A stretch of DNA of 64,000 nucleotides from positions 79,610,001 to 79,674,000 of the forward strand of contig NW_024704742.1 in NCBI RefSeq assembly GCF_018977255.1. The letters run 5' to 3'. Made by a program: the position numbers and the translations under genes. The stretch is from Callorhinchus milii. Lineage: Eukaryota. Each line of letters starts with the position of its first letter. Positions within the stretch are counted from its first letter, which is position 1. The notes below the pieces were generated by a model, which did not search any database, was not told the origin of the DNA, and saw nothing but the letters and a program-made list of their open reading frames with translations. Shown in pieces: positions 1 through 64,000 of this stretch.

Positions 1-1523
1 CTGTTTGCAAGACATTGCTGTGTACAAACTGTCTGCAAGTTTGCTCAGAAAATACACAGCAAATCCTGTGAAGTGCTTGCTCATAATTATTATTGACTGA
101 CTTTATTAGCCGGGATTCTCAGTCTGGTTTGGTATTTTATCAAACTGTACTACACACCAGAAAGGGAAACTTGTTTTTTTTAAAAAAGTTAAAAGTAAGT
201 TTCTGTGCAGTTACAAGCATTTCTCTGAATGTTCTGTGGAAAAGCTAAACAGAGTCCAAACATGGAAGCATTGCAGTGCACTTATGGCATGATTTTGATA
301 AATAATAAATAACTGCAGTCTGTTAAATGTTTCATCAATAACTTATTATTTGTACTTAATTTGCATAACATCCACATTAAATTAGATTTCAGTCAGTGAC
401 ACACAATAGTCTTTAACAATGTAAACATGAAATGTCAAATTTCAGAGCCAGAAGATTCCCAGTCCTATAGGGAAACCACCCTGGTAAGTGCAATGGAATA
501 ACTACAAACCTTAAAAATACAAGCCTTAGATTCCAGTATTTACGGTCCTTGCTCACACTTGAAGAAGACCAGTGGGTGAGGTGCTGGAGGTGAACGACGA
601 GCATAGAACACCACCCCACCCAGCAACAGACAATGGAATAAATCCTGTTTGGTTTGCTCACACGAGTTTACATTATTTATCCCAATGTCTTCTGTGGAGG
701 TTGGGGAACGCAAATGTGTGTGACTTACTAAGGAGAGCAGACTTGAGAGAGGCCTGGTGAAAGGAGAATATGATGGGGCAAAGGAGACACTGCACAATAT
801 GTCCAGAGATATCAGAGTAATAAATCAATCTCTCTTTTTCTTTCATTGATGATACTTCAGATATCAGATTTTCTTTAGCTCTCTGGAAACACAAATTAAG
901 TGGGGTTTTGCTGCACAGAGGGTATCGTTGGGCATATCTTCGTGTCATGCTACACACAACTGTGGAACTCAATACTGGAAGCTGTAGTTGAAGCAAATAA
1001 CAACAAAGTATCTAAAAGAAAACACAATGTGTACATGATGGAGAAGGGAAAAATATAGGAGAGGGGATAGGCAGGGATAGGGCCTTGTGCGGAGTACAAA
1101 CACTGGCAGAGACTAGTTTGGCTGAATGACCTGTCTCAATATCATTTCACTGTATGTTACCTGGCCATAGGCACAGAAATAGGCCATTAAGCCCCCAACT
1201 AGTCCATATTTGTGATTATACTCCACATGTCTCCACCCTTCCTCACCTCCCCTCCCTCTATTCTGCTTGACCACATGTATTATTATTATTATTATTATTA
1301 TGTATGTGTGGTTGGGAACATGCAGCTACAGCCCCCTGAGCTTTATGATAAACAAAGTGTCAGTCCTTGAAGTGTTTCAAATTGCTACGGCAACTCAAAA
1401 CCATTTAAATTTGAGTGTGGATTAAATAATTGAACAACCTATAACTTTGCCTCGGCCAAACCAAGCCATCTGCCAGCCCTCCCATTATTTCTATTGCTGA
1501 GTTCTGGAACAGGAATTTGGGGA

Positions 1524-1561
1524 CCCCTGATTCTTCCCCTGATTCTTCCCCTGATTCTTCC
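1524..1561. repeat. Perfect 12-bp tandem repeat (CCCCTGATTCTT)x3
   Basis: Read directly from the sequence. Confidence 0.95.
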
Positions 1562-3340
1562 AGCTATGCCAAGGCACGGCGATAAATGATTACAGGTTCT
1601 GGCTTGTGACAAGAAAGTTCGTAGCAGGCAGAGGAATGTATTTCTTAACACAGAAGGAAAACAACATGAGTTACCAGGAAAAGATGTTTGAGGCCAGGAC
1701 TCTGAAAGGACACAATCCAAAAGGCTCATGGGCCTTCCTTATCTAGACCAATCTTGTGGGTTAATTACAATAGACTGCAATTGTTAGTCAATGGACACAG
1801 AGAATTTTAAAATCTTTCTTGTACATCTAACATTTTATAATATATAAATATAGAATCATAGAATCTTACAGCACTGAAGGAGGCCATTTGGCCCATTGTG
1901 CCAGCTCTTTGAAAGAGCTATTCAACTAGTCCCGTAGCCCTGCTATTTTTTGCTTATAAAATATATAAATTAATATAATATTTTATAATATATTTATAAT
2001 GATGTGATAAAGCACTATATGAAATGTAAGAATTGGTATTGTTGTTATTTTAAAACAAGACTGACTGCAGTAACATGAAGATTCCTATGCAGAATGTAAT
2101 CTTAAAAGTTCAAGATAAATATTCAGTCAGCTAAGAACAAAATATTCATTCTGCGAAGATTAGCAATTTTTAAAAGTAGAAATGAATACAGGCAAAAACA
2201 GTATATATTCATCTGGATGGGTCCTGGGATTGTACTTACTTATTTACAGCAATACTACTGCTGTATTCTATTAGTTGGGTTATCACTAAGAGCAGGAGCT
2301 CTCAGTATGTGGATTTGTAATGTAGTTTTACTTCAACATTTATTGTATTGAAGTAGCTTTCTGTGATTTTCTTCAGCGACTCTACAAACAATGTAATGAA
2401 AGAGTAGGAACTTGCATTTGTAAAGTGCTTTATCCTGCAAATTGTCTCAAAATGCTTTGCAATAGTTATTCTCAAATGTAGTGAGTAAACAAAACTGTGC
2501 CCAGCAATAGTGTAAATTTATTTATAATATTAATAACCCTTGTGCAATAGCACCTTTCACATTCAGAGGATGTCTCAAAATATTTCATAGGATATATGTG
2601 AAGTGTAGACTCCTTATTTTCAAGGAGTACTCAGAAGCAATTTGCGCATAGCTCTTTCCCCAAATTAGACGAAGTAAATGATCACATTTATTTGGAGAAT
2701 TGTTGGTCAAGGCACCGGAAAAATCTCCCCATTCTTTTTTGAATAGTGTCAAGCGATCTCTACGTCCACTTGAACATGCAGAGAGGACCTCAGTTCAAGG
2801 TCTCACCTGAAGAATGACATTTCTAAAAATGCACCACATCCCCAGCATTGTATTGGAGTGTTAGCTTAGACTTTATGAGTTCAAAGTCATGACATGTAAC
2901 AACAACTTGCATTTATGTGTGCTCTTCACACAGGATAGCATCTCATAGTACTTGATAACATGTATTTGATATAGTCCCTCTCGTGTCAGCATTTCACAGG
3001 ATCCACTGTATAGTGTGGTGACTGTATTTTGTAAATTGGAAACAAGAGAGGAAGGTTCAGAGGAAGCAATGACAATGGCAGTGTTACAACAACTACACAG
3101 ACTTGCATTTGTATAGAGACCTTCATGTAGAATGTCTCAGAGCACTGTATTAACAAAGAGAGGCAAAGAAAGGATTTGAGAGGGAAATAACACGTAGCAC
3201 TGAAGATTAACAAGAGTTGCTGATCATTCTGGCAAATAAGTTTCCCACGTATTAAAAAAAATATTTCAATGACATTAAAATACCTGATCTCAACCCCTTA
3301 AAAATCAGTCATGCTTTGTCAGGCTCTCCTCTCACCCCAA

Positions 3341-3500
3341 AGAGGCTTCCAAACATTGCCTCCGTAAACAAAGAGATTCCCAAACATTCCCACCACAAAC
3401 AGAGATTTGTGGTGTTCCCTCAGCAAACTAATTCCCAAATATTCCCACCGCAAAGAAATTCCCAAACATTCCTTCCACAAGCAAAGAGGCTTGCAAACAT
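3341..3500. repeat. Degenerate ~30-bp minisatellite
   Basis: Recurrent ttcc(c)aaacatt(c/g)c...ca(c/g)aa units. Confidence 0.7.
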
Positions 3501-4030
3501 ACAGATAAAACACACATAATAGTCATTTTCTGTTAAAAATAAATCCACAAAAACACTCTGTCCTGAAGAACCAATAACCTGGTCCAGCTGTTAACCATCA
3601 TCTGTGAATCATCTGAAATGCTGTACACTGTCCAGTGTCTTGGGATGTCCTCCCAATGTGAAAGGTGCTATACAAATGTAATCTTGTTGTTGTTGTTGCG
3701 CTAAGAAACACTACCTTGTCGCTGTTCCAAAATAACCCTCACAATCTTGAATCTGTGCCCTCTTGCCTTGCTGGCTTGGTGTTTCTGAACCTATTTTTCT
3801 TGGTTTACTTAATCCATTTAGTATATTTTACACCTCAATAAATTCAAGGCAACGCATTTCTTTCAACATGGAGATTATTGGTTCCTGGTACTTGTGCAAT
3901 GTTGCTGTCTGTCAAGGAAAACCTCTAGCAATTTTTGGATCTCCAGACTGTGTGCAGATCTCCTGTTGTGGGATTAGCAATTAAACACCTTGATGTTCAT
4001 TGATGTTAAAATAATTAAAGGCCTTTCATG

Positions 4031-4051
4031 CCTTGCTTCCTTCTGTTGCAG
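4031..4051 (+). promoter_or_regulatory. 3' splice acceptor of the LINGO2 coding exon (exon starts at 4052)
   Basis: Polypyrimidine tract ccttgcttccttctgttgcAG just upstream of the start codon. LINGO genes characteristically have non-coding 5' exons and one coding exon. Confidence 0.85.
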
Positions 4052-4072
4052 GCCCTTTACCGAATGGTAGAC

Positions 4073-5890
4073 ATGCTTCACACAGCCATCTCGTGCTGGC
4101 AGCCGATCCTAAGCTTGGCTCTCATTGTTGCTCTCGTGGGCTCCACCATGGGCTGCCCAGCTCGCTGCGAGTGTGCTGCTCAGAACAAATCCGTCACTTG
4201 CCACCGCAAACGATTGACTGTGATTCCTGAGGGCATTCCCATCGAAACCAAAATCTTGGACCTGAGCAAGAACAAGCTAAAGTCCATCAACCCGGACGAG
4301 TTCTTCTCATACTCTTTACTGGAAGAAATCGATCTCAGTGAGAATATAATAACAACTGTGGAACCTGGCTCTTTCAATAACCTTTTTAACTTGCGTTCCC
4401 TTCGTCTCAAGAGCAATCGTCTAAAACTAATCCCCCTGGGTGTTTTCACAGGGTTGTCTAATTTGACCAGGTTGGATATCAGTGAGAACAAAATAGTCAT
4501 TTTGTTGGATTACATGTTTCAGGATTTACACAATTTGAAGTTTCTTGAAGTGGGAGACAATGATCTGGTTTACATTTCGCACCGAGCCTTCAATGGCCTG
4601 CTCGGACTGGAGCAACTTACCCTTGAGAAGTGCAACCTTACAGCAGTACCAACAGAAGCCCTCTCTCACCTCCACAATCTGGTAAGCCTCCGGCTCTCCC
4701 ACCTCCACGTCAGCTCCGTCCACACCTACGCCTTTAAGAAACTCTACCGACTCAAACGCTTGGAAATCGACCACTGGCCCCTACTGGATGTCCTGCCCAC
4801 CAACAGCCTCCATGGTCTGAACCTCACCTTCCTGTCCATCACCCACACCAACCTCACCGCAGTGCCCTACACGGCATTCAGACATTTGTACCATCTTGTG
4901 TACTTGAACCTGTCCTTCAATCCCATCAGCATGGTGGAATCGGGCTTGTTGCAGGACTTGGTGCGGCTGCAGGAGCTGCACCTGGTCAGAGCGCAGTTGC
5001 TGACCATCGAGCCCCGTTCCTTTCAAGGGCTGCGTGCCCTGCGGGTGCTGAATGTCTCACACAACCTGCTGGACACAATGGAGGAGAGCGCCTTCCAGTC
5101 GCTCAAGAGCCTACAGGTGCTGGCCATTGACAACAACCCACTGGCTTGTGACTGCCGCCTCCTGTGGATCATGCAGAGAAGGAAGGCATTGAGGTTTGCG
5201 GAGGAGCAGCCCGTCTGCACATCACCGGAGAGCTTGAAGGGCAAACCCTTCAAGGAGATTGCTGACGTTTTCCTCTCCAGCTACTTCACTTGCCAGAAGC
5301 CCCACATCCAAGAGAAGAAGCTTCAACACCTGTTGATTGAGGAGGGCCAGGTGGCTCAGTTCATTTGTCGGGCAGATGGGGACCCTCTCCCAATTATTTC
5401 CTGGCAGTCCCCGCGCAGAAGGATGATCACAGTAAAATCTAATGGGAGAGCCACAGTCCTGGGTGATGGCACCTTGGAGATCAGGTTTGCCCAGGTTCAG
5501 GATAGCGGGCTGTACCTCTGCATCGCCAGCAATGCTGCCGGTAATGACACTTTGTCGGCCACGCTGTTCGTCAAGGGATTTTCCGAGCATCTGCACGGAA
5601 ACAGCACCTCTCAGTACATGATTGATCTGAACAACACCCACTCAAATGGTACTCATGTGTACATGACGGTGGCGCTGGACCTTAAGACCATCCTGGTGTC
5701 CACTGCCATGGGCTGCTTCACTTTTCTGGGAGTCGTCTTGTTTTGCTTCCTGCTCCTTTTCGTATGGAGTCGGGGGAAGGGCAAGCACAAGAACAACATT
5801 GATATTGAGTACATCCCCCGTAAGACGAACGGGGCCATGTCTGATGCAGATCAAGGAGGCCCGAGGAGGTTCAACATGAAAATGATATAA
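4073..5890 (+). CDS. LINGO2: Leucine-rich repeat and Ig domain-containing Nogo receptor-interacting protein 2; CDS in a single exon (signal peptide, LRRNT, LRRs, LRRCT, Ig I-set, transmembrane helix, short tail)
   Basis: The open 620-codon ORF contains [11 protein letters not shown]...GCPARCEC...[13 protein letters not shown], matching the recalled human LINGO2 N-terminus. It also has [18 protein letters not shown]...[11 protein letters not shown], the TM segment [26 protein letters not shown] and the C-terminus [14 protein letters not shown] 4073 is the orthologous start; an in-frame ATG at 4064 adds MVD. Confidence 0.97.
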
Positions 5891-6564
5891 CGTCAGCAGC
5901 AACATGGTGTTTTTGTTTAAATCACCCATCAGGTTGTCTCTTGCTGGTTATGGGGCTACATCTACAGTGTGATGATGCGGCCTGGCTCGACAGACTGCCA
6001 GGGGATATACCTGATTACAGCCGATGGTACAAAATAAACAAAAACAACTACTAGATTTATTGCAGCAGTGGGCAAGAAGTGGAGTTGCTTTCACAGTGCC
6101 TGTGCCTTGAGGTAATGGAAAAGGTGGCATAGGACACTGGATGTCTTCACAGACCCGGCTTGAATGACGGCCAGTATTTCAGACATTCAAATGTGACCAA
6201 TCTCACAAGTGAACCGCTTGCTCAAGTCAAGAGAAAATCATTCTACATTTTATATTTCAACTGCCCTCTTCCTCCCCACTCCCTCCCTCCCTCCCTCCCA
6301 ACACAACCCTCCGATAGGAATGAATAGGAGGATTCAAGTCTTCTTCATTACATGCCAGTGAATTTGTACTGGAATGACAATGATTTGAGAAGGATTGCAC
6401 CAGTAAAAATTCAATGTTGCAGATTACTTAGTGGAGAGGGGAGGTATGATAAAGTTGTGGAGAGAAAGGCATATATGTTTGTGTGTGGAGGGTGGGGGGA
6501 ATTTGTTTTAACGAAAAGGATTTTTTTTAAGCAATATGAATAATGTTGTGATTAATTGGTGTAC

Positions 6565-6570
6565 AATAAA
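6565..6570 (+). terminator. Candidate polyadenylation signal in the LINGO2 3' UTR (another at 6033-6038)
   Basis: AATAAA hexamers downstream of the stop codon; usage cannot be determined from sequence. Confidence 0.3.
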
Positions 6571-9500
6571 CATATGCCATCATTAGTTCTTTCAGAAGAA
6601 GCAGTGCTGATACTCATAGTATATGCTTTGTACACCTACAGGTTTGGTCCTAATATTGATTATATTTTAAACACAAAGAAAACTTTCCTATCCAAATACA
6701 AGACAAAAACTGAAAACAGGGGTAAAAATCAACTCAAAACCTGATTTGAGTTAAAAGGTATTATTGCTGATTTATTTTCTGCATTGAATTTGTGTGCAGT
6801 AGCATAAACACTGTTAATCTGTAAATGACCAGTAACCTTTTGAGTCATCCAAACCGAAAAGGTATAAAATATGTAAACAAGGAGAACACTCACTTGGGTC
6901 TTGTCAGTGTCCCCTTAGTCAACCCCTTTCTGAATAGTTACTTTCTGGGAAGTGTTTTAATGATCCTTTTCTACTATTTAATGTGAAGGAGGGTCTCTGA
7001 GATTAATTTGTGGGGTATTGGTTTCTTTTACCCTAGCTGAGACATATTGGGCTTGGTTTTGAAATGCCCCTGCCCACTATGAATAACATTACCATTGCCC
7101 TGGCAAACACAGCACAAAAAGGTGTTCAGTGAGTCGCCAGACGACGACTGCTTTGGTAGACCGTATTGCAGCATGAGTTAGCACTTCAAGAGTGAGAGGA
7201 AATGTAGAGGTGGGCGAATGAAGGTGAAAGAATTGGCTGCCAAATGGGCAACTCAGAGGTCAGCAATATTCAAAGAACAATCAGAATAATGTTTTACAAG
7301 TTCATTCCTTGTTATCTTCAACCAAGATCAATGACTCCAAGTGGCAGGCATGAGGAAACGGTGTGCTCCCTCTTTGAATATGACCCATATATGAGCCAAA
7401 TGATTCTGCTGACAGGACCGAAATTGCCGTTTCCATTTCACAACTTAAGATAAACCAGAAAGGCTAACAAATGATATAACTAGTAAATCTACTGGTGTAT
7501 CAGAAATAGAGAGGTGGGTTAAAAAAGCCTGAATTCTACCCAAATGGAAACTACATGTTTATCAGTCCTGAGAAATGGTAATAGCAAATCCAAGTCTGGT
7601 GCAATGTTATAAGAGAAGGAGTTAAGGTGGGGAGATTCAACCAGCTGCTTCTCCAAAAAAAAGGATACGAATAAAGGGTATGTTGTTGATGAGATTTGTC
7701 CAGAGCCATGGAATGTAAATGTGGATGTATATGAGCCTGAATTACTGCACTTCTGTTGGTGCATTGAAACTCAGTTGACAAAGGAAACATTTTCTTTTAA
7801 ATGTAACACTTTAAGCAGCAATGGTCTTCTCCTGTTTTCCCATCCCTATGTTCATAAATTCAATTCCTGAATAATTAGAAAACCTCAGTCTGTTTTCTGA
7901 ATGTCAAATCGAAGGAGGTGAAAAATGTGACTTTTCCGAACAGATTTTAGTATGCTAATCATCACATTGAAAAAGTGTTGTGTTTTTCTACCCCAATAAA
8001 TTGGTGAGGCCATCACTTTGGTTCTTTGAGACATTAATTTGTTTTGCTAGTCTTAAGTACGTCGGCCAGCAGACCTGTTTGTTCAAATAGCAAATGTATG
8101 TGAGTAAAATATTGCCAATCCCATTAGATATGCCTGTTCATAATATGAGGTGGCTTTCTTTTTCAATAAACAGGATTTTCCCAATTCAACTGTGCATTGT
8201 TGTTGTAGTCACCATCAAACACATTGAAATCTTAATTCATTTCCTGCATTTTATATATTTTCTGGATAACTGTTCTGTTCCGATAGCAAATGGGGAAACA
8301 AAAAGATTCAATTTCAATTCTCTTTCAATTGCACTTTGAACAACAACAACCTTTTCAAAATGGGATATAAATTTGCAATATGTTCCTAGCTATTATGGTC
8401 ATTACAGCAAACATGAAAATGAATTGCACACTACCAAACATCATTATATATTTTGCTGCATTTCTATTTCCTGCAAAACCCAAGCCATCTACCTAGATGC
8501 TGTGCCCGCAGGTGACATAAAGAGTGATTTGAGTTTATGAGGAATGGGCAATGTGGCTATTAGTTGTCACCATAAAATGCTGTTCTGCGATATAAAAATA
8601 TTTCTGATGCTAATGTGACTAGTATACAGAGAAAGCTTCCTCTCGCGCAGCAACAATTTTTAGGTCTCAGAGGGTCAGGTATTTCTTAATTTAAATTACA
8701 ATTAAAGGGTCTAGACCTGGATACAGAAACAAACTGAACTAAAAATGAACCCTATATCTAAATATCTCCTTGCTGTAGTTTTTCTATCTTTATGATCTAT
8801 TATTTCCACTACTCCATCATCATCCATCAACCATTTGATTCCTTGTCAATTTCTGGCAAATGTTTCTCTGTCATTCTCATGTCCACGTTTTAAGTGGATT
8901 ACATGTGGAGCACACTATGCAAACCTTGTATCTTCTGAGAAGTATGTCTGCTTCTCACTCTCCTTGCTGTCACTAGAAACGACTACACTTATGTAGCTGA
9001 CACCCATCACACACAAGTTCTGGAGAAGATGTAGAGCAGGGATTCTCTCTGCATACGTAGAGCTAATATCTTGTATTGTATTCTCCTGTACAAGGGAGCC
9101 ACACCATGTTATCATGCCATGACCAGCGACAATTTGATTTTTGCCTAGTACCTGTTCTTCCAGAACAATGAACTGGTATGTTAAGTACAAGTCAGGAACG
9201 TTATTGGGAAATAAAATTCACTGTAATATATTTAATGACCAATATGAATCTTTTCTCGAATTGCTTCAAAACAAATACAATAAAATTGGAAGGGAGAGAA
9301 TCAAATATAGCAACAATGTTTAGAATGCAAATTTATGATTTAAAGTACCATTACTTACTGTCTACTTAGTTCCACTTGCAGTGGAATTGAATACTTGTTC
9401 TTTCTCAATCTGTACACCTTGAATTAAAAAATGTATTGTGTAGTGGATGCAGAGTACCACTTAACCTTCATTTTTATTCCCTCCTAGGGGAGCAGTGGTA

Positions 9501-12500
9501 AGCGGGGTCACCTTGGAGCTGAATTGGCTCCAAGGTGACATGCCTGGCAATGGAATGGTGGAATCGAGCCAACCCTCTGGGGTGGACTCAGTAGTCCAGT
9601 TCCTGAGCCAGGCAGATCCACAGTATTCCAGGGGACTGCTCATAACAGCACAGTCAGCTGGGCTCATCAGCAGATCCTGGAAGGGCAAACCAGTCACGGG
9701 GTAGGGCAGGGACTAATCCCACTCGACTTTTGTTAACCCTGCAACCTTTCCATGGTGTAGGTGGGATGCATGGAATTTTCAGCTTGTTTTGGAAACACTT
9801 AAAATAAATTTTAATCTTCCATCAGGAACATACTAAAAACTATAAGGAAAGCAGAATCCAAGTGTCTGCCACACCTCTCCACAACACCCTCCTGCTCTCC
9901 ACACATCATCATCAAACATCCCTAGACTGCTATGTGAGATTACTCTTAGTGCTTTAAGCTAGTGGAAACATCCTTGCTGTTCTCGGAGGTCATGGATGGG
10001 CTTAGTTATCATGCAATGTCCATCACATCAAATGCTTTGTGAGGAAAAATGGCAAAGTGTAAACACTAAGGAGATTGAATTCAATTTGGAATAATACAAT
10101 CTTAATTGAATCCAATCTTTGCCGCTGCTGATTGAATTACACTCCATCCCACCAAAGTGATGAGCCAGTTGCAATTCACTCTATCAGTGCTTGCACTGTT
10201 GATTATTTACTCATACAGAATGTAAAGAATGGTTTAATCCTAGATCTTTAGAGGAAATAACTTCTCAACCCCCACCACTCCCCAAGTCAAATGCAATCTC
10301 ATTTCAAATAACGTTTTAAAATGGTTTGGAAAACAAAAAGAATCTGCAATGGTTTGATCCATTCCATTACTTCAAGATGTTAATAACAAAGTCTCAACTA
10401 CACTATGAAGCAGTTCAATATGATAGCCATGTGCTTCCCCAATAAACTTTATGAGATACCTTTTATATCCAGTGCCTTAGGACATCCTCCTGACGTGAAA
10501 AGCACTATACAAATGTAATTTTGTGGTTGCTGTTATCCTGTGAGTTAACTAACCATGACCCCAGCCAACAGTCACCTGCTAGTTAAGTTGAGAACCACAA
10601 CTAAGATTCAAATTCTATCCAATTTTTTAAAAAAAAACAACTGCCTTTCAACTACCATACATTAAAAATTAATCTGGTATAAAACAGTTATGTAAGTTAG
10701 TCTCTTTCAGCAGCCATCTGTATCAAAGATTCATTACAGAAACAGCCACCTCTCTTTATTCTGCCCCCGCTCTCTGGAATTTTATCCTGGAGTCCCTCCG
10801 ACTCGTTCCCTCTTTCAATGCACCTTTCAAAACATAGTTCTGTGATCACACTTTCAGTTCCCCTTCTTTCCCCTTCCCATACCTTTTGGATCCTACCTAT
10901 AGCTCAGATGTCTATCCAGCAATGTGAAGCACTTTGAGATGTCCTCCCAATGTGAACAGCACTATAATTTGTAAAACAAAATTGGAGACTCAATCATTGT
11001 TTAAAATTAGACCTTTGCCAAACTTAATCCATAGCACAAATTCTTCGTCAAGCTCTGTAACAAGTAATTAAAACATTCTTGATCTGAAAAGTTCCTTCCA
11101 AAATGTCATTGAAAATGAGACAGACAGATTGCGCTGGTCACTAACACATTAAAAGATACAAGAGGTAAGACTTGTCAATTTAGACTTGAGTCACCCTTAG
11201 TCAGGTATAGTTTTATGGAGAGTGAGCCAGAGATCTGCTCATTGAGTAAAGATGCTTCCTTGGGTGCACATTGTACATTTACTTTCTGGTCCGTGCTGAT
11301 TAGTGAATAAGAACTGGGTTGGGAACAGATTACATTAGGCCTCATCAACGCCTTTCTTTTGGTCAGTCAGGTGTCTGAGACTTATGGAAACCCATCACTG
11401 TGCTCAAGGTTATCTAACATTCAGCCAACATTCTCACACCTGATTGTTATGTTATCCAGTAATCTCACTGGAAAATTGACATGGATGAGGACAGAATATA
11501 ACTGATATTCTCTCTTACCCCCACAAAAAAACACTTTTTTTTTAGCCTGTTAAAATTCATTGTTTTGCATGAAAATCACCAGTAGACAGATGGTGCCTGT
11601 TGAAATGTAGACAGCATAAATTGACACCAGTAGAATAAGAGGGGGAGAAATGTTAAAAGATCAAATCTTTCAACATAAAACCGCTGCCTTACATCGTTCA
11701 TCTCATCTATTTGTTTCATGAAGTGGTACAGTCCATCTTAAAGGTTATTTTAATCATCAGCCAACCAGTTGGATTGAGAAAAATAAAGGTGCTTATTTGG
11801 AATCACCTGTAATGGGTACTGATAGAAACAGAAGAAGACAATTTGTGATTATTAGATCCTATCAGATCTTTTAACCTAATTTCCCTTCCTTTTCCCAAAC
11901 CCCTTAATACCTTTAAAATAATAATAATAATTTGGTCACTCAAACCACGACTGCTGTGGGACACTCCTGTTCGCAATTAGCTGCCGTGTTTTGCCCAGAA
12001 AATATCCAGTTAATTTACTTTACAATATATTCTGTGAAGCGGTTTGAGACGTCTCGAAGACGTGATAAGGCGCTATATCAAATGCAAGGATTATTATATA
12101 TTATTATTACTATTATTATTATAAATGTCTATCCACCTCAACGTGTCATTCAATTTCAGAAAGGGTGTGTGCAAATGTAGACCACATAGAAATCTCCTTA
12201 AAACATACGGTGGGTTTGGTGTGTGGCACCAGTTCAGAAAGGGTTGCATTACAATTAAGATCCAACTCAAGATAAACAATAAGATGATCTAGCAGAAAAT
12301 TAAAAAAAAACACTTTTGAAATTCCTACTGGCTGTCAAGATTGCTTCCGAGTCTGTTATGCAGTTGGTTATTTTTGTATATTAGTCTAAATCCGTTGAGA
12401 GGAAGCTTGTTTGCGTGAAAGTATGGATCATCTGCAGATGATTTCAGTGCAGATGAAATAGATGTGGAAATGTAAAATTCACCAATTAAGTGAACCTCAA

Positions 12501-12917
12501 GTGTATTTGGGCTTATAACATGTTGGAATAATTCTGTTCACCGCATGTTGAAATAAAGTGAAAGTATTTTGTCAAAAAGTTTCCGATTTGTTCCGATGTT
12601 TCATCTTGAAGCAACTCAGACAGGTAGGACGGTGGTCTCGCCTGCTCTCGGCTCTGAAGGAGGTCAATGGCACTGAATCAAATGAGACAGATGGTTTTCT
12701 GGTAGATCTGACGACTTTTCAGAGCAAATCGATTGATGCTGATTGAGAATCAGCTGTGCTTACTTTGAATGGGGTGAGAAATACAATTTGAGATGAGAAA
12801 AATAACATCAGTTTTAATTATCACATCACCAAAAATTATACCTGCTTCAGATTCAGGTCACACAATGTTAACGATAATAGCAGAGGTCGGTTGGTTAAAC
12901 TGGCTATAGGCCAAACT

Positions 12918-13232
12918 ATAATAATAATAATAATCCTTGCATTTGATATAGCGCTTTTCACTTCTTCTCGACGTCTCAAAGCGCTTTACAGAATATGTTG
13001 TAAAGTGAATTGATTGTATATTTGTGGGGGAAACGCGGCAGCCAATTGTGCACAGCAGTGTCCCACAAACAGTCGTGGATTGAAAATGACCAATTTATTA
13101 TTGTTTTTTTGGAGGGATTATTATTAGGTGTGTGGAGTAAGGAAACTTGTCCAAGGTTTTGCCCTGCCTGGAATTGAACCCAGGTGTCTCGTTTGCAAGG
13201 CGAGGGCTCTAACCACTGAGCTACAGGACTCC
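12918..13232 (-). mobile_element. tRNA-derived SINE, short subfamily
   Basis: Reverse complement has GGAGTCCTGTAGCTCAGTGGTTAGAGC (A box), GTTCAATTCC (B box) and the tail GCGCTATATCAAATGCAAGGA(TTA)n. Confidence 0.9.
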
Positions 13233-13392
13233 ACACTATTGGGCCATTAAGCAGGGGTGTTAGCGAGAAAGAGTTTCTCACTGGAAATCAGTTAATAAGT
13301 AAAGACAGCTCTGGGCTGGAATTATTAGTACTTATATATCACATTGCTTTTCCCCTAAAATCTTTCTGTTTCAGAGGTGCTGCAGTAATACA

Positions 13393-13745
13393 GAATCCTA
13401 TGGTGTAGTGGTTAGCACGCTCGCTTCGCAAGTGAGAGGACACAGATTAGATTGCCGGGCAGGGTGAAACCTTAGCCAAGTTTCCTTGCTCCACACACCT
13501 CTGTTTACCAGCAAGCAGGAACCCGGTTGTTAGTCGTTTGTCAGATCGCTTTCCAGGGGTAATAATCCCTGGAAAAAAAAATGTGGTCACTCAATCCACT
13601 CGTGTTTGTGGGACACTGCTGTGTGCAATTGGCTGCAGTGAATCGCCCACAAAATACACAGTCAATCCACTTTACAATATATTCTGTGAAGCGCTTTAAG
13701 TCATCTCAACGATGTAATAAGGTGTGCCATCAAATGCAAGTATCA
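13393..13745 (+). mobile_element. tRNA-derived SINE, long subfamily; other copies at 26079-26450 (-), 50430-50812 (-) and 58777-59147 (-)
   Basis: Related head and tail to the short family, plus an internal block ctctgtttaccagcaag...ggttgttagtc...gatcgctttccagggg. Confidence 0.8.
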
Positions 13746-14708
13746 TAATGCAGAACACAGGAACTATTGGGGTAATACAATGGGTATGGAGCTAAGCATG
13801 GTGCAGAGCACCAGCTAACTGGGAACTACTTGGTAACATTAATGGAAAAGAGATTTATATTAAGACTCTAGTATGCTATGTGGATAGTCACCATATGCTA
13901 CATCAACCGAATATACAGGCACAAAAACAGCAAAAATAGCACATATCTTCCTTAAGTGAACAAATATCCTGTCATGAGTTTAATAGCTGCAGCACACGCA
14001 CACTTTTCTTGACCTGTAAAGAACTGCCTGTTTTCTTAATTTGAGATTTTCTGTGCAAGTGAATCCCATGGCACTATTCAAAACAAAGAAGCAGTCTCTC
14101 CCGACATCCTGGACAACAAAACTTGAGCTAAAATTGGTCATTCACTTTATTGTTGTTTCTGGGACATTACTGTGTTCAAATTAGCTGTCTGGTTCACTTA
14201 CAAAATAACTACTTTACAAAGAACTTTGTGAAGCGCTTTTGCAATGTTGGACATTATCCCCCATAACATAATAAGCTAGAAGTTATCAATATTTGACTTA
14301 TGGACACACTTCATTTTTTTTCTGTTTCAATTCCAGCCCCGCCATGCACACACAGCCTCTGAATCAAATTGCAGGAAAGTTGCCCTGCTACCTGAATTGT
14401 GTAACTTTCAAACTTCCCACAATGACACAGAATGACAAAGTGACCCCCACACTACAAAATCCTCTCAAAATTCTTTTGAAGAGTTCTGAGTTGCAAGCTG
14501 AGGTCTCTTTTTCAAGAAGAGTAATTTGTATTTTGTGCAATGTGCAGATTTTCAGATTTCAATTTCTGAAATAGGTATTTTGCACTTCTTTGAAATGTCC
14601 TCTCAATTATTATTATAATAAAAAGCTAGTCTTTAAAAGAAGGCTGACTATGGTAAAAAGAGCCTTTCCAAGCTGATTCATGAGATATTGCTCTAACTCA
14701 GATTCTTT

Positions 14709-15005
14709 GGAGTCCTGTAGCTCAGTGGTTAGAGCACTCGCTTTGTAAGCGAGAGTCCTGAGTTCAATTCCAGGCAGAGGGCGAAACCTTGGGCAAGTTT
14801 TCTTACTCCACACAGAGCCTAATAATAATCCCTCCAAAACAATAATAAATTGGTCATTTTCAATCTACGACTGTTTGTGGGACATTGCTGTGCGCAATTG
14901 GCTGCCGCGTTCGCCCACAAATATAGTCAATTCACTTTACAGTGTGTTCTGTGAAGCGCTTTGGGACGTCCTCCCAATGTGAAAAGAGCTATATCAAATG
15001 CAAGG

Positions 15006-15038
<33 letters not shown>
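14709..15038 (+). mobile_element. tRNA-derived SINE, short subfamily
   Basis: Full head with A and B boxes, and a long (TTA)n tail. Confidence 0.92.
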
Positions 15039-16629
15039 TGGTTTGAGGAGGCAGAAGAGCCTTTGGAGATCTACATCATTGTGATCACAAATTCATAACA
15101 TGCAGATAACCAAATCATGTGTTTTCACATGATTTGTTATTGCTCCACATATAAATAAATGAAAACATTTCATTCCATGAGTGGAGGAACATCTGTGGTG
15201 TTTCTTAATGTCTGGTCCTTGTGCTAAATTTGAGTAATGATCATAATGAACACTCTAAGAATATTGCACATTTACCCCAATATATCTATTTCTGAACCTA
15301 AGGGGTCACTAATTTTGAGTTAGTAATTAAGTTGTTTAATAGATTATGATAACACCAGTTCCCTTCCTTCCTTTCTCCACCTTACTCAAAGTCTGTAAAA
15401 GCCACAATATTCCATGCCCTTGTCCATTTTATATGGTCATATATAAATAACATACTTACAACTTGGACTATTGTGTGGAAGTAAAATCAGCTTTTATTGA
15501 ATCGCTGGCTGTAACCGCCAGTTTCTATGCTCTAAAGGACGTCTGTGACAATGAACTTTGTGAGACCTAAGATGGTTACATTATTATTTTAATGAATTTT
15601 ATTTGAAACAGCAGCTCCTTCATTGTCAATATATCTAGAATCATTCATACTTAGAAAGGCTTCTATATTGCATAGGTCACATTAACTAATACAACCTACA
15701 GAAATGTTACTTAATTTTTAAATTGCTAATGCTCAGTGGTTTGGGCTTCAGTTTATGTCCTTCAAAAATATTCATTACAATGTGTTTTGTATTTAAGTTC
15801 ATATTTTTGATTTCATAATGTGTTTCTGTGGCATGGATTTGCACACTGCCTTTTTTCTTCTGGGCCCTGGTTCTAATCCAGTTAAGATGTGATGGAATAA
15901 AAGGCACCTTTTTACCTGTATGTTTTAAGAGTTCTACATGCATTGAGTTGGGGAGGACTCAATCCAGGTCCCAATGGATTTAGGTCTGAAAGCACAAAAT
16001 TACCCATCATCTAGCCCAGCATTCAGAAAGGTCAAGTGAACGGTAGAGATAGAAGACAGAAAAATCACACTGAAGTGATCGGGAGGATTGTCTGCGGTTA
16101 TGCGGGGGCGGAGGGAGGTGGGTGGAGCTTGTGGGGAGATGGGGAAGAGGGGAGGGAGGAGGGCAGGGCAAAATGGGACTCTGTTACTCAGTGTGTTCCA
16201 TGTAGTAATTTGTTAATATGGGATACGGGTCTATTCTGCTATGCTTGGAAAGTCTAGCAATTTTTTGTTTCAATGAGCTCCCTATGTTCCCCTACGTGCC
16301 GTGTATCTTATTTTTTCAGGATCAACTTAAGAGGGAAATTAAGGACATGTTTTTCTGTAACATATACAAAGCATGTTCTAAGTTAGCACCCATGTCTTGC
16401 AAAACTTTCCAGATTTGCCAGGTTTCCCCTTACTGTTTCTATTTATCCTTTTGGTCATGCTATAAAATCATCTATATCCACCTGTAGTGTTTTTTTATCG
16501 CAGGATCATTAATACAGTGAGTCTCTATTAACACCTAATTTGTAAAATCTGAGGGAAATTATAATATTGATCAATACCCTAATGTGGGACTCCAAATAAT
16601 ACATGAGAACTGTCAGTTACTTAGTGTTG

Positions 16630-17850
16630 TGACCAGGGCTTTATCTGTGATCAGGGCTCCCTCTGCCTGCTCATCCTCCTGGATCTCTCTGCCGCATTTG
16701 ACACAGTCAACCACGCCATCCTCCTTCACCGCCTCTCTTCCCTCATCCACCTTAATGGGACCACATTCAGATGGTTTGAATCCTACTTAACCAACCATCC
16801 CCACTTCTCCTTGGCAAATGGTTTATCCTCCCGACCCCACTCAGTCACTGGGGTACTCCAGGGCTCCATCTTTGGCCCTCTTCTTTTTCTCAACTATATG
16901 ATTCCTCTTAGTAATGTCATCCACAGACACTGGGTAAACTTTTACATGTATGCGAATGACATACAAATCTACTTCGCCTACACCACCATCGACTTCAGGT
17001 CTGCCGATGTTCTATCAGCTCGTCTGGCATACAACAGGGCCTGGATGAGTGTAAACTTCCTGCAGCTGAATGTGCACAAGACAGAAACAATACTCCTTGG
17101 ATAACTTCTTCACTCCTGTGGTTCTGAACTCCTTAACCTCCGTGGGCTCTCCTTCACACTCACCAGACCAATGCGCAATCTAGGCGGCTAGATTCCCCCC
17201 CTTCCCCACATCCGGTCCCTGACCAGGACAGCCTTCCTCCACCTCCGCCATATTGCCCCCCTTCAACCATACCTTACCCTAAACTCAGCTGAAATCCTCG
17301 TATTTGCGTTTGTCACCTCCCGCCTGGATTACTCAAATGCACTCCTCGCTGGTCTCCCCAGCTCCACTATTCAAAAATTCCAGCTCATTCTGAACTCTGC
17401 TGCCCGCATACTGACCCGGAACAAACTCCGTACCCACATCTCACCAGTTCTGGCCAGGCTCCACTGTTTCCCCATTACCGAATGGATCAACTTCCAGATC
17501 CTCACATTCGTGTTCAAATCCATTCACACCCTGGCACCTTCCTACCTCTCCGACCTCCTCACTCCCAATCCACCATCCTGCCCTCCACTTGACTGGCACC
17601 AGCCTCTTGCTTGTCCCTCGCACCTTCCTTTCCACCATTGGAGATCGCAATTTCAGCAAGTATGTCTGAAACTGTGGAACACTCTTCCCTCAAGCCCTTT
17701 GCCTTGCCCTCTCTCTCCCCTTTATCCAGTCCCACCTGAGAACCCTCCTTTTCGACTGTGCTTATTGTCACCTCTCCATCTCCAGCTCAGAGTCAAGCTT
17801 CGCCACTGTTAAGCGCTCTGAGATGTTATCCTGTGTGGAGGTCGCTATAT
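16630..17850 (+). mobile_element. L2-clade LINE 3' fragment (RT to tail)
   Basis: GVLQGSIFGPLLFLNYM...YANDIQIY...NFLQLNVHKTE. Confidence 0.9.
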
Positions 17851-20299
17851 AAGTGTAAGGTGTTGTGACAAAATATATTTATAATTTTGAATGGTTGCTG
17901 GATTTTATAAAGAAATGTTACTACCAATGTCTAAGGGGATTCATTTATGCAGCAGCAAGAATGGAAAAATAGACACAGATTTTGTTTTTAAGGCACAGTT
18001 TATTAACAGCTATAAAACACAAACACATGGCTCTATGCTTTACAGTCCCTGTTCAATCCTCTTTAAACAACCATATTATAGAACAGAAGCATCTGAAATG
18101 TATTTTTCAAGACATCAACAAGCTACATAGCAGTAGCTTTGAAACACATCTCATATTGTAATTGTATACGTAACCTGATTCTTTCTGTTTGCAATCTGTT
18201 GTGCTATGCTGTGCTCTCTCCCTATTTATCTATCTATCTGCTTGCCTGTATCCATGTCTTTCATAGTGCATTTAGCACCCAGTCCTACTGTCAAATCTAT
18301 TTTAATTTTGCTTTTCAATTCTCGTGGTTCAACAGCTACCCTTTAAGTGCAGATTTTACAAATTAGGCGAGAAGTGGCAGAAACTGATTTGAACTCATAA
18401 GCGGTGCTCAATTTGTGATGAAATGTTCACACATTGGATTTGACTCCACTCCTTCTACACTTTAAAATAACCAGCGGAATTCAAATTCCAATTCACACCA
18501 TGGCACAAATGTTGTGCCTTTAGAACCAGTGTAACAAGAGGCTGTACAGATTCAACTATGAAATGACTTACACTGAAAAAGGTTAACGCATCAAGTATAG
18601 CCTACTGGCAACCCCACACACTGAAGATAATGTGTTGGTTCCTCTGTGGACCTGCCTGACTGAGGTATGAGACTGGCAAGATTGCCATAGAGGCTTGACT
18701 CAATTCTAATCTTTCGTTGCTAGAATTGTCATCTTGGAGCCAATTCAGCCCCAATATGACCCTATTTACCTCCTTCTCTAAGAGGCTAACAGTAACTATA
18801 TATTTTCTTCTACCTATCTTTTTTTTCTGTCTGTGCTTCAAGAAGGATCTCAATAACTGATTGACATAAGAGTCATGATTTATACCTCATCGGAAAGGTC
18901 TTGCAACTGAGAGTGACATGGGCATATTTGTTTCAGGCATCTCCTATTATTTGAGTTATTTCAGTTTTGTATTTTTTGCTGCAGTTACACCTGGTGGCTG
19001 CCAAGTCAAAGTTGTGCTGTGGCATCCTGCAGCCCAGAGCACGCATGTAGCCAAGCAGTGGGAACAAAACAAAGAACACAGACAAAGCTAAGCCATGGCA
19101 ACAAAGACAAAATTAAATTTTTAAAGTGCCTTTCACGTCGGGAGGACGTTCCGGTGATTATAAATTATACATCTTTATTTACCATTATAAAGACAGTTAA
19201 GTGAAAATCAAAAAGGATAAGTAATGCTAGAAAAAAGAGAGAAGGACCATTAAACGAAACTCCAGAGCGAAGTCCTCCCACAAGAGTCCTCCCAGATGAG
19301 TATAAATAAAGATAAAATGTCTGTCTGTGTGTCAATCTACATTCCATATTAGATACTTGGGTTGCAAGCGAAGCTGCAATAGATACAGCTAGTGTGTGAT
19401 AATGTAAAAAGCTGAAGTCAACAATTGAGACTCCAGATCAGGATTTTTCTATTCTAATGCATTTCAGACTAGTTTCTTTCTTTAGACCCATTGTGCAGGT
19501 TGCAGTCTAAATTCTGTGATGTTTATGGGTCTAGTCTTTGTTCTGCTACTTGTTGACCTCATTCAATAAAGACTGTCCTACTTTTAAAGAGCAATACTGA
19601 AGCTATTTTATTTTACCCAGTCCAAAGGCACACAGTAATTCCATTTTGTATTAATCTATCGATTTGTGGAGATTTGAAGCCCTAAATAAATATCAACAGG
19701 GAATTTAACATTTCCTAGTCTTTGTTTCACTTTCCATTCACAGAGTAATGCATTTTCATCAACAAACAGTAGATTTGTCTGATTCCTCACTCCAAAGTAC
19801 ATTTTATTCAATTTCAGAATCCAGGGAAAGACAAATATGTGCACTTGCTAAATATAGAGATTTCACACAGCCTGCATTAATTCTACATTCAATTTCTATT
19901 AAGCGCATAAATGCAGCAAGAATAATGTGTGCTTGTGTTTATAGCCTTGAATAGCTAATTCGTAAAACACTCACTCAATGTGAATTAATGCTTTAATTTC
20001 TCACTTTTGCAGATTGAGATACATTTGGTATTTCACCTTTTTCTCAAGCCAATGTTGCCTTTGACTGTCCTGTTTTAAATAGGATATTTTCTGAATACTT
20101 GCCAGTCCATGTATATTCCGGACACATGGGACCTCAGATTAACTGCCAATCGGGGCCCACCAAATAGAATGGAGTTGCTCTAATAATTCATACCACTCTT
20201 GCTGTGGTCTGTGATATCGCAGAGGAGAGTTGAACTATTATTTTTAGTAAGGGCTTCAATAATACATGTCAAGTTTCAGAATTAAGAGATTGTTTATAA

Positions 20300-20800
20300 G
20301 ATCAGTTGTTATTTGTTGTTGTTCAGTGATGCCTGCAGAAATACTAAATTCACCAAGTTGCCAATCAGAGGTCATTGCCTTATTCATATCTATTCGTCTG
20401 AAATTATGTTGAGAACGGCTATTAAGGAGTGGTATGAAAATGTTGCAACTGGAGTATGCAAAAGTTGTGCGGGCATCAGCTTTGCTGAAAAGTGGGGGAA
20501 AAAATGACCTTACTGGTACAGATGAAATCAATAAGAAATTTCCACGCATTGTATTTGCTGGCAGTGTGAGTGAGTCCCACTTTCAGCAATATGCAGGTTT
20601 CACTAAGCCTACATCCATCCAGTAATAGGAAATCCAAGCCTTCTGTTGGCAGCTGCATAGTAAACCCCACTGCTCATGGCAGAAACGTAGACTTGATCAG
20701 GATTGCTTGAACCGTGTTAAATTTCATCCTCCTTAATAATGCAGATCTGCAGCCAGGTTTATCATCCTGTTGTGGAAAACCATCCTTTTTGAACTTGAAC
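20300..20800 (-). pseudogene. LG4/LG5 remnant, probable last exon (GCRSALLRRMKFNTVQAILIKSTFLP*AVGFTMQL...AYSSCNIFI...RRIDMNKAM)
   Basis: Acceptor catgttgcAG; long near-open frame with one stop and a frameshift. Contains the LG GC/SC motifs and a terminal D(F/M)xxA motif. Confidence 0.5.
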
Positions 20801-21134
20801 CTGCAACATGCATTTCCCCCGGAGGTTAGGTTAATGATGTGTTTTACCAATACATCCCACAATGGCTTCACAGAATATCAATGTCAAGCTATGCCGTTTT
20901 ATCTGGTTAGTTGTTGCTAGACTCCAGCGAGTGCTCTAACCACTGAACTACTGGACTCCACAGAGATCTCAATGGAGTCAAACTGAGAAAAATAAGAAAC
21001 GGGTAACATTAATATGTGCTCAGCAAGTGCTAACATCTCTAAACTCAAGTTACTTTGAACCAGATTCCAGGCTGATGAGAGGGTTGATTACTGGCCAAGC
21101 CTCTGTGTACTCACAGTGGCCATAATACTTTGTG

Positions 21135-23330
21135 CTAAACAATATTTCCATTTACATTCTTCTTGCATTTCTTCAGGCTCTCTGTGTCAAGCCAAGTCTT
21201 TTTGAAGCCATTAGTTCTGAAGCACACAAATGCTTGGCTTGAGTATTGAAAGTCGAAAGGTTTGACACAACAGATATGAGCAATTTGATAACTGTTTGTT
21301 TCCATTTTCTCATCATAATCCTCTTTAAACACTTTGACACAAGTTAATTAAGGAATATGCTACTGTCACTGAGTAAGTTGTAATAACATCACTTTGGTGT
21401 AATTGAACATCATTAGGTGTTCCGTTCACAGGCTGCAAAATAGAAAGCAGAGGAAATTAATGTCCTTGGATCTGGAAGATTTGAATCTTTGGGGAAAATG
21501 AACTGATGGCTGGCAGATGTGATTCAATGTGACTGAGTGTAAAATAATTAGTATGGGAGCTGGGAACCAAATGAAGGATTATGTGTTAAATAGAGCATTG
21601 TTACAACGTGCTGACCTAGGTATTATAGTACATAAATCGATTACACTATCAGTCCAGTACTTTGAAGCAATGCAAAATGGCCTATGAGGAACTGAGTTTC
21701 AGGAGCAGAAGGACAGAATGCAAATCACAATTATATTGGTCTTAATAATCTATTAGAAACAGAAGTCACGAATAACAGAACTTGGGACATACTATTTGGA
21801 ATTCAGTCACTATTAATCACTCGTGTTATCATTCATTACATATTGAATCCCATTTGCTGAACTACAATAAGATCAACTTGAATCTATATGAGCGCTCTCA
21901 GTATTCCGAGGGCTCCAATTATCTAAGCACTCCAAGAAGCTATCCTGCATTATATAAATGCAACTTGTTGTTGTTGCATATAGCACCCCTCACACAGAAT
22001 AGTATCATGGGGTGCTGGGAAATTGCTAGGTACTTGGCATTGGTTAGACCCCATTGAGATATTGTGAGCAGTTTTTGGTTCCCCAATCTGAGGAATGGTA
22101 TAGGACACAGAGCGAGCAACTATGTGTTAGGAAATATTAGGAATCTAAAATATGATGAAAAGTTAAGGAAGTTGAGCATGTTCTATTTAGAATAAAGACA
22201 TTGTGTGATTGCCTGATGGGGGTTCATAAGATAGAAGGAAATTGATGAGACACACAAGTAAACATTTCAATATGGTGCTGGTTTCAAAAAATTGGCAAAA
22301 GCAATTAATAATAATAATAATAAAAGTTCTTGCATTTAACATAGCATCTTATGTCATTGGAACATCTCAAAGTGCTTCAAAGGATACAACATATTTTGTG
22401 GATATTGGACATTTGGGAAGCAGAAAAGGAATCAGGAAAAGGTTTCTACTCAAATTTAAAGACTTGTGGAATTAATTAGCAGAAAATACCATTGAAGCGT
22501 GAATTGAAGGAGGAACTGGATGGGTTATTAAAAGAAATATGATTCAGTGATGCATTCAGAAAACTGGGGATGAAAGCTATGAAAAAGGACTGGCTTTCTG
22601 ATCTTAAAGGTTTTACTTAACCTAAAAAAAATACAAACATCTGTTTTCATATACTACCAAACAATTGGATTAAAATTCCACCTGTATCCAGAGTTGCTTA
22701 ATATTTGCACTGTATTTCAGAATTTGGCAAATTAGTGAATTCAGTCTTAACTTTGAAGATATTTTTCTGTAGTTCTTAAACAAACTTACAGAAAGCCATC
22801 TACAAAATTATGGGTGTAATAAAAAATGTCAAATTATGGGGTCTCTGAAGTGTTATGTTAACAGAGTAAATCTGGACTCAGGTAGAATTTTAATATAAGC
22901 TCAATGTTTTAGGTTGTTATTGAATTCTTTCAGTCCATCAGACCTTGTGAACAAGGTACATACAGTGCTGTCTCCTAACAGTGGATTTGTGAGTCCTTAT
23001 ATTGCCGGATACATTATTCAGAATCCACCATGACTTGCTCGTCCCTGTGCTGCAAAAATGCATATTTTCAAACATGATTAATCAAAACCTGCACTACTAC
23101 TGAACCTAAAGATTGCTTCAGAAACCTTGTTCCAAACACTGACAGCATGACAGATCTAAACCACTCGAAATTGAGCCGACATTTAATTTGTTTTATCATC
23201 ATAATATTCAATCGAGGATTTGGCAGAAGTTAATTAACGAATGTGTTCTGTGTAACGAATGAGCTCTTGAAGATCACATTTTGCTATAATTGAAAATCAT
23301 TTACACTTCCATTCCCAAACTTCCAGCTGA
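21135..23330 (-). pseudogene. LG4 exon remnants (about 23050-23326 and 21135-21332)
   Basis: WKFGNGSVNDFQL*QNVIFKSSF...IR*LTSAKSSIEYY (cf. LAMA3 LQFGDIPTSHLLFKLPQELLKPRSQF). VFKEDYDEKM...FDFQYSSQAFV (cf. VFGHDGEKG...ISIRAPVYL). Weak, by-eye matches. Confidence 0.4.
21470..22600 (+). mobile_element. Degraded CR1 fragment; further CR1 pieces at about 27680-27930 (-), 28160-28630 (+), 41970-42320 (-), 47280-47430 (-) and 54340-54610 (-)
   Basis: tggcagatgtgattcaatgtg (WQM.FNV) and ttggttagacccca..gagatattgtgagcagttttgg (LVRP.LEYC.QFW) remnants. Confidence 0.7.
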
Positions 23331-23539
23331 TTTGTGGAAATAATTACCTTGGAGTAATAACACCAACAACATTTCATTGGAAATAGTGCCTTTCACGTCA
23401 GGAGGACGTCCCATGGTGCTGGACAGACAGAGTTTCGGACCCGAGCTGGGAGTTGGGATCGGGAGGGTGGAGGCAGGTGGGGAAGCAGGGTGACCAAAAG
23501 CGCTGTTGAAGTGGAAGTTTTTGAGATAGCTGCGATTGC

Positions 23540-24060
23540 GTGTCTCTTTGTGTCTATGAGTGCATGTTTGTGTTTCTCTCTGAGAATGTCTCTCTGTGTC
23601 TGTGAGTGTGTGTCTCTGTGTCTGAGTGTGTGACTCTCTGTTTGTGAGTGTGTGTTTCTAAGTGTCTATGAGTGTGAGTCTCTTTGTGTCTATGAGCGTG
23701 AGTATGTGGCTCTTTGTGTCTATGTGTGTGTGTGTGTGTGTCTCTCTCTGAGAATGTCTCTCTGTGTCTGTGAGTGTTTGTCTCTCTGTGTCTGAATGTG
23801 CATGTCTTTCTGTCTGGAGCGTGTGTCGCTCCGTGTATGAGAGCGCGTGTCTCTCTGTCTATGAGTGTGTGTTTCTTTGTGTTTATGAGTGTGTGAGTGT
23901 GTGTGTCTTGCTCTCTCTGAGAATGTCTCTCTGTGAGTGTATGAACCTGAGTGTACGAATCTCTCTCTGTGTCTGTGAGTGTGTGTGTCTCACTTTGTGT
24001 CTATGAGTGTGTGTGTCTCTCCGTGTCTATGAGCGTGTCTGACTTGCATTGTGTCTGTAT
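23540..24060. repeat. Compound (TG)/(TC) microsatellite-minisatellite, resuming at 25025-25080
   Basis: Repeated units such as tgtctatgagtgtgtgt and ctctctgagaatgtctctctg. Confidence 0.9.
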
Positions 24061-25025
24061 CTTCCGCAGACACAGGGTAAACTTCCACATGCATGCGGAT
24101 GACACACAAATCTACTTTGCCTCCCCCAGTATCGACTCCAGGCCATCCTATGTTCTATCAGCTTGTCTGGCGGACATCAAGGTCTCGATGAGCGCAAGCT
24201 TCCTGCAGCTGAATATGGACATGATGGAAGCCATACTCCTTGGCTCCGTTAATGTCTTCACTCCTGCAAAACTGAACTCCTCCCTGGGCTCTCCCTCAGA
24301 CTCACCAAACCAGTGCGCAATCTAGGTGGCCAGTTCGATCCCCAGCTGTCCTTCCTTCCCCACATCCAGTGCCTGACCAGGACCGCCTTACTCTACTCCC
24401 TCATATTGGCCACCTCTGACTGTACTGTACTCCATGTGCAGCCAAAACTCTTATGCATGCATTTGTCATCTCCCGCCTGGATTACTCAAACACTCCTCGC
24501 CGGTCTCCCCAGCTCCACTATTCAAAAAATCCAGCTCATTCAGAACTCTGCTGCTCACATACTGACCTGGACCAAACTCCATACCCCCATCTCACGAGTT
24601 CTGACCAGGCTCCACTGGCTCCCCATCACTGAACGGATCAACTTCAACATCCTCACACTCATGTTCAAATGCCTTCACTCCCTGGTACCTCCCTACCTCT
24701 GCGACCTCCTCACTCCCTAATCCATCATCCGGCAACTCCAATCAACTGGCACCGGCCTCCTGCTTGTCCCTCACACCCTCCACCCGACCAATGAAGGTTG
24801 CACATTCAGCCACTACGCCCCAAAACACAGGAACACTCTCCCTCAATCCCTGTCACCTTTTTCAAGTCCTGCTTGAAAATCTTCCTATTTGACCATGCTT
24901 ATGGTCACCTCCCGCAGCCCAACCCTCACTCCCCACTCCCTCACCCCTGACTCGGAGTCAGGCTCCGCCACTGTTAAGCACCCTGACACGCTATCCTGAG
25001 TGGAGGGCGCTATGTAAGTGCAAGT
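24060..25025 (+). mobile_element. L2-clade LINE 3' fragment
   Basis: FHMHADDTQIYF, IQLIQNSAAHIL, LHWLPITERINF. Confidence 0.9.
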
Positions 25026-28000
25026 CTATGTCTGTGAGTGTGTGTGTCTCTCTCTCTCTGGATCTCTGAGTCTGTGTGTGATGCCAGCCCTGAGAGGTGA
25101 TGATCTCCTGTAGCCTTGCTGGTGTGTCTCGTCCCCCCAAAAAAATGGCCACCCAGTTTTGTTAAAGAAGCAAGTAATATTTTTTTTCCAGTAATCTAAT
25201 AAGTGTTATTTCCTTATGTTTAGCTTTCATCAATAAAGTTAAAAAAATCTCAGTATAATGTACCTCAATAGCATCAATCAACGTCCTGAAATTTTCTGCA
25301 AAAATTGTCAAACATCCCCCTGCAATTTTCTGCAAAACATGCAAATCTCCCCACAATTTTGGGCGAATATTTACGTAGTTTTCTATTGGTCCAGCCTACG
25401 AAACAGATTTACAGTACACACAAATGTTGCACTCTGATTCTATACAGTAGACTCCATTAAGATTAACATGCAATGAAGGTTTCCGCCTGACTGAATTGGT
25501 ATCACTCTCGCTGTGATAAAGTACAATACAAAATTTGTAAAGTACCTTCATGTCGGGAGGATGTTCCAAGGTGCTGAACGGTCAGGGATTAGGACCCAAG
25601 CGGGAAGGTGGTTGGGGTCAGAGAGAATGGAGGGCAGAGATCGTAGGAGGGTGGCATGGTTAGGCAATGTTGAAGAGGTGGCAAGGATGTGGGGGAGAAA
25701 GGTCAGTTGAGGGTCGAAAAAGACACCAGGGTTCCTGACTGGTTTGGTGAGGTGGAGTGGATGCATCCGTGGATGCTGATGCTCCCAGTGCTTGTGATGC
25801 GGAGGCGCTAGCGCGAGCCAATCAGGATGACTTTGCTCTTGCTGACATTCAACTGTAGAAAGTTAGCTCTCATCCAGGACTTGATGTCTGACCAAATGAT
25901 CATTAAATGATCATAAACTACAGTTATATTATCATATCATAAATGAACCAGCTAATTATTCAGGAGAGAACGGTGTTTGGTTTAGTTTGTGTTTTTGTTT
26001 CATATACTCTAGTTACCAAAGAGCTCAGTGTCAATGTCTGATTTTATACCACAGTAATACTATCGCTGTAGCATAATTAGATAATAATAATAATCCTTGC
26101 AATTGATATAGCTCCTTATCACGTCTTTGAGACGTCTCAAAGTGCTTCAAAGAATATACTGTAAAGTGAATTGACTGTATAATTTGTGGGTGAAACTCGG
26201 CAGCCAATTGTGTGCAGCAGTGTCCTGCAAACAGTCGTGTATTGAAGTGACCAATTTATTATTATTATTTATTTTTAAAAAGGAATTATTACCCCTCCTG
26301 AAAAAGCGATCTATTAATTGACTAACAACCAGATTCTACTTACTGCTAGGTAAACAGAGGCATGTGGAGTGAGGAAACTTGCCCAACATTTCACTGTTGG
26401 GAATAAGATCCAGGTCTCTCGCGTGCGAGGCGAATGTTCGCTTGCGAGGTGATTCACTATAAAGTGAATTGACTGTATATTTTATGGGCGAAACACAGCA
26501 GCTAATTGTGCACAGTATTTATTGATTTGTAACACAAACCTGGTAAGTTTCAGAAAGGAAAATAAACTCAAAAAGCAAAAAGGCAGAGTTATTCTGAAAA
26601 CTGGATCTCACTTTGCAGTAGGGAATAGTGACATCTCTAAATCACGATGTGGTTCTGATGAAAGATTTGGAAAGTAAATCTTGTAATAAATAGTACAGAG
26701 ATGAAACTAACGAAAATATAATCTTCAGACAAGAAAGCCAAAGCTGTAACGAGCAATCACAGAACTGAAAGACAGACAGTGTGGCACAAAAGATAATTTT
26801 GAATGCTTCACTGAAAGATATTAAAAGTTTGAAGATTAAATGGCAGACTTTCTGGAAGAGCAATTTGATAGGGATTATGCCGCATTAAAATCAAATGAGA
26901 TGCACAGAAATCTTGGAGATTCTGGCAAGGGCTACACACCCACATATTCTACTACACTCAAATAAAAAGCGTGTTTTAATCAACCAACAATAAAATTTAT
27001 AGCAATGTCAATTCAACAAGGTCAAGGAACTGAATCGAGTATGTTGCAGCAAAGTTTGTCATACAGTGTAACCAGCAGTAGTGTACAAGAACCATGGGTA
27101 TTCTGATTGCAGATCTATTCCCTTTGTTGCCCAATTATCATTCCATGTATTAACACTGAGGTGATTTAATGTGACTATAGTAGCTTCCAGATCGTCATAT
27201 AATGGAGTAGGGGGTGGGGGTGGAGCAGCCGACTACTGATCAGCTCTGTTCCAATGAACTATAAACAACCAATTGCCACAAGTTGTACAGCATTAATGTC
27301 AATCACATACGTAGTACACATGTGTAAGTAACCAATAAGCAAGATTGCTATAATTTGTGCATTTAAAGCTCCCTAGTCAGGACTTTAAGCTCATAGTCTA
27401 CAAGGATATAACAGTGCACTGTGCATATTGTCTGCCACATTCACCTAAAATACAGGAACTATACTTCATACAAAAACTCTGAACTGTTTTGAGACTGATT
27501 AACATGTTAAGGCTCTATGTCAAATGCAAGGATTTTTATTAATATTATTAGTGCTTAAGAGTACATTTCTATACAAGTTACAAACTCATGGTAATCTTCT
27601 ATTTAATCATTAGGATTCATACAGGCCTCTGTATTAATAAATACAATTCTGATTTAAACAGAGGACATACTTTTGAAGGCCTAATAGGAACACAGGAACA
27701 TAGGAACAGGAAATTCAGTCCTTCGAGACTTTTCCGCCGTTCAATTAGATCATGGCTGATCTGTACCTCAACTAATCCTGTCAATTCCAATTTCCCCCTT
27801 TCTCCCCATATCTCCCCAAGGCCTTGTAAAATTCTAGTGAACTTGTGCTGCACCCCCTCCAGGGCCAATATATCTTTCCTGAGGTGTGGTGCCCAAAACT
27901 GAACACAGCACTCCAGGTAGGGTCTAATATGAGTCTAAGGTTCAATGTCCAACTCATTATGGAAATCAATTTAAGGTCTCCTCTGAAGGTCAGCTCCAAT

Positions 28001-29209
28001 GGAAAAGCAGTGCTACTTCAGTCTGCGCTGGAGTGTCAGAGTGAGTTCATGTCTTGCCACAAGACACACCAATAATAAAACTTGGAGTTAAATAATAATT
28101 CTTACATTTGGTACAGTGCCTTTCACGCCAGGAAGATGTCCCAAGGAGCTTGATAAGATATATTGTGAAAGGTGTGAAGGCCTTAGTGGGGGTGCAAAGA
28201 AGGTTTACAAGAATGATTCCAGGGATAAAGAACTACAGTTATGAGAGATTGGAGAGCCTGGGAGGGTCTGTTTTCATTGGAGCAGGGAAGGTTGAGGAGG
28301 GACCTGATAGAGTTGTACAAAATTATGAGGGGCTTTGACAGGAAGTAAATAGGGAGAAGTTATTTCCATTGATTGAGGAGTTAGTGACTAGGGGATATAA
28401 GAACACTGAAAGCAGAACATAGGACTAATTTTTTAACCCATAGAGTTGTTGAGATGTGGAAAGCCCTACTGGGTAGGGTGGTGGAGGCGGAGTCCATTGT
28501 AGCTTTCAAGAGGGAAGTAAACAGGAGAGAGGGAATAAGGTGGGGCAGTGACGTTGAATTGATCTTGCTCGGTGTGTAAGTGCGGACTAGATGGGCTGAA
28601 TGACCTCCTGTGCTGTAGATTTCTACATTTGTAAGTGCAGTTATTTTGTGGGTAAACTCGGTAACCAAATTGCACACAAATTGTTCAACAAACAACAAAA
28701 ACAACAACAAAATTACATCGGGAGGATGTCCCATATGCCACACTGCCATATGATCTTTAATTCCACCAGAACAGGCTGCATAATGTCTCATTCAAAAGAC
28801 CGCACCTCTAACAATGCAGCCCACCCACAACTTTGCATTGGAGAGTCAGCCTGGATAAAATAAGCTCCACATCCTAACGTGGGTTAGTAATATAGCACCT
28901 TGTCACTTTAAAGCATTTCAAAGAGCTTTGCCTCTTATGTTACTCTTATGTTACTTTTATGTACAGCAACTAATCTGTGATTAGCTAATGTATGCCAGGA
29001 ATGTTTCACAAACAGCAATCAGATTGAATCACCTAATTAATCTGTTGTTTTGGTGGGAGGAGGAATACTGACCAGGAGAATAAAATGGTGCATAGGACCT
29101 AATAATGTCCGTCTGAATCAGCAGCACAGGCAGACTAATTGAGTTTTGTGAGCTTTCAGCCTGATTCGGTCATCTTCTAGGGAAGATCAGGGTTCAGAGT
29201 CAAAAGAAA

Positions 29210-30312
29210 GACCAGGAGCAACGGGCAGTAGGGATTGTATATGGACATTTATCCCAAAGATCAAGCACAATTGGGATCTTTCACTTTCACTGCAGACTTC
29301 TTCGAAAGCACCAGCATGACCCAATTCGAAACTGGTGCTCCCTAGGTAGTCTGCATCAAATCTCTTGTCCAACTAGAATCATTTTAAAATTAGTAACAAA
29401 TCTAAAATTGTACTTCTTGTAAATAGTACTTTTTTTTAAAAAAAGGAAAATGCAAAGTTTTTTTTATATAATTTAGACTTTTTTAAAACTAAAAAAGTTG
29501 TCAAATTTGCAATTTGATTTCTTAATTAAGAAAGATTAAGATTCCCGGCTCAGATTTCACTATTAAGAAGTAACTCAAAATTGACCCCTTTATTCTAAAC
29601 CAAAAGTTAAATGAATCCCCAGCAACAAGCTGGGAGATTCAAACGCATTATCAAATTACTTATAAAATCTAATTTTCCACAGGTGAAACCGCTTCAGCAT
29701 GAAATGAGGTACCGTCATCTCCATAAAAACTTTTTTTATGAGAATGGAGTTATGAATATGTTACATTGGGTCTTTTGAGACAATTATTTGATTCCTCCCC
29801 CTTTGCAAGGCACATCTTAAAATATACCTCTTTGACCCCGCTTTCAGTTATGTTTCCCTCCCCACCATCCCCTGCTTAGGTACCCATCAAGAACTGTGAA
29901 GCACTTTGGGATTCTTTCCCCTTCCTCCGGACTTGAAATGCACTGTATAAAATATATTGTCATAATATTGGTTCCACTACTTGGTCATGCATAGCAGCCA
30001 CAAGCAGACACATGCATGATTTACTGTGTTAAAGTTGTAGAATGCAGAATGTGTTAGCAATAGCAAGTCCATAGATCATGCACAAGTGTGGAATTAATTC
30101 AGCTCTTAAACAGCTTTTTTTCAACCATGTGCTTTCTTTCATTTGCTCATTTCATCTCTTCATCACACACAGATGTATTCTCGTGGGTCGGTACTCAATT
30201 ATTTTTTTCAGGCTTGTCATTATTGTCCGCAGCTGTTAGCTACCCTGGAGATGTTACCATAGCAGTAAGACTGAATGGAAGCCATACTCTTGGAAAATAC
30301 CCATCTTTTCAC
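29210..30312 (-). pseudogene. Two LG3 exon remnants (about 30025-30312 and 29210-29372)
   Basis: VKR/MGIFQEYGFHSV and THSAFYNFNT|GT (cf. LAMA5 VGRAMTFHGHGF and HYVAFYSNATG). STSFELGHAG...KIPIVLDLWDK...C (cf. LAMA3 SLRLGGSNFEGC...SPEVLDL). AG acceptors precede 30312 and 29372. Confidence 0.5.
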
Positions 30313-31029
30313 CTACACAATTTTGGATTTGGCTCATGTTTTCAGGACACGTATTGAAATATAAACACAGGAGTGAGGGCATTCCGCCCATTGAGCTTTC
30401 TCTGCCATTTTATTAGATCATGATAGATCTCATAAACTCATTTCATTACTTTTCTGCATTCCCTCTAAGAACCTCCTGTCCAATTCTGACACACACTTAA
30501 TGCTTCAAACACTGCAGCATGAAAGCTTTGTGGACATTGCCTTTGTTATCCATACTGGCCTGATTGTGTGCCCCAAGTAACTATTAGGAAAGATATTAAT
30601 AGAAGCTGGTTTTGTAAAGATTATTCAGGAAATCTCTTCTGATTGCCTGAGCTGCGTGCTTCTGATTGCTGTGAGCAAACTGATTGCTTCCTTTGGAGAA
30701 ATGTCACATGTGGTCCACTTTTCAGCACCTTGCTTCAGTTCACTCCCTGGAATTAAGTGATTTAAGAGGCAAGTCCAATAAATGAAAGCTTCCTCTCATC
30801 TGATTACCGTTGGATCAATTTAGTTTGCCCCCTCACTTTGCATAATCCTCAATCACATCAAAGTCTTATTATTCAAAAGGAAAAAAACTCTTCTGGTTCC
30901 AGCATGTATTGGTATCATGTGCTGACAGACAGTACCCATGCAGAGGGTGAACAGTAAGAGTAGGATTGTGGAGCCACCTAATCTGCTCGAAGAGGCATGA
31001 CATTTAAAATAAAATTATCAGCAATGTTA

Positions 31030-31708
31030 AAAGTGGCAAATCATTTCACTAGCGCAACCTGTTAATGTCTCATCATTGAATCTATTGGTGATCTTAAATC
31101 TATTTGTATTTATATTTTAAGTCATCAGCATTTGGTCATCCCTGAACTTCATTAACTGATGTAAAATCAATACAAAAGGGAATGTATCTGCTGGCAAGTT
31201 CTCTCAGGAAGCATCTCAATAGGCTATTGGCGAAGCTTAACTTGTGAATTCTTCATTCCATACGTCCATGCAAGTTGACAGACACAGAGTAGTCTGCCTG
31301 ATCAATTGTAGTATGTTTCCAAGGCAAACATTACTTTTCTGCAATGATTTATTCAATTTAGCTCTCCAATGTATAGTACACATCATAGGAAGAACTGCTA
31401 TGAAAACTCAGTTTGATAAATAATCATCAGTAAAAATCTCTAAATTGTGCGACAAAGTTTCTAAATACCTTACAATTTGGTTTCACAGCAGTATCAATCT
31501 ATGATACTGAACACAATTATAACTTGAAGGACAATCTATAAATGATTTTCTCAAACATCCATTTTTGTGAAGAAAGATTGATACAAACTTGCCGAGATGA
31601 TTATTTGTAGAAAGGCAATTCAACAATATTAATATGTTCTTGTGTAAGCTCCAAAAATCTGCCCATCTATGGGAGCCATCGGTTGGATTCAGCTCTACTC
31701 ATAGGAGT
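31030..31708 (-). pseudogene. Three LG2 exon remnants (about 31474-31708, 31335-31439 and 31030-31155)
   Basis: TDGSH/DGQIF and GKFVSIFLHKNG (cf. LAMA5 TDGSYLDGTGF, LAMA3 RFISLNIEDG). YDVYY-IGEL...KSLQK|GTAATG (cf. STYYLGGIPIAIRER). KFRD...RFNDETLTGCASEMI (cf. RLNTTGVSAGCTADLL). All need frameshifts or read through stops. Confidence 0.55.
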
Positions 31709-31845
31709 CTAAACAAGACCTCTGATTGAGGAAGGGCGCAACAATAAATGAAACAATAACTCTATCTCTCCAGGGCAATATGTCAGGCAATCGCTATGGA
31801 CAACATTTGGATAAAACAATTTTGTTTCACATGGGAAACACTTAC

Positions 31846-32072
31846 CTGTTTGAAAAACTCTTCCATGTGAGTGGACAAAGGATGCAATGTAATACTGTAA
31901 CAACAGCTAATAGATACAACATGAAATGAAGCAGTGCAATATCCAACCCCTCCCTTTTATTTTTCAGACTTTTGATAATTCAGTCCAATAAACTGTCCCA
32001 TGATATCTACCATCAAAAGCAAGTACTCCCCTTTCATTACATTCCAACATCATTGAAAAGTCTCAGTGCAAA
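31846..32072 (-). pseudogene. LG1 C-terminal remnant (MMLECNERGVLAFDGRYHG...*K*KGGVG...)
   Basis: Strong acceptor tttttcgttgtgtttatttgcttacAG and perfect donor CAG|GTAAGT. Resembles LAMA3 TLLNLDPENVVFYVGGY...YKGCIE; contains stops and a frameshift. Confidence 0.6.
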
Positions 32073-32343
32073 CTGTAAGCAAATAAACACAACGAAAAAT
32101 CAAGAATGTGCAAGCAAAATTATACATCATTCAACATCCTTAACTGGTTTTGAGGCTTTCTGCAAATAAGATTGACTTGGTTGTGTTAGAATAATCACTT
32201 TGTTCTTCATAATAATTGATCAGATGATTTCACCAATAGGAACAAACGTTGCCTTTCCCATTGCCTATACCCAACCATTTTGTTGGCCACTGATCACATT
32301 CCCCCATTTAGCATAAAGCAATGGACCGTCATATGTTACTCAC

Positions 32344-32532
32344 ATTTCGCTGATTCTGTGTGAATTATTTCAGTCAACTTGTTTGAAGCTGTTTGAAATG
32401 CATCCATCTGAGTGTGCAGCCTTTCTATAGCCAAGTCTGATTGAGCCTCTTCATGCCAGCCTTGCTGAGCGGAAACACGGGCATTGTGGGCCAGTAATAA
32501 GCACTCATTCACTAATTCCAAAGAAATGCTTC
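32344..32532 (-). CDS. Open exon, probably the middle of LG1 (SISLELVNECLLLAHNARVSAQQGWHEEAQSDLAIERLHTQMDAFQTASNKLTEIIHTESAK)
   Basis: Acceptor tcttcatcttattttcaatAG, donor T|GTGAGT; 189 nt, phase 1 in and out. ISLELVNECLLLAHN fits the LG motif F(I/L)xLELxxGxLxxxYN. Confidence 0.7.
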
Positions 32533-33679
32533 CTATTGAAAATAAGATGAAGACAGATACATAATGATAACCATATACTCAAACTTATTTAGTTCTTAAC
32601 TTCTATTTTCTCCCTCGTTGATTGAGTGTACATTTGGGGTGGGAGTTGATGAAATTCCACCCAAGGTTGCTTGATGTAACAATAATGATGCTTCGATCCT
32701 TTCTATATCATTTATTATAGTGCCTAGCTATTAGGTCAAAATTTCACAAAGTATATCACAGGTAATTTTCGATTGTGTATTTGTAGGTGATGCAGCTGTC
32801 AATCGGTGCACAGCAAACAGTAATGACAAACGTTTTCAGAGGGATTGTTGGTTGGGAGAAATGCCTTTTTCTTTGCTGATAGTGTAATGGGTTATTTAGA
32901 GTACAACTGAACAGGTGGACAGTTTAATGTCTCATCTGAAGGCTGGGACCTCCAATAATGTGGTAAATTTGGTCAGTCAGGTGTTTGACACATGCACAAA
33001 CTCATGTTAAGTGTATCCAAACCAGGTTGAGAGTTCCATCCAAATTATCTACACATGGGAAAATCTTGTGTCCAAAATATAATATACATTCCCTGGAGGC
33101 ACACTATCTGCTTAGTTAATATTGAAGAATATTACAACAACTTGCATTTATATAGCACTCTTCATATGGGACAGGGTCTCAAAGCACTTATATAAAGCAC
33201 GTATTAGGCACAGGTTGGCAAGGGTTAAGGAATGTGACTCCAGAGTCTGTATTCGGGCACTGATGGAGTTGAACTAGCTAAAATCACATAGCTTTCTATT
33301 GAAAGCAGTGTCCGGTAAGCTTGCCACGGTTTCTCAATTTAGGACCAGACTGAATCTCGATGTGGATATGCAGACATGTTGTTAATTGGTAAATGGACAT
33401 GATAGCCGGCATTCTACTGTAATTCGGCGCTCTCTCATAACTATTTTACCAGAATTAAGGGTTTTAAAGCTTTGGGTCCGTTCTGATGCTTTTTTTACTT
33501 CAAGGTCAAAATGAGCTGCAGATAGAAGTGAAATCCATGTTAGGTAAATTATGTTCAACATTTAATCTACAGCAGGGATTTTCCAGAAAAAAGTTCCTTT
33601 TTTGAAAATGACTGCAATAGGTAAAATTCTGCAATGACATATGAGTAAATGAAAAGCTTAACTCATTTTAACTCATATT

Positions 33680-33850
33680 CACAGCAAAATGCTGCCAAAT
33701 CCGACTCATTTGAGAATGGTATGTATTGTTCACGCAGCAGGAAACTATAGTGCATAAAACTTTTAAGTTCTTTAGAGACTTTGCTCTCCTTGAAATTGTG
33801 GATCTGATGAGAACCATTGAACAGTTTGAGATAATGATCCAAATTATAGC
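33680..33850 (-). pseudogene. LG1 N-terminal remnant (LFNGSHQIHNFKESKVSKELKSFMHYSFLLREQ)
   Basis: FNG (33821-33813) and KELKSFMHYSFLLR align by eye with LAMA3 MRFNGKSGVEVRLPNDLEDLKGYTSLSLFLQ. Boundaries are uncertain. Confidence 0.65.
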
Positions 33851-33989
33851 CTATTCACGCTTGTAAATTGCTGACATGTTGGTGCAGAAGCAGTTGTATC
33901 TATTTAGCAGACTTGTTCATCTATCACCACTTGGTATAAGTATGTTTCCAATTTACTATGTGCCGAGGAATCTCCCCTGCAGATTGAAT

Positions 33990-34119
33990 TAAGTTTGGTG
34001 CCCCTAGTTAATTTTTTGTTTGATGCTTTCGATATTACTGGATGTGATGCTCGATCAAAAAAAAGCCCTTGTGGAAACAAAGTACCGCTTGATCTTTGAA
34101 TAAAATAAGCCACCGTGTT
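33990..34119 (-). pseudogene. Decayed end of laminin domain II (GLFYSKIK...*SSITSSNIESIKQKIN*)
   Basis: Acceptor gcaattttatAG. SSNIESIKQKIN* resembles the conserved end of the coil, LAMA3 SDNMDRIRELIQQAR. In-frame stops. Confidence 0.55.
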
Positions 34120-36269
34120 CTATAAAATTGCACAGCATTTGAATTGTAGGTAAGTAGCATGTAATCCAGCAAAAAAGCTTCAGGTTGTTCTTTGTACCTC
34201 TATATGGCCCAGACTAAAGACCACCTGACTGAGCGACTTTCCATCAAATCTCACCTTAGAACACCAACCATGAATGCCCTTAGCTCCTCTGGATATCTTC
34301 ACAATACTTCCAATATTACTACCCCTCACTCATGTAGATAACAGGACATCCACTTATACACTGCACTGAAGTCAGTTTTCTTAAATAGGCTGCTGCCTTC
34401 AGTTACCTCATTAACCCAGCAATAGGATATTGGTATTTTGCATTCCACACTTGGTTTAACTGGACCTGCTTTGTCTTCCCCAAGTGAGGCATAGGGGTCC
34501 TCTGTCCTACAAAACATCCACGTTGTCTCACTTTGTTCATACCCCTCCAAACTCCTGTTCATTTTTTTGAATTATGTTTTCTCTCCTCTTGTTCACTCTC
34601 TGCCCATCTACATCCAGTTCTCCTTTGACACCCTTCACCTATTATTGGCCCATTATCTGTCTCTGGCTCGGCGTCTTTTTTCAAACAATATCTTTTCATT
34701 TGACTTTTTCTTTCTCTATCTCCGCACACTGGTCACATCAGCTCACCATTTTCCTTCCAATGAAAATTCCTAATTTGCCTCGCAAATTAACAGGTTTGGA
34801 GGATCTGAAATGACATTTAAACATTGCTGAACTGTAGTATGAAAGCTGACCATTTAACCAGTTTTAAAAGTTAAGCTCACACAAATTTTACGGGTTCAAT
34901 CAATCCAGTCTGTTTGAGACCTAATTGGAGAACGTAGGAAAGAGAAGTCAGGTGATGGATGAGGCCATAAGATTATCACAAATTAATTGGTCCACTGCGA
35001 AATGAGTTTCAGTGTTCTTTTCAGTGAGCAAAATTGTAATTTCTCCAAAAACAACATGCAAAAGAATTGGAAAATTATAAAAGTCACATTAAGCAGCTTT
35101 TGGCATTGATAAAAACTTCCATTTGAGGCTAGCCTTGGTCATGTGAAAACATTCCCTCACACAAAGATGTGTTACCGAGTGTGGTATGCACTTCCTCAAA
35201 AGATCATAAATACAGATTCAAATGCAGTGTTCAAGTGAGAAGTAGGTAGGTAGATAGGTAGTAGGTACTTGTGAAGTACGGGAACTGTAGAACAGGCAGG
35301 GAAATGGAATTGGATTGGTAAAGAATTGTCATAAAGTAATAATTTTCAGAATCAGACTAAAAGGGCTGCTCCAAGTCCTACGTTTCAAGTACTGTAATCC
35401 TAGACTGTGATGGTGAACAACAACAAAATTACATTTGTATAGCGCCTTTCACGCTAGGTAGGTGAGGAGGGCTTTGAAGGTGAGGACCAGGATCTTGAAC
35501 TGTATCCTCTGAATGATGGGAAGCCAGTGGAGTTGGGCGAGGATAGGGGTGATAGGGTCACGGAGCTTAGTGTAGGAGAGGACACGGGCTGCCGATTTCT
35601 AGATGATCTGCAGCCTGCGTAGGGAGGAGTTGGGGAGGCTGACAAGCAGTGAGTTTGCATAGTTGAGCCTGGACGTAATGAAGGCGTGTATGAGGGTTTC
35701 GGTGGCCTGCGGTGTGAGACAGTGTCGGAGCCGGGCGATGTTGCGGAGGTGGGGGAAGGCAGAGCCAGTCATGGCACAGAACGGATAGTTGAGGCCCCAA
35801 ATGATCACCAGGTCGAGAAGGTGAGGGGATGAAGGTTCATTCCTTTGGCTGTACTGAGATAGTTGATAGCCTCAGTGGAAAGGATATAAAATTCAAACTT
35901 TCAGGAGAGGATCTGAGAGGATAAATTCCAGCAGGAAAATGAATTTGAGAAATTTAATTGGTTCCAACAGCATAAGATTACTGTTGCACAGTTTACATTC
36001 CGTGATCAATTACCTATCAAGTTGTAAAAAGTCACGCCCCTTGCTTATGAATAATTATATTTTTACAGTGAAATAGAGAAACTCTTTGCATATTGGGCCA
36101 TTTGCACACTATTTAACTTTTGCTACACAATAGAAAATGCATCTCTTTTATTCAGCCAAAAAGCTGCTTTGAAACAAAGCATGTGCTCAGAAGTCAACAT
36201 TCTACCATTTCTGCAAGGTTTGATCATGATTGACAATTCCACAAACACAATTATGTCAGATAGTAACCA

Positions 36270-36487
36270 GAGTAGTGTACATTGTTTTGCTCAGACACTG
36301 TATTTTGCTGTCACTTTCATGTTTGGCAAAGAACCTCTGTGAAACATCCTTGCCAATACCCATCATATTTGCAATCATTTCCACATGCACAAGTCAACAG
36401 AGAATGCATCAGCTTAAGCCGTCAGCTTCGCAACTTGCACAAGATGTTCAAACAAGTTGCGACTTTACATAGTTTAAGTTGCAGAGC
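36270..36487 (-). pseudogene. Decayed coiled-coil exon (RNLFEHLVQVAKLTA*ADAFSVDL/HVEMIANMMGIGKDVSQ...)
   Basis: Acceptor ttttaaatctgctttcAG; several stops and a frameshift. Position fits the next laminin domain II exon. Confidence 0.4.
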
Positions 36488-37634
36488 CTGAAAGCAGATT
36501 TAAAACAAATAAACATATGCTAAGTACCATGTTAATAAATTATAACATTGAGACAATATAAGATGTGCAGAATGGAAAGATAATGGTGTTTGGTAAAGCT
36601 GCTGAAGCTCAGCATTAAATCAGCGGTAATTCTGTTGTAAGCCACGTCATCCTGTAAGTCAAATTTTTCAGACAATAATTGAAACGTGACAAGACTGAAC
36701 ACTTGCCTGTCAAATAACCTAAGGTTCTTACATCCATTTGCACATATAGCTACTTAGGCACTGGATCTGAGGTAACCCCAAGACCTGATTAAAAGAGAGA
36801 GAAAAAACAGCATGTTATCAGCACTGCTCGACTCTCAGGAGCTTCAGTGAGGGGTGGGGGCTGGGGTGGGGTTGTCTTCCTGAAGACCTCTTAGACCTGC
36901 TCACAAAAGCACTGGCAGTAAAAGCAAAGGATATGCATAGCTGATTCAAATTATCTTGAAGCAGCAGCTGAGACCCCTCAAGGGTTGAACTATGGCAGTA
37001 AGCTCAGAGTGACACCATACTCACCCACATAGTGGCATGAGCAGCACATTGCAAAGAAGGACAATTGCAATTGACAGTGTCATTTCTGATCTGACCACAA
37101 CCCTTAAGAAGTAGAGAATTTGCATTTTTGTATCTATCAGTTTCCTCAGCTTCCCACTTATCACACGTATCATTATCTGTGTAGTTTTAAGTTTTAAAAT
37201 GTCACTATTATTGGTTCACAGATCAACTTGGGCCAAGACTATGTAGGTAAAGTCACACCCCTACCATAGTTCAGATACTGCATTGATTGTGGAAGCCTGA
37301 GTTGATTATTTTAACTTAAGGGCAATAAGAACTGATGACTTTCTATGGTTCAGATTTGAGGGTTTCCTAAACATGTTTCATTTCTTGATTAAGGAATGTC
37401 TTGCAAATTTAGTTTTGAATTCCCCCCACCCTCATTCTTCAACGTCACTACACCCTGACATCTGGAGTTCCCGTTTAAAGTGATAGCCAAATTTCAGATG
37501 CAATTTTACAGGTTATCAATTAGGTTCAGTGATTCTCCTGTAAAGCATTACTGAAAGACCAAAACTTCAATTGCATTTAAGAAATGGTCAGCAGCTTGTT
37601 TGTCTGGGTCTTGTTTGACCCTCAACAATTATTT

Positions 37635-38335
37635 CTACCCCACATCCATGCCATGTCCCACTCTGCCTTTCCCCATCTCCACAACATCGCCCGGCTCTGC
37701 CACTGTCTCACATCGCAGGCCGCCTAGACCCTCATACACACATTCATAAGATCTAAGCTCGACTCCGCAAACACCCTGCGTGTCAGCCTCCCCAACTCCT
37801 CCCTCCATAGGCTGCAGAATCATCCCGAACAGCAGCCCATGTCTTCTCCCTCACCAGGCTCCGCAACCCTATCACCCCATCCTCGCCCGACTCCACTGGC
37901 TTCCCATCACACAGAGGATGCAGTTCAAGATTCTGGTCCTCATCTTCAAAGCCCTCCATGGCCTTGCTCCCCACTACCTCTGTGACCTTCAACCCCCTAC
38001 CAATCTGCCCGCTCCCTTCGCTCAGTGGACTCCAACTTGCTTTACGTCCCCTGATTCGCCCGCCCCACCATTAGCGGACAGGCCTTTTGCCACTTTGCCC
38101 CCACCATCTGGAACTCCATCCTACAATCCCTCTGCCTCGCCCTCTCCTTTGCCTCCTTCAAGACCCTCTAAAGACTCTCCTCTTCGACCGTACCTTCAGT
38201 CACTATCTTTCTCTCCTGCCCTCCGCCCTCCCCGATCGCGACCCCCAGCTCACGTCTGAAACACTGATTGTCCAGCACCTTGGGACATCCTTCCGATGTG
38301 AAAGGCGCTTTACAAATTAATTTTGTTTTTGTTGT
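37635..38335 (+). mobile_element. L2-clade LINE 3' fragment; smaller pieces at 23365-23530 (-), 25545-25895 (-), 35420-35830 (-), 43410-43630 (-) and 55530-55900 (-)
   Basis: PILARLHWLPITQRMQFKILVLIFKALHGLAP and the 3' stem-loop tail. Confidence 0.88.
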
Positions 38336-39134
38336 TGGCTACAGCGACTGTCTTTGTAGGTTTTCCCTCTACCACTCTGTCTCGAACTAACTTTAAGATC
38401 CACTTCAAATCCTAGTGTGGAAAGTGTGGGAATGTAACATCTTTGGGCAATCGCAAAAGTTACAGAATAAGCAAAGGCAATGAGACAAAACATGTTTTCG
38501 CATTTGGTGTAAGCTCAGCTTTGTTTTGGTTTGCAACTATCAATGTATATGTTATTGTGCTAAGGAACCCGAGACCCATATCTCTTTTTATGAAAGAAGC
38601 AGACATCCAATTATGGGAAAATGGAACATGTATAAAAGTCAGATGTTGTTTTTATCTGGTGTGCAGTGTGGGGAGCAGTATCTTGAGAGAGTTGTTGCTA
38701 CCGCTCTGCATCTCATATATATATGAAATAAAGCGTTTTTTGGATGTATACCGCACTGACTCCGTGTTGAGTTTTTCAGGTCTTTAAGAGCAATCGCACA
38801 TCGAAATCTGGATTTAACACTACCTCTTTGAATGTACTTATGGCCACCTCCCCCCTCTCCCTTGCTTGGTGTCCAATTCCATCCTTGTGAAATGTTCCAA
38901 GATATCACCTTATATGAAGGGCACTAAATAAATATAAGTTGTTGTGATTGTTGTAACTGTGGCAGCTGGAATGGTTGCTTTTTTCAGGCCCAGTCAAATG
39001 GATGAATAGAATACTGACCTTACTCAATAGTTTACAATCATTACATCCTTACAGCAAAGATCAATGAGATAATTATCATATCAAAACAGTGGAATATTTG
39101 CACATTTGAACACATTCTCAAACACAGAGGAAAA

Positions 39135-41600
39135 ACAACAACAACAACTTGGATTTATATAGCGCCCTCCACGCCAGACGGCGTCGCAGAGCACTTCACA
39201 GTAATGGATCCCGGGGCCGAGCCAGGGGGAGGTGGAGGAAAGTGACCAAAGGCGCGGTCAAAAAGAAAGGTCTCAGCAGAAACCTGAAAATAGGAAAAGA
39301 GGGAGCGAGGCGAAGGGAGTGAGGAAGGGAGTTCCAGAGCCTCGGGGCATAGTGGCTGAAGGCACGGCTGCCGAGGGTGGAGCGGAGGATTCGGGGGATG
39401 AGGAGGAGGCCAGACCCAGAGGAACAAAGGCAACGGGGACTGTTTTGAGGAGAGAGGAGGTCAGAGAGGTAGGGGAGTGCAGAGGAGTGCAGGGACTTGA
39501 AGACGAGGGTGAGGATCTTGAAATCGATCCTCTCTGGGACACGCAGCCAGTGCAGTCTGGCAAGGATTGAGGTGATTGGGGAGTGGAGTTTGGTGCAGGT
39601 GAGAATGCGGGCGGCAGAGTTTTGAATAATCTGGATTTTGTGGATGGTAGTGGAGGGGAGACTGGCGAGGAGGGTGTTAGAATAGTCCAGCCGAGAGGTG
39701 ACAAAGGCATGGACTAGGATTTCAGCGGTTCCCGGAGAGGGGTATTGGCAGAGATGGGCGATGAGTCGGAGGTGGAAGAAAGTGATGCTGGTGAAGGACT
39801 GGATGTGGGGGAGGAAGGATAATTGGGGGTCGAAACTGATGCCTAGGTTGCGTATGGGTTCAGAGAGTTTTAAGGGAAGGTCGGGTAGGTGAGAACCCTG
39901 AGATTTTAGACATTGATGAGAGCGAAAGAGTATGGCTTCTGTCTTGTCAACTGAAGGAAATTTGCACTCATCCAGCCCCTGAGGTCTGACAGGCAGGCTG
40001 ACAGAATATCAGGGGACTGGGGGTTGCAAAGAGAGATGGAAAAATAGAGTTGGGTGTCGTCCGCTTATATGTGGAAATATACCCTATGTCTGTGGATGAC
40101 ATCTCCAAGAGGGAGCATATAGATCAGAAAGAGTAGGGGGCCAAGGATGGATCCTTGGGGTACCCCACAGGTAACAGAGTGAAAGCGGAAGGAGAAGCCT
40201 TTTGTGCAGATGTACTGCTGGCAGCTTGTGAGGTAGGACTCGAACCGGGCGAGTGCGGTCCCATTCAGGTGGATGATGGAGGAAAGACGGTGGAGGAGGA
40301 TGGCATGATCGACTGTGTTGAACGCGGTGGAGAGGTCCAGGAGGACAAGAAGGCATAGGGAGCCCTGGTAACAGATAGAGAGGATGTCGTTTGTGACTTC
40401 CACAAGCGCAGTCTCTGTACTGTGGGCAGGGCGGAAACCGGACTGGAGGGGTTCGAAGAGGGAGTGGGAGGAGGTGTGCACAAAGTTGATTGGCAACAAC
40501 GCTTTCTAGGACTTTTGTGAGGAAGGGCAGGTTAAAAATACGGCGGTAGTGGCTGGGGTTTGAGGGGTCCAGGGAGGTTTTTTGAGGAGGGGGTTGATGA
40601 CAGCAGTTGTGAGGGAGGAGGGACTGATCCGGAGGAGAGGGACTGGTTGATGACGTCAGCCAGTAGTGGGCAGAGGAGGGGGAGCTGTGTGACCAGTAAG
40701 TTGGTGGAGAGGTGGTCGAGGCAGCAGTTGGTGGGTTTCATAGTGGTGATAGTAGGTGAGAGGGAGGAGGGAGAGATGGGGAGGAAGGAATGTAGGATGG
40801 GGGTGGAGGTGGGAGCAGATGATGGGGAAGGTGAGGGGACAGAGAGGGTGTGGTGGTGGATGACAAGAGGCAGGTGGATGAGGCTGCCTGGTGGATATAT
40901 AATAATAATAATCCTTGCATTTGATATAGCACTTTTCACGTCTTCTTGACCTCTCAAAGCGCTTCACAGAATATGTTGTAAAGTGATTTGACTATATTTG
41001 TGGACGAGATGTTATGAATTTTAGCTGAAAAGAAGTCCATGACCTCCTCGCACTTGGCATTTGATATGAAGATTGAGGAGACCTGAGGGGGTGCACAGAG
41101 AAGGTAGTGGGTGGTGGAAAAAAAGATTTTAGGGTTGTATTAGCCTCCAAGATGATATTGGAGTCGAAGGCCGTTTTTGCGCGTGTCAAAGATTGACGGT
41201 AGCTGTGGAGATGCTCGAGCCACAGTTGGTGGTGAACTGTCAAGCCAGTTTTCCACCATCGGCACTCGAGCAGACGGGTTTGGGTTTTTTGGCGGCGGAG
41301 ATGGTTGTTGTACCAGGAGAATTGGGTGGGTTTGGAGATGGTCCTAGATTTTAGAGGGATGAGGGAATTGAAGTTGGAGTAGAGGCGATCATGGAACAGC
41401 TGGATGGCTGCTTCAGGATCTCCGTGGGTGGAAGGCCAGAGGGATAGGATGTTTGATGATGTGAGGGCCTTTGTGAGAGTCTCAGGGTGTAGCCTTTTCC
41501 AAGGGCGGTAGAGCATGGTTGAGGGCTTGGTGGAGGAGAGAGGGATGTGAGAGGAGAAGGAGATGAGGAAGTGGTCCGAGATGGCCTTGTCCACTATGCA
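39135..41600 (-). mobile_element. L2-clade LINE, 5'-truncated (endonuclease end, RT, 3' tail), degenerate; SINE fragment inserted at about 40896-41003
   Basis: ISDHFLISF (endonuclease), QSGFRPAHSTETAL, LLDLSTAFNTVDH, GVPQGSILGPLLFLIYM, ADDTQ; (TTG)n tail. Confidence 0.92.
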
Positions 41601-43709
41601 AACAGCTATCAAGAGGTGCATCATCAATATATTCAAGATAACATCATATATCAAAGCATCTCTGTAAATCCTAGATTTAATACATTTGATTTCATATGAT
41701 ATGCAGAACGCATATATGAGATTCTAATTCTTCATCGTAAAAATCAGCAGTACTTTACAAGAGTAAGAATTATTTGATCTGTTTATATGTCTTCTGCCAG
41801 ATTGTATGACTCATTCTGGCTATTCTGAGCATTTTATGTACCATGTTAGTACTTTACTGAAGCAGCTGTTCATATTGTATTGCTATTTATGTAAAACAGC
41901 TTCTTGATACAGCTCCACATAATTGTATTGGAACATATTTGCCAATGACAACAGAACCTTTACTCATAGTCATAGGCCCATAGAAATGTACACCACAAAA
42001 GGCTATTCGGTCCATCGTATCTGTGTTGGATCTCTGAAAGAACAATCTATTAGCCCCATTTATCTGTCTGTTCCCCTTAACCCTAAAAAGTATTCCTTTT
42101 TAGATATGAATCTACTTCTCCCTTGAAATCTAGGTATAGATCCTGTCTTGACCACTGCACATCAGCGGGGCATTCTACATTATAACAATTCTGTGTAAAA
42201 TAAAATCCTCCTAATCTCCCTCTATCATTTTTTTTAAAAACTGATGCGCTCTTGCCACTGACTCACCAACCAGTAGAAAATCTTTCTCTATCAAACTCCC
42301 TCAACATTTTAAAGATCTCTTTGCACTTCCAGAGAATTGCACATTGGAACACTGACGGAGTGTGTGCCTCAGAGCTTTGAGAAAGTCCTTGGAGGGCAGC
42401 TTCAATCTGTAAGCTTCTCACCATTGGCCTGCACAAGCCCCCTCACCAAGAAGCTTACAGGAACTCAGAATTAATGGTCTCCCTTTAACTTTTACTGTTA
42501 TTACGCCCAATTCCTCTAGTCTCTGATCATAGGTCAGACCACTTTCTGTCCTGAACTCCTGCATAGTGTTATAGCCTCGAAACAGCCAAACACCACCATT
42601 CTTATTGTTGCTGGTGGAGAGCAAGTGTTTGAGTGCTATGTCATGACATGACTTGCAAACAATGGTGATTGCCTGAAGCTTCAGATAGCTTTGGGGAAAA
42701 TCATTCTGCAGCAGTCAGGAGGGGGATGCTGAGTTAACATTCCAGTCAATAATGAAAGCCGGTTTTGCGTCACAATTTTCAGTGATGTGATAATCAACAC
42801 TCGAGATTATCACATAACACACTATTTTATTATTAGTAATAGTAATATGAGTAATAATATTTGTTGTGTTTGATATAGTGCTTCATTACATTATTCACTT
42901 TACAGGACATACTGTAAAGTTGCATAACTGTATTTTACGGGCGAACACAACAGCCTTTTGCATGTAGCAATGTCCCACAAACAACCATGGAGTGAGTGAC
43001 CAATTTTATTTGGTTCATTGCTGGCCGGGACCCTGAGAGAAATTTCCTTCTCTTTTCAAATAGTTAGTGTCTGGACAGGTAGATGGGACCTTGGTTTAAC
43101 ATTTCATCCGAAGGAGAGAACCTTTGCTGATGCAGCACTTCACCTCGCTGTGCTATTCAAGAACTGGCTAAACAACTGACACGTCAATAACCATAAACAA
43201 AAAGCCCTTAATCCTTCCAATGAACGACACAAATTGTAGTCCAATGTAAGCCCCCCACATTAGGTTCTAAATTTCATCCAGTTTTAGCCGATAAAACCAT
43301 TTTGACTTGAAATTTAACATTTTAGGTCGATAACATTTCGTCAATGTTCCCAGCAACTTCTGTGTTTATTTCAGATTTCCAACATCTGCAGTATTTTGTC
43401 TTTTGAAAGGATCTTGAAATCGATCCGTTTGGTAATTAGGAGAGTCAGTGGAGCCTGACAAGGACTGGTGTGTTAGGGGTACAGAGTTTTATGCGGGTGA
43501 GTATCTGGGTGGTGTAGATTTCAAATAATTGGATTGTGTGTATCAGGGAGCTTGGGTGACCAGCGAGGAAGCATTAGAATTGTCCAGCTGGGAAGTGACG
43601 AAAGCATGGACAAGGGTTTTGGCTATCCCTGAAATCTCTTGGTGTCAAGCTTGAGTGTGATTCACAGTGGGTTAAGTACAATTTTATTGAAGCTTTGCTT
43701 CTTCATGAA

Positions 43710-44770
43710 AGCAGAAAGCAGAGAGTAGTGGTGAACGGTTGTTTTCTGTCAATTACTGGAGGGAAGTGTCAAGTGGTGTCCCCCAGGGATTGGGATCATT
43801 GGTGTTTGGATCTGTGTAAATGTCCTGGACTTGGGTATAGGGAGTACAATTTCCAAGTTTGCAGATGATACTAAGCTAGGAAAAGTAATAAACAGTGAGG
43901 AGGATAGTAACAGACTGCAAATAGACATAGACAGACTGGTAAAATGGGCCGACATGTGGCAGATGAAGTTTAATGTGGAGAAATGCAAAGTGATGCATTT
44001 TGGGAGGAAGAATAAGGAGAGGCAATATAAGCCGATGGTACAATCTTAAAGGCGGTGAAGGAACAGAGAGACCTGGGGGTTCATATAAGTAAATCTTTGA
44101 AGGTGACAGGACAGGTAGATAAAGCTGTTAAAAAAGCATACGGCATACTTGGCTTTATAAATAGGGGTATAGAATACAAAAGTCAGAAAGTTATGATGAA
44201 ACTTTATAAAACACTGGTTAGGACTCAGCGAGAGTACTGTGTTCAGTTCTGGGCACTACAATTTAGGAAGGATGTCAAGGCATTGGAGAGGGTGCAACGG
44301 AGATTTACCAGGATGGTACCAGGAATGAGAGACTTCAGTTATCAAGAGTGGCTAGAGAAGCTCGGATTATTCTCCTTGGAGCAGAGAAGGTTAAGCGGTG
44401 ACTTAATAGAAGTTTTCTAAATTATGAGGGGATTCGATAGGGTGAATAAGGAAAAATTATTTCCACTGGTGGGTGGGTCGGTAACCCGAAGGCACCAATT
44501 TAAAATAGTTGTTAAAAGAAACAGAGGGGAGGTTAGGAGAATTTTTTTTCACACAGCGAGTTGTTTGGATCTGGAATGCATGATGGAAGCCGATTCAATA
44601 ACAACTTTTAAGAGAGAAATAGATAATTACTTCGGGAGGACAAGTTTGCAGGGTGTGGGAATAGAGCAGGGTAGTGGGATTGATTTGGATAACTCTTTTC
44701 AAAGAGTCGGCACAGATACGATGGGCCAAATGGCCTCCTTCTGTACTGTATAATTCTATAATTCTATGAC
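43710..44770 (+). mobile_element. CR1 LINE 3' fragment (RT C-terminus and 3' UTR)
   Basis: SGVPQG, SKFADDTKLG, WADMWQMKFNVEKCKVMHFG, RDLGV, LEKLGLFSLEQRRL; ATTCTATA tandem tail. Confidence 0.93.
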
Positions 44771-44831
44771 TATTATAGGAATACAGCAAGAGAGGTGTAA
44801 GGCAAGTTTAACTTGATCGGAATATGCTTAC

Positions 44832-44948
44832 CATTGTTGCTGCTAGTCAAAGTCTTTAACATTTCTTTAACATTATCTTGTAGTTGTCTTTCCCTTTCAG
44901 GCAAACTGGATTTCAGAGTCTCCAAATGTTTTGATAAATCATTGATTC
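44832..44948 (-). CDS. Open laminin-alpha coiled-coil exon (GINDLSKHLETLKSSLPERERQLQDNVKEMLKTLTSSNN)
   Basis: Acceptor tgttgttttctgtgttcAG, donor ATG|GTAAGC; 117 nt, phase 1 in and out, continuing the frame of the 53598-53842 exon. Confidence 0.75.
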
Positions 44949-45249
44949 CTGAACACAGAAAACAACATTGAAAGGAATTGCAAAGGGGATACAAAAAAAT
45001 TGAATGTGGGAAATCTAAAATCAAATCAAACATTTTAGAAATGCACAGCAGATGAATCAACACATGAAAGAGACAGAGACACAGCAACATTTTGGGTGCA
45101 TTATAATTGGCGCTGGTTCTGAGTGAAATCCTGATACTGATCGACTTACTGCACATTTTCTGTTCTTAAAAGAGAAACTTTAATCACAAGGTTGGTTTGG
45201 AATTAGAAGGCCTTTGCCCCATTTGAACTAATCTGTCTAGAATATCCAT

Positions 45250-45574
45250 GGAATCCTGTAGCTCAGTGGTTAGAGCACTCGCTTTGCAAGCGAGAGACCC
45301 GAATTCAATTCCAGGCACAGGGTGAACCCTTGGGCAAGTTTCCTTACTCCACACGCCTAATAATAATCCCTCCAAAAACAAAAATAATAATAAAAAAATT
45401 TGGTAATTTTCAATCTACGACTGTTTGTGGGATATTGCTGTGCGCAATTGGCTGCCGCGTTCCCCCACAAATATACAGTCAATTCACTTTACAGTGTGTT
45501 CTGTGAAGCGCTTTGGGACGTCCTCCCGACGTGAAAAGTGCTATATCAAATGCAAGGATTATTATTATTATTAT
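45250..45574 (+). mobile_element. tRNA-derived SINE, short subfamily
   Basis: Same head, body and tail as 14709-15038. Confidence 0.92.
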
Positions 45575-45667
45575 CCTCACATCACAGCACCAAGCTATTT
45601 TTTTAATTAGCTGTTCCAGTTGTTAATTTCTTCTTACCTTCTATGCTAAAAAAAATTTGCTCCTTTC

Positions 45668-46320
45668 AGTCAGTCGGGTGTCTGATACATGATGAAAACC
45701 ATCACCATGCTTAAGAGTATCCAAATCAAGCTGAGATTTCCATGCATCCCACCGACAAATGAAAATCCCAGAGATAGAGTTTTGGAATGGAATGCATACT
45801 CTCTCCTTGGAGGAATGCATCCTACTTTCCTAACCCCAGAAAGTATTAAGTGCAGGTTGGCAAGAGCCAAGGCTTGGGGAGCCCAGAGTGTGTTGGGGTA
45901 CTGCTGGAGTCTAACTAGCTAAAACCACATAGCTTGTCATTGATATTCCTGTCTGGCAAGATTTCCTGCTTCTTGTCCAGCTTGGACTACCCCACCTGTT
46001 AGGGCTTTGGCTTGTAGGGTTAACAGGAGCTGAGAGGGATGACTCCCTGTCCCCAGTGACTGGTCTGCACTTCCAGGACCTGCCGATGAGCCAGGTTGGC
46101 TGTGCTGTCCTGGATATTAATCCTTGCATTTATTGATATAGCACCTTATCATGTCTTCAAGACTTCTCAAAGTCCTTCACAGAATATACTTTAAAGTGAA
46201 TTGATTGTATATTTTGTGGGCAACCCCCCTGGACCTGGCTGGCTCAGGAACTGTACTAATGATAGTAAGGCTGGCACGATTCCGGCATTCCACTGCCAGG
46301 TATGTCAACTTAGCCTAAAA
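45668..46320 (-). repeat. Unclassified non-coding interspersed repeat of about 550-650 bp; copies at about 9480-9800, 11360-11460, 18600-18770, 32970-33100, 51882-52420, 52690-53005 and 57320-57490
   Basis: Shared blocks ggtcag(t/c)c..gtgtctga.aca...aaacccatcac.atgcttaagagtatccaa and ggaatggaatg...tctc..tggaggga.gcatcc. An A-rich run follows the ...CTGACC end in several copies. Confidence 0.75.
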
Positions 46321-49149
46321 TTGCCCTTTGCATCCCTATGCTTGGAGGATTAGAAAGGATTGTTCTGCGTTTACTTTCTCAATTTAGAGTAAACTACAGG
46401 AGTATTGGGAAATGGACCTGAAAGGATTGTTTTGAATGAAACCAGCACAGACACAATGTGCCGAATGGCCTTCTGTGCTGTAAATTTCTATGGCTAGAAT
46501 AGAATAGGCCAGAATTACATGCAAAATTGCAGTATAGATTGTATAGTAAAACCTGGATGGAAGCCAATGAAAGATTGCAGAAAGGTGAATTCAAAGCTTA
46601 TGGAAATGGTTGTTTTTTCAATTGGCTATTACATTGAATTTCCTGGCTGAAACATGAGGTATTACTGCATTTTTCACCCCTGTTGTGTGCTTTTCCTGCA
46701 ATGCCTTTCCTTTTCCATTTCTAATTTTGTGTTGTACACAGGATATATTTTGCACTGGTAAATGCCATCTCTCAACTTACAATAGAATTTCAAATTTACA
46801 TTTAGTTAATGCTCTTCACATAGAGAGAATGTGCTAAGGTACTGAACAATCTAAAGTTTGCACTCAAGCTGGTGGTGGAGGCCAGGATAGAAATCTGTGG
46901 ATAGAACTCACAATTGCGCTCTGGAACATTGACGGAGTTTGTGCTTTAGAGAGAGTCCTAGGAGGGCAGATCCAATCTGTAAGGTTCTCACCATTGGCTT
47001 CCACAAGGTCCACCAACCCCCCACCCTGAGAAGCTTATAGGAACTCAGAATTAATGACGTCCACACCTGCTGCTTTACCATTAGCAATGCCACATTGTGG
47101 AGTCCACTTCCTCTCAATAGATTGGGTTATTAAAGCCTTCAATCTGCTCCCACCAGCTCAGTTGTTAGCATTCTCACCTCTGAGTCAGAAGGTTTTATAG
47201 ATTCATAGAAGGTGCAGGTCAGAAACAGGCAATTGGGCGCAATGAGTCCACCTAGTGTTAATACTCCACATGAGTGCCCATCTTATTATAGAATTATATA
47301 GCAAGGAGGTGGTGATTCGGCTCATCGGTTCTGTGCCGACTCTTTCAAAAGAGCTCTCCAATCCAATCCCACTCCCTCGCTCTCTCCCCATAGCCCTGCA
47401 AACTTGTCCTCCCCAAATAATTATCTCTGGTTCCATATTAGGGTGGATATCAGGATAATAATAGTAATAATAATAAATCGATAAATCAATCATTCACTTT
47501 GTGGTGTTTCAGTGCGACAGATACTATAAAAAATGTATGTTTCTAGTGCTGTCTAAAGTGTACTCATACGGTTTTTAAAATTAATTATGATTAAATTAAA
47601 CTAAAATGGACTACAGTGTCATTACATTGAAAAGACCAGAGAATGAGCATAGCATCGCAGATATAAAAAGTGATTGGTCTATGGCTCAATGTGATAGACA
47701 AAGGATATAAAAAGACAGATATCATTGAGTAGAGGGATGCAGGTTGATTCTCCTCCCCCAACCCACATATACCACATGTATTCAATTCTTGATCTCATCT
47801 GCAGTGGGTTGGGAAGTATCAACCACCAGTTAGGATGAAGTGGTGGCTACGAAAATTGAATGAAAAGCCTTTGCTGAAATAATTTCCCACAATTTGTGTA
47901 CCTGAAAAGCAAGAGGAACAGAACATTGGTATACCTGGGATCACTACTAAAAGAGAAAAAGCAGATTTGGGTGACATCCGCATATATGTGTCTGCGGATG
48001 ACATTACCAAGAGGGAGTATGTAGATGAGAAAAGGGGGTACACTGCAGGTGACAATTTTCCCAATACCCTCGTCGTCGGTCTCCTCAGCTCCACTAGTTA
48101 TAATATTAATTAAAAGGACGGCAGTACCAGCCATGCAACACAACCCAAGCACTGCATTGGAGTATCAGCTTACACCATGCAAGTTCAAGTCGCAAATGGG
48201 GACCTGCTGAGCTTCTCACCCAGAGGCAACAGTGCTACCAACTGAGCCAGGCTGACACTGGCATATAATAGATGCACATTGGGTTAAACGCTTTAACTTT
48301 TTACAGTCAACAAACTGTAAAGCAAATGACAATGGCAGTCTTATGAAATCTTGGATTTAATCTTCAATTGAAAAGTGGTTTTCTGCATTCTCGAAAAAAC
48401 TTGTTTTCTAAGTTAAGACTGAATTTCTGAATTTTCCATAATTCTGCATGATTGAATTCAAGATCCTTGTCGTCGTGTTCAAATCCCTCCATGGCCTTGA
48501 CTCACCCTATTGTGGATCTCTACAGTGTTACTACCAGAGCATCATTGAAAAATGCTTGTGGCTATTTGAAGTGTAAGTGTATTGTGGAGAACTGATCACT
48601 TATTCTCAGTCCTTTGGTTTCTTCTCATTTACTGTCTTTCAGAAACACTGAAAATAGTATTATTTACATTCAGAAAAATAGGGCTTTGGTCAAAAGAATT
48701 AGTCCATTAACTCAAAGTATTCAAACAAGCATAAGTTAGTTTGCTGGTGAAGAATAAAATTTAGTCTTACAACTGAGTTGGTCTGATAATGAAACTTGTT
48801 CTCAGTGTCCATTTTAATCCTGTCCCAATGCAATAGTTTTCCTCATTTTCTTCTACTGTAGATCCCAAAGCACAGTGCTCTCGCTGATCTTTCAAAATTA
48901 TGTTTTTTTGCAGGTGACAGAATTTTCAGCCAAAAAAGTCAGTTCAGCAAAAGGTTTAGTGGATCAGGAGCTCTTCCTCACGTTCCTGCTAGAATTTTGT
49001 TAACTTACAGAGATTTGTTCTTGTTGCACTACATTTTTCAAAAAGGCTGCTGTACTGCCAGAATTGCTGTTCCTTAGAAATTACAAACTGAGATATCTTC
49101 CTATTCGATGGAGGGCATCAGCATAAAAGAAAATAATGGTTATATAAAT

Positions 49150-49545
49150 CCTTAATTTGGTATTGGATCTTTCACTTTGGGAGGAGACCCAAAGTGCTTT
49201 ACAGGATATACTGTAAAGTGCAGTAACTGTTGATTTTGTGGGTGAACGAGGCTACCAATTTGCACACAGCATATCCCACAGATAGCCATGAAGTAATTGT
49301 CCAATTTTTTGTGGGGTGATTATTGGCCAAGAATTCAGGAGAAACTCACTTCTCTTTTTGAATAGTACTGTAGGATCTTTAACATCCACCTGAACAGGCA
49401 TCTCCAACAAATCAGCACACACCTTAGCCTTGCACTGGAGAGTCACCTTAGACTATGTGAGTTCCAAGTCCTGACATTGGGGTTGAACACACCTTCATCT
49501 TCTGACTTAGAGGCGAGAATGCTACCAACTAATCCTGGATGACAC
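49150..49545 (-). mobile_element. Older Deu-domain-type SINE; relatives at about 2540-2895, 14055-14240, 28690-28880, 42870-43150, 48110-48258, 59610-59855, 63180-63478 and 63908-63999
   Basis: Head GGCTCAGTTGGTAGCA...TCTGAGTCAGAAGG...GGGTTCAA and central CAGGTGGATGTTAAAGATCC..GCACTATT motif, as recalled for shark SacSINE1/DeuSINE elements. Confidence 0.65.
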
Positions 49546-50060
49546 AAAATAGAATTTCTCCCAGTGACCTGGTCAACAATTCTCAAGATATTTCATTTAT
49601 GAGACCTTGTTAAGAAAAACGGGAATTGTGTTTGCCTCTAAAGCAGTTTTTACATGGTTCAGTATTTACCAATGAAGCACTTTGAGATGTCTCAATATAA
49701 TAGAATGCCATCATTTATTGCTATAAAAATACAAGCTCTTTTTCCTTCATAACCTTTCATTGCAGTGTCATCAGACTGGTTCATGAAGTGCATTAAGTGT
49801 TAGTGTCTACCAAGAAATGTGGGGATAAGGTAACTAACTAAAAATGGGAAAAATAATATAATAATAACAATCCTTGCATTTGATATAGTGCCTTATCACG
49901 TTGTTGAGATGTCTCATAGTGCTTCTCAGGTTATACTGTAAACCCGGCAGCCAGTTTTGTGCACAGCAGTGTCCCACAAACAGCCATGGAGTGAATATCC
50001 AATTTCATCAATAGGAGAAACAAAATGAATCAAGCAACTGAGTTTTCTTCCCTTATACAC

Positions 50061-50349
50061 AATAATAATCCTTGTATTTGATATAGCGCTTTTCATGTCT
50101 TCTCAACATCTCAAAGCGCTTCACAGAATAGACTGTAAAGTGAATTGACCATATATTTGTGGGCGAAACGTGGCAGCCAATTGCGCACAACAGTGTCCCA
50201 CAAACAGTCTTGGATTGAAAATGACCAATTTATTATTGTTTTGTTTTGGAGGGATTATTATTAGGCGTGTGGAGTAAGGAAACTTGCCCAAGGTTTCGCC
50301 CTGGTGGAATTGAACCCAGATGTCTCTGACCACTGAGCTACAGGACTCC
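50061..50349 (-). mobile_element. tRNA-derived SINE, short subfamily (deletion in head)
   Basis: Reverse-complement copy within a cluster of SINE pieces at 49858-50812. Confidence 0.88.
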
Positions 50350-53300
50350 ACGATTCCCTTCATGAAACACAATAAAATAGACCCAGAAATTAAACAGTAT
50401 AAATGTAATAATAATCCTTGCATTTGAATATAATAATAATAATAATAATCCTTGCATTTGATATAGCGCTTTTCACGTCGGGAGGACGTCCCAAAGCGCT
50501 TCACAGAACACTGTAAAGTGAATTGACTGTATATTTTGTGAGCGAAACCCAGCAGCCAATCGTGAACAGCAGTGCTCCACATACATTCGTGGAATGAGTG
50601 ACCAAAATTATAATTTTTTTGAAGGGTTTAATATCCCCAGAAAAGCGATCCTCCAATCGACCAACAGCTGTGTTCCTACTTATTGCCAGTTAAACAGAGG
50701 CATGTGTGTTGTGTAAAGAAATTTGCCTAAGATTTCGCCTTAACCCGCCCGGGAATCTAATTGGGCCTGGGCCCTCTCACTTGAGAGGCGAGTGTGCAAA
50801 ACACTATGCTACGAGAGAGAGATGAGGAGGGGAACGGAGAGTGAGGCAGGGTCCTGGGCGAGGGGGAGAACAATGGATTAATACTTTGTACACTCAAGGG
50901 GGGGTGGGGATAATATATATATTAAAAAAAAAGACTAGAATTGCATTTCAGTTCAAGTATCCATTTAGCTCAATTGCAGAACGAGACTGAGCCATAGCTG
51001 GGTTGTTAAGGGGGTGTGAAATCTTGGACCGGGGGTGGTGAGGTGTGTGTGTGGAGGGGGAGACACCCAGTGGCTATTGTCTAGTGAGGGAACCCTGCAC
51101 CCTGCATCATGTCATGTCACACCCCCCTTGAAATCTGCGGGGGCTGTGTGTGTGCGGGGTGCTGTACGGTGGTGTGGAGGGGTAGGTGAAAAGACTAGTG
51201 TCATTCACTTCACACCTGTTTATGGGACATTGGTGCAAATTGATTGTCAAACTTCAAACACAACACTTTACAGTGTATCCTGTGAAGAATTTTGAGATAT
51301 GAAAGTCGTTACATCACATGTAGAGATTATTATTAAATGTAAGCATTATTATATAATTTGGGAAACAAGATTATGTACAAGAGCTTATATAATAATTATT
51401 TGAAGGTTTATATAAGAGGGGTAATGTTTCAAATTATGGATCTTCTGAAGTTCTTTCAACCAGCTTCAAATCATTTTTAACAATAGGGCCATGTGTAATT
51501 GAGTTGGTGGCAAAAAATTCTAATTATGCACAAGAAGACATTCAGTTGTGTGTTTAAATGTAATAGATACAAGCCATGAAGCCAAATGTAATTGAGAAAG
51601 CTTGAACAGATTTAAAATCCACAGTGCTTATGTGGTAATTACCTCCACTCCTCTGAGGAAACCAATTAAGTGCAGGACACAGTGAGTAGCCATGTGGAGT
51701 ATGATGGCATTATCAGCTGCCATTTCAAGCAGTTTCAAAACCCCAAAAGATTTCTACAAACCACATTATGGGTATCAAAAAATGTTAAAGTCCATTTTAT
51801 TTATTGTTCTTATGTTCTTGATGGACACCTACACTTAAGGAGGGTTCTATCTCAATAGGTAAACATTTCAGAAGTTTTCTTTGGTCAGCCGAGTGTCTGA
51901 CACATGTGGAAACCCATAACAATGCTTAAGAGTATCCAAACTGAGAGTGCCGGGCATCCCAACTATAGATGCAAACTCCCGTGGTTGGAATAGAATGTCC
52001 ACTCTTTCCTGAGAGGGACGCACCTGCTAACTGATTACTAGAGAGTATTAGGTGCAGTCTGGCAAGAGCCTAGAGTGCATGTTGGGGTACTTTAACCACC
52101 AAAAACTGCAAAACTTGCTATTAAAGGCACTGTCTGGCAAGCTTCCTGCTGATTGTCCAGTGAGGACCACCCTACTCATTAAGGCTTTGACATGAGGGTT
52201 AAGAAGACCTGAGTGTGAAGTGTCCCCATCCCCACCACAGCCTGCCACCCCAGGTACTGTCAGTGAGCCAGGTTGGTTGGTCTGTTATCAGCAGTACCCT
52301 GGAATACTGCAGACTTGCCTGACTCAGGAACTGCACAGCATAAACCATTTGACTTGACTCTGACATTGTCAAGTTCGTCACCTTGGAGCCGCTTCAGCTC
52401 CATGGAGAATCTGCTTACGGATATGGAGCTTGAACCCACAAATGTCTGATCAAGAGAAACAGTGGAAGGCAATAGGAATATTTCATAAGATTTCATCATA
52501 GATTTGCAAATAGTTGCAGGTATTTAATGCAGTGCAAACTTTGAGGATATTTATTGAACCTATAATGGCACATCAAACACAGCATATGCAAAACCATTCC
52601 TTAATGGGATGCGATGTGTATCTGAGCTATGGACTGGAAGATCTCACGCAATTCATGCTGAGCTGCCCACCAGGAAGCTCACAGGGAATTCCTGGTACCC
52701 GCCATCCACCTAGTGAGGGTCCTATCTGGACAAGCAGAGGGAAAGCTTGTCAGGTAATGTTTTCAATGGCAAGCTATGTGGTCTTAGCTGGTTAGACTCC
52801 AGCAGTAGCCCAATGCACATTCTGGGGTCCCCAAGCCCTGGTTCTTGCCTTATACTCTCCGGAATTAGGTAAGCAGGATGCATCCCTCCAGGGAGAGAGT
52901 ACATATTCCATTCCAATAAACATCTCTGGAATTCCAATACAAAGGTGGGATGCACGGAATTCTCAGTTTGGTTTGGATACACTTAAGCATGGTGATGAGC
53001 TTCTGACTGCCTCCACTAGCCTCCCTAATCTTAATAAGAATGATTTGCAATAAAGTAAAGAATTAAGTGCAAACCTAATATGTTGGTATTCACTGGAATT
53101 AAGTTGGATCGAGTTCATAAAATCCCCTGAACCAACATCATTCTAAAGTTGCCACAGAGTATTGCACAGATCATGTCCATCACAGACACCAGCAACAGTC
53201 ATAATACAGCTGACAAAATCATCCTTTTTAGACTCCAAACAGCCACAACATGTCTGAATTTGAAGGTATCACTGAGGCCAGGGAGAATGAATAACTAAGG

Positions 53301-53597
53301 ATTGTGCCATTACTTTGGGGGGTGGACATTGTGCTTTTTTGGTCAGCCAGTCACCCATCACAGTAACAAGTTGCTTTTTAAATGAGTCTAGTGTCCTGGT
53401 CTCCACCAACTTTCCTGGCTACCTGCTCCAACCGTTGATTAGCCTCTAAGGAAAAAAAACATTTACTAATATATGCCTTGAAATTGCCCTTTACAACTCT
53501 AAATGTCCTCTTGTTCTGCTATCTTGTTGTATTCTGAAGCATTGATCTAGGTGTTGATATGATGCACTAAAATGTGCCAGACAAATTTCAGTTGTAC

Positions 53598-53842
53598 CTT
53601 TCAACTTTGACTTAGCCTGTTGCAAATGATCTTTCAGAGTAAGTGCTGTGTTATAGTTGTCTGATGCCTTTTCTTCAAGAGCAGCTAAGGAGTCATTCCT
53701 AAACATTATCATGGCCTGCTGGATAGTTGTGTTTGCTGTCTGGACGGTTGTCATTGATGCTTCCATCATTTTGGTAATGTTGCTAAATGTCTCCATGACA
53801 TTAATAGCATCTTTGCCATGTTGCCCAGCCACCATGAAAATC
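53598..53842 (-). CDS. Open laminin-alpha domain II exon (IFMVAGQHGKDAINVMETFSNITKMMEASMTTVQTANTTIQQA...QQAKSKLK)
   Basis: Acceptor tttacatttatttcctAG, donor AAG|GTACAA; 245 nt, phase 2 in (matches the previous exon) and phase 1 out. DAINVMETFSNITKMMEAS resembles LAMA3 AVDAATAYENILNAIKAA. Confidence 0.8.
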
Positions 53843-54012
53843 CTAGGAAATAAATGTAAATATGATCAATTTTCTTTTTAAGGGACTTGTCCTCTCATCT
53901 ATGGTATAGACCAATGAGATAGAATGATGGCATTGCTAACAAAAGCAATCCTGAAAGTGCATTTTTCAATATTTCAAGGGTTGAAAACATCAGCCCCCAC
54001 CCTCCCACCCCT

Positions 54013-54108
54013 CTCTCCATAGATGCTGCCTGACCTGTTGAGTGTTCTCAGCAACATCTGTGTTTTTTTATTTCTGATTTCCAGCTCCTGCAATATTTTG
54101 CCTTTTGT
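54013..54108 (+). repeat. Partial copy (right arm plus tail) of the Penelope-type element; another at about 43343-43405
   Basis: ctccatagatgctgcctgacctgttgagtgttc...tttccagc...tattttgccttttg matches 59370-59457. Confidence 0.75.
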
Positions 54109-55005
54109 ATATTATAATGGGATTGGCCTGTAGAAGGAATTTAGTAATTGTTCTATTCTTAGTCTTGTGAATACAGTAGATTTGCTTAGTTCCAATTGTG
54201 TAGAACTCAAGTAATAAGTACCTTAAAATACAATAGATTGATTTGTACCAGAGAAAGTTTGATTTGTACTATAAGAACAGATAACGCATTGGTATCCATT
54301 CCTGATTAGTTTTTAGTGCAATATGCAGTTTCCCTCAGGACATAAGAACATAAGAACATAAGAAATGCTAGACAAAAAAAGACCAAGGTCCATCTAGTTC
54401 ACCTTCCTGGCGGTCACATGCACATATGTCCCAAAGTACCTCTGTACTATATCCCATCATGTTATTTCCTAAAACTATCTAATCTGTGTTTGAAAGAATC
54501 AACACTTCCTGCTTCAACAGTCTCCTTAGGAAGGCTGTCCCATGGGTCCATTATTCACTCACTGAAAAAGTATTTGTGTAGAGTCGTTCTAAATTTACCC
54601 CCCTAAGTTTTATTGCAAGTGCAGCTTGGTCCTGAGAAAATGTCAAACATGTAGACCACTGTATAGTATCTACATTGATGTGTCAATATATTGAAGTCAG
54701 GTTCCAACCAACAAAGGACTTTATAATAATAATCGTTGCATTTGATATAGCGCCTTATTACATCTTCAAGACGTCTCAAAGCGCTTCACAGAATATACTG
54801 TAAAGTGAATTGACTGTATATTTTGTTGCCGAAATATACAGTCAATTTGCCCTGCTAACATTTATACATTTCTTCCACCAAATCTTGTGTTAAAAATTAG
54901 TTTATTTTCAATCTATTTCCTCAGCATGTCAATGGTTATAATTACTAACGTACCAGAATGAAATTCAATTGGACAATTTCATTCTTACAATAAAAAATGA
55001 AAGAC

Positions 55006-55150
55006 CTTTGTATCTTCTGAGCCTGGTGCTCCAGTTGCTCCACGTAATCCTTTGTTCGTCTCAGCTTTGGCTTTAATGTTTGAATGTTTTTCTGAGTATT
55101 GTTTAATGTATTCTCCAGTTTCTTCAGGTCTTGCAGCAATCCTGAAGAGC
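55006..55150 (-). CDS. Open laminin-alpha coiled-coil exon (SSGLLQDLKKLENTLNNTQKNIQTLKPKLRRTKDYVEQLEHQAQKIQR)
   Basis: Acceptor atatttctcaaacAG (in-frame alternative start at 55141), donor AG|GTCTTT; 145 nt, phase 1 in and phase 2 out. DYVEQLEHQAQKIQ resembles the laminin-alpha LVEEAEKHARSLQ motif. Confidence 0.75.
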
Positions 55151-55899
55151 CTGTTTGAGAAATATAAAATAATCAATGCTTAATCATTCACCCAGATTTT
55201 AAATTAACAATAACATCCCATTGCAAATGATCAGTTTTAATGCTTTTATTTTTAAAAAATGATTTCAGTAAAAAAATTAAATAAGAAATTATAGTGCCTA
55301 CAATTTACAGGCTGTCTCACACCTCAGCCTCACTTGTCTTGGAGATCAATGATCATTTAGCGATCATTGGGGGGAACATAGTTTATCATTATTATTAATA
55401 GTAATAATAATCTGTTCTTTTGATACAGCACTTTACCTTGTCGCAATGCCTCAAACCTCCTCACGAGATTTACTGAAACAGTAGGGACTGTGTCTGTGTA
55501 AATATATAAGTTGCGGTTGTATTTGTACAACAACAATAACAAATTGCATTTATATAGCACCTTTCATGTCAGAAGGATATCCCAAAGTGTTGGATAGTCA
55601 AGACTTTGCACCTGAGTGAGCTGGCGTTTGGATTCAGGAGGGGCGGGGGCTGGATGTGAGCAGGCAAAAATGACTGAAAGCATGATCTTAAGATGGACCT
55701 TGAAGAAGGTGAGGGAAGAGATGAGATGAAGGGACTCCAGGATGGACACAGATAGTTTGATAGCCTGACCACCAATGAGTGTTTAAAAGTGAGAATGAAG
55801 ATCTTGAACTCAATCCTCTGGAAGGTGGGGAACTAGTGGAGCTGGATGAGATTGGGGGTGATCTACTCATGGAACCTAAGGTGGGAGACAAATACAGCA

Positions 55900-57197
55900 G
55901 CCAATTTTAATGAATGTGCTCACTTTCTCCTGTTCATTCTCTTCTTCAACACATTTTGAATTTCGACTCTCTTACTGTCATATTGAAAAAAATCTTTATT
56001 TACATTGCATTCAGCCTAATGGCCAACCTTTCCTTTCTTCGAACAAGCTTTGTAACTTTTTGCTAATCTTAATATTCCTTTTTATTTCCCTATTGATCCA
56101 GTTTGATCATTTCCTGCTGAACTTGGGCTTCTGCTTGCCCTGGAAGCTTTGCATAATGTTTTTCATGTATGTCCATTTATCCATTTAACTGGTTTGTCCT
56201 TGAGTAATGCTTCCCAGTCTATGTCACTTAGCTCAGTCCTCATTCCCCAGAAGTATGCCAGTCTAAAGTTGTACACCAGAGTTGGTTACGTACTTAATAA
56301 TAATAATAATCCTTGCATTTGATATAGCGCTTTTCACGTCGGGAGGACGTCCCAAAGCGCTTCACAGAACACACTGTAAAGTGAATTGACTGTATATTTG
56401 TGGGCGAACGCGGCAGCCAATTGCGCATAGCAATGTCCCACAAACAGTCGAAGATTGAAAATGACCAATTTATTATTGTTTTTGGTTTTGGAGGGATTAT
56501 TATTAGGCGTGTGGAGTAAGGAAACTTGCCCAAGGTTTCGCCCTGTGCCTGGAATTGAATTCAGGTCTCTCGCTTGCAAAGCGAATGCTCTAACCACTGA
56601 GCTACTGGACTCCACTTGTGCCATTTCCTAACTCAAATTGAATGTTGTTGATCTGTGGTCACTGACACCCAGTGGATCAACTACTTCCACTCCATGAATA
56701 GTGTCTAGGTCACTGACTACAATTAGGTCAAGGAGGGAGCTGCCCCTGTGCACTCCGACACACTGAGTCACAAAGCAGCTACACCCTATATTAACAAGCT
56801 TAGAATCCTTTTGTGGTGGAGCAGAGGACCTCTGAACCTGTGTCCACTTCACCCAAATGAGCTCCACCAGTCCTCTACCAATATCTTCCCATTTGGGCAA
56901 TTGCAGTTTATATTGGACGGATTGAAGTCCATCAGCAGTACAATCCTCTTTGTCTCATACACACTCCTAACATTATTATGTAGTGATAAGTCACTCTCCC
57001 CACTTTAGCCTGATGACCTACAGCAAACCCCAAATGTTAGTCCAGTCTTTCCCATTGAACACATCTAACTAGAGGATTTTATACTGTGATTGATCCTGCA
57101 TTGCTGGTTCAACTAACTTAACCTCCCTTGGACATATGGAAACCACTCCGCTTTTCCTATCTTTCCTGAATAACCTGTGCCCTTCACAATTGCTCAC
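55900..57197 (-). mobile_element. CR1 LINE endonuclease-region fragment split by a SINE
   Basis: LLDLIVVSD...PLGVSDHRSTTF (endonuclease end), then RTELSDIDWEALL...WINREIK. Confidence 0.8.
56295..56612 (-). mobile_element. tRNA-derived SINE, short subfamily, inserted in a CR1 fragment
   Basis: Near-consensus reverse-complement copy with CR1 ORF2 sequence on both sides. Confidence 0.92.
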
Positions 57198-58509
57198 NAA
57201 AAAACTGCAGAACAGGACTTAACGATACTGCCATTCAGCATGTCATGACCACAATGTACTTTACATTAACTGACAAAACTAAATACATTAAAAGGCACAA
57301 TAATATAAATAATGATTTTGAATTTGGGAAGCAGAGTGCATCCCTCCAAGGAGAGAATGCACATTCCATTCCAGGCACAGGAAAATTTCCATATGTAGGT
57401 GGCATACATATGAGGAACACTCAGACTGATTTGGATACTCTTAAGCATAATGATGGTTTTATGCTTGTGTCAGACATCCAGCTGATAAAAAAAACAATGA
57501 TGATGTATGTAACAAAACATATTTTGCAATTGAAACAGCAGCAAATATTTTACTTTTAAAATGTGAATGCACAAAGCCTTAATTTACTTTTCATTTACCC
57601 CTAGAGTCCAATACTCTCATCAGCAATGTTCAATTTAAATGTTGAAGATATTTTGAAAAATGGTTCCATGTGCAGTCCAAGAATGAAACCAAACATAAGA
57701 AACAGTGCCAATGCTGCAAACAAATAAAATCCCCAGCAATATTCATAATAGCTTATCATGAGACAATTGGAGAAAAAGTACAATTAGAACATACTGCAGA
57801 AAAATATTATAAAAGGTTTACATTTGATGAAACTCCAATTATATTTTTGAATAGTGAGAGACAATTCTGTGTCTCCATGTCTGAAAGGAAATATGAGTCT
57901 TATGCGTACAACCATTCATCAAGCTTAGTATTCAGTGCAACACATAATGTGAGTTACGTCAGTGACAGCATGATGTTCACAGATGGCTAGCTGGCTGGCT
58001 GAATGAATAGACTTCCAGTTACCCCTTTCCAGAAAAATTATAAAGGATTGAATGGACACCGGTTTAGTAAAAATGAATCAAGACACTTGAATTGTTGAAA
58101 AGAACAAATTATTGTTCACAACTGAACAAATGCAAGAATAAACAAAAGCTCAATAGCTCATTTTGAATTATTTACTCTGTGTGGTAAAGTAGCGGCTGAA
58201 AGTGGTAAGAAATACATTTTGTTATCTTGTGACTGTATCTTGCCAGGCATTGCCTTTCACAGTGTTTATTGTCTTGAGTTTACTTCCTGACACAAGTATG
58301 AAAATGCACTCTTTACCTTTTAGGTAGTTCAGGTGATTGAGTTGTGAAAAGCGTCCAGATGGGACAGGTTTAATTCCTAGTGGACCCGTCTAACATTCAC
58401 AAATGATAAAATGAGCATTGTGGCCCAAACTCTTTTTCAATAAGAACACTTTTCTTCATGATAGATTCTTCAAACTGATTAATGAGTGACTGTGGTTACA
58501 CTATGTTAC

Positions 58510-58669
58510 CCTTCTATTCTTCAAGCCCGTCATTACGTGTCATTCAATGTTTGTTTAACCAACAAGTGGCCAAAGTATGGTTAAGCAGCTTCTCAATCTT
58601 TTATTCAGTGAACTCCAGTCTAAATCTGGTTTACCTCCTGGGTGGAGATTATCTCCTAACTGGATAGTT
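58510..58669 (-). pseudogene. Decayed laminin coiled-coil (domain I) exon (TIQLGDNLHPGGKPDLDWSSLN/KIEKLLNHTLA...)
   Basis: Strong acceptor tttcttcttctgtctttcttaacAG and donor G|GTAACA. A frameshift and stops are needed to read through. Confidence 0.45.
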
Positions 58670-59267
58670 CTGTTAAGAAAGACAGAAGAAGAAACATGGC
58701 AAATGGAGTGTAAAATGGTTTAGATTGCTAAAAGTAGCAAGGCAAAAGAAATGAGATGAAGTGGAAAAGAAAGTCATAATAATGATTGCACTTGATATAG
58801 TGCCTTATCACTTTGTTAAGACGTCCCAATAGCTTCACAGAGTATACTGTAAAGTGAATTGACTGTGTATTTTGTGGGTGAAACACAGCGACCAATTGCA
58901 CACAGCAGTGTCCCACAAACAGTTGTGGATTGAAGTGACCAATTTATTTTTATTAATTTATTTTTTTGAAGGATTTATTACCCCTGGAAACCAATCCGCC
59001 AATTGACTAACAACCATTTTCCTACTTAGTGCTGGGTAAACAGAGGCATGTGGAGTAAGGAATCTTTCCAAACATTTCATCCCACCCGGGAATCAGCTTC
59101 TCTCGCTTGCGAAGCAACTGCTCTAAGCAATATGCTACAGGACTCCACCCATGTGGGACAAGGCCACTGAAAATAAAATCTGCTCGTGGACATACATGGC
59201 TATATGTAGATTGCTGATATCTAAATAGGAAAGAACAGTCATGGAAGCAATGTGACTAGAAATATTA

Positions 59268-59456
59268 ACAGAAGCCGCTGGGAACACTCAGTAGGTCAGG
59301 CAGCATCTATGGAGAAACAAAAGTTCTGACGAAGGGTCGTGGACCCGAAACGTTGACTCACTTTCTTTTCTCCATAGATGCTGCCTGACCTGCTGAGTGT
59401 TCCCAGCGACTTCTGTTTTTGTTCCAGATTTCCAGCATCTGCAGTATTTTGCGTTT
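59268..59456 (+). mobile_element. 189-bp Penelope-type palindromic non-autonomous insertion carrying a hammerhead ribozyme
   Basis: Perfect 15-bp direct repeat TGACTAGAAATATTA at 59253-59267 and 59457-59471 (target-site duplication). Inverted arms at 59267-59317 and 59367-59417. Confidence 0.85.
59322..59358 (+). ncRNA. Minimal type I hammerhead ribozyme motif
   Basis: Stem I AGUU/GACU; core CUGACGA(A); stem II GGGUC-GUG-GACCC; GAAA; palindromic AC-GU stem III; cleavage triplet GUU (59352-59354). Confidence 0.75.
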
Positions 59457-60100
59457 TGACTAGAAATATTATTGGTTAGATAAGATTTTTCCAGACACAG
59501 TTGAATCTCCTATGAGATGGACAATTCTTAAAGCACAATGTTATCCCATGTTCTGAAATGATCGTAACATGTCAAAAAACACAGATAATTCCAGTATTTG
59601 TTTTTCCTGCCTGCCTGACCAGTTGGATGGTAAAGATCTCAGGGTACTATTCAAAAAGAGAAGGGTGTTTCTCCTGGTGACATGGTCAACAATTCCCCAA
59701 ATAAAATGGGTTACTCACTTAATGGCTTTTTGTGAGACATTGCTATATGTGAACTGATTGCTGCGTTCGGCTACAAAATACACAGTAAATCCTGTGAAGC
59801 TATTGAGCCATACTGACGACATGATAAGGCACTGTATCAAATGCAAGGATTATTATCACTGAAATAGGGAACGAAAGTACAATGAAAGCTTGTAGGACTG
59901 AACCATCATAAATCAACCTTGAACAATCAGGAAGGAGCAGTCAGCTATACAGCAATGACCTAGATTTGAAGTAATAATAAGTTGCTTTTGTTTCTGCTTC
60001 ATTTTCCAGGTGAGTATTCAGCTTGGAAATTGAGGATTTTCAAATTCAGGATGTATTTCAATTATCTTTACTGAACAAAAAGTCCTTTGGTTTTATTCAC

Positions 60101-60216
60101 CATCATAAAGCCTTTTTCGTAGGAAATGCAATGTGTTGTTCTGCATTCAATTGTTTGAAGAAATGTTGCTTTACATTCTGAGTTCTGAGGCAACATTCAG
60201 CAACTGTGTACATAAA
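60101..60216 (-). pseudogene. Candidate decayed coiled-coil exon (LCTQLLNVASELRM*SNISSNN*MQNNTLHFLRKRLYD)
   Basis: Bounded by AG and GTGAAT, with heptad-like composition and two stops. Weak similarity only. Confidence 0.25.
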
Positions 60217-60849
60217 CTGTGTGGAGTTTTGATCAAGTAAACCTTTCATTTACAGTAATCAAAACGTCACAAAGAATTCAGAGATTAATTGTAATTGAGT
60301 TTTGACCTTCTGGTAATGATCTAAATCCCCAATCTATGTGTGAAATAATACAGAATGCTGCCAGATATCCAGTGCAAAAAAATTTATAATGAAAGTTTTC
60401 TATTTGATTACGTTTTATTTCAGCAAAAGAACATTGATGTGATTTTCTGTGTTAATTTTAATATGGTAAAAGATCACTGCCAGCTAAATCCTATACAAGA
60501 ATGAAGGGAGTCTTACAATATGGAATTTTTAATTTCAATGCAAAGTTTGAAAGCTGGGCTGGAGCAATTATTTCTTCACTCTTAATAATAATTTGAAGGA
60601 TCAGAAACCTGGCTTTTGGAAGCTAGGAGACTGAGCTAAACTTAGAAATGTTATCTCTCAGATTGCTTGAAGCTGTACAGAGAATTTGGTTGCTAGGATC
60701 TCTTGTGTAAACATTGTGCAAACAATAATGTCTTTTACGTGAGTTGTTCAGACCGTATGTAAATGTTTTATTAATGAATGATAAAACTGATATATCTGTT
60801 GGTCTTTAAATTGGTCATTTAAGGACGGTTCAGTACATAAGAGGACAAG

Positions 60850-61163
60850 CGAGTCAAATAGCTCAGTGGTTAGAGTACTCGCTTTGCAAGTGAGACACCT
60901 GACTTCAATTCCAGGCAGGGCGAAACCTTGGGCAAGTTTCCTTACTCCACACGCCTGATAATAATCCCTCTAAAAAAACAAAACAATAATAAATTGGTCA
61001 TTTTCAATCCATGACTGTTTGTGGGACACTGCTGTTCGCAATCAGCTGCCGCGTTCGCCCACAAATATACAGTCAATTCACTTTATAGTATATTCTGTGA
61101 AGCGCTTTGGGACGTCTAGAAGACGTGAAAAGTGCTATATCAAATGCAAGGATTATTATTATT
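60850..61163 (+). mobile_element. tRNA-derived SINE, short subfamily
   Basis: TAGCTCAGTGGTTAGAG head and (TTA)n tail. Confidence 0.9.
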
Positions 61164-61299
61164 AAATCTGAATTACATCAGCTAAGCAGTTCACAAGATC
61201 ACTGATTGTTTGGGATGAAGAAAGTCTTTGGGTCTATTTCATCTCATTCTTCCAGATTACATACCCTAATGTTTTCCCATCGCAGCATATCAAGATACT

Positions 61300-61460
61300 G
61301 TGTTTTTTAAAAAGCGTCCAGTGTCCTAGCCTCAACCAGATTTTAGCTTTACAACAATGCCTTGACTTTTGGGATTGTGCTGAATTTTGGGAAAAGCCTT
61401 AAATTTGCTAAAAGGTATTTTTCTGCAGTTCCACACTTAAGGAAAGTCAATCATTGCAAG
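61300..61460 (-). pseudogene. Candidate decayed first coiled-coil exon (ACND*LSLSVELQKNTF*...)
   Basis: Acceptor catatttctggacacAG, phase 1 and so compatible with the MAM exon. CND-TGA resembles the CxxC that opens laminin-alpha coiled coils if the TGA derives from TGY. Several stops; the 3' boundary is approximate. Confidence 0.3.
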
Positions 61461-62992
61461 CTGTGTCCAGAAATATGAGGGTCATACAAAAGTATAGGAG
61501 GTTTGAAATGCAGCAATGCGATGCAGTTGTTATCTCATACCTTCAGAACTGATGTGTAAAAGTCACAGTGGCTAGTTTGGTTGTGATGCAACTAGAATGC
61601 TATTTGTATTACCATACCTGAATAAATGATACCAACTGTGCTGTCAGGATCAATTTTCATTTTTATTCAAGAGCTGATCACATCCTTGTAGTACTTCAAG
61701 ATATACATTTTTAAAGAAGCTGCATAATCTTTGGAGATAGGTGAAGCATTTTTAAAAATATAATTAGCTTTGATCCCTCATACAGCCTTGAGGGGTCAAC
61801 AAAAAAGAATACCGTTTCTTTTACTTGAGACTGTGAATCAAATTCCCCACTGAGTAAGAGTTACCCTGAAGAGGCTATGAAAGGAATATTTTGAAATTTT
61901 GCAAAATATCTGTGCTGCAAAAGAAAGACAAGCTTTGAAGGAAAATTATCATTTTTTAAACACCAGTCATTAGGTGTTGGGAGTTAAAAGAAACAAAGAA
62001 TTGGTTTCATGTGTATTTTAAAAGCAGGAGTAACCATTCAGTCTGTGCCACCAATCAATTGATCAATCAATTCATCAATCAGTCTCTCCACCCACTCATC
62101 CATTCATCTACCCATCCATCTCCAAGCCAATATAAAACTGACAAATATTTCAATCCACTGTGTGAGTCATTCCATAGTTAAAGCAGAATGGGTCCAGAGT
62201 ATTACAGTTGTAAAAATACTGTGGTTGTACATTTTCATATATAGAATAATTGCCAAATACAATTATAATGCAGTAATTTTGTAATCAATCTCTCTCTTTC
62301 AAATTTCTCAATCTATTGTCTATCATTTGTCTTCTGAGCCAGCGCATTCCACATTCTCAAAACCTTTCATGAAGATAATGTTTTCTTAATTCAATTGTAA
62401 ACAGCTCTAATTTTAAGATCTCAATTCCATGGATGTTAAATTGTATGACAAATGGTCCAACAAATAAGACCAGGTGAGAGAGAGTGAAATTCCACCTAGG
62501 CCCATATTTACTCTATTTATATGTAGCATTTCAGCTGCCTATTTGGCAAATTGTTGAATTCAGTCTCAACTTTGTAGTTAACCCTGTAATGATGAGTCAA
62601 CAGACTCGCTAACATTCTGCTCAAGTGTAGATGTCATTGTGATCCATCTGATTTTGTGCGTGCACGAGAATATGTCTTTAGAAGTTTACATTCTCTGAGT
62701 TGTTGGTCTCAGGTGGGGATGCATGGGGAGGCTAAATTGCCCCTGGTCTTTCTTGGAGTAGAGTAGAGAAAAACAGCTTCTACAACATATTATTAGAGCC
62801 CTGGGATGCTGCAGTATTTCCAGTATGATTTTCAGTTTCCAGATCCTCAAAGTAAAAGCAACATGAATTATACAGAATATCAGCATTCACTCAATTTGCA
62901 CATTAGAAAGAACTGGGACATCAATTAATTGTTTGATCATTGCATGAACTGTTTCTAAGAACTCGTAAGAATAGCATCAAATTTAATCTCAC

Positions 62993-63080
62993 CACATGGC
63001 CCCTCTCTGTAGTTTACATCATCTATGGCAATGTTTGCTTGACTGGTCATCGAGTTTTCATTGTAGCCCTCCAAAATGAT
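62993..63080 (-). CDS. Exon encoding the C-terminal end of a MAM domain: IILEGYNENSMTSQANIAIDDVNYREGPC
   Basis: Acceptor tttcctgttcatttttgcAG and donor G|GTGAGA; 88 nt, phase 0 in and phase 1 out, open frame. Matches the MAM C-terminal signature (I/V)xFE...xxIAIDD(I/V)xxxxGxC. Confidence 0.85.
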
Positions 63081-64000
63081 CTGCAAAAATGAACAGGAAA
63101 GTTTAACAAAAAATATTATACTTGCAATTAACAAAATAATGACAATACTTGAATTTGATAGAGCACATTATTATGTATCGATCACAAGATTTATTGTGGC
63201 GCGAAGGTGAACACGGCAGCCAATTTGCACACAGCAATATCCCACCATCAGTCACAAGTGAATGAATAATTCTATCTGTCAGGTTTTTGGCCAGGTCATT
63301 GGAAGAAGCTCCATTTTCTTTGAATACCGCCATAGGATCTTTAATGTCTACAGGTAGACAGGTGCAGCACTGCATTGGAATATCAGCCTAAATTAGATGA
63401 GTTCCAAGTCCTAACATTGGGCTTGAACCCACAACCTTCTGACTCCAAGGAGGAAGTGCAATCAACTGAGCAAGGCTGATGCACAATTTACAGGGAGCCA
63501 CCTCCCTTCCAAGCTAAACAACAGCTGTATGGATTAAAATACTTTACGAAGCAAAAACTTGTACCGCACAGCGTGCTTGGCATTGGTGAATCTGAAATTC
63601 ATTCATTCTGAGAGTGAATGATTATTCCGTTGTCTAGGAACCTAATAATTATGCAAGGAATAATTAACTGCAGTAAAATACAAACTAAATGCAGGTAATT
63701 ATCACTTGATGAAGAACATATTTACTTTATATGAAAAGTCACGGAACAAACACATGACATTATTGTATGCACATAAGATCAGAATAGAACAGGTGGCTAA
63801 TACCATTTTGTAACATGCCATTGTTTGCCATCTCTAATGCACTCTGCTCACCAATGCTGTCATTTGCCTATATGATTTACTCTTCAAATGTTATTTTGGT
63901 GTACACCTGGCTCAGTTCATAGCATTCTTGCTTCTGAGTCAAAATGCTGTGGGTTCAAACCCTATGTTGAGATTTTAAAATCATATAGTGTAAGCTGATG

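Follow-up and report, generated by a model that had tools for sequence, protein, structure and literature searches.

A predicted MAM cassette in the long arm of a probable divergent, LG-less beta/gamma-like laminin chain of Callorhinchus milii

The locus described here is best explained, with a probability that we put at roughly 0.6, as the gene of a divergent beta/gamma-like laminin chain that lacks LG domains and carries a predicted MAM cassette in its long arm. This laminin-family gene lies on the minus strand, spans at least 157 kb and extends beyond the window, by which we mean the whole stretch of 64,000 nucleotides that was analysed. Positions past the window end are given as extrapolated window coordinates (contig C1 position minus 79610000).

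The exon that the sequence-only reading had flagged (63080..62993, minus strand) is, as that reading stated, an open exon of 88 nt with a canonical AG acceptor and GT donor, and its borders on the minus strand read ...tttttgcag/ATCATTTTGGAG...GGGCCATGTG/gtgagatt. It translates to IILEGYNENSMTSQANIAIDDVNYREGPC, is entered in phase 0 and leaves one base over (phase 1 out), and its peptide ends in ...NYREGPC. The open reading frame that holds it matches Pfam MAM weakly when taken alone (profile 128-157/158, 13.9 bits, E 0.048), and in a local search the exon peptide matches 147 of 150 MAM-bearing proteins at E<=10. Its identification as a true MAM C-terminus is backed by three further collinear MAM exons on the minus strand, 12-29 kb upstream and beyond the window, and by the full-length match of the joined domain. 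The features of this region, from 5' to 3' along the gene, are as follows.

91751-91915 (extrapolated), minus strand: MAM exon 1, Pfam MAM 1-43, 20.4 bits
78663-78839 (extrapolated), minus strand: MAM exon 2, Pfam MAM 42-99, 32.0 bits
75364-75461 (extrapolated), minus strand: MAM exon 3, Pfam MAM 99-137, 18.1 bits
63081..64000, minus strand: intron stretch leading up to MAM exon 3, the part inside the window
62993..63080, minus strand: MAM exon 4 of 4 (the flagged exon), phase 0 in, 1 out, Pfam MAM 13.9 bits
61449..61460, minus strand: candidate alternative terminal mini-exon after MAM exon 4, reading A-C-N-D-stop, acceptor 2.2

Together the four exons span the Pfam MAM profile (PF00629) from 1 to 157 with 20.4 + 32.0 + 18.1 + 13.9 bits, MAM exon 2 by itself exceeding the cut-off of 26.4 bits. 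Joined, they give a complete MAM domain of 176 aa, residues 4-176 of which align to natural MAM domains with up to 112 bits per domain. All four conserved cysteines are present (C..C in exon 1, C in exon 2 and the final GPC in exon 4, at 304, 314, 381, and 471 of the joined 704-aa reading), as are the usual MAM motifs, and the block is flanked on both sides by Gly-rich linkers (KGEGGRSAAD... and ...GPCGSSG). The cassette has splice phase 1 at both ends, and joining MAM exons 1-4 to the downstream coil exons A-D gives 407 aa with no stop.

The MAM block interrupts a coiled-coil rod rather than standing in front of it, as had been supposed. The exons of the rod are listed in the same order.

124422-124687 (extrapolated), minus strand: first coil exon, opens C-D-S-C
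113359-113525 (extrapolated), minus strand: coil exon U1
112815-112974 (extrapolated), minus strand: candidate exon X, weak, 0% masked
101522-101671 (extrapolated), minus strand: coil exon U2
93292-93439 (extrapolated), minus strand: candidate coil exon Y, strong acceptor, 0% masked
55006..55150, minus strand: coil exon A, phase 1 in, 2 out, weak donor
53598..53842, minus strand: coil exon B of 81 aa with three N-x-S/T sequons, phase 2 in, 1 out
44832..44948, minus strand: coil exon C, phase 1 in, 1 out, heptad periodicity above all 1000 shuffles
32336..32532, minus strand: coil exon D, phase 1 in, frame ends ...TESAKCE-stop, TAA at 32336-32338

Five heptad-repeat exons, the first opening with a CxxC-type motif, thus provide ~296 aa of coil before the MAM block, and 231 aa follow it. 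The period-3.5 power is 8.39 in the upstream coil (shuffles 0.54+-0.54) and 4.13 in the downstream coil (shuffles 0.51+-0.52), values reached by 0 of 2000 shuffles in either half. The two halves total 528 aa, close to the rod length of beta and gamma chains, which argues that both belong to one chain. A coil filter applied to both strands of 184 kb passed four windows, all on the minus strand, three of which fall in coil exons of the gene model; the fourth has a SINE-derived look by eye. The expectation that heptad coil exons of an extracellular-type, laminin-family gene lie downstream on the minus strand is borne out, exons A and B being 7.8-9.4 kb downstream of the flagged exon and two more heptad-repeat exons following at 44832-44948 and 32344-32532. 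Among them, exon A exceeds all 1000 shuffles in heptad periodicity and exon B, which is unique in the genome, has none when taken alone. The Pfam matches of exon A are weak and of a generic coil kind (26 families, including Laminin_I at E 0.0028 and Laminin_II at E 0.0056); neither Laminin_I nor Laminin_II was matched specifically by the coil exons, a genome-wide Laminin_II search returned nothing at the locus, and a solved-structure search with exons B and D detected no resemblance in sequence to the beta-1 C-terminus of known structure. For exon B, the Protein Atlas returned only bacterial helical TelA clusters with low recognition, which is uninformative.

From the coil start to exon D the gene model comprises 13 exons and 2115 nt that form one 704-aa frame with 0 stops, with AG/GT at every junction and all 26 splice dinucleotides canonical. 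The proposed fit in splice phase between the MAM and coil exons is thereby confirmed, but the frame is also open when the MAM block is skipped (528 aa), so phase compatibility is no proof that the block is included. The nine exons that were checked all lie in unique, unmasked sequence; the first coil exon and U2 were taken from reading frames that were listed only if under 20% masked. The weak spots of the model are exon X, a weak candidate, and exon A, which has a poor donor, an alternative acceptor at 55141 and a stronger-looking gtaaga site ~17 nt further downstream. In exon D the stop lies two codons past a Cys; a gtgagt donor at 32343 leaves room for a short further exon, and no convincing exon was found downstream. 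The N at 57198, raised earlier as a possible misjoin, is a single ambiguous base with no gap.

Upstream of the rod, on the same strand, lies a laminin short arm.

132755-189693 (extrapolated), minus strand: LE/L4/LF/LN short-arm exons
189394-189693 (extrapolated), minus strand: weak Laminin_N piece, 20 bits, cut-off 25.9
176280-176732 (extrapolated), minus strand: LN-end/LE1 junction
168473-169183 (extrapolated), minus strand: truncated-LE/LF-type junction
147992-148198 (extrapolated), minus strand: Laminin_B (L4) piece, 30.1 bits, cut-off 22.4

LE-type Pfam matches were found in 10 of 150 reading frames, together with one Laminin_B, and in a further 4 of 97; these 14 frames match EGF_laminin or EGF_LMN_ATRN with up to 69.9 bits, and tandem LE repeats are present. 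The frame at 168.5-169.2k has laminin beta-1 (4aqs) as its best match (79 bits, E 3e-21) and also matches LE5-LF-LE6 of beta-2 (5lf2) with 62.8 bits, the latter alignment passing the truncated LE and running ~20 residues into LF; the next candidate LF frame was unmatched. Beta-2 is likewise the best match of the LE frame at 155.6-155.9k. The LN/LE1 junction aligns to the solved LN-LE structures of netrin, laminin alpha-1, and laminin gamma-1. The LE1 region looks diverged, and the Laminin_N piece is below the Pfam cut-off, a genome-wide Laminin_N search being blank on the contig. In the solved-structure search the L4 piece and one LF candidate returned nothing relevant. Since the same strand carries, upstream, LE repeats, L4, a junction of LF type, and a weak LN, the idea that MAM replaced the short arm is not sustained; LE repeats had been named beforehand among the observations that would speak against it.

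Nor does the proposed LG tandem exist in the sequence searched. Pfam found Laminin_G in 0 of 380 reading frames on the minus strand and in 0 of the 150 scanned on the plus strand (165 listed), a genome-wide Laminin_G_2 profile search had no match at the locus, and a tblastn search using LG exons from two genuine LAMA loci, at 115.8 Mb of contig C2 and 14.9 Mb of contig C18, produced only repeats; no plausible exon follows exon D. As the chain has no LG domains, the alpha chain that had been put forward is not supported, and the product would act in a beta/gamma-like manner.

Based on these data, we put forward the following architecture. From 5' to 3', a weak LN would be followed by ~5 LE repeats, the last of them truncated, and, in the manner of beta chains, by an LF-type insert; further LE repeats, carrying one L4 (Laminin_B) insert, would then lead to the CxxC-opened heptad rod of ~296 aa, the MAM block with its Gly-rich linkers, and the 231-aa rod that ends in Cys-Glu-stop. 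We propose that splicing brings the MAM cassette into the laminin message of an expressed gene, whose product would assemble into laminin-like trimers as a beta/gamma-type chain, contributing one strand of the coiled coil, and that the MAM domain would stand out from the long arm in much the way the beta knob does.

Beta chains have a rod broken by a non-helical insert and a Cys next to the C-terminus, and the predicted locus chain would have the same; it also shares with them the CxxC at the rod start and the lack of LG. Truncation of the fifth or so LE repeat followed by an LF-type insert is probably common to the locus chain and to beta-1 and beta-2 (4aqs, 5lf2), a rule for beta chains that is given in a passage of PMC5338690. 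The locus chain differs from laminin beta in its extra L4 (Laminin_B, 30.1 bits against a cut-off of 22.4), in more LE repeats, in a very diverged LN, and in a rod insert that is a 176-aa MAM domain in place of the short Cys-rich knob. With laminin gamma it has in common an L4 inserted in an LE repeat, a CxxC-opened rod, and no LG, but it has an LF-type junction besides L4, whereas gamma chains have neither an LF-type insert nor a rod interruption. The chain type is ambiguous: an LE/L4 short arm is also common to laminin alpha, and some LE and L4 pieces are closest to alpha (LAMA) loci or to a usherin-like locus of this same genome; the defining LG1-5 tandem of alpha chains is absent by every test run. 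The MAM domain is full-length and ~35-42% identical to that of MAM proteins, the nearest of which are named 'MAM and LDL-receptor class A domain-containing protein 1-like' (amphioxus, scallop, nemertean, abalone); theirs are MAM arrays with LDLa, and 0 of the best 150 are similar to coil exons A-D.

The main alternative to inclusion in the laminin message, which we consider unlikely, is that the MAM exons belong to an independent or nested gene on the same strand within the 38-kb intron between exons Y and A, or to a truncated isoform that ends at 61460. The openness of the laminin frame without the block agrees with this, and MAM modules are often phase 1-1, which makes the phase match with the coil weak evidence. 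As the sequence-only reading noted, a phase-1 acceptor at 61460 leads to A-C-N-D-stop, a stop after four codons; that acceptor is weak, however, its score of 2.2 comparing with 3.6-5.0 for the exons of the gene model on the same crude scale. Against a separate gene, MAM exon 1 starts in phase 1 without an ATG, and between it and exon Y no signal-peptide exon was found, the sole nearby candidate (93785-93635) having a motif that suggests a repeat origin and a 3' part that is 26% masked. Moreover, exon Y, just 1.4 kb ahead of MAM exon 1, combines a strong acceptor with an end phase that matches the start of that exon, and the Gly-rich linkers flanking the block are what an inserted domain would be expected to have. 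A small orphan gene of signal peptide, MAM, and coil, with a speculative signal-peptide exon at 146.4k, was dropped, LE and coil exons lying upstream.

We also rate as improbable that the entire locus is a unitary pseudogene, an additional laminin paralogue, silent or in decay, whose exons are still mostly open and whose MAM-in-coil arrangement has no present function. Decay was suspected in the sequence-only reading, and it would suit the weak LN signal, the diverged look of LE1, and the library searches, in which word-based and exhaustive approaches alike found no matching protein. Word-based searches with MAM exon 2, exon B, and the exon B reading frame gave no matches, those among longer proteins reaching 2000 aa, so that a full-length chain of ~2200 aa could be missed; an exhaustive search with MAM exon 2 gave generic MAM arrays only, at most 49% identical. 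No library protein contains these exons or joins MAM to coil exons A-D, which also speaks for MAM exons outside the laminin message, and no relative with a MAM-in-rod laminin architecture was found in the protein libraries; the gene may accordingly be unannotated, unexpressed, or decaying. A sequencing-run search with exon B had no RNA run among the matches listed. Such decay is, on the other hand, hard to square with 13 exons free of stops and frameshifts, with intact splice dinucleotides throughout, with the retention of every hallmark MAM cysteine, with 14 open LE-type frames, and with the preserved heptad periodicity. The original proposal, with MAM domain(s) taking the place of the LE short arm of a laminin alpha chain ahead of a coil and an LG1-5 tandem, is already contradicted, and we regard it as very improbable: the MAM-to-coil phase fit and the pieces nearest LAMA loci agree with it, but on the same strand MAM is preceded by LE, LF, and L4 exons and by 296 aa of coil, Laminin_G is missing, and exon D ends in a stop.

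If the MAM-containing laminin chain that we favor is real, it may be one of a further class of laminins, LN-LE-LF-LE-L4-LE-rod-MAM-rod without LG, in chimaeras and perhaps other cartilaginous fishes, to which we would give somewhat less than an even chance. In this class a phase 1-1 MAM module would have been shuffled into a phase-1 long-arm intron, placing in the rod a domain of a protein-binding or self-associating kind that occurs in no described laminin, and the chain may represent an ancient paralogue of vertebrates that the bony ones no longer have. Our literature search found no paper that describes a laminin chain with a MAM domain, and surveys of teleost and mammalian laminins name none but the standard alpha, beta, and gamma chains (PMC9504374). 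Laminins are among the best catalogued matrix proteins, and a mix of beta-type and gamma/alpha-type short arm with a MAM domain in the rod would be a new architecture and a clear case of a coiled coil that received a module by exon shuffling, raising the questions of the trimer partners and of the ligand of a MAM domain in the middle of a long arm. The locus adjoins a LINGO gene, and should the MAM exons never enter the message, what is left would be an unannotated divergent laminin paralogue beside it.

The simplest reading of the locus is that it holds one laminin-family gene, on the minus strand, whose coiled-coil rod is interrupted by a predicted MAM cassette. From the exon that opens with C-D-S-C to exon D, 13 exons join into 2115 nt encoding 704 aa, with no stop and with AG/GT at all junctions; the chaining covered these last 13 exons, and the LE, LF and L4 exons of the short arm are known as open ORFs.

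Exons of the gene model in window coordinates; those above 64000 are extrapolated (position on contig NW_024704742.1 minus 79610000)
124422-124687, minus strand, first coil exon, opens C-D-S-C
113359-113525, minus strand, coil exon U1
112815-112974, minus strand, candidate coil exon X, weak
101522-101671, minus strand, coil exon U2
93292-93439, minus strand, candidate coil exon Y, 1.4 kb upstream of MAM exon 1
91751-91915, minus strand, MAM exon 1, phase 1-1, AG/GT
78663-78839, minus strand, MAM exon 2, phase 1-1, AG/GT
75364-75461, minus strand, MAM exon 3, phase 1-0, AG/GT
62993-63080, minus strand, MAM exon 4, phase 0-1, AG/GT
55006-55150, minus strand, exon A, phase 1-2, non-repeat ORF, canonical sites, poor donor
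53598-53842, minus strand, exon B, phase 2-1, non-repeat ORF, canonical sites
44832-44948, minus strand, exon C, phase 1-1, non-repeat ORF, canonical sites
32344-32532, minus strand, exon D, phase 1-1, non-repeat ORF, canonical sites

MAM exon 4, from which the sequence-only reading started, is as described there: 88 nt (63080-62993, minus strand), open, with canonical sites, phase 0 in and phase 1 out, encoding the peptide quoted; direct reading gives its splice context as tttttgcag|ATCATT...CCATGTG|gtgagatt. Its assignment as a MAM C-terminus also held, its ORF matching the last 30 Pfam MAM positions weakly (13.9 bits, E 0.048). One match from a genome-wide MAM search (29.5 bits, profile 42-99) lies 15 kb upstream, on this strand too, and ORF-by-ORF scans further supplied the Pfam MAM profile pieces 99-137 (18.1 bits, 141 ORFs) and 1-43 (20.4 bits, 108 ORFs) upstream. 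The four exons are collinear with mutually compatible splice phases, and joined they encode a 176-aa domain of which residues 4-176 align with natural MAM domains, with per-domain scores of up to 112 bits. An exhaustive library search with MAM exon 2 returned 166 proteins at E<=0.001, none of them more than 49% identical; six of the eight inspected bear source names of invertebrate MAM/LDL-receptor class A proteins and the other two are nameless. Protein-library searches with MAM exon 2 and exon B found no protein containing these exons. The same contig carries a multi-MAM gene at 86405748-86437162 (minus strand), some 6.7 Mb away from the window, in which each MAM domain is split over three exons; the block described here has four and is distinct. 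Within the genome, the closest paralogue of MAM exon 2 (E 0.036) lies on another contig, C2, at 116082423-116082581 (plus strand), about 190-240 kb from a true laminin alpha (LAMA) locus, a setting that we liken to the receptor-phosphatase/LAMA neighbourhoods of mammals.

Coil-forming sequence lies on both sides of the MAM block. Downstream, exons A-D chain in phase, one to the next and onto MAM exon 4, and the joined 231 aa have a sharp 3.5-residue hydrophobic periodicity (power 4.13 versus 0.51+-0.52 shuffled, reached by 0 of 2000 shuffles); exon B by itself is without periodicity. Exon A has only a generic coil likeness in Pfam, to 26 families including Laminin_I and Laminin_II (E 0.003-0.006). 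Upstream, five coil exons that follow the LE array and precede the MAM block form a 296-aa rod with a period-3.5 power of 8.39 (0.54+-0.54 shuffled, again 0 of 2000). Over 184 kb on both strands, a crude coil filter passed only four windows, namely exon A, exon C and two upstream of the MAM block, of which one is real and the other, judged by eye, is SINE-derived in appearance. The MAM block is phase 1 at entry and exit, and the exons on either side fit it, exon Y with a phase-1 end and exon A with a phase-1 start. Across the two junctions the peptide is ...FWDKG-E-GGRSAADC... and ...REGPC-G-SSGLLQ..., which places Gly-rich linkers at both ends of the block. When the block is skipped the rod is still open, at 528 aa, which is about the rod length of laminin beta and gamma chains. 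At exon A there is a second in-frame acceptor at 55141 (minus strand), 9 nt downstream, and a stronger-looking gtaaga donor at about 54989 (minus strand), 17 nt past the donor used, whose phase shift would fit exon C and not exon B; alternative splicing at exon A is possible. The A-C-N-D-stop candidate is present at 61460 (minus strand), and position 57198 holds a single ambiguous base, N.

The sequence-only reading had envisaged an alpha chain with MAM in place of the short arm, followed by coil and an LG tandem. The joining of MAM to a laminin rod was borne out at the level of gene structure; its location was not, since the MAM block sits inside the rod, with coil exons and LE, LF and L4 signals upstream. 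There, unique-sequence ORFs contain unmistakable laminin-type EGF repeats, and LE-type Pfam matches occur in 10 of 150 ORFs, together with Laminin_B at 30.1 bits, and in 4 of 97 additional ORFs. The best solved relatives of a 237-aa ORF at 168.5-169.2k are laminin beta-1 (79 bits, E 3e-21) and beta-2 LE5-LF-LE6 (62.8 bits), the alignment extending beyond a truncated LE to the LF start. Another ORF, at 176.3-176.7k, has alignments in the solved-structure library to the LN/LE1 junctions of netrin, laminin alpha-1 and gamma-1. A Laminin_N piece at 189.4-189.7k scores 20 bits, below cut-off. The short arm is present and probably intact, the intactness of the 5' two-thirds being judged from open ORFs.

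The LG tandem, and with it the alpha-chain assignment, fell away. Laminin_G matched none of 380 ORFs (146 + 129 + 105) on the minus strand from 6000 to 64000 and none of 150 plus-strand ORFs scanned out of 165 unmasked (at least 42 aa); a genome-wide Laminin_G_2 search (150 of 176 candidates scored) had no match within 700 kb of the locus, and tblastn with exons from two genuine LAMA loci in the same genome returned repeats only. Read through, exon D ends two codons on (...SAKCE-stop), and a relaxed search for an exon after it gave 27 acceptor-ORFs, with a usable donor only in two that are antisense to the LINGO coding exon. A short terminal exon at 31940-32072 (minus strand), ending ...FCTETFQ-stop with AATAAA about 100 nt beyond, is a speculative candidate. 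A chain without LG would for that reason be functionally a beta/gamma-type partner, and we propose that this LG-less, beta/gamma-like chain may act as one. Its short arm has both an LF-type and an L4 insert, a mix that fits none of the three laminin classes. The nearest own-genome paralogues vary by piece, being LAMA loci for some and for others a usherin-like locus or LN-bearing loci of possible beta type, and these comparisons do not settle the chain class.

Searching of the full-text literature, as far as the texts were available, found no description of any laminin chain that carries MAM. The L4 and LF folds are described as structurally similar to MAM domains in one study (PMC5338690), and the portion available of a teleost study lists 14 standard laminin genes with MAM unmentioned (PMC9504374).

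Convergent with the laminin-like gene is a single-exon LINGO-family ORF of 623 aa at window 4019-5890 (plus strand), which among solved structures is closest to LINGO-1 (720 bits). Long multi-frame ORFs of His/Thr/Arg or Cys/Val/Ser runs at window 23300-24000 indicate a simple-sequence repeat tract in the exon D-LINGO intron. In the extended locus of 184 kb, self-similar repeat accounts for about 33%.

LINE-type reverse-transcriptase fragments (L011 is a further DNA stretch)
Window 40068-40505, minus strand, RVT_1 54.8 bits
Window 43735-44046, plus strand, RVT_1 23.3 bits
L011:9459-9689, minus strand, RVT_1 17.4 bits

Follow-up and report, generated by a model that had tools for sequence, protein, structure and literature searches.

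The genome of Callorhinchus milii carries, in the stretch of 64,000 nucleotides that was analysed here as a whole (the window), an insert of 189 bp composed of two inverted arms with a hammerhead ribozyme motif at the apex, which raises the question of whether such a structure moves as a unit or is what remains of a larger element, and how its arms came to stand head to head. An earlier note, made from the letters of the window, had regarded it as a mobile non-coding hairpin served in trans by the reverse transcriptase (RT) of a Penelope-like element (PLE). The sequence marks the insert as a young stub with two arms, left by a Neptune-type PLE, and does not support a mobile hairpin family. An inverted end, a one-sided tail and a target-site duplication (TSD) together are the PLE layout already published in the accessible parts of PMC3846280 and PMC8557442, and a single insert is ordinary transposon debris; the interest is carried by the counts across the family, which bear on two open questions in PLE biology, namely the origin of the inverted ends and tail and the role of the conserved hammerhead.

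Structure of the insert

Family positions are numbered from the first base of stem I, so that +1 is window position 59322. The insert and its flanks are made up of the following parts:

59253..59267, plus strand: left TSD of 15 nt, from a direct repeat search
59268..59324, minus strand: short (S) arm, inverted family positions +39..+96, lacking the core of the ribozyme; departs from the family majority at 4 of 58 columns
59322..59324, no strand: 3-nt overlap of the arms (microhomology), +39..+41 read backwards against +1..+3, from the sequence
59322..59456, plus strand: long (L) arm, spanning +1..+135 of the family; departs from the family majority at 2 of 135 columns
59322..59358, plus strand: minimal type-I hammerhead motif with 4-bp stem I, CUGACGA, an extra A, 5-bp stem II, GAAA and a loopless palindromic stem III
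59323..59323, plus strand: family position +2, where the 5' ends of copies pile up
59418..59456, plus strand: one-sided tail of 39 nt, +97..+135, between two putative RT start sites (about +100 and +136)
59457..59471, plus strand: right TSD of 15 nt, from a direct repeat search

The structural description in the earlier note is borne out. The 15-nt direct repeat at 59253-59267 and 59457-59471 is exact and encloses 189 bp, the arms at 59267-59317 and 59367-59417 (51 bp) show two differences, one U-G pair and one C-A mismatch, and the inverted repeat can be followed over 58 nt with 93% identity. The fold of the insert has a z-score of -16.7, and equal stability was reached in none of 200 shuffles. 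At the apex, stem I (59322-59325/59355-59358) is followed by CUGACGA, an extra A, a 5-bp stem II with a 3-nt loop and GAAA-C-G-U-U; the core recognised in the note (CUGANGA/GAAA/NUH) is a complete minimal type-I motif of the PLE kind, and the cut predicted from the motif, between 59354 and 59355, is the one that had been placed 3' of U59354. The apex is the sole match of a hammerhead pattern search on both strands of the 64-kb window. The Rfam check proposed in the note turned out negative, with no hammerhead among the eight matches with E<=10 in 58500-60200. A microRNA precursor was rejected, the score for Rfam MIR1507 (34.9 bits against a gathering threshold of 73) being that of a generic hairpin match. 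The ribozyme fold within the insert differs from the minimum-energy fold and lies above it, as the core is taken up in pairing with the palindromic stem III: imposing stems I and II costs 6.4 kcal/mol, and the pairing probability of stem I is about 0.005.

The right junction of the insert is spanned by contigs of two other runs (X12 and X14), and among the 15 of 21 joints listed for four runs none skips the insert; the left flank (59172-59249) is without cover in any of them. The copy diverges by 1.9% from the family majority, a closeness equalled by only 2 of 85 sampled copies (median 8.0%), which agrees with the young insertion proposed in the note.

The parent family and the status of the hairpin

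The right arm belongs to an abundant family, three different motifs of which have 900, 3,077 and 3,453 exact matches in the 992-Mb genome. For closer analysis, loci were drawn from the head of the match lists of two patterns, 100 matches each: 89 for a downstream pattern (+50..+76), with 11 omitted as partner arms or as already included, and 90 for a core pattern. After removal of four duplicates, 175 insertions were analysed, all from the first 70 Mb of one contig and, owing to the exact-match patterns, biased towards young copies. Among the 158 loci whose left edge could be reached, 66 have a TSD of 9-17 nt, against 3 of 470 shuffled pairs, and 28 of the 66 measure 14-15 nt, so that the 15-nt TSD in the window is ordinary for the family. 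The target consensus (47 sites) is weak and roughly symmetric, with A before and T after the TSD.

That the 189-bp hairpin itself is a non-autonomous element which moves as a unit with the help of a PLE enzyme is very hard to sustain. About 20 of the best 30 genome matches do align over most of the 189 bp, but these have different inner junctions, and the junctions vary from copy to copy, other full-length look-alikes included. The junction of left arm and ribozyme has three exact matches genome-wide (the overlap at 59322..59324 recurs at two other loci, and L004 has it with mismatches), against 900 to 3,453 for the family motifs; the three copies are unlike in outer end and in the letters of their variants, and since the junction, a microhomology of 3 nt, falls at the commonest stop, it may have arisen repeatedly. 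Arm length varies continuously across 66 copies and a 39-nt tail lies outside the arms; together with the rare and variable junctions, this is not what a hairpin family or MITE would present. Non-LTR retrozymes, according to the accessible part of 10.64898/2026.07.22.740005, resemble the insert in being non-coding, PLE-derived and provided with a type I hammerhead, but they consist of head-to-tail tandem units with a ribozyme each, whereas the insert is single and head-to-head with one ribozyme. Because the parent copies have a pyrimidine-rich PLE 3' region before +1 and a stem I that pairs over 4 bp only, the insert is taken to be a truncated copy of the RNA end of the PLE rather than the separate non-coding element of the note. 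The long paired arm of the hairpin arose at insertion, and the 50-bp stem is a by-product of this event.

The link to a Penelope RT could be substantiated. The segment lies in sense downstream of the RT at 21 of 30 RT-bearing loci, only two of which have an inverted arm upstream. A 470-aa frame at locus L223 contains YIDD, a Cys cluster, YIG and conserved His residues, and at L223 and L064 the RT is followed by C-terminal GIY-YIG motifs in order. As the Pfam matches of the parent are weak (RVT_1, E 0.0027; GIY-YIG, E 0.13; both below cut-off) and a PDB search with the L223 frame gave no match, it is the order of the motifs and the architecture that carry the assignment to the PLEs; Pfam had no match for four short frames of L064. 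At L261 and L255, the segment extends into the beginning of the ORF, with the ATG at +170 in L261. It occurs both after the RT and before the ORF, as a partial tandem at these two loci, and therefore is, as judged from this arrangement, the 3' terminus of genomic copies and at the same time the 5' leader of the next ORF, that is, the pLTR of a PLE. The inverted 5' copy, the one-sided tail of 30-40 bp and the TSD are also present. A C-x4-C-x2-C motif in L064, kept in part in L223, points to the Neptune clade, for which a Zn-finger-like Cys motif between RT and endonuclease is described in the accessible part of PMC8557442.

Some further features of the family were observed. A branch-point, a pyrimidine tract and an AG are conserved just before the PLE start codon at 29 of 30 loci (L261:1089-1125; L271-L300 around 1460-1500), and an out-of-frame upstream ATG is located at about +57 in the leader. 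An intron in the leader is possible; neither a donor nor a spliced copy was found for it. Seven loci (L279, L284, L285, L288, L290, L292, L295) have internal deletions in which 30-120 nt of the ORF start are joined directly to the 3' region, which suggests frequent template jumps from the downstream pLTR to the ORF start. L281, L282 and L283 are near-identical, lie within 150 kb on contig C1 and each have a 5'-truncated PLE body, a local segmental duplication. In a second subfamily (L130, L138, L153, L156, L160, L167, L200), an A-U pair closes stem II beside the core, the loop differs and stem I has a U-A pair; its end positions are the same as in the rest of the family.

Ends of the copies and a proposed mechanism of insertion

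The 3' ends of the sampled insertions are bimodal, with short ends at about +100 and long ends at about +136, and the loose ends of DNA contigs of run X11, which stems from the same species and family and thus confirms the count rather than providing a second independent case, are found at +99 (173) and +136 (272). When the 79 two-armed insertions were scored for the pairing of their ends, leaving out 11 with an outer end below +84, 66 of 68 combined a short with a long arm, two combined two short arms and none two long arms (p 8e-18 against a 50:50 null), while one-armed copies comprise 51 short and 45 long ones. Subfamily type agrees between the arms in all 28 scorable pairs, and 54 minor letters are common to both arms, against a mean of 13.3 and a maximum of 35 in 500 shuffles; both arms appear to be derived from the same source element, though later gene conversion could add shared letters. 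Neither arm is simply a copy of the other, because the short arm reaches further 5' in 32 of 66 insertions and the long arm in 22, with 12 ties.

The inner ends are concentrated at the first bases of the hammerhead. Exactly at +2 end 14 of the 89 arms in the sample that was not selected on the core, and within -2..+4 end 28 of 51 arms at risk, against 1 of 83 within +32..+37, around the predicted cut. Genome-wide, going back one base from +2 to +1 leaves 1,552 of 2,315 matches, a loss of one third, and no more than 356 retain 14 upstream bases; loose ends in X11 peak at +2 (62 contigs) and +3 (31). At three loci, the copy switches at about +1 to the ORF-start region of a different template. 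A candidate second stop at about -112 proved to be an artefact of a rearranged reference; with other references, the upstream ends are spread from -12 to -1027.

A TATA-like motif at -29/-28, or within 5 nt of this position owing to small indels, is present in 29 of 30 copies and is unique within 400 nt of a parent copy, the pattern having been chosen after inspection of the sequence. The pile-up of 5' ends lies 29-30 nt below this motif, and the bases around +1 fit the initiator consensus. It speaks against a transcription start here that homology ends at +2 and not at +1 (55 of 72 have G at +2, 28 of 72 have A at +1) and that no cap-derived extra G stands out at the 5' ends of copies. In one parent copy, the ribozyme is predicted to fold from an RNA that begins at +1, with a stem I probability of 0.24-0.32, and no longer once 60 upstream bases are included. 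TATA and Inr elements have been proposed in a pLTR in the accessible part of PMC3846280. We are inclined, with some reserve, to regard +1/+2 as the transcription start of the PLE RNA. Two contig sets guessed to be RNA, and a single-cell run from a different organism, listed no pile-up of read starts and, among the 15 of 81 joints listed, no GT..AG joint; these results are taken to speak neither way on the start site.

These insertions were probably formed by priming of both nicked target strands on uncleaved PLE RNA and end-joining of the two cDNAs head to head. We infer the two-strand priming, its coupling within one complex and the start site as follows. The GIY-YIG domain would nick the two target strands about 14-15 nt apart, and one 3' end would prime at +136 and the other near +100 on RNA of the same source element. 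Both cDNAs would then run toward the 5' end of the RNA, likely the transcription start at +1/+2 set by the TATA-like box at -29, which would make the hammerhead the first thing transcribed. The ends would be trimmed and joined by microhomology or with filler; in the window, the 3-nt overlap at 59322..59324 would be the joining point, which by chance left an intact hammerhead at the apex. Loss of one cDNA would leave a one-armed stub, and longer copies would come from read-through RNA primed at its downstream pLTR. Two arms that overlap in sequence need either strand displacement or two RNAs. In the in vitro study of PMC11167929, a PLE protein nicks and extends both strands and starts at two internal sites which bound the tail, without need for ribozyme cleavage; the start site showed no strand difference, so that this system gave no sign of coupling. 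For the more specific proposal that one complex primes both strands in a coupled and asymmetric manner (+136 and about +100, never both at +136), on an uncleaved RNA which starts at the first hammerhead pair under a TATA/Inr promoter, the case for and the case against seem to us evenly balanced.

The origin of the inverted ends has also been sought in self-priming of an antisense template by fold-back, with the tail left by endonuclease resolution, as hypothesised in the accessible parts of PMC3846280 and PMC8557442. Such a process would explain why both arms have an identical source, a resolving cut made with a stagger would likewise yield one long and one short end, and about 40% of the junctions have an overlap or no filler; yet it requires pairing at the junction, and most junctions carry filler. 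It would also require a fixed antisense 3' end at +2, and in 15 copies both arms end at the same point (within -3..+5) without a templated loop, 13 of them with 1-32 nt of filler. Priming in vitro takes place on nicked DNA with sense RNA (PMC11167929). On the whole self-priming, which fits the fillers and the double stops poorly, is improbable. Still less probable is a template produced by the hammerhead, cutting as a dimer, and used in cleaved or circularised form, as proposed in the accessible part of PMC4209133. The intact core and the preservation of the stems across subfamilies speak for it, but both bases across the predicted cut are kept in 3,224 of 3,453 copies (93%, the remaining 7% being lost over two steps), and a religated circle, although compatible with such read-through, would not stop at +2. 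The predicted ribozyme cut site is not a stop for copies, and cleaved RNA serves rarely if ever as template.

Two-strand priming might also be combined with a different nature of the stop at +2, namely a splice-related boundary (either an acceptor preceded by a pyrimidine tract, or an intron's 5' end, the intron extending as far as the acceptor-like site at +167) or a pause of the RT on a longer RNA. There is a pyrimidine tract with AG at +1/+2, the acceptor-like site just before the ATG is conserved at 29 of 30 loci, and about 40% of the copies that reach +2 continue upstream (20 of 51 pass -8). In Drosophila virilis, an intron ends at helix I (accessible part of PMC4209133), and transcription starts about 120 nt upstream from a TATA-less promoter (likewise in part, PMC4209133, PMC2377424). 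Nevertheless, no exon is shared upstream of +3, and the fillers have only chance-length matches to the upstream 1.5 kb of the parent. Fillers at +2 are as long as fillers at internal breaks (p 0.42), and two-armed copies make up an equal share of both (48 of 87 against 28 of 50), which argues against a hidden host exon. A donor at +2 would be very weak against the donor consensus. Spliced copies were found at none of 30 ORF-start loci, and L272 and L291 start at +2 and cross +167 into the ORF; these two copies also weaken an intron lariat (+2..+167) as template. A boundary or pause at +2 is thus rather unlikely, though less so than self-priming or a cleaved template.

The stems of the hammerhead are kept across copies (91.7% of stem cells are paired), and therefore selection is taken to have acted on them in the source elements, while the genomic copies decay: of the 51 sampled copies which span the motif, 6 have it intact, as does the window copy. 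The first pair of stem II is changed from G-C to A-U in 7 of 43 rows, all from one subfamily, so that this was probably one event.

Known systems and surroundings of the insert

The insertions of Pen2a_Av and other endonuclease-positive (EN+) PLEs, as described in the accessible parts of PMC3846280 and PMC8557442 (Fig. 2 legend), have an inverted, 5'-truncated pLTR copy about 37 bp shorter, a one-sided tail of 30-40 bp and a TSD, like the insert, and share with the present family the hammerhead and a putative TATA and Inr in the pLTR. By contrast, the insert consists of the pLTR end only and has no ORF, the TSD mode is 14-15 nt here and 8-10 bp there, and the copies here number in the thousands so that their ends can be counted, unlike those in these papers, whose antisense self-priming is not favoured by the copies analysed here.

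Poseidon PAc of Anolis carolinensis (PMC11167929) also has two internal RT starts bounding the tail, nicking and extension of both strands, AT-rich targets and no requirement for ribozyme cleavage, but its ORF starts within stem II and not at +170, the Neptune-like Cys cluster before the endonuclease sets the present element apart from it, and neither coupling nor a stop at stem I is described. A one-sided tail such as that of the insert is described there and in the accessible part of PMC8557442. Metazoan PLE hammerheads of the minimal type, in the accessible part of PMC4209133, agree with the present one in a stem I of 4-5 bp, an extra base before stem II and a palindromic loopless stem III, and in occurring mostly as single dispersed copies and close opposite-strand pairs; they differ in stem II (7-8 bp, against 5 bp here) and in the G10.1-C11.1 pair, which is A-U in one subfamily here.

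In twin priming of L1, both target strands prime, and a 5' inversion is joined by microhomology and flanked by a TSD of about 15 nt, as here. The two parts of an L1 inversion are without overlap, and the poly(A) tail serves the first primer, whereas both starts are internal and fixed in the present family and overlapping arms are the usual case; an L1-like stop near +87..+106 is seen in about 9 of 66 long arms.

A literature search, which covered largely open-access main texts without supplements, yielded no publication stating a coupling of start sites or a stop at stem I. If the proposal holds, head-to-head inverted ends, the one-sided tail and solo pLTRs would be explained by a single mechanism, the antisense self-priming model would be replaced, and the role of the ribozyme would shift from the making of RT templates to control of the capped 5' end of the mRNA. 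For the in vitro system, the counts across the family predict that the start sites of the two strands are coupled, that synthesis runs off at +2 and that cleaved RNA is left unused.

The window copy is without an upstream promoter and is probably inert. To judge from the surrounding sequence, the insert is probably intronic to a gene on the minus strand, in which case its ribozyme would be in antisense, and no function is expected of this copy.

Several other features were observed in the window. Older one-armed fragments of the PLE terminus, without ribozyme core, are located at 54014-54107 (plus strand, 84% identical) and 43345-43406 (plus strand, 89%). Copies of an abundant 320-bp repeat, of which the window has at least 10, flank the insert in opposite orientation at 58768-59123 and 59766-59860. 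Pieces of a minus-strand gene are found at 53491-53865 (a coiled-coil-like frame) and at 62955-63167 (with a weak MAM match at 62958-63167, E 0.048). On the strand opposite to these pieces at 53-63 kb, a single open frame of 623 aa (4019-5890, plus strand) contains leucine-rich repeats, an Ig domain and, towards the C-terminus, a hydrophobic stretch, and resembles a gene of the LINGO family. Decayed RT fragments of LINE type are present at 16625-17812, 23951-24720, 39196-41723 and 44031-44420.
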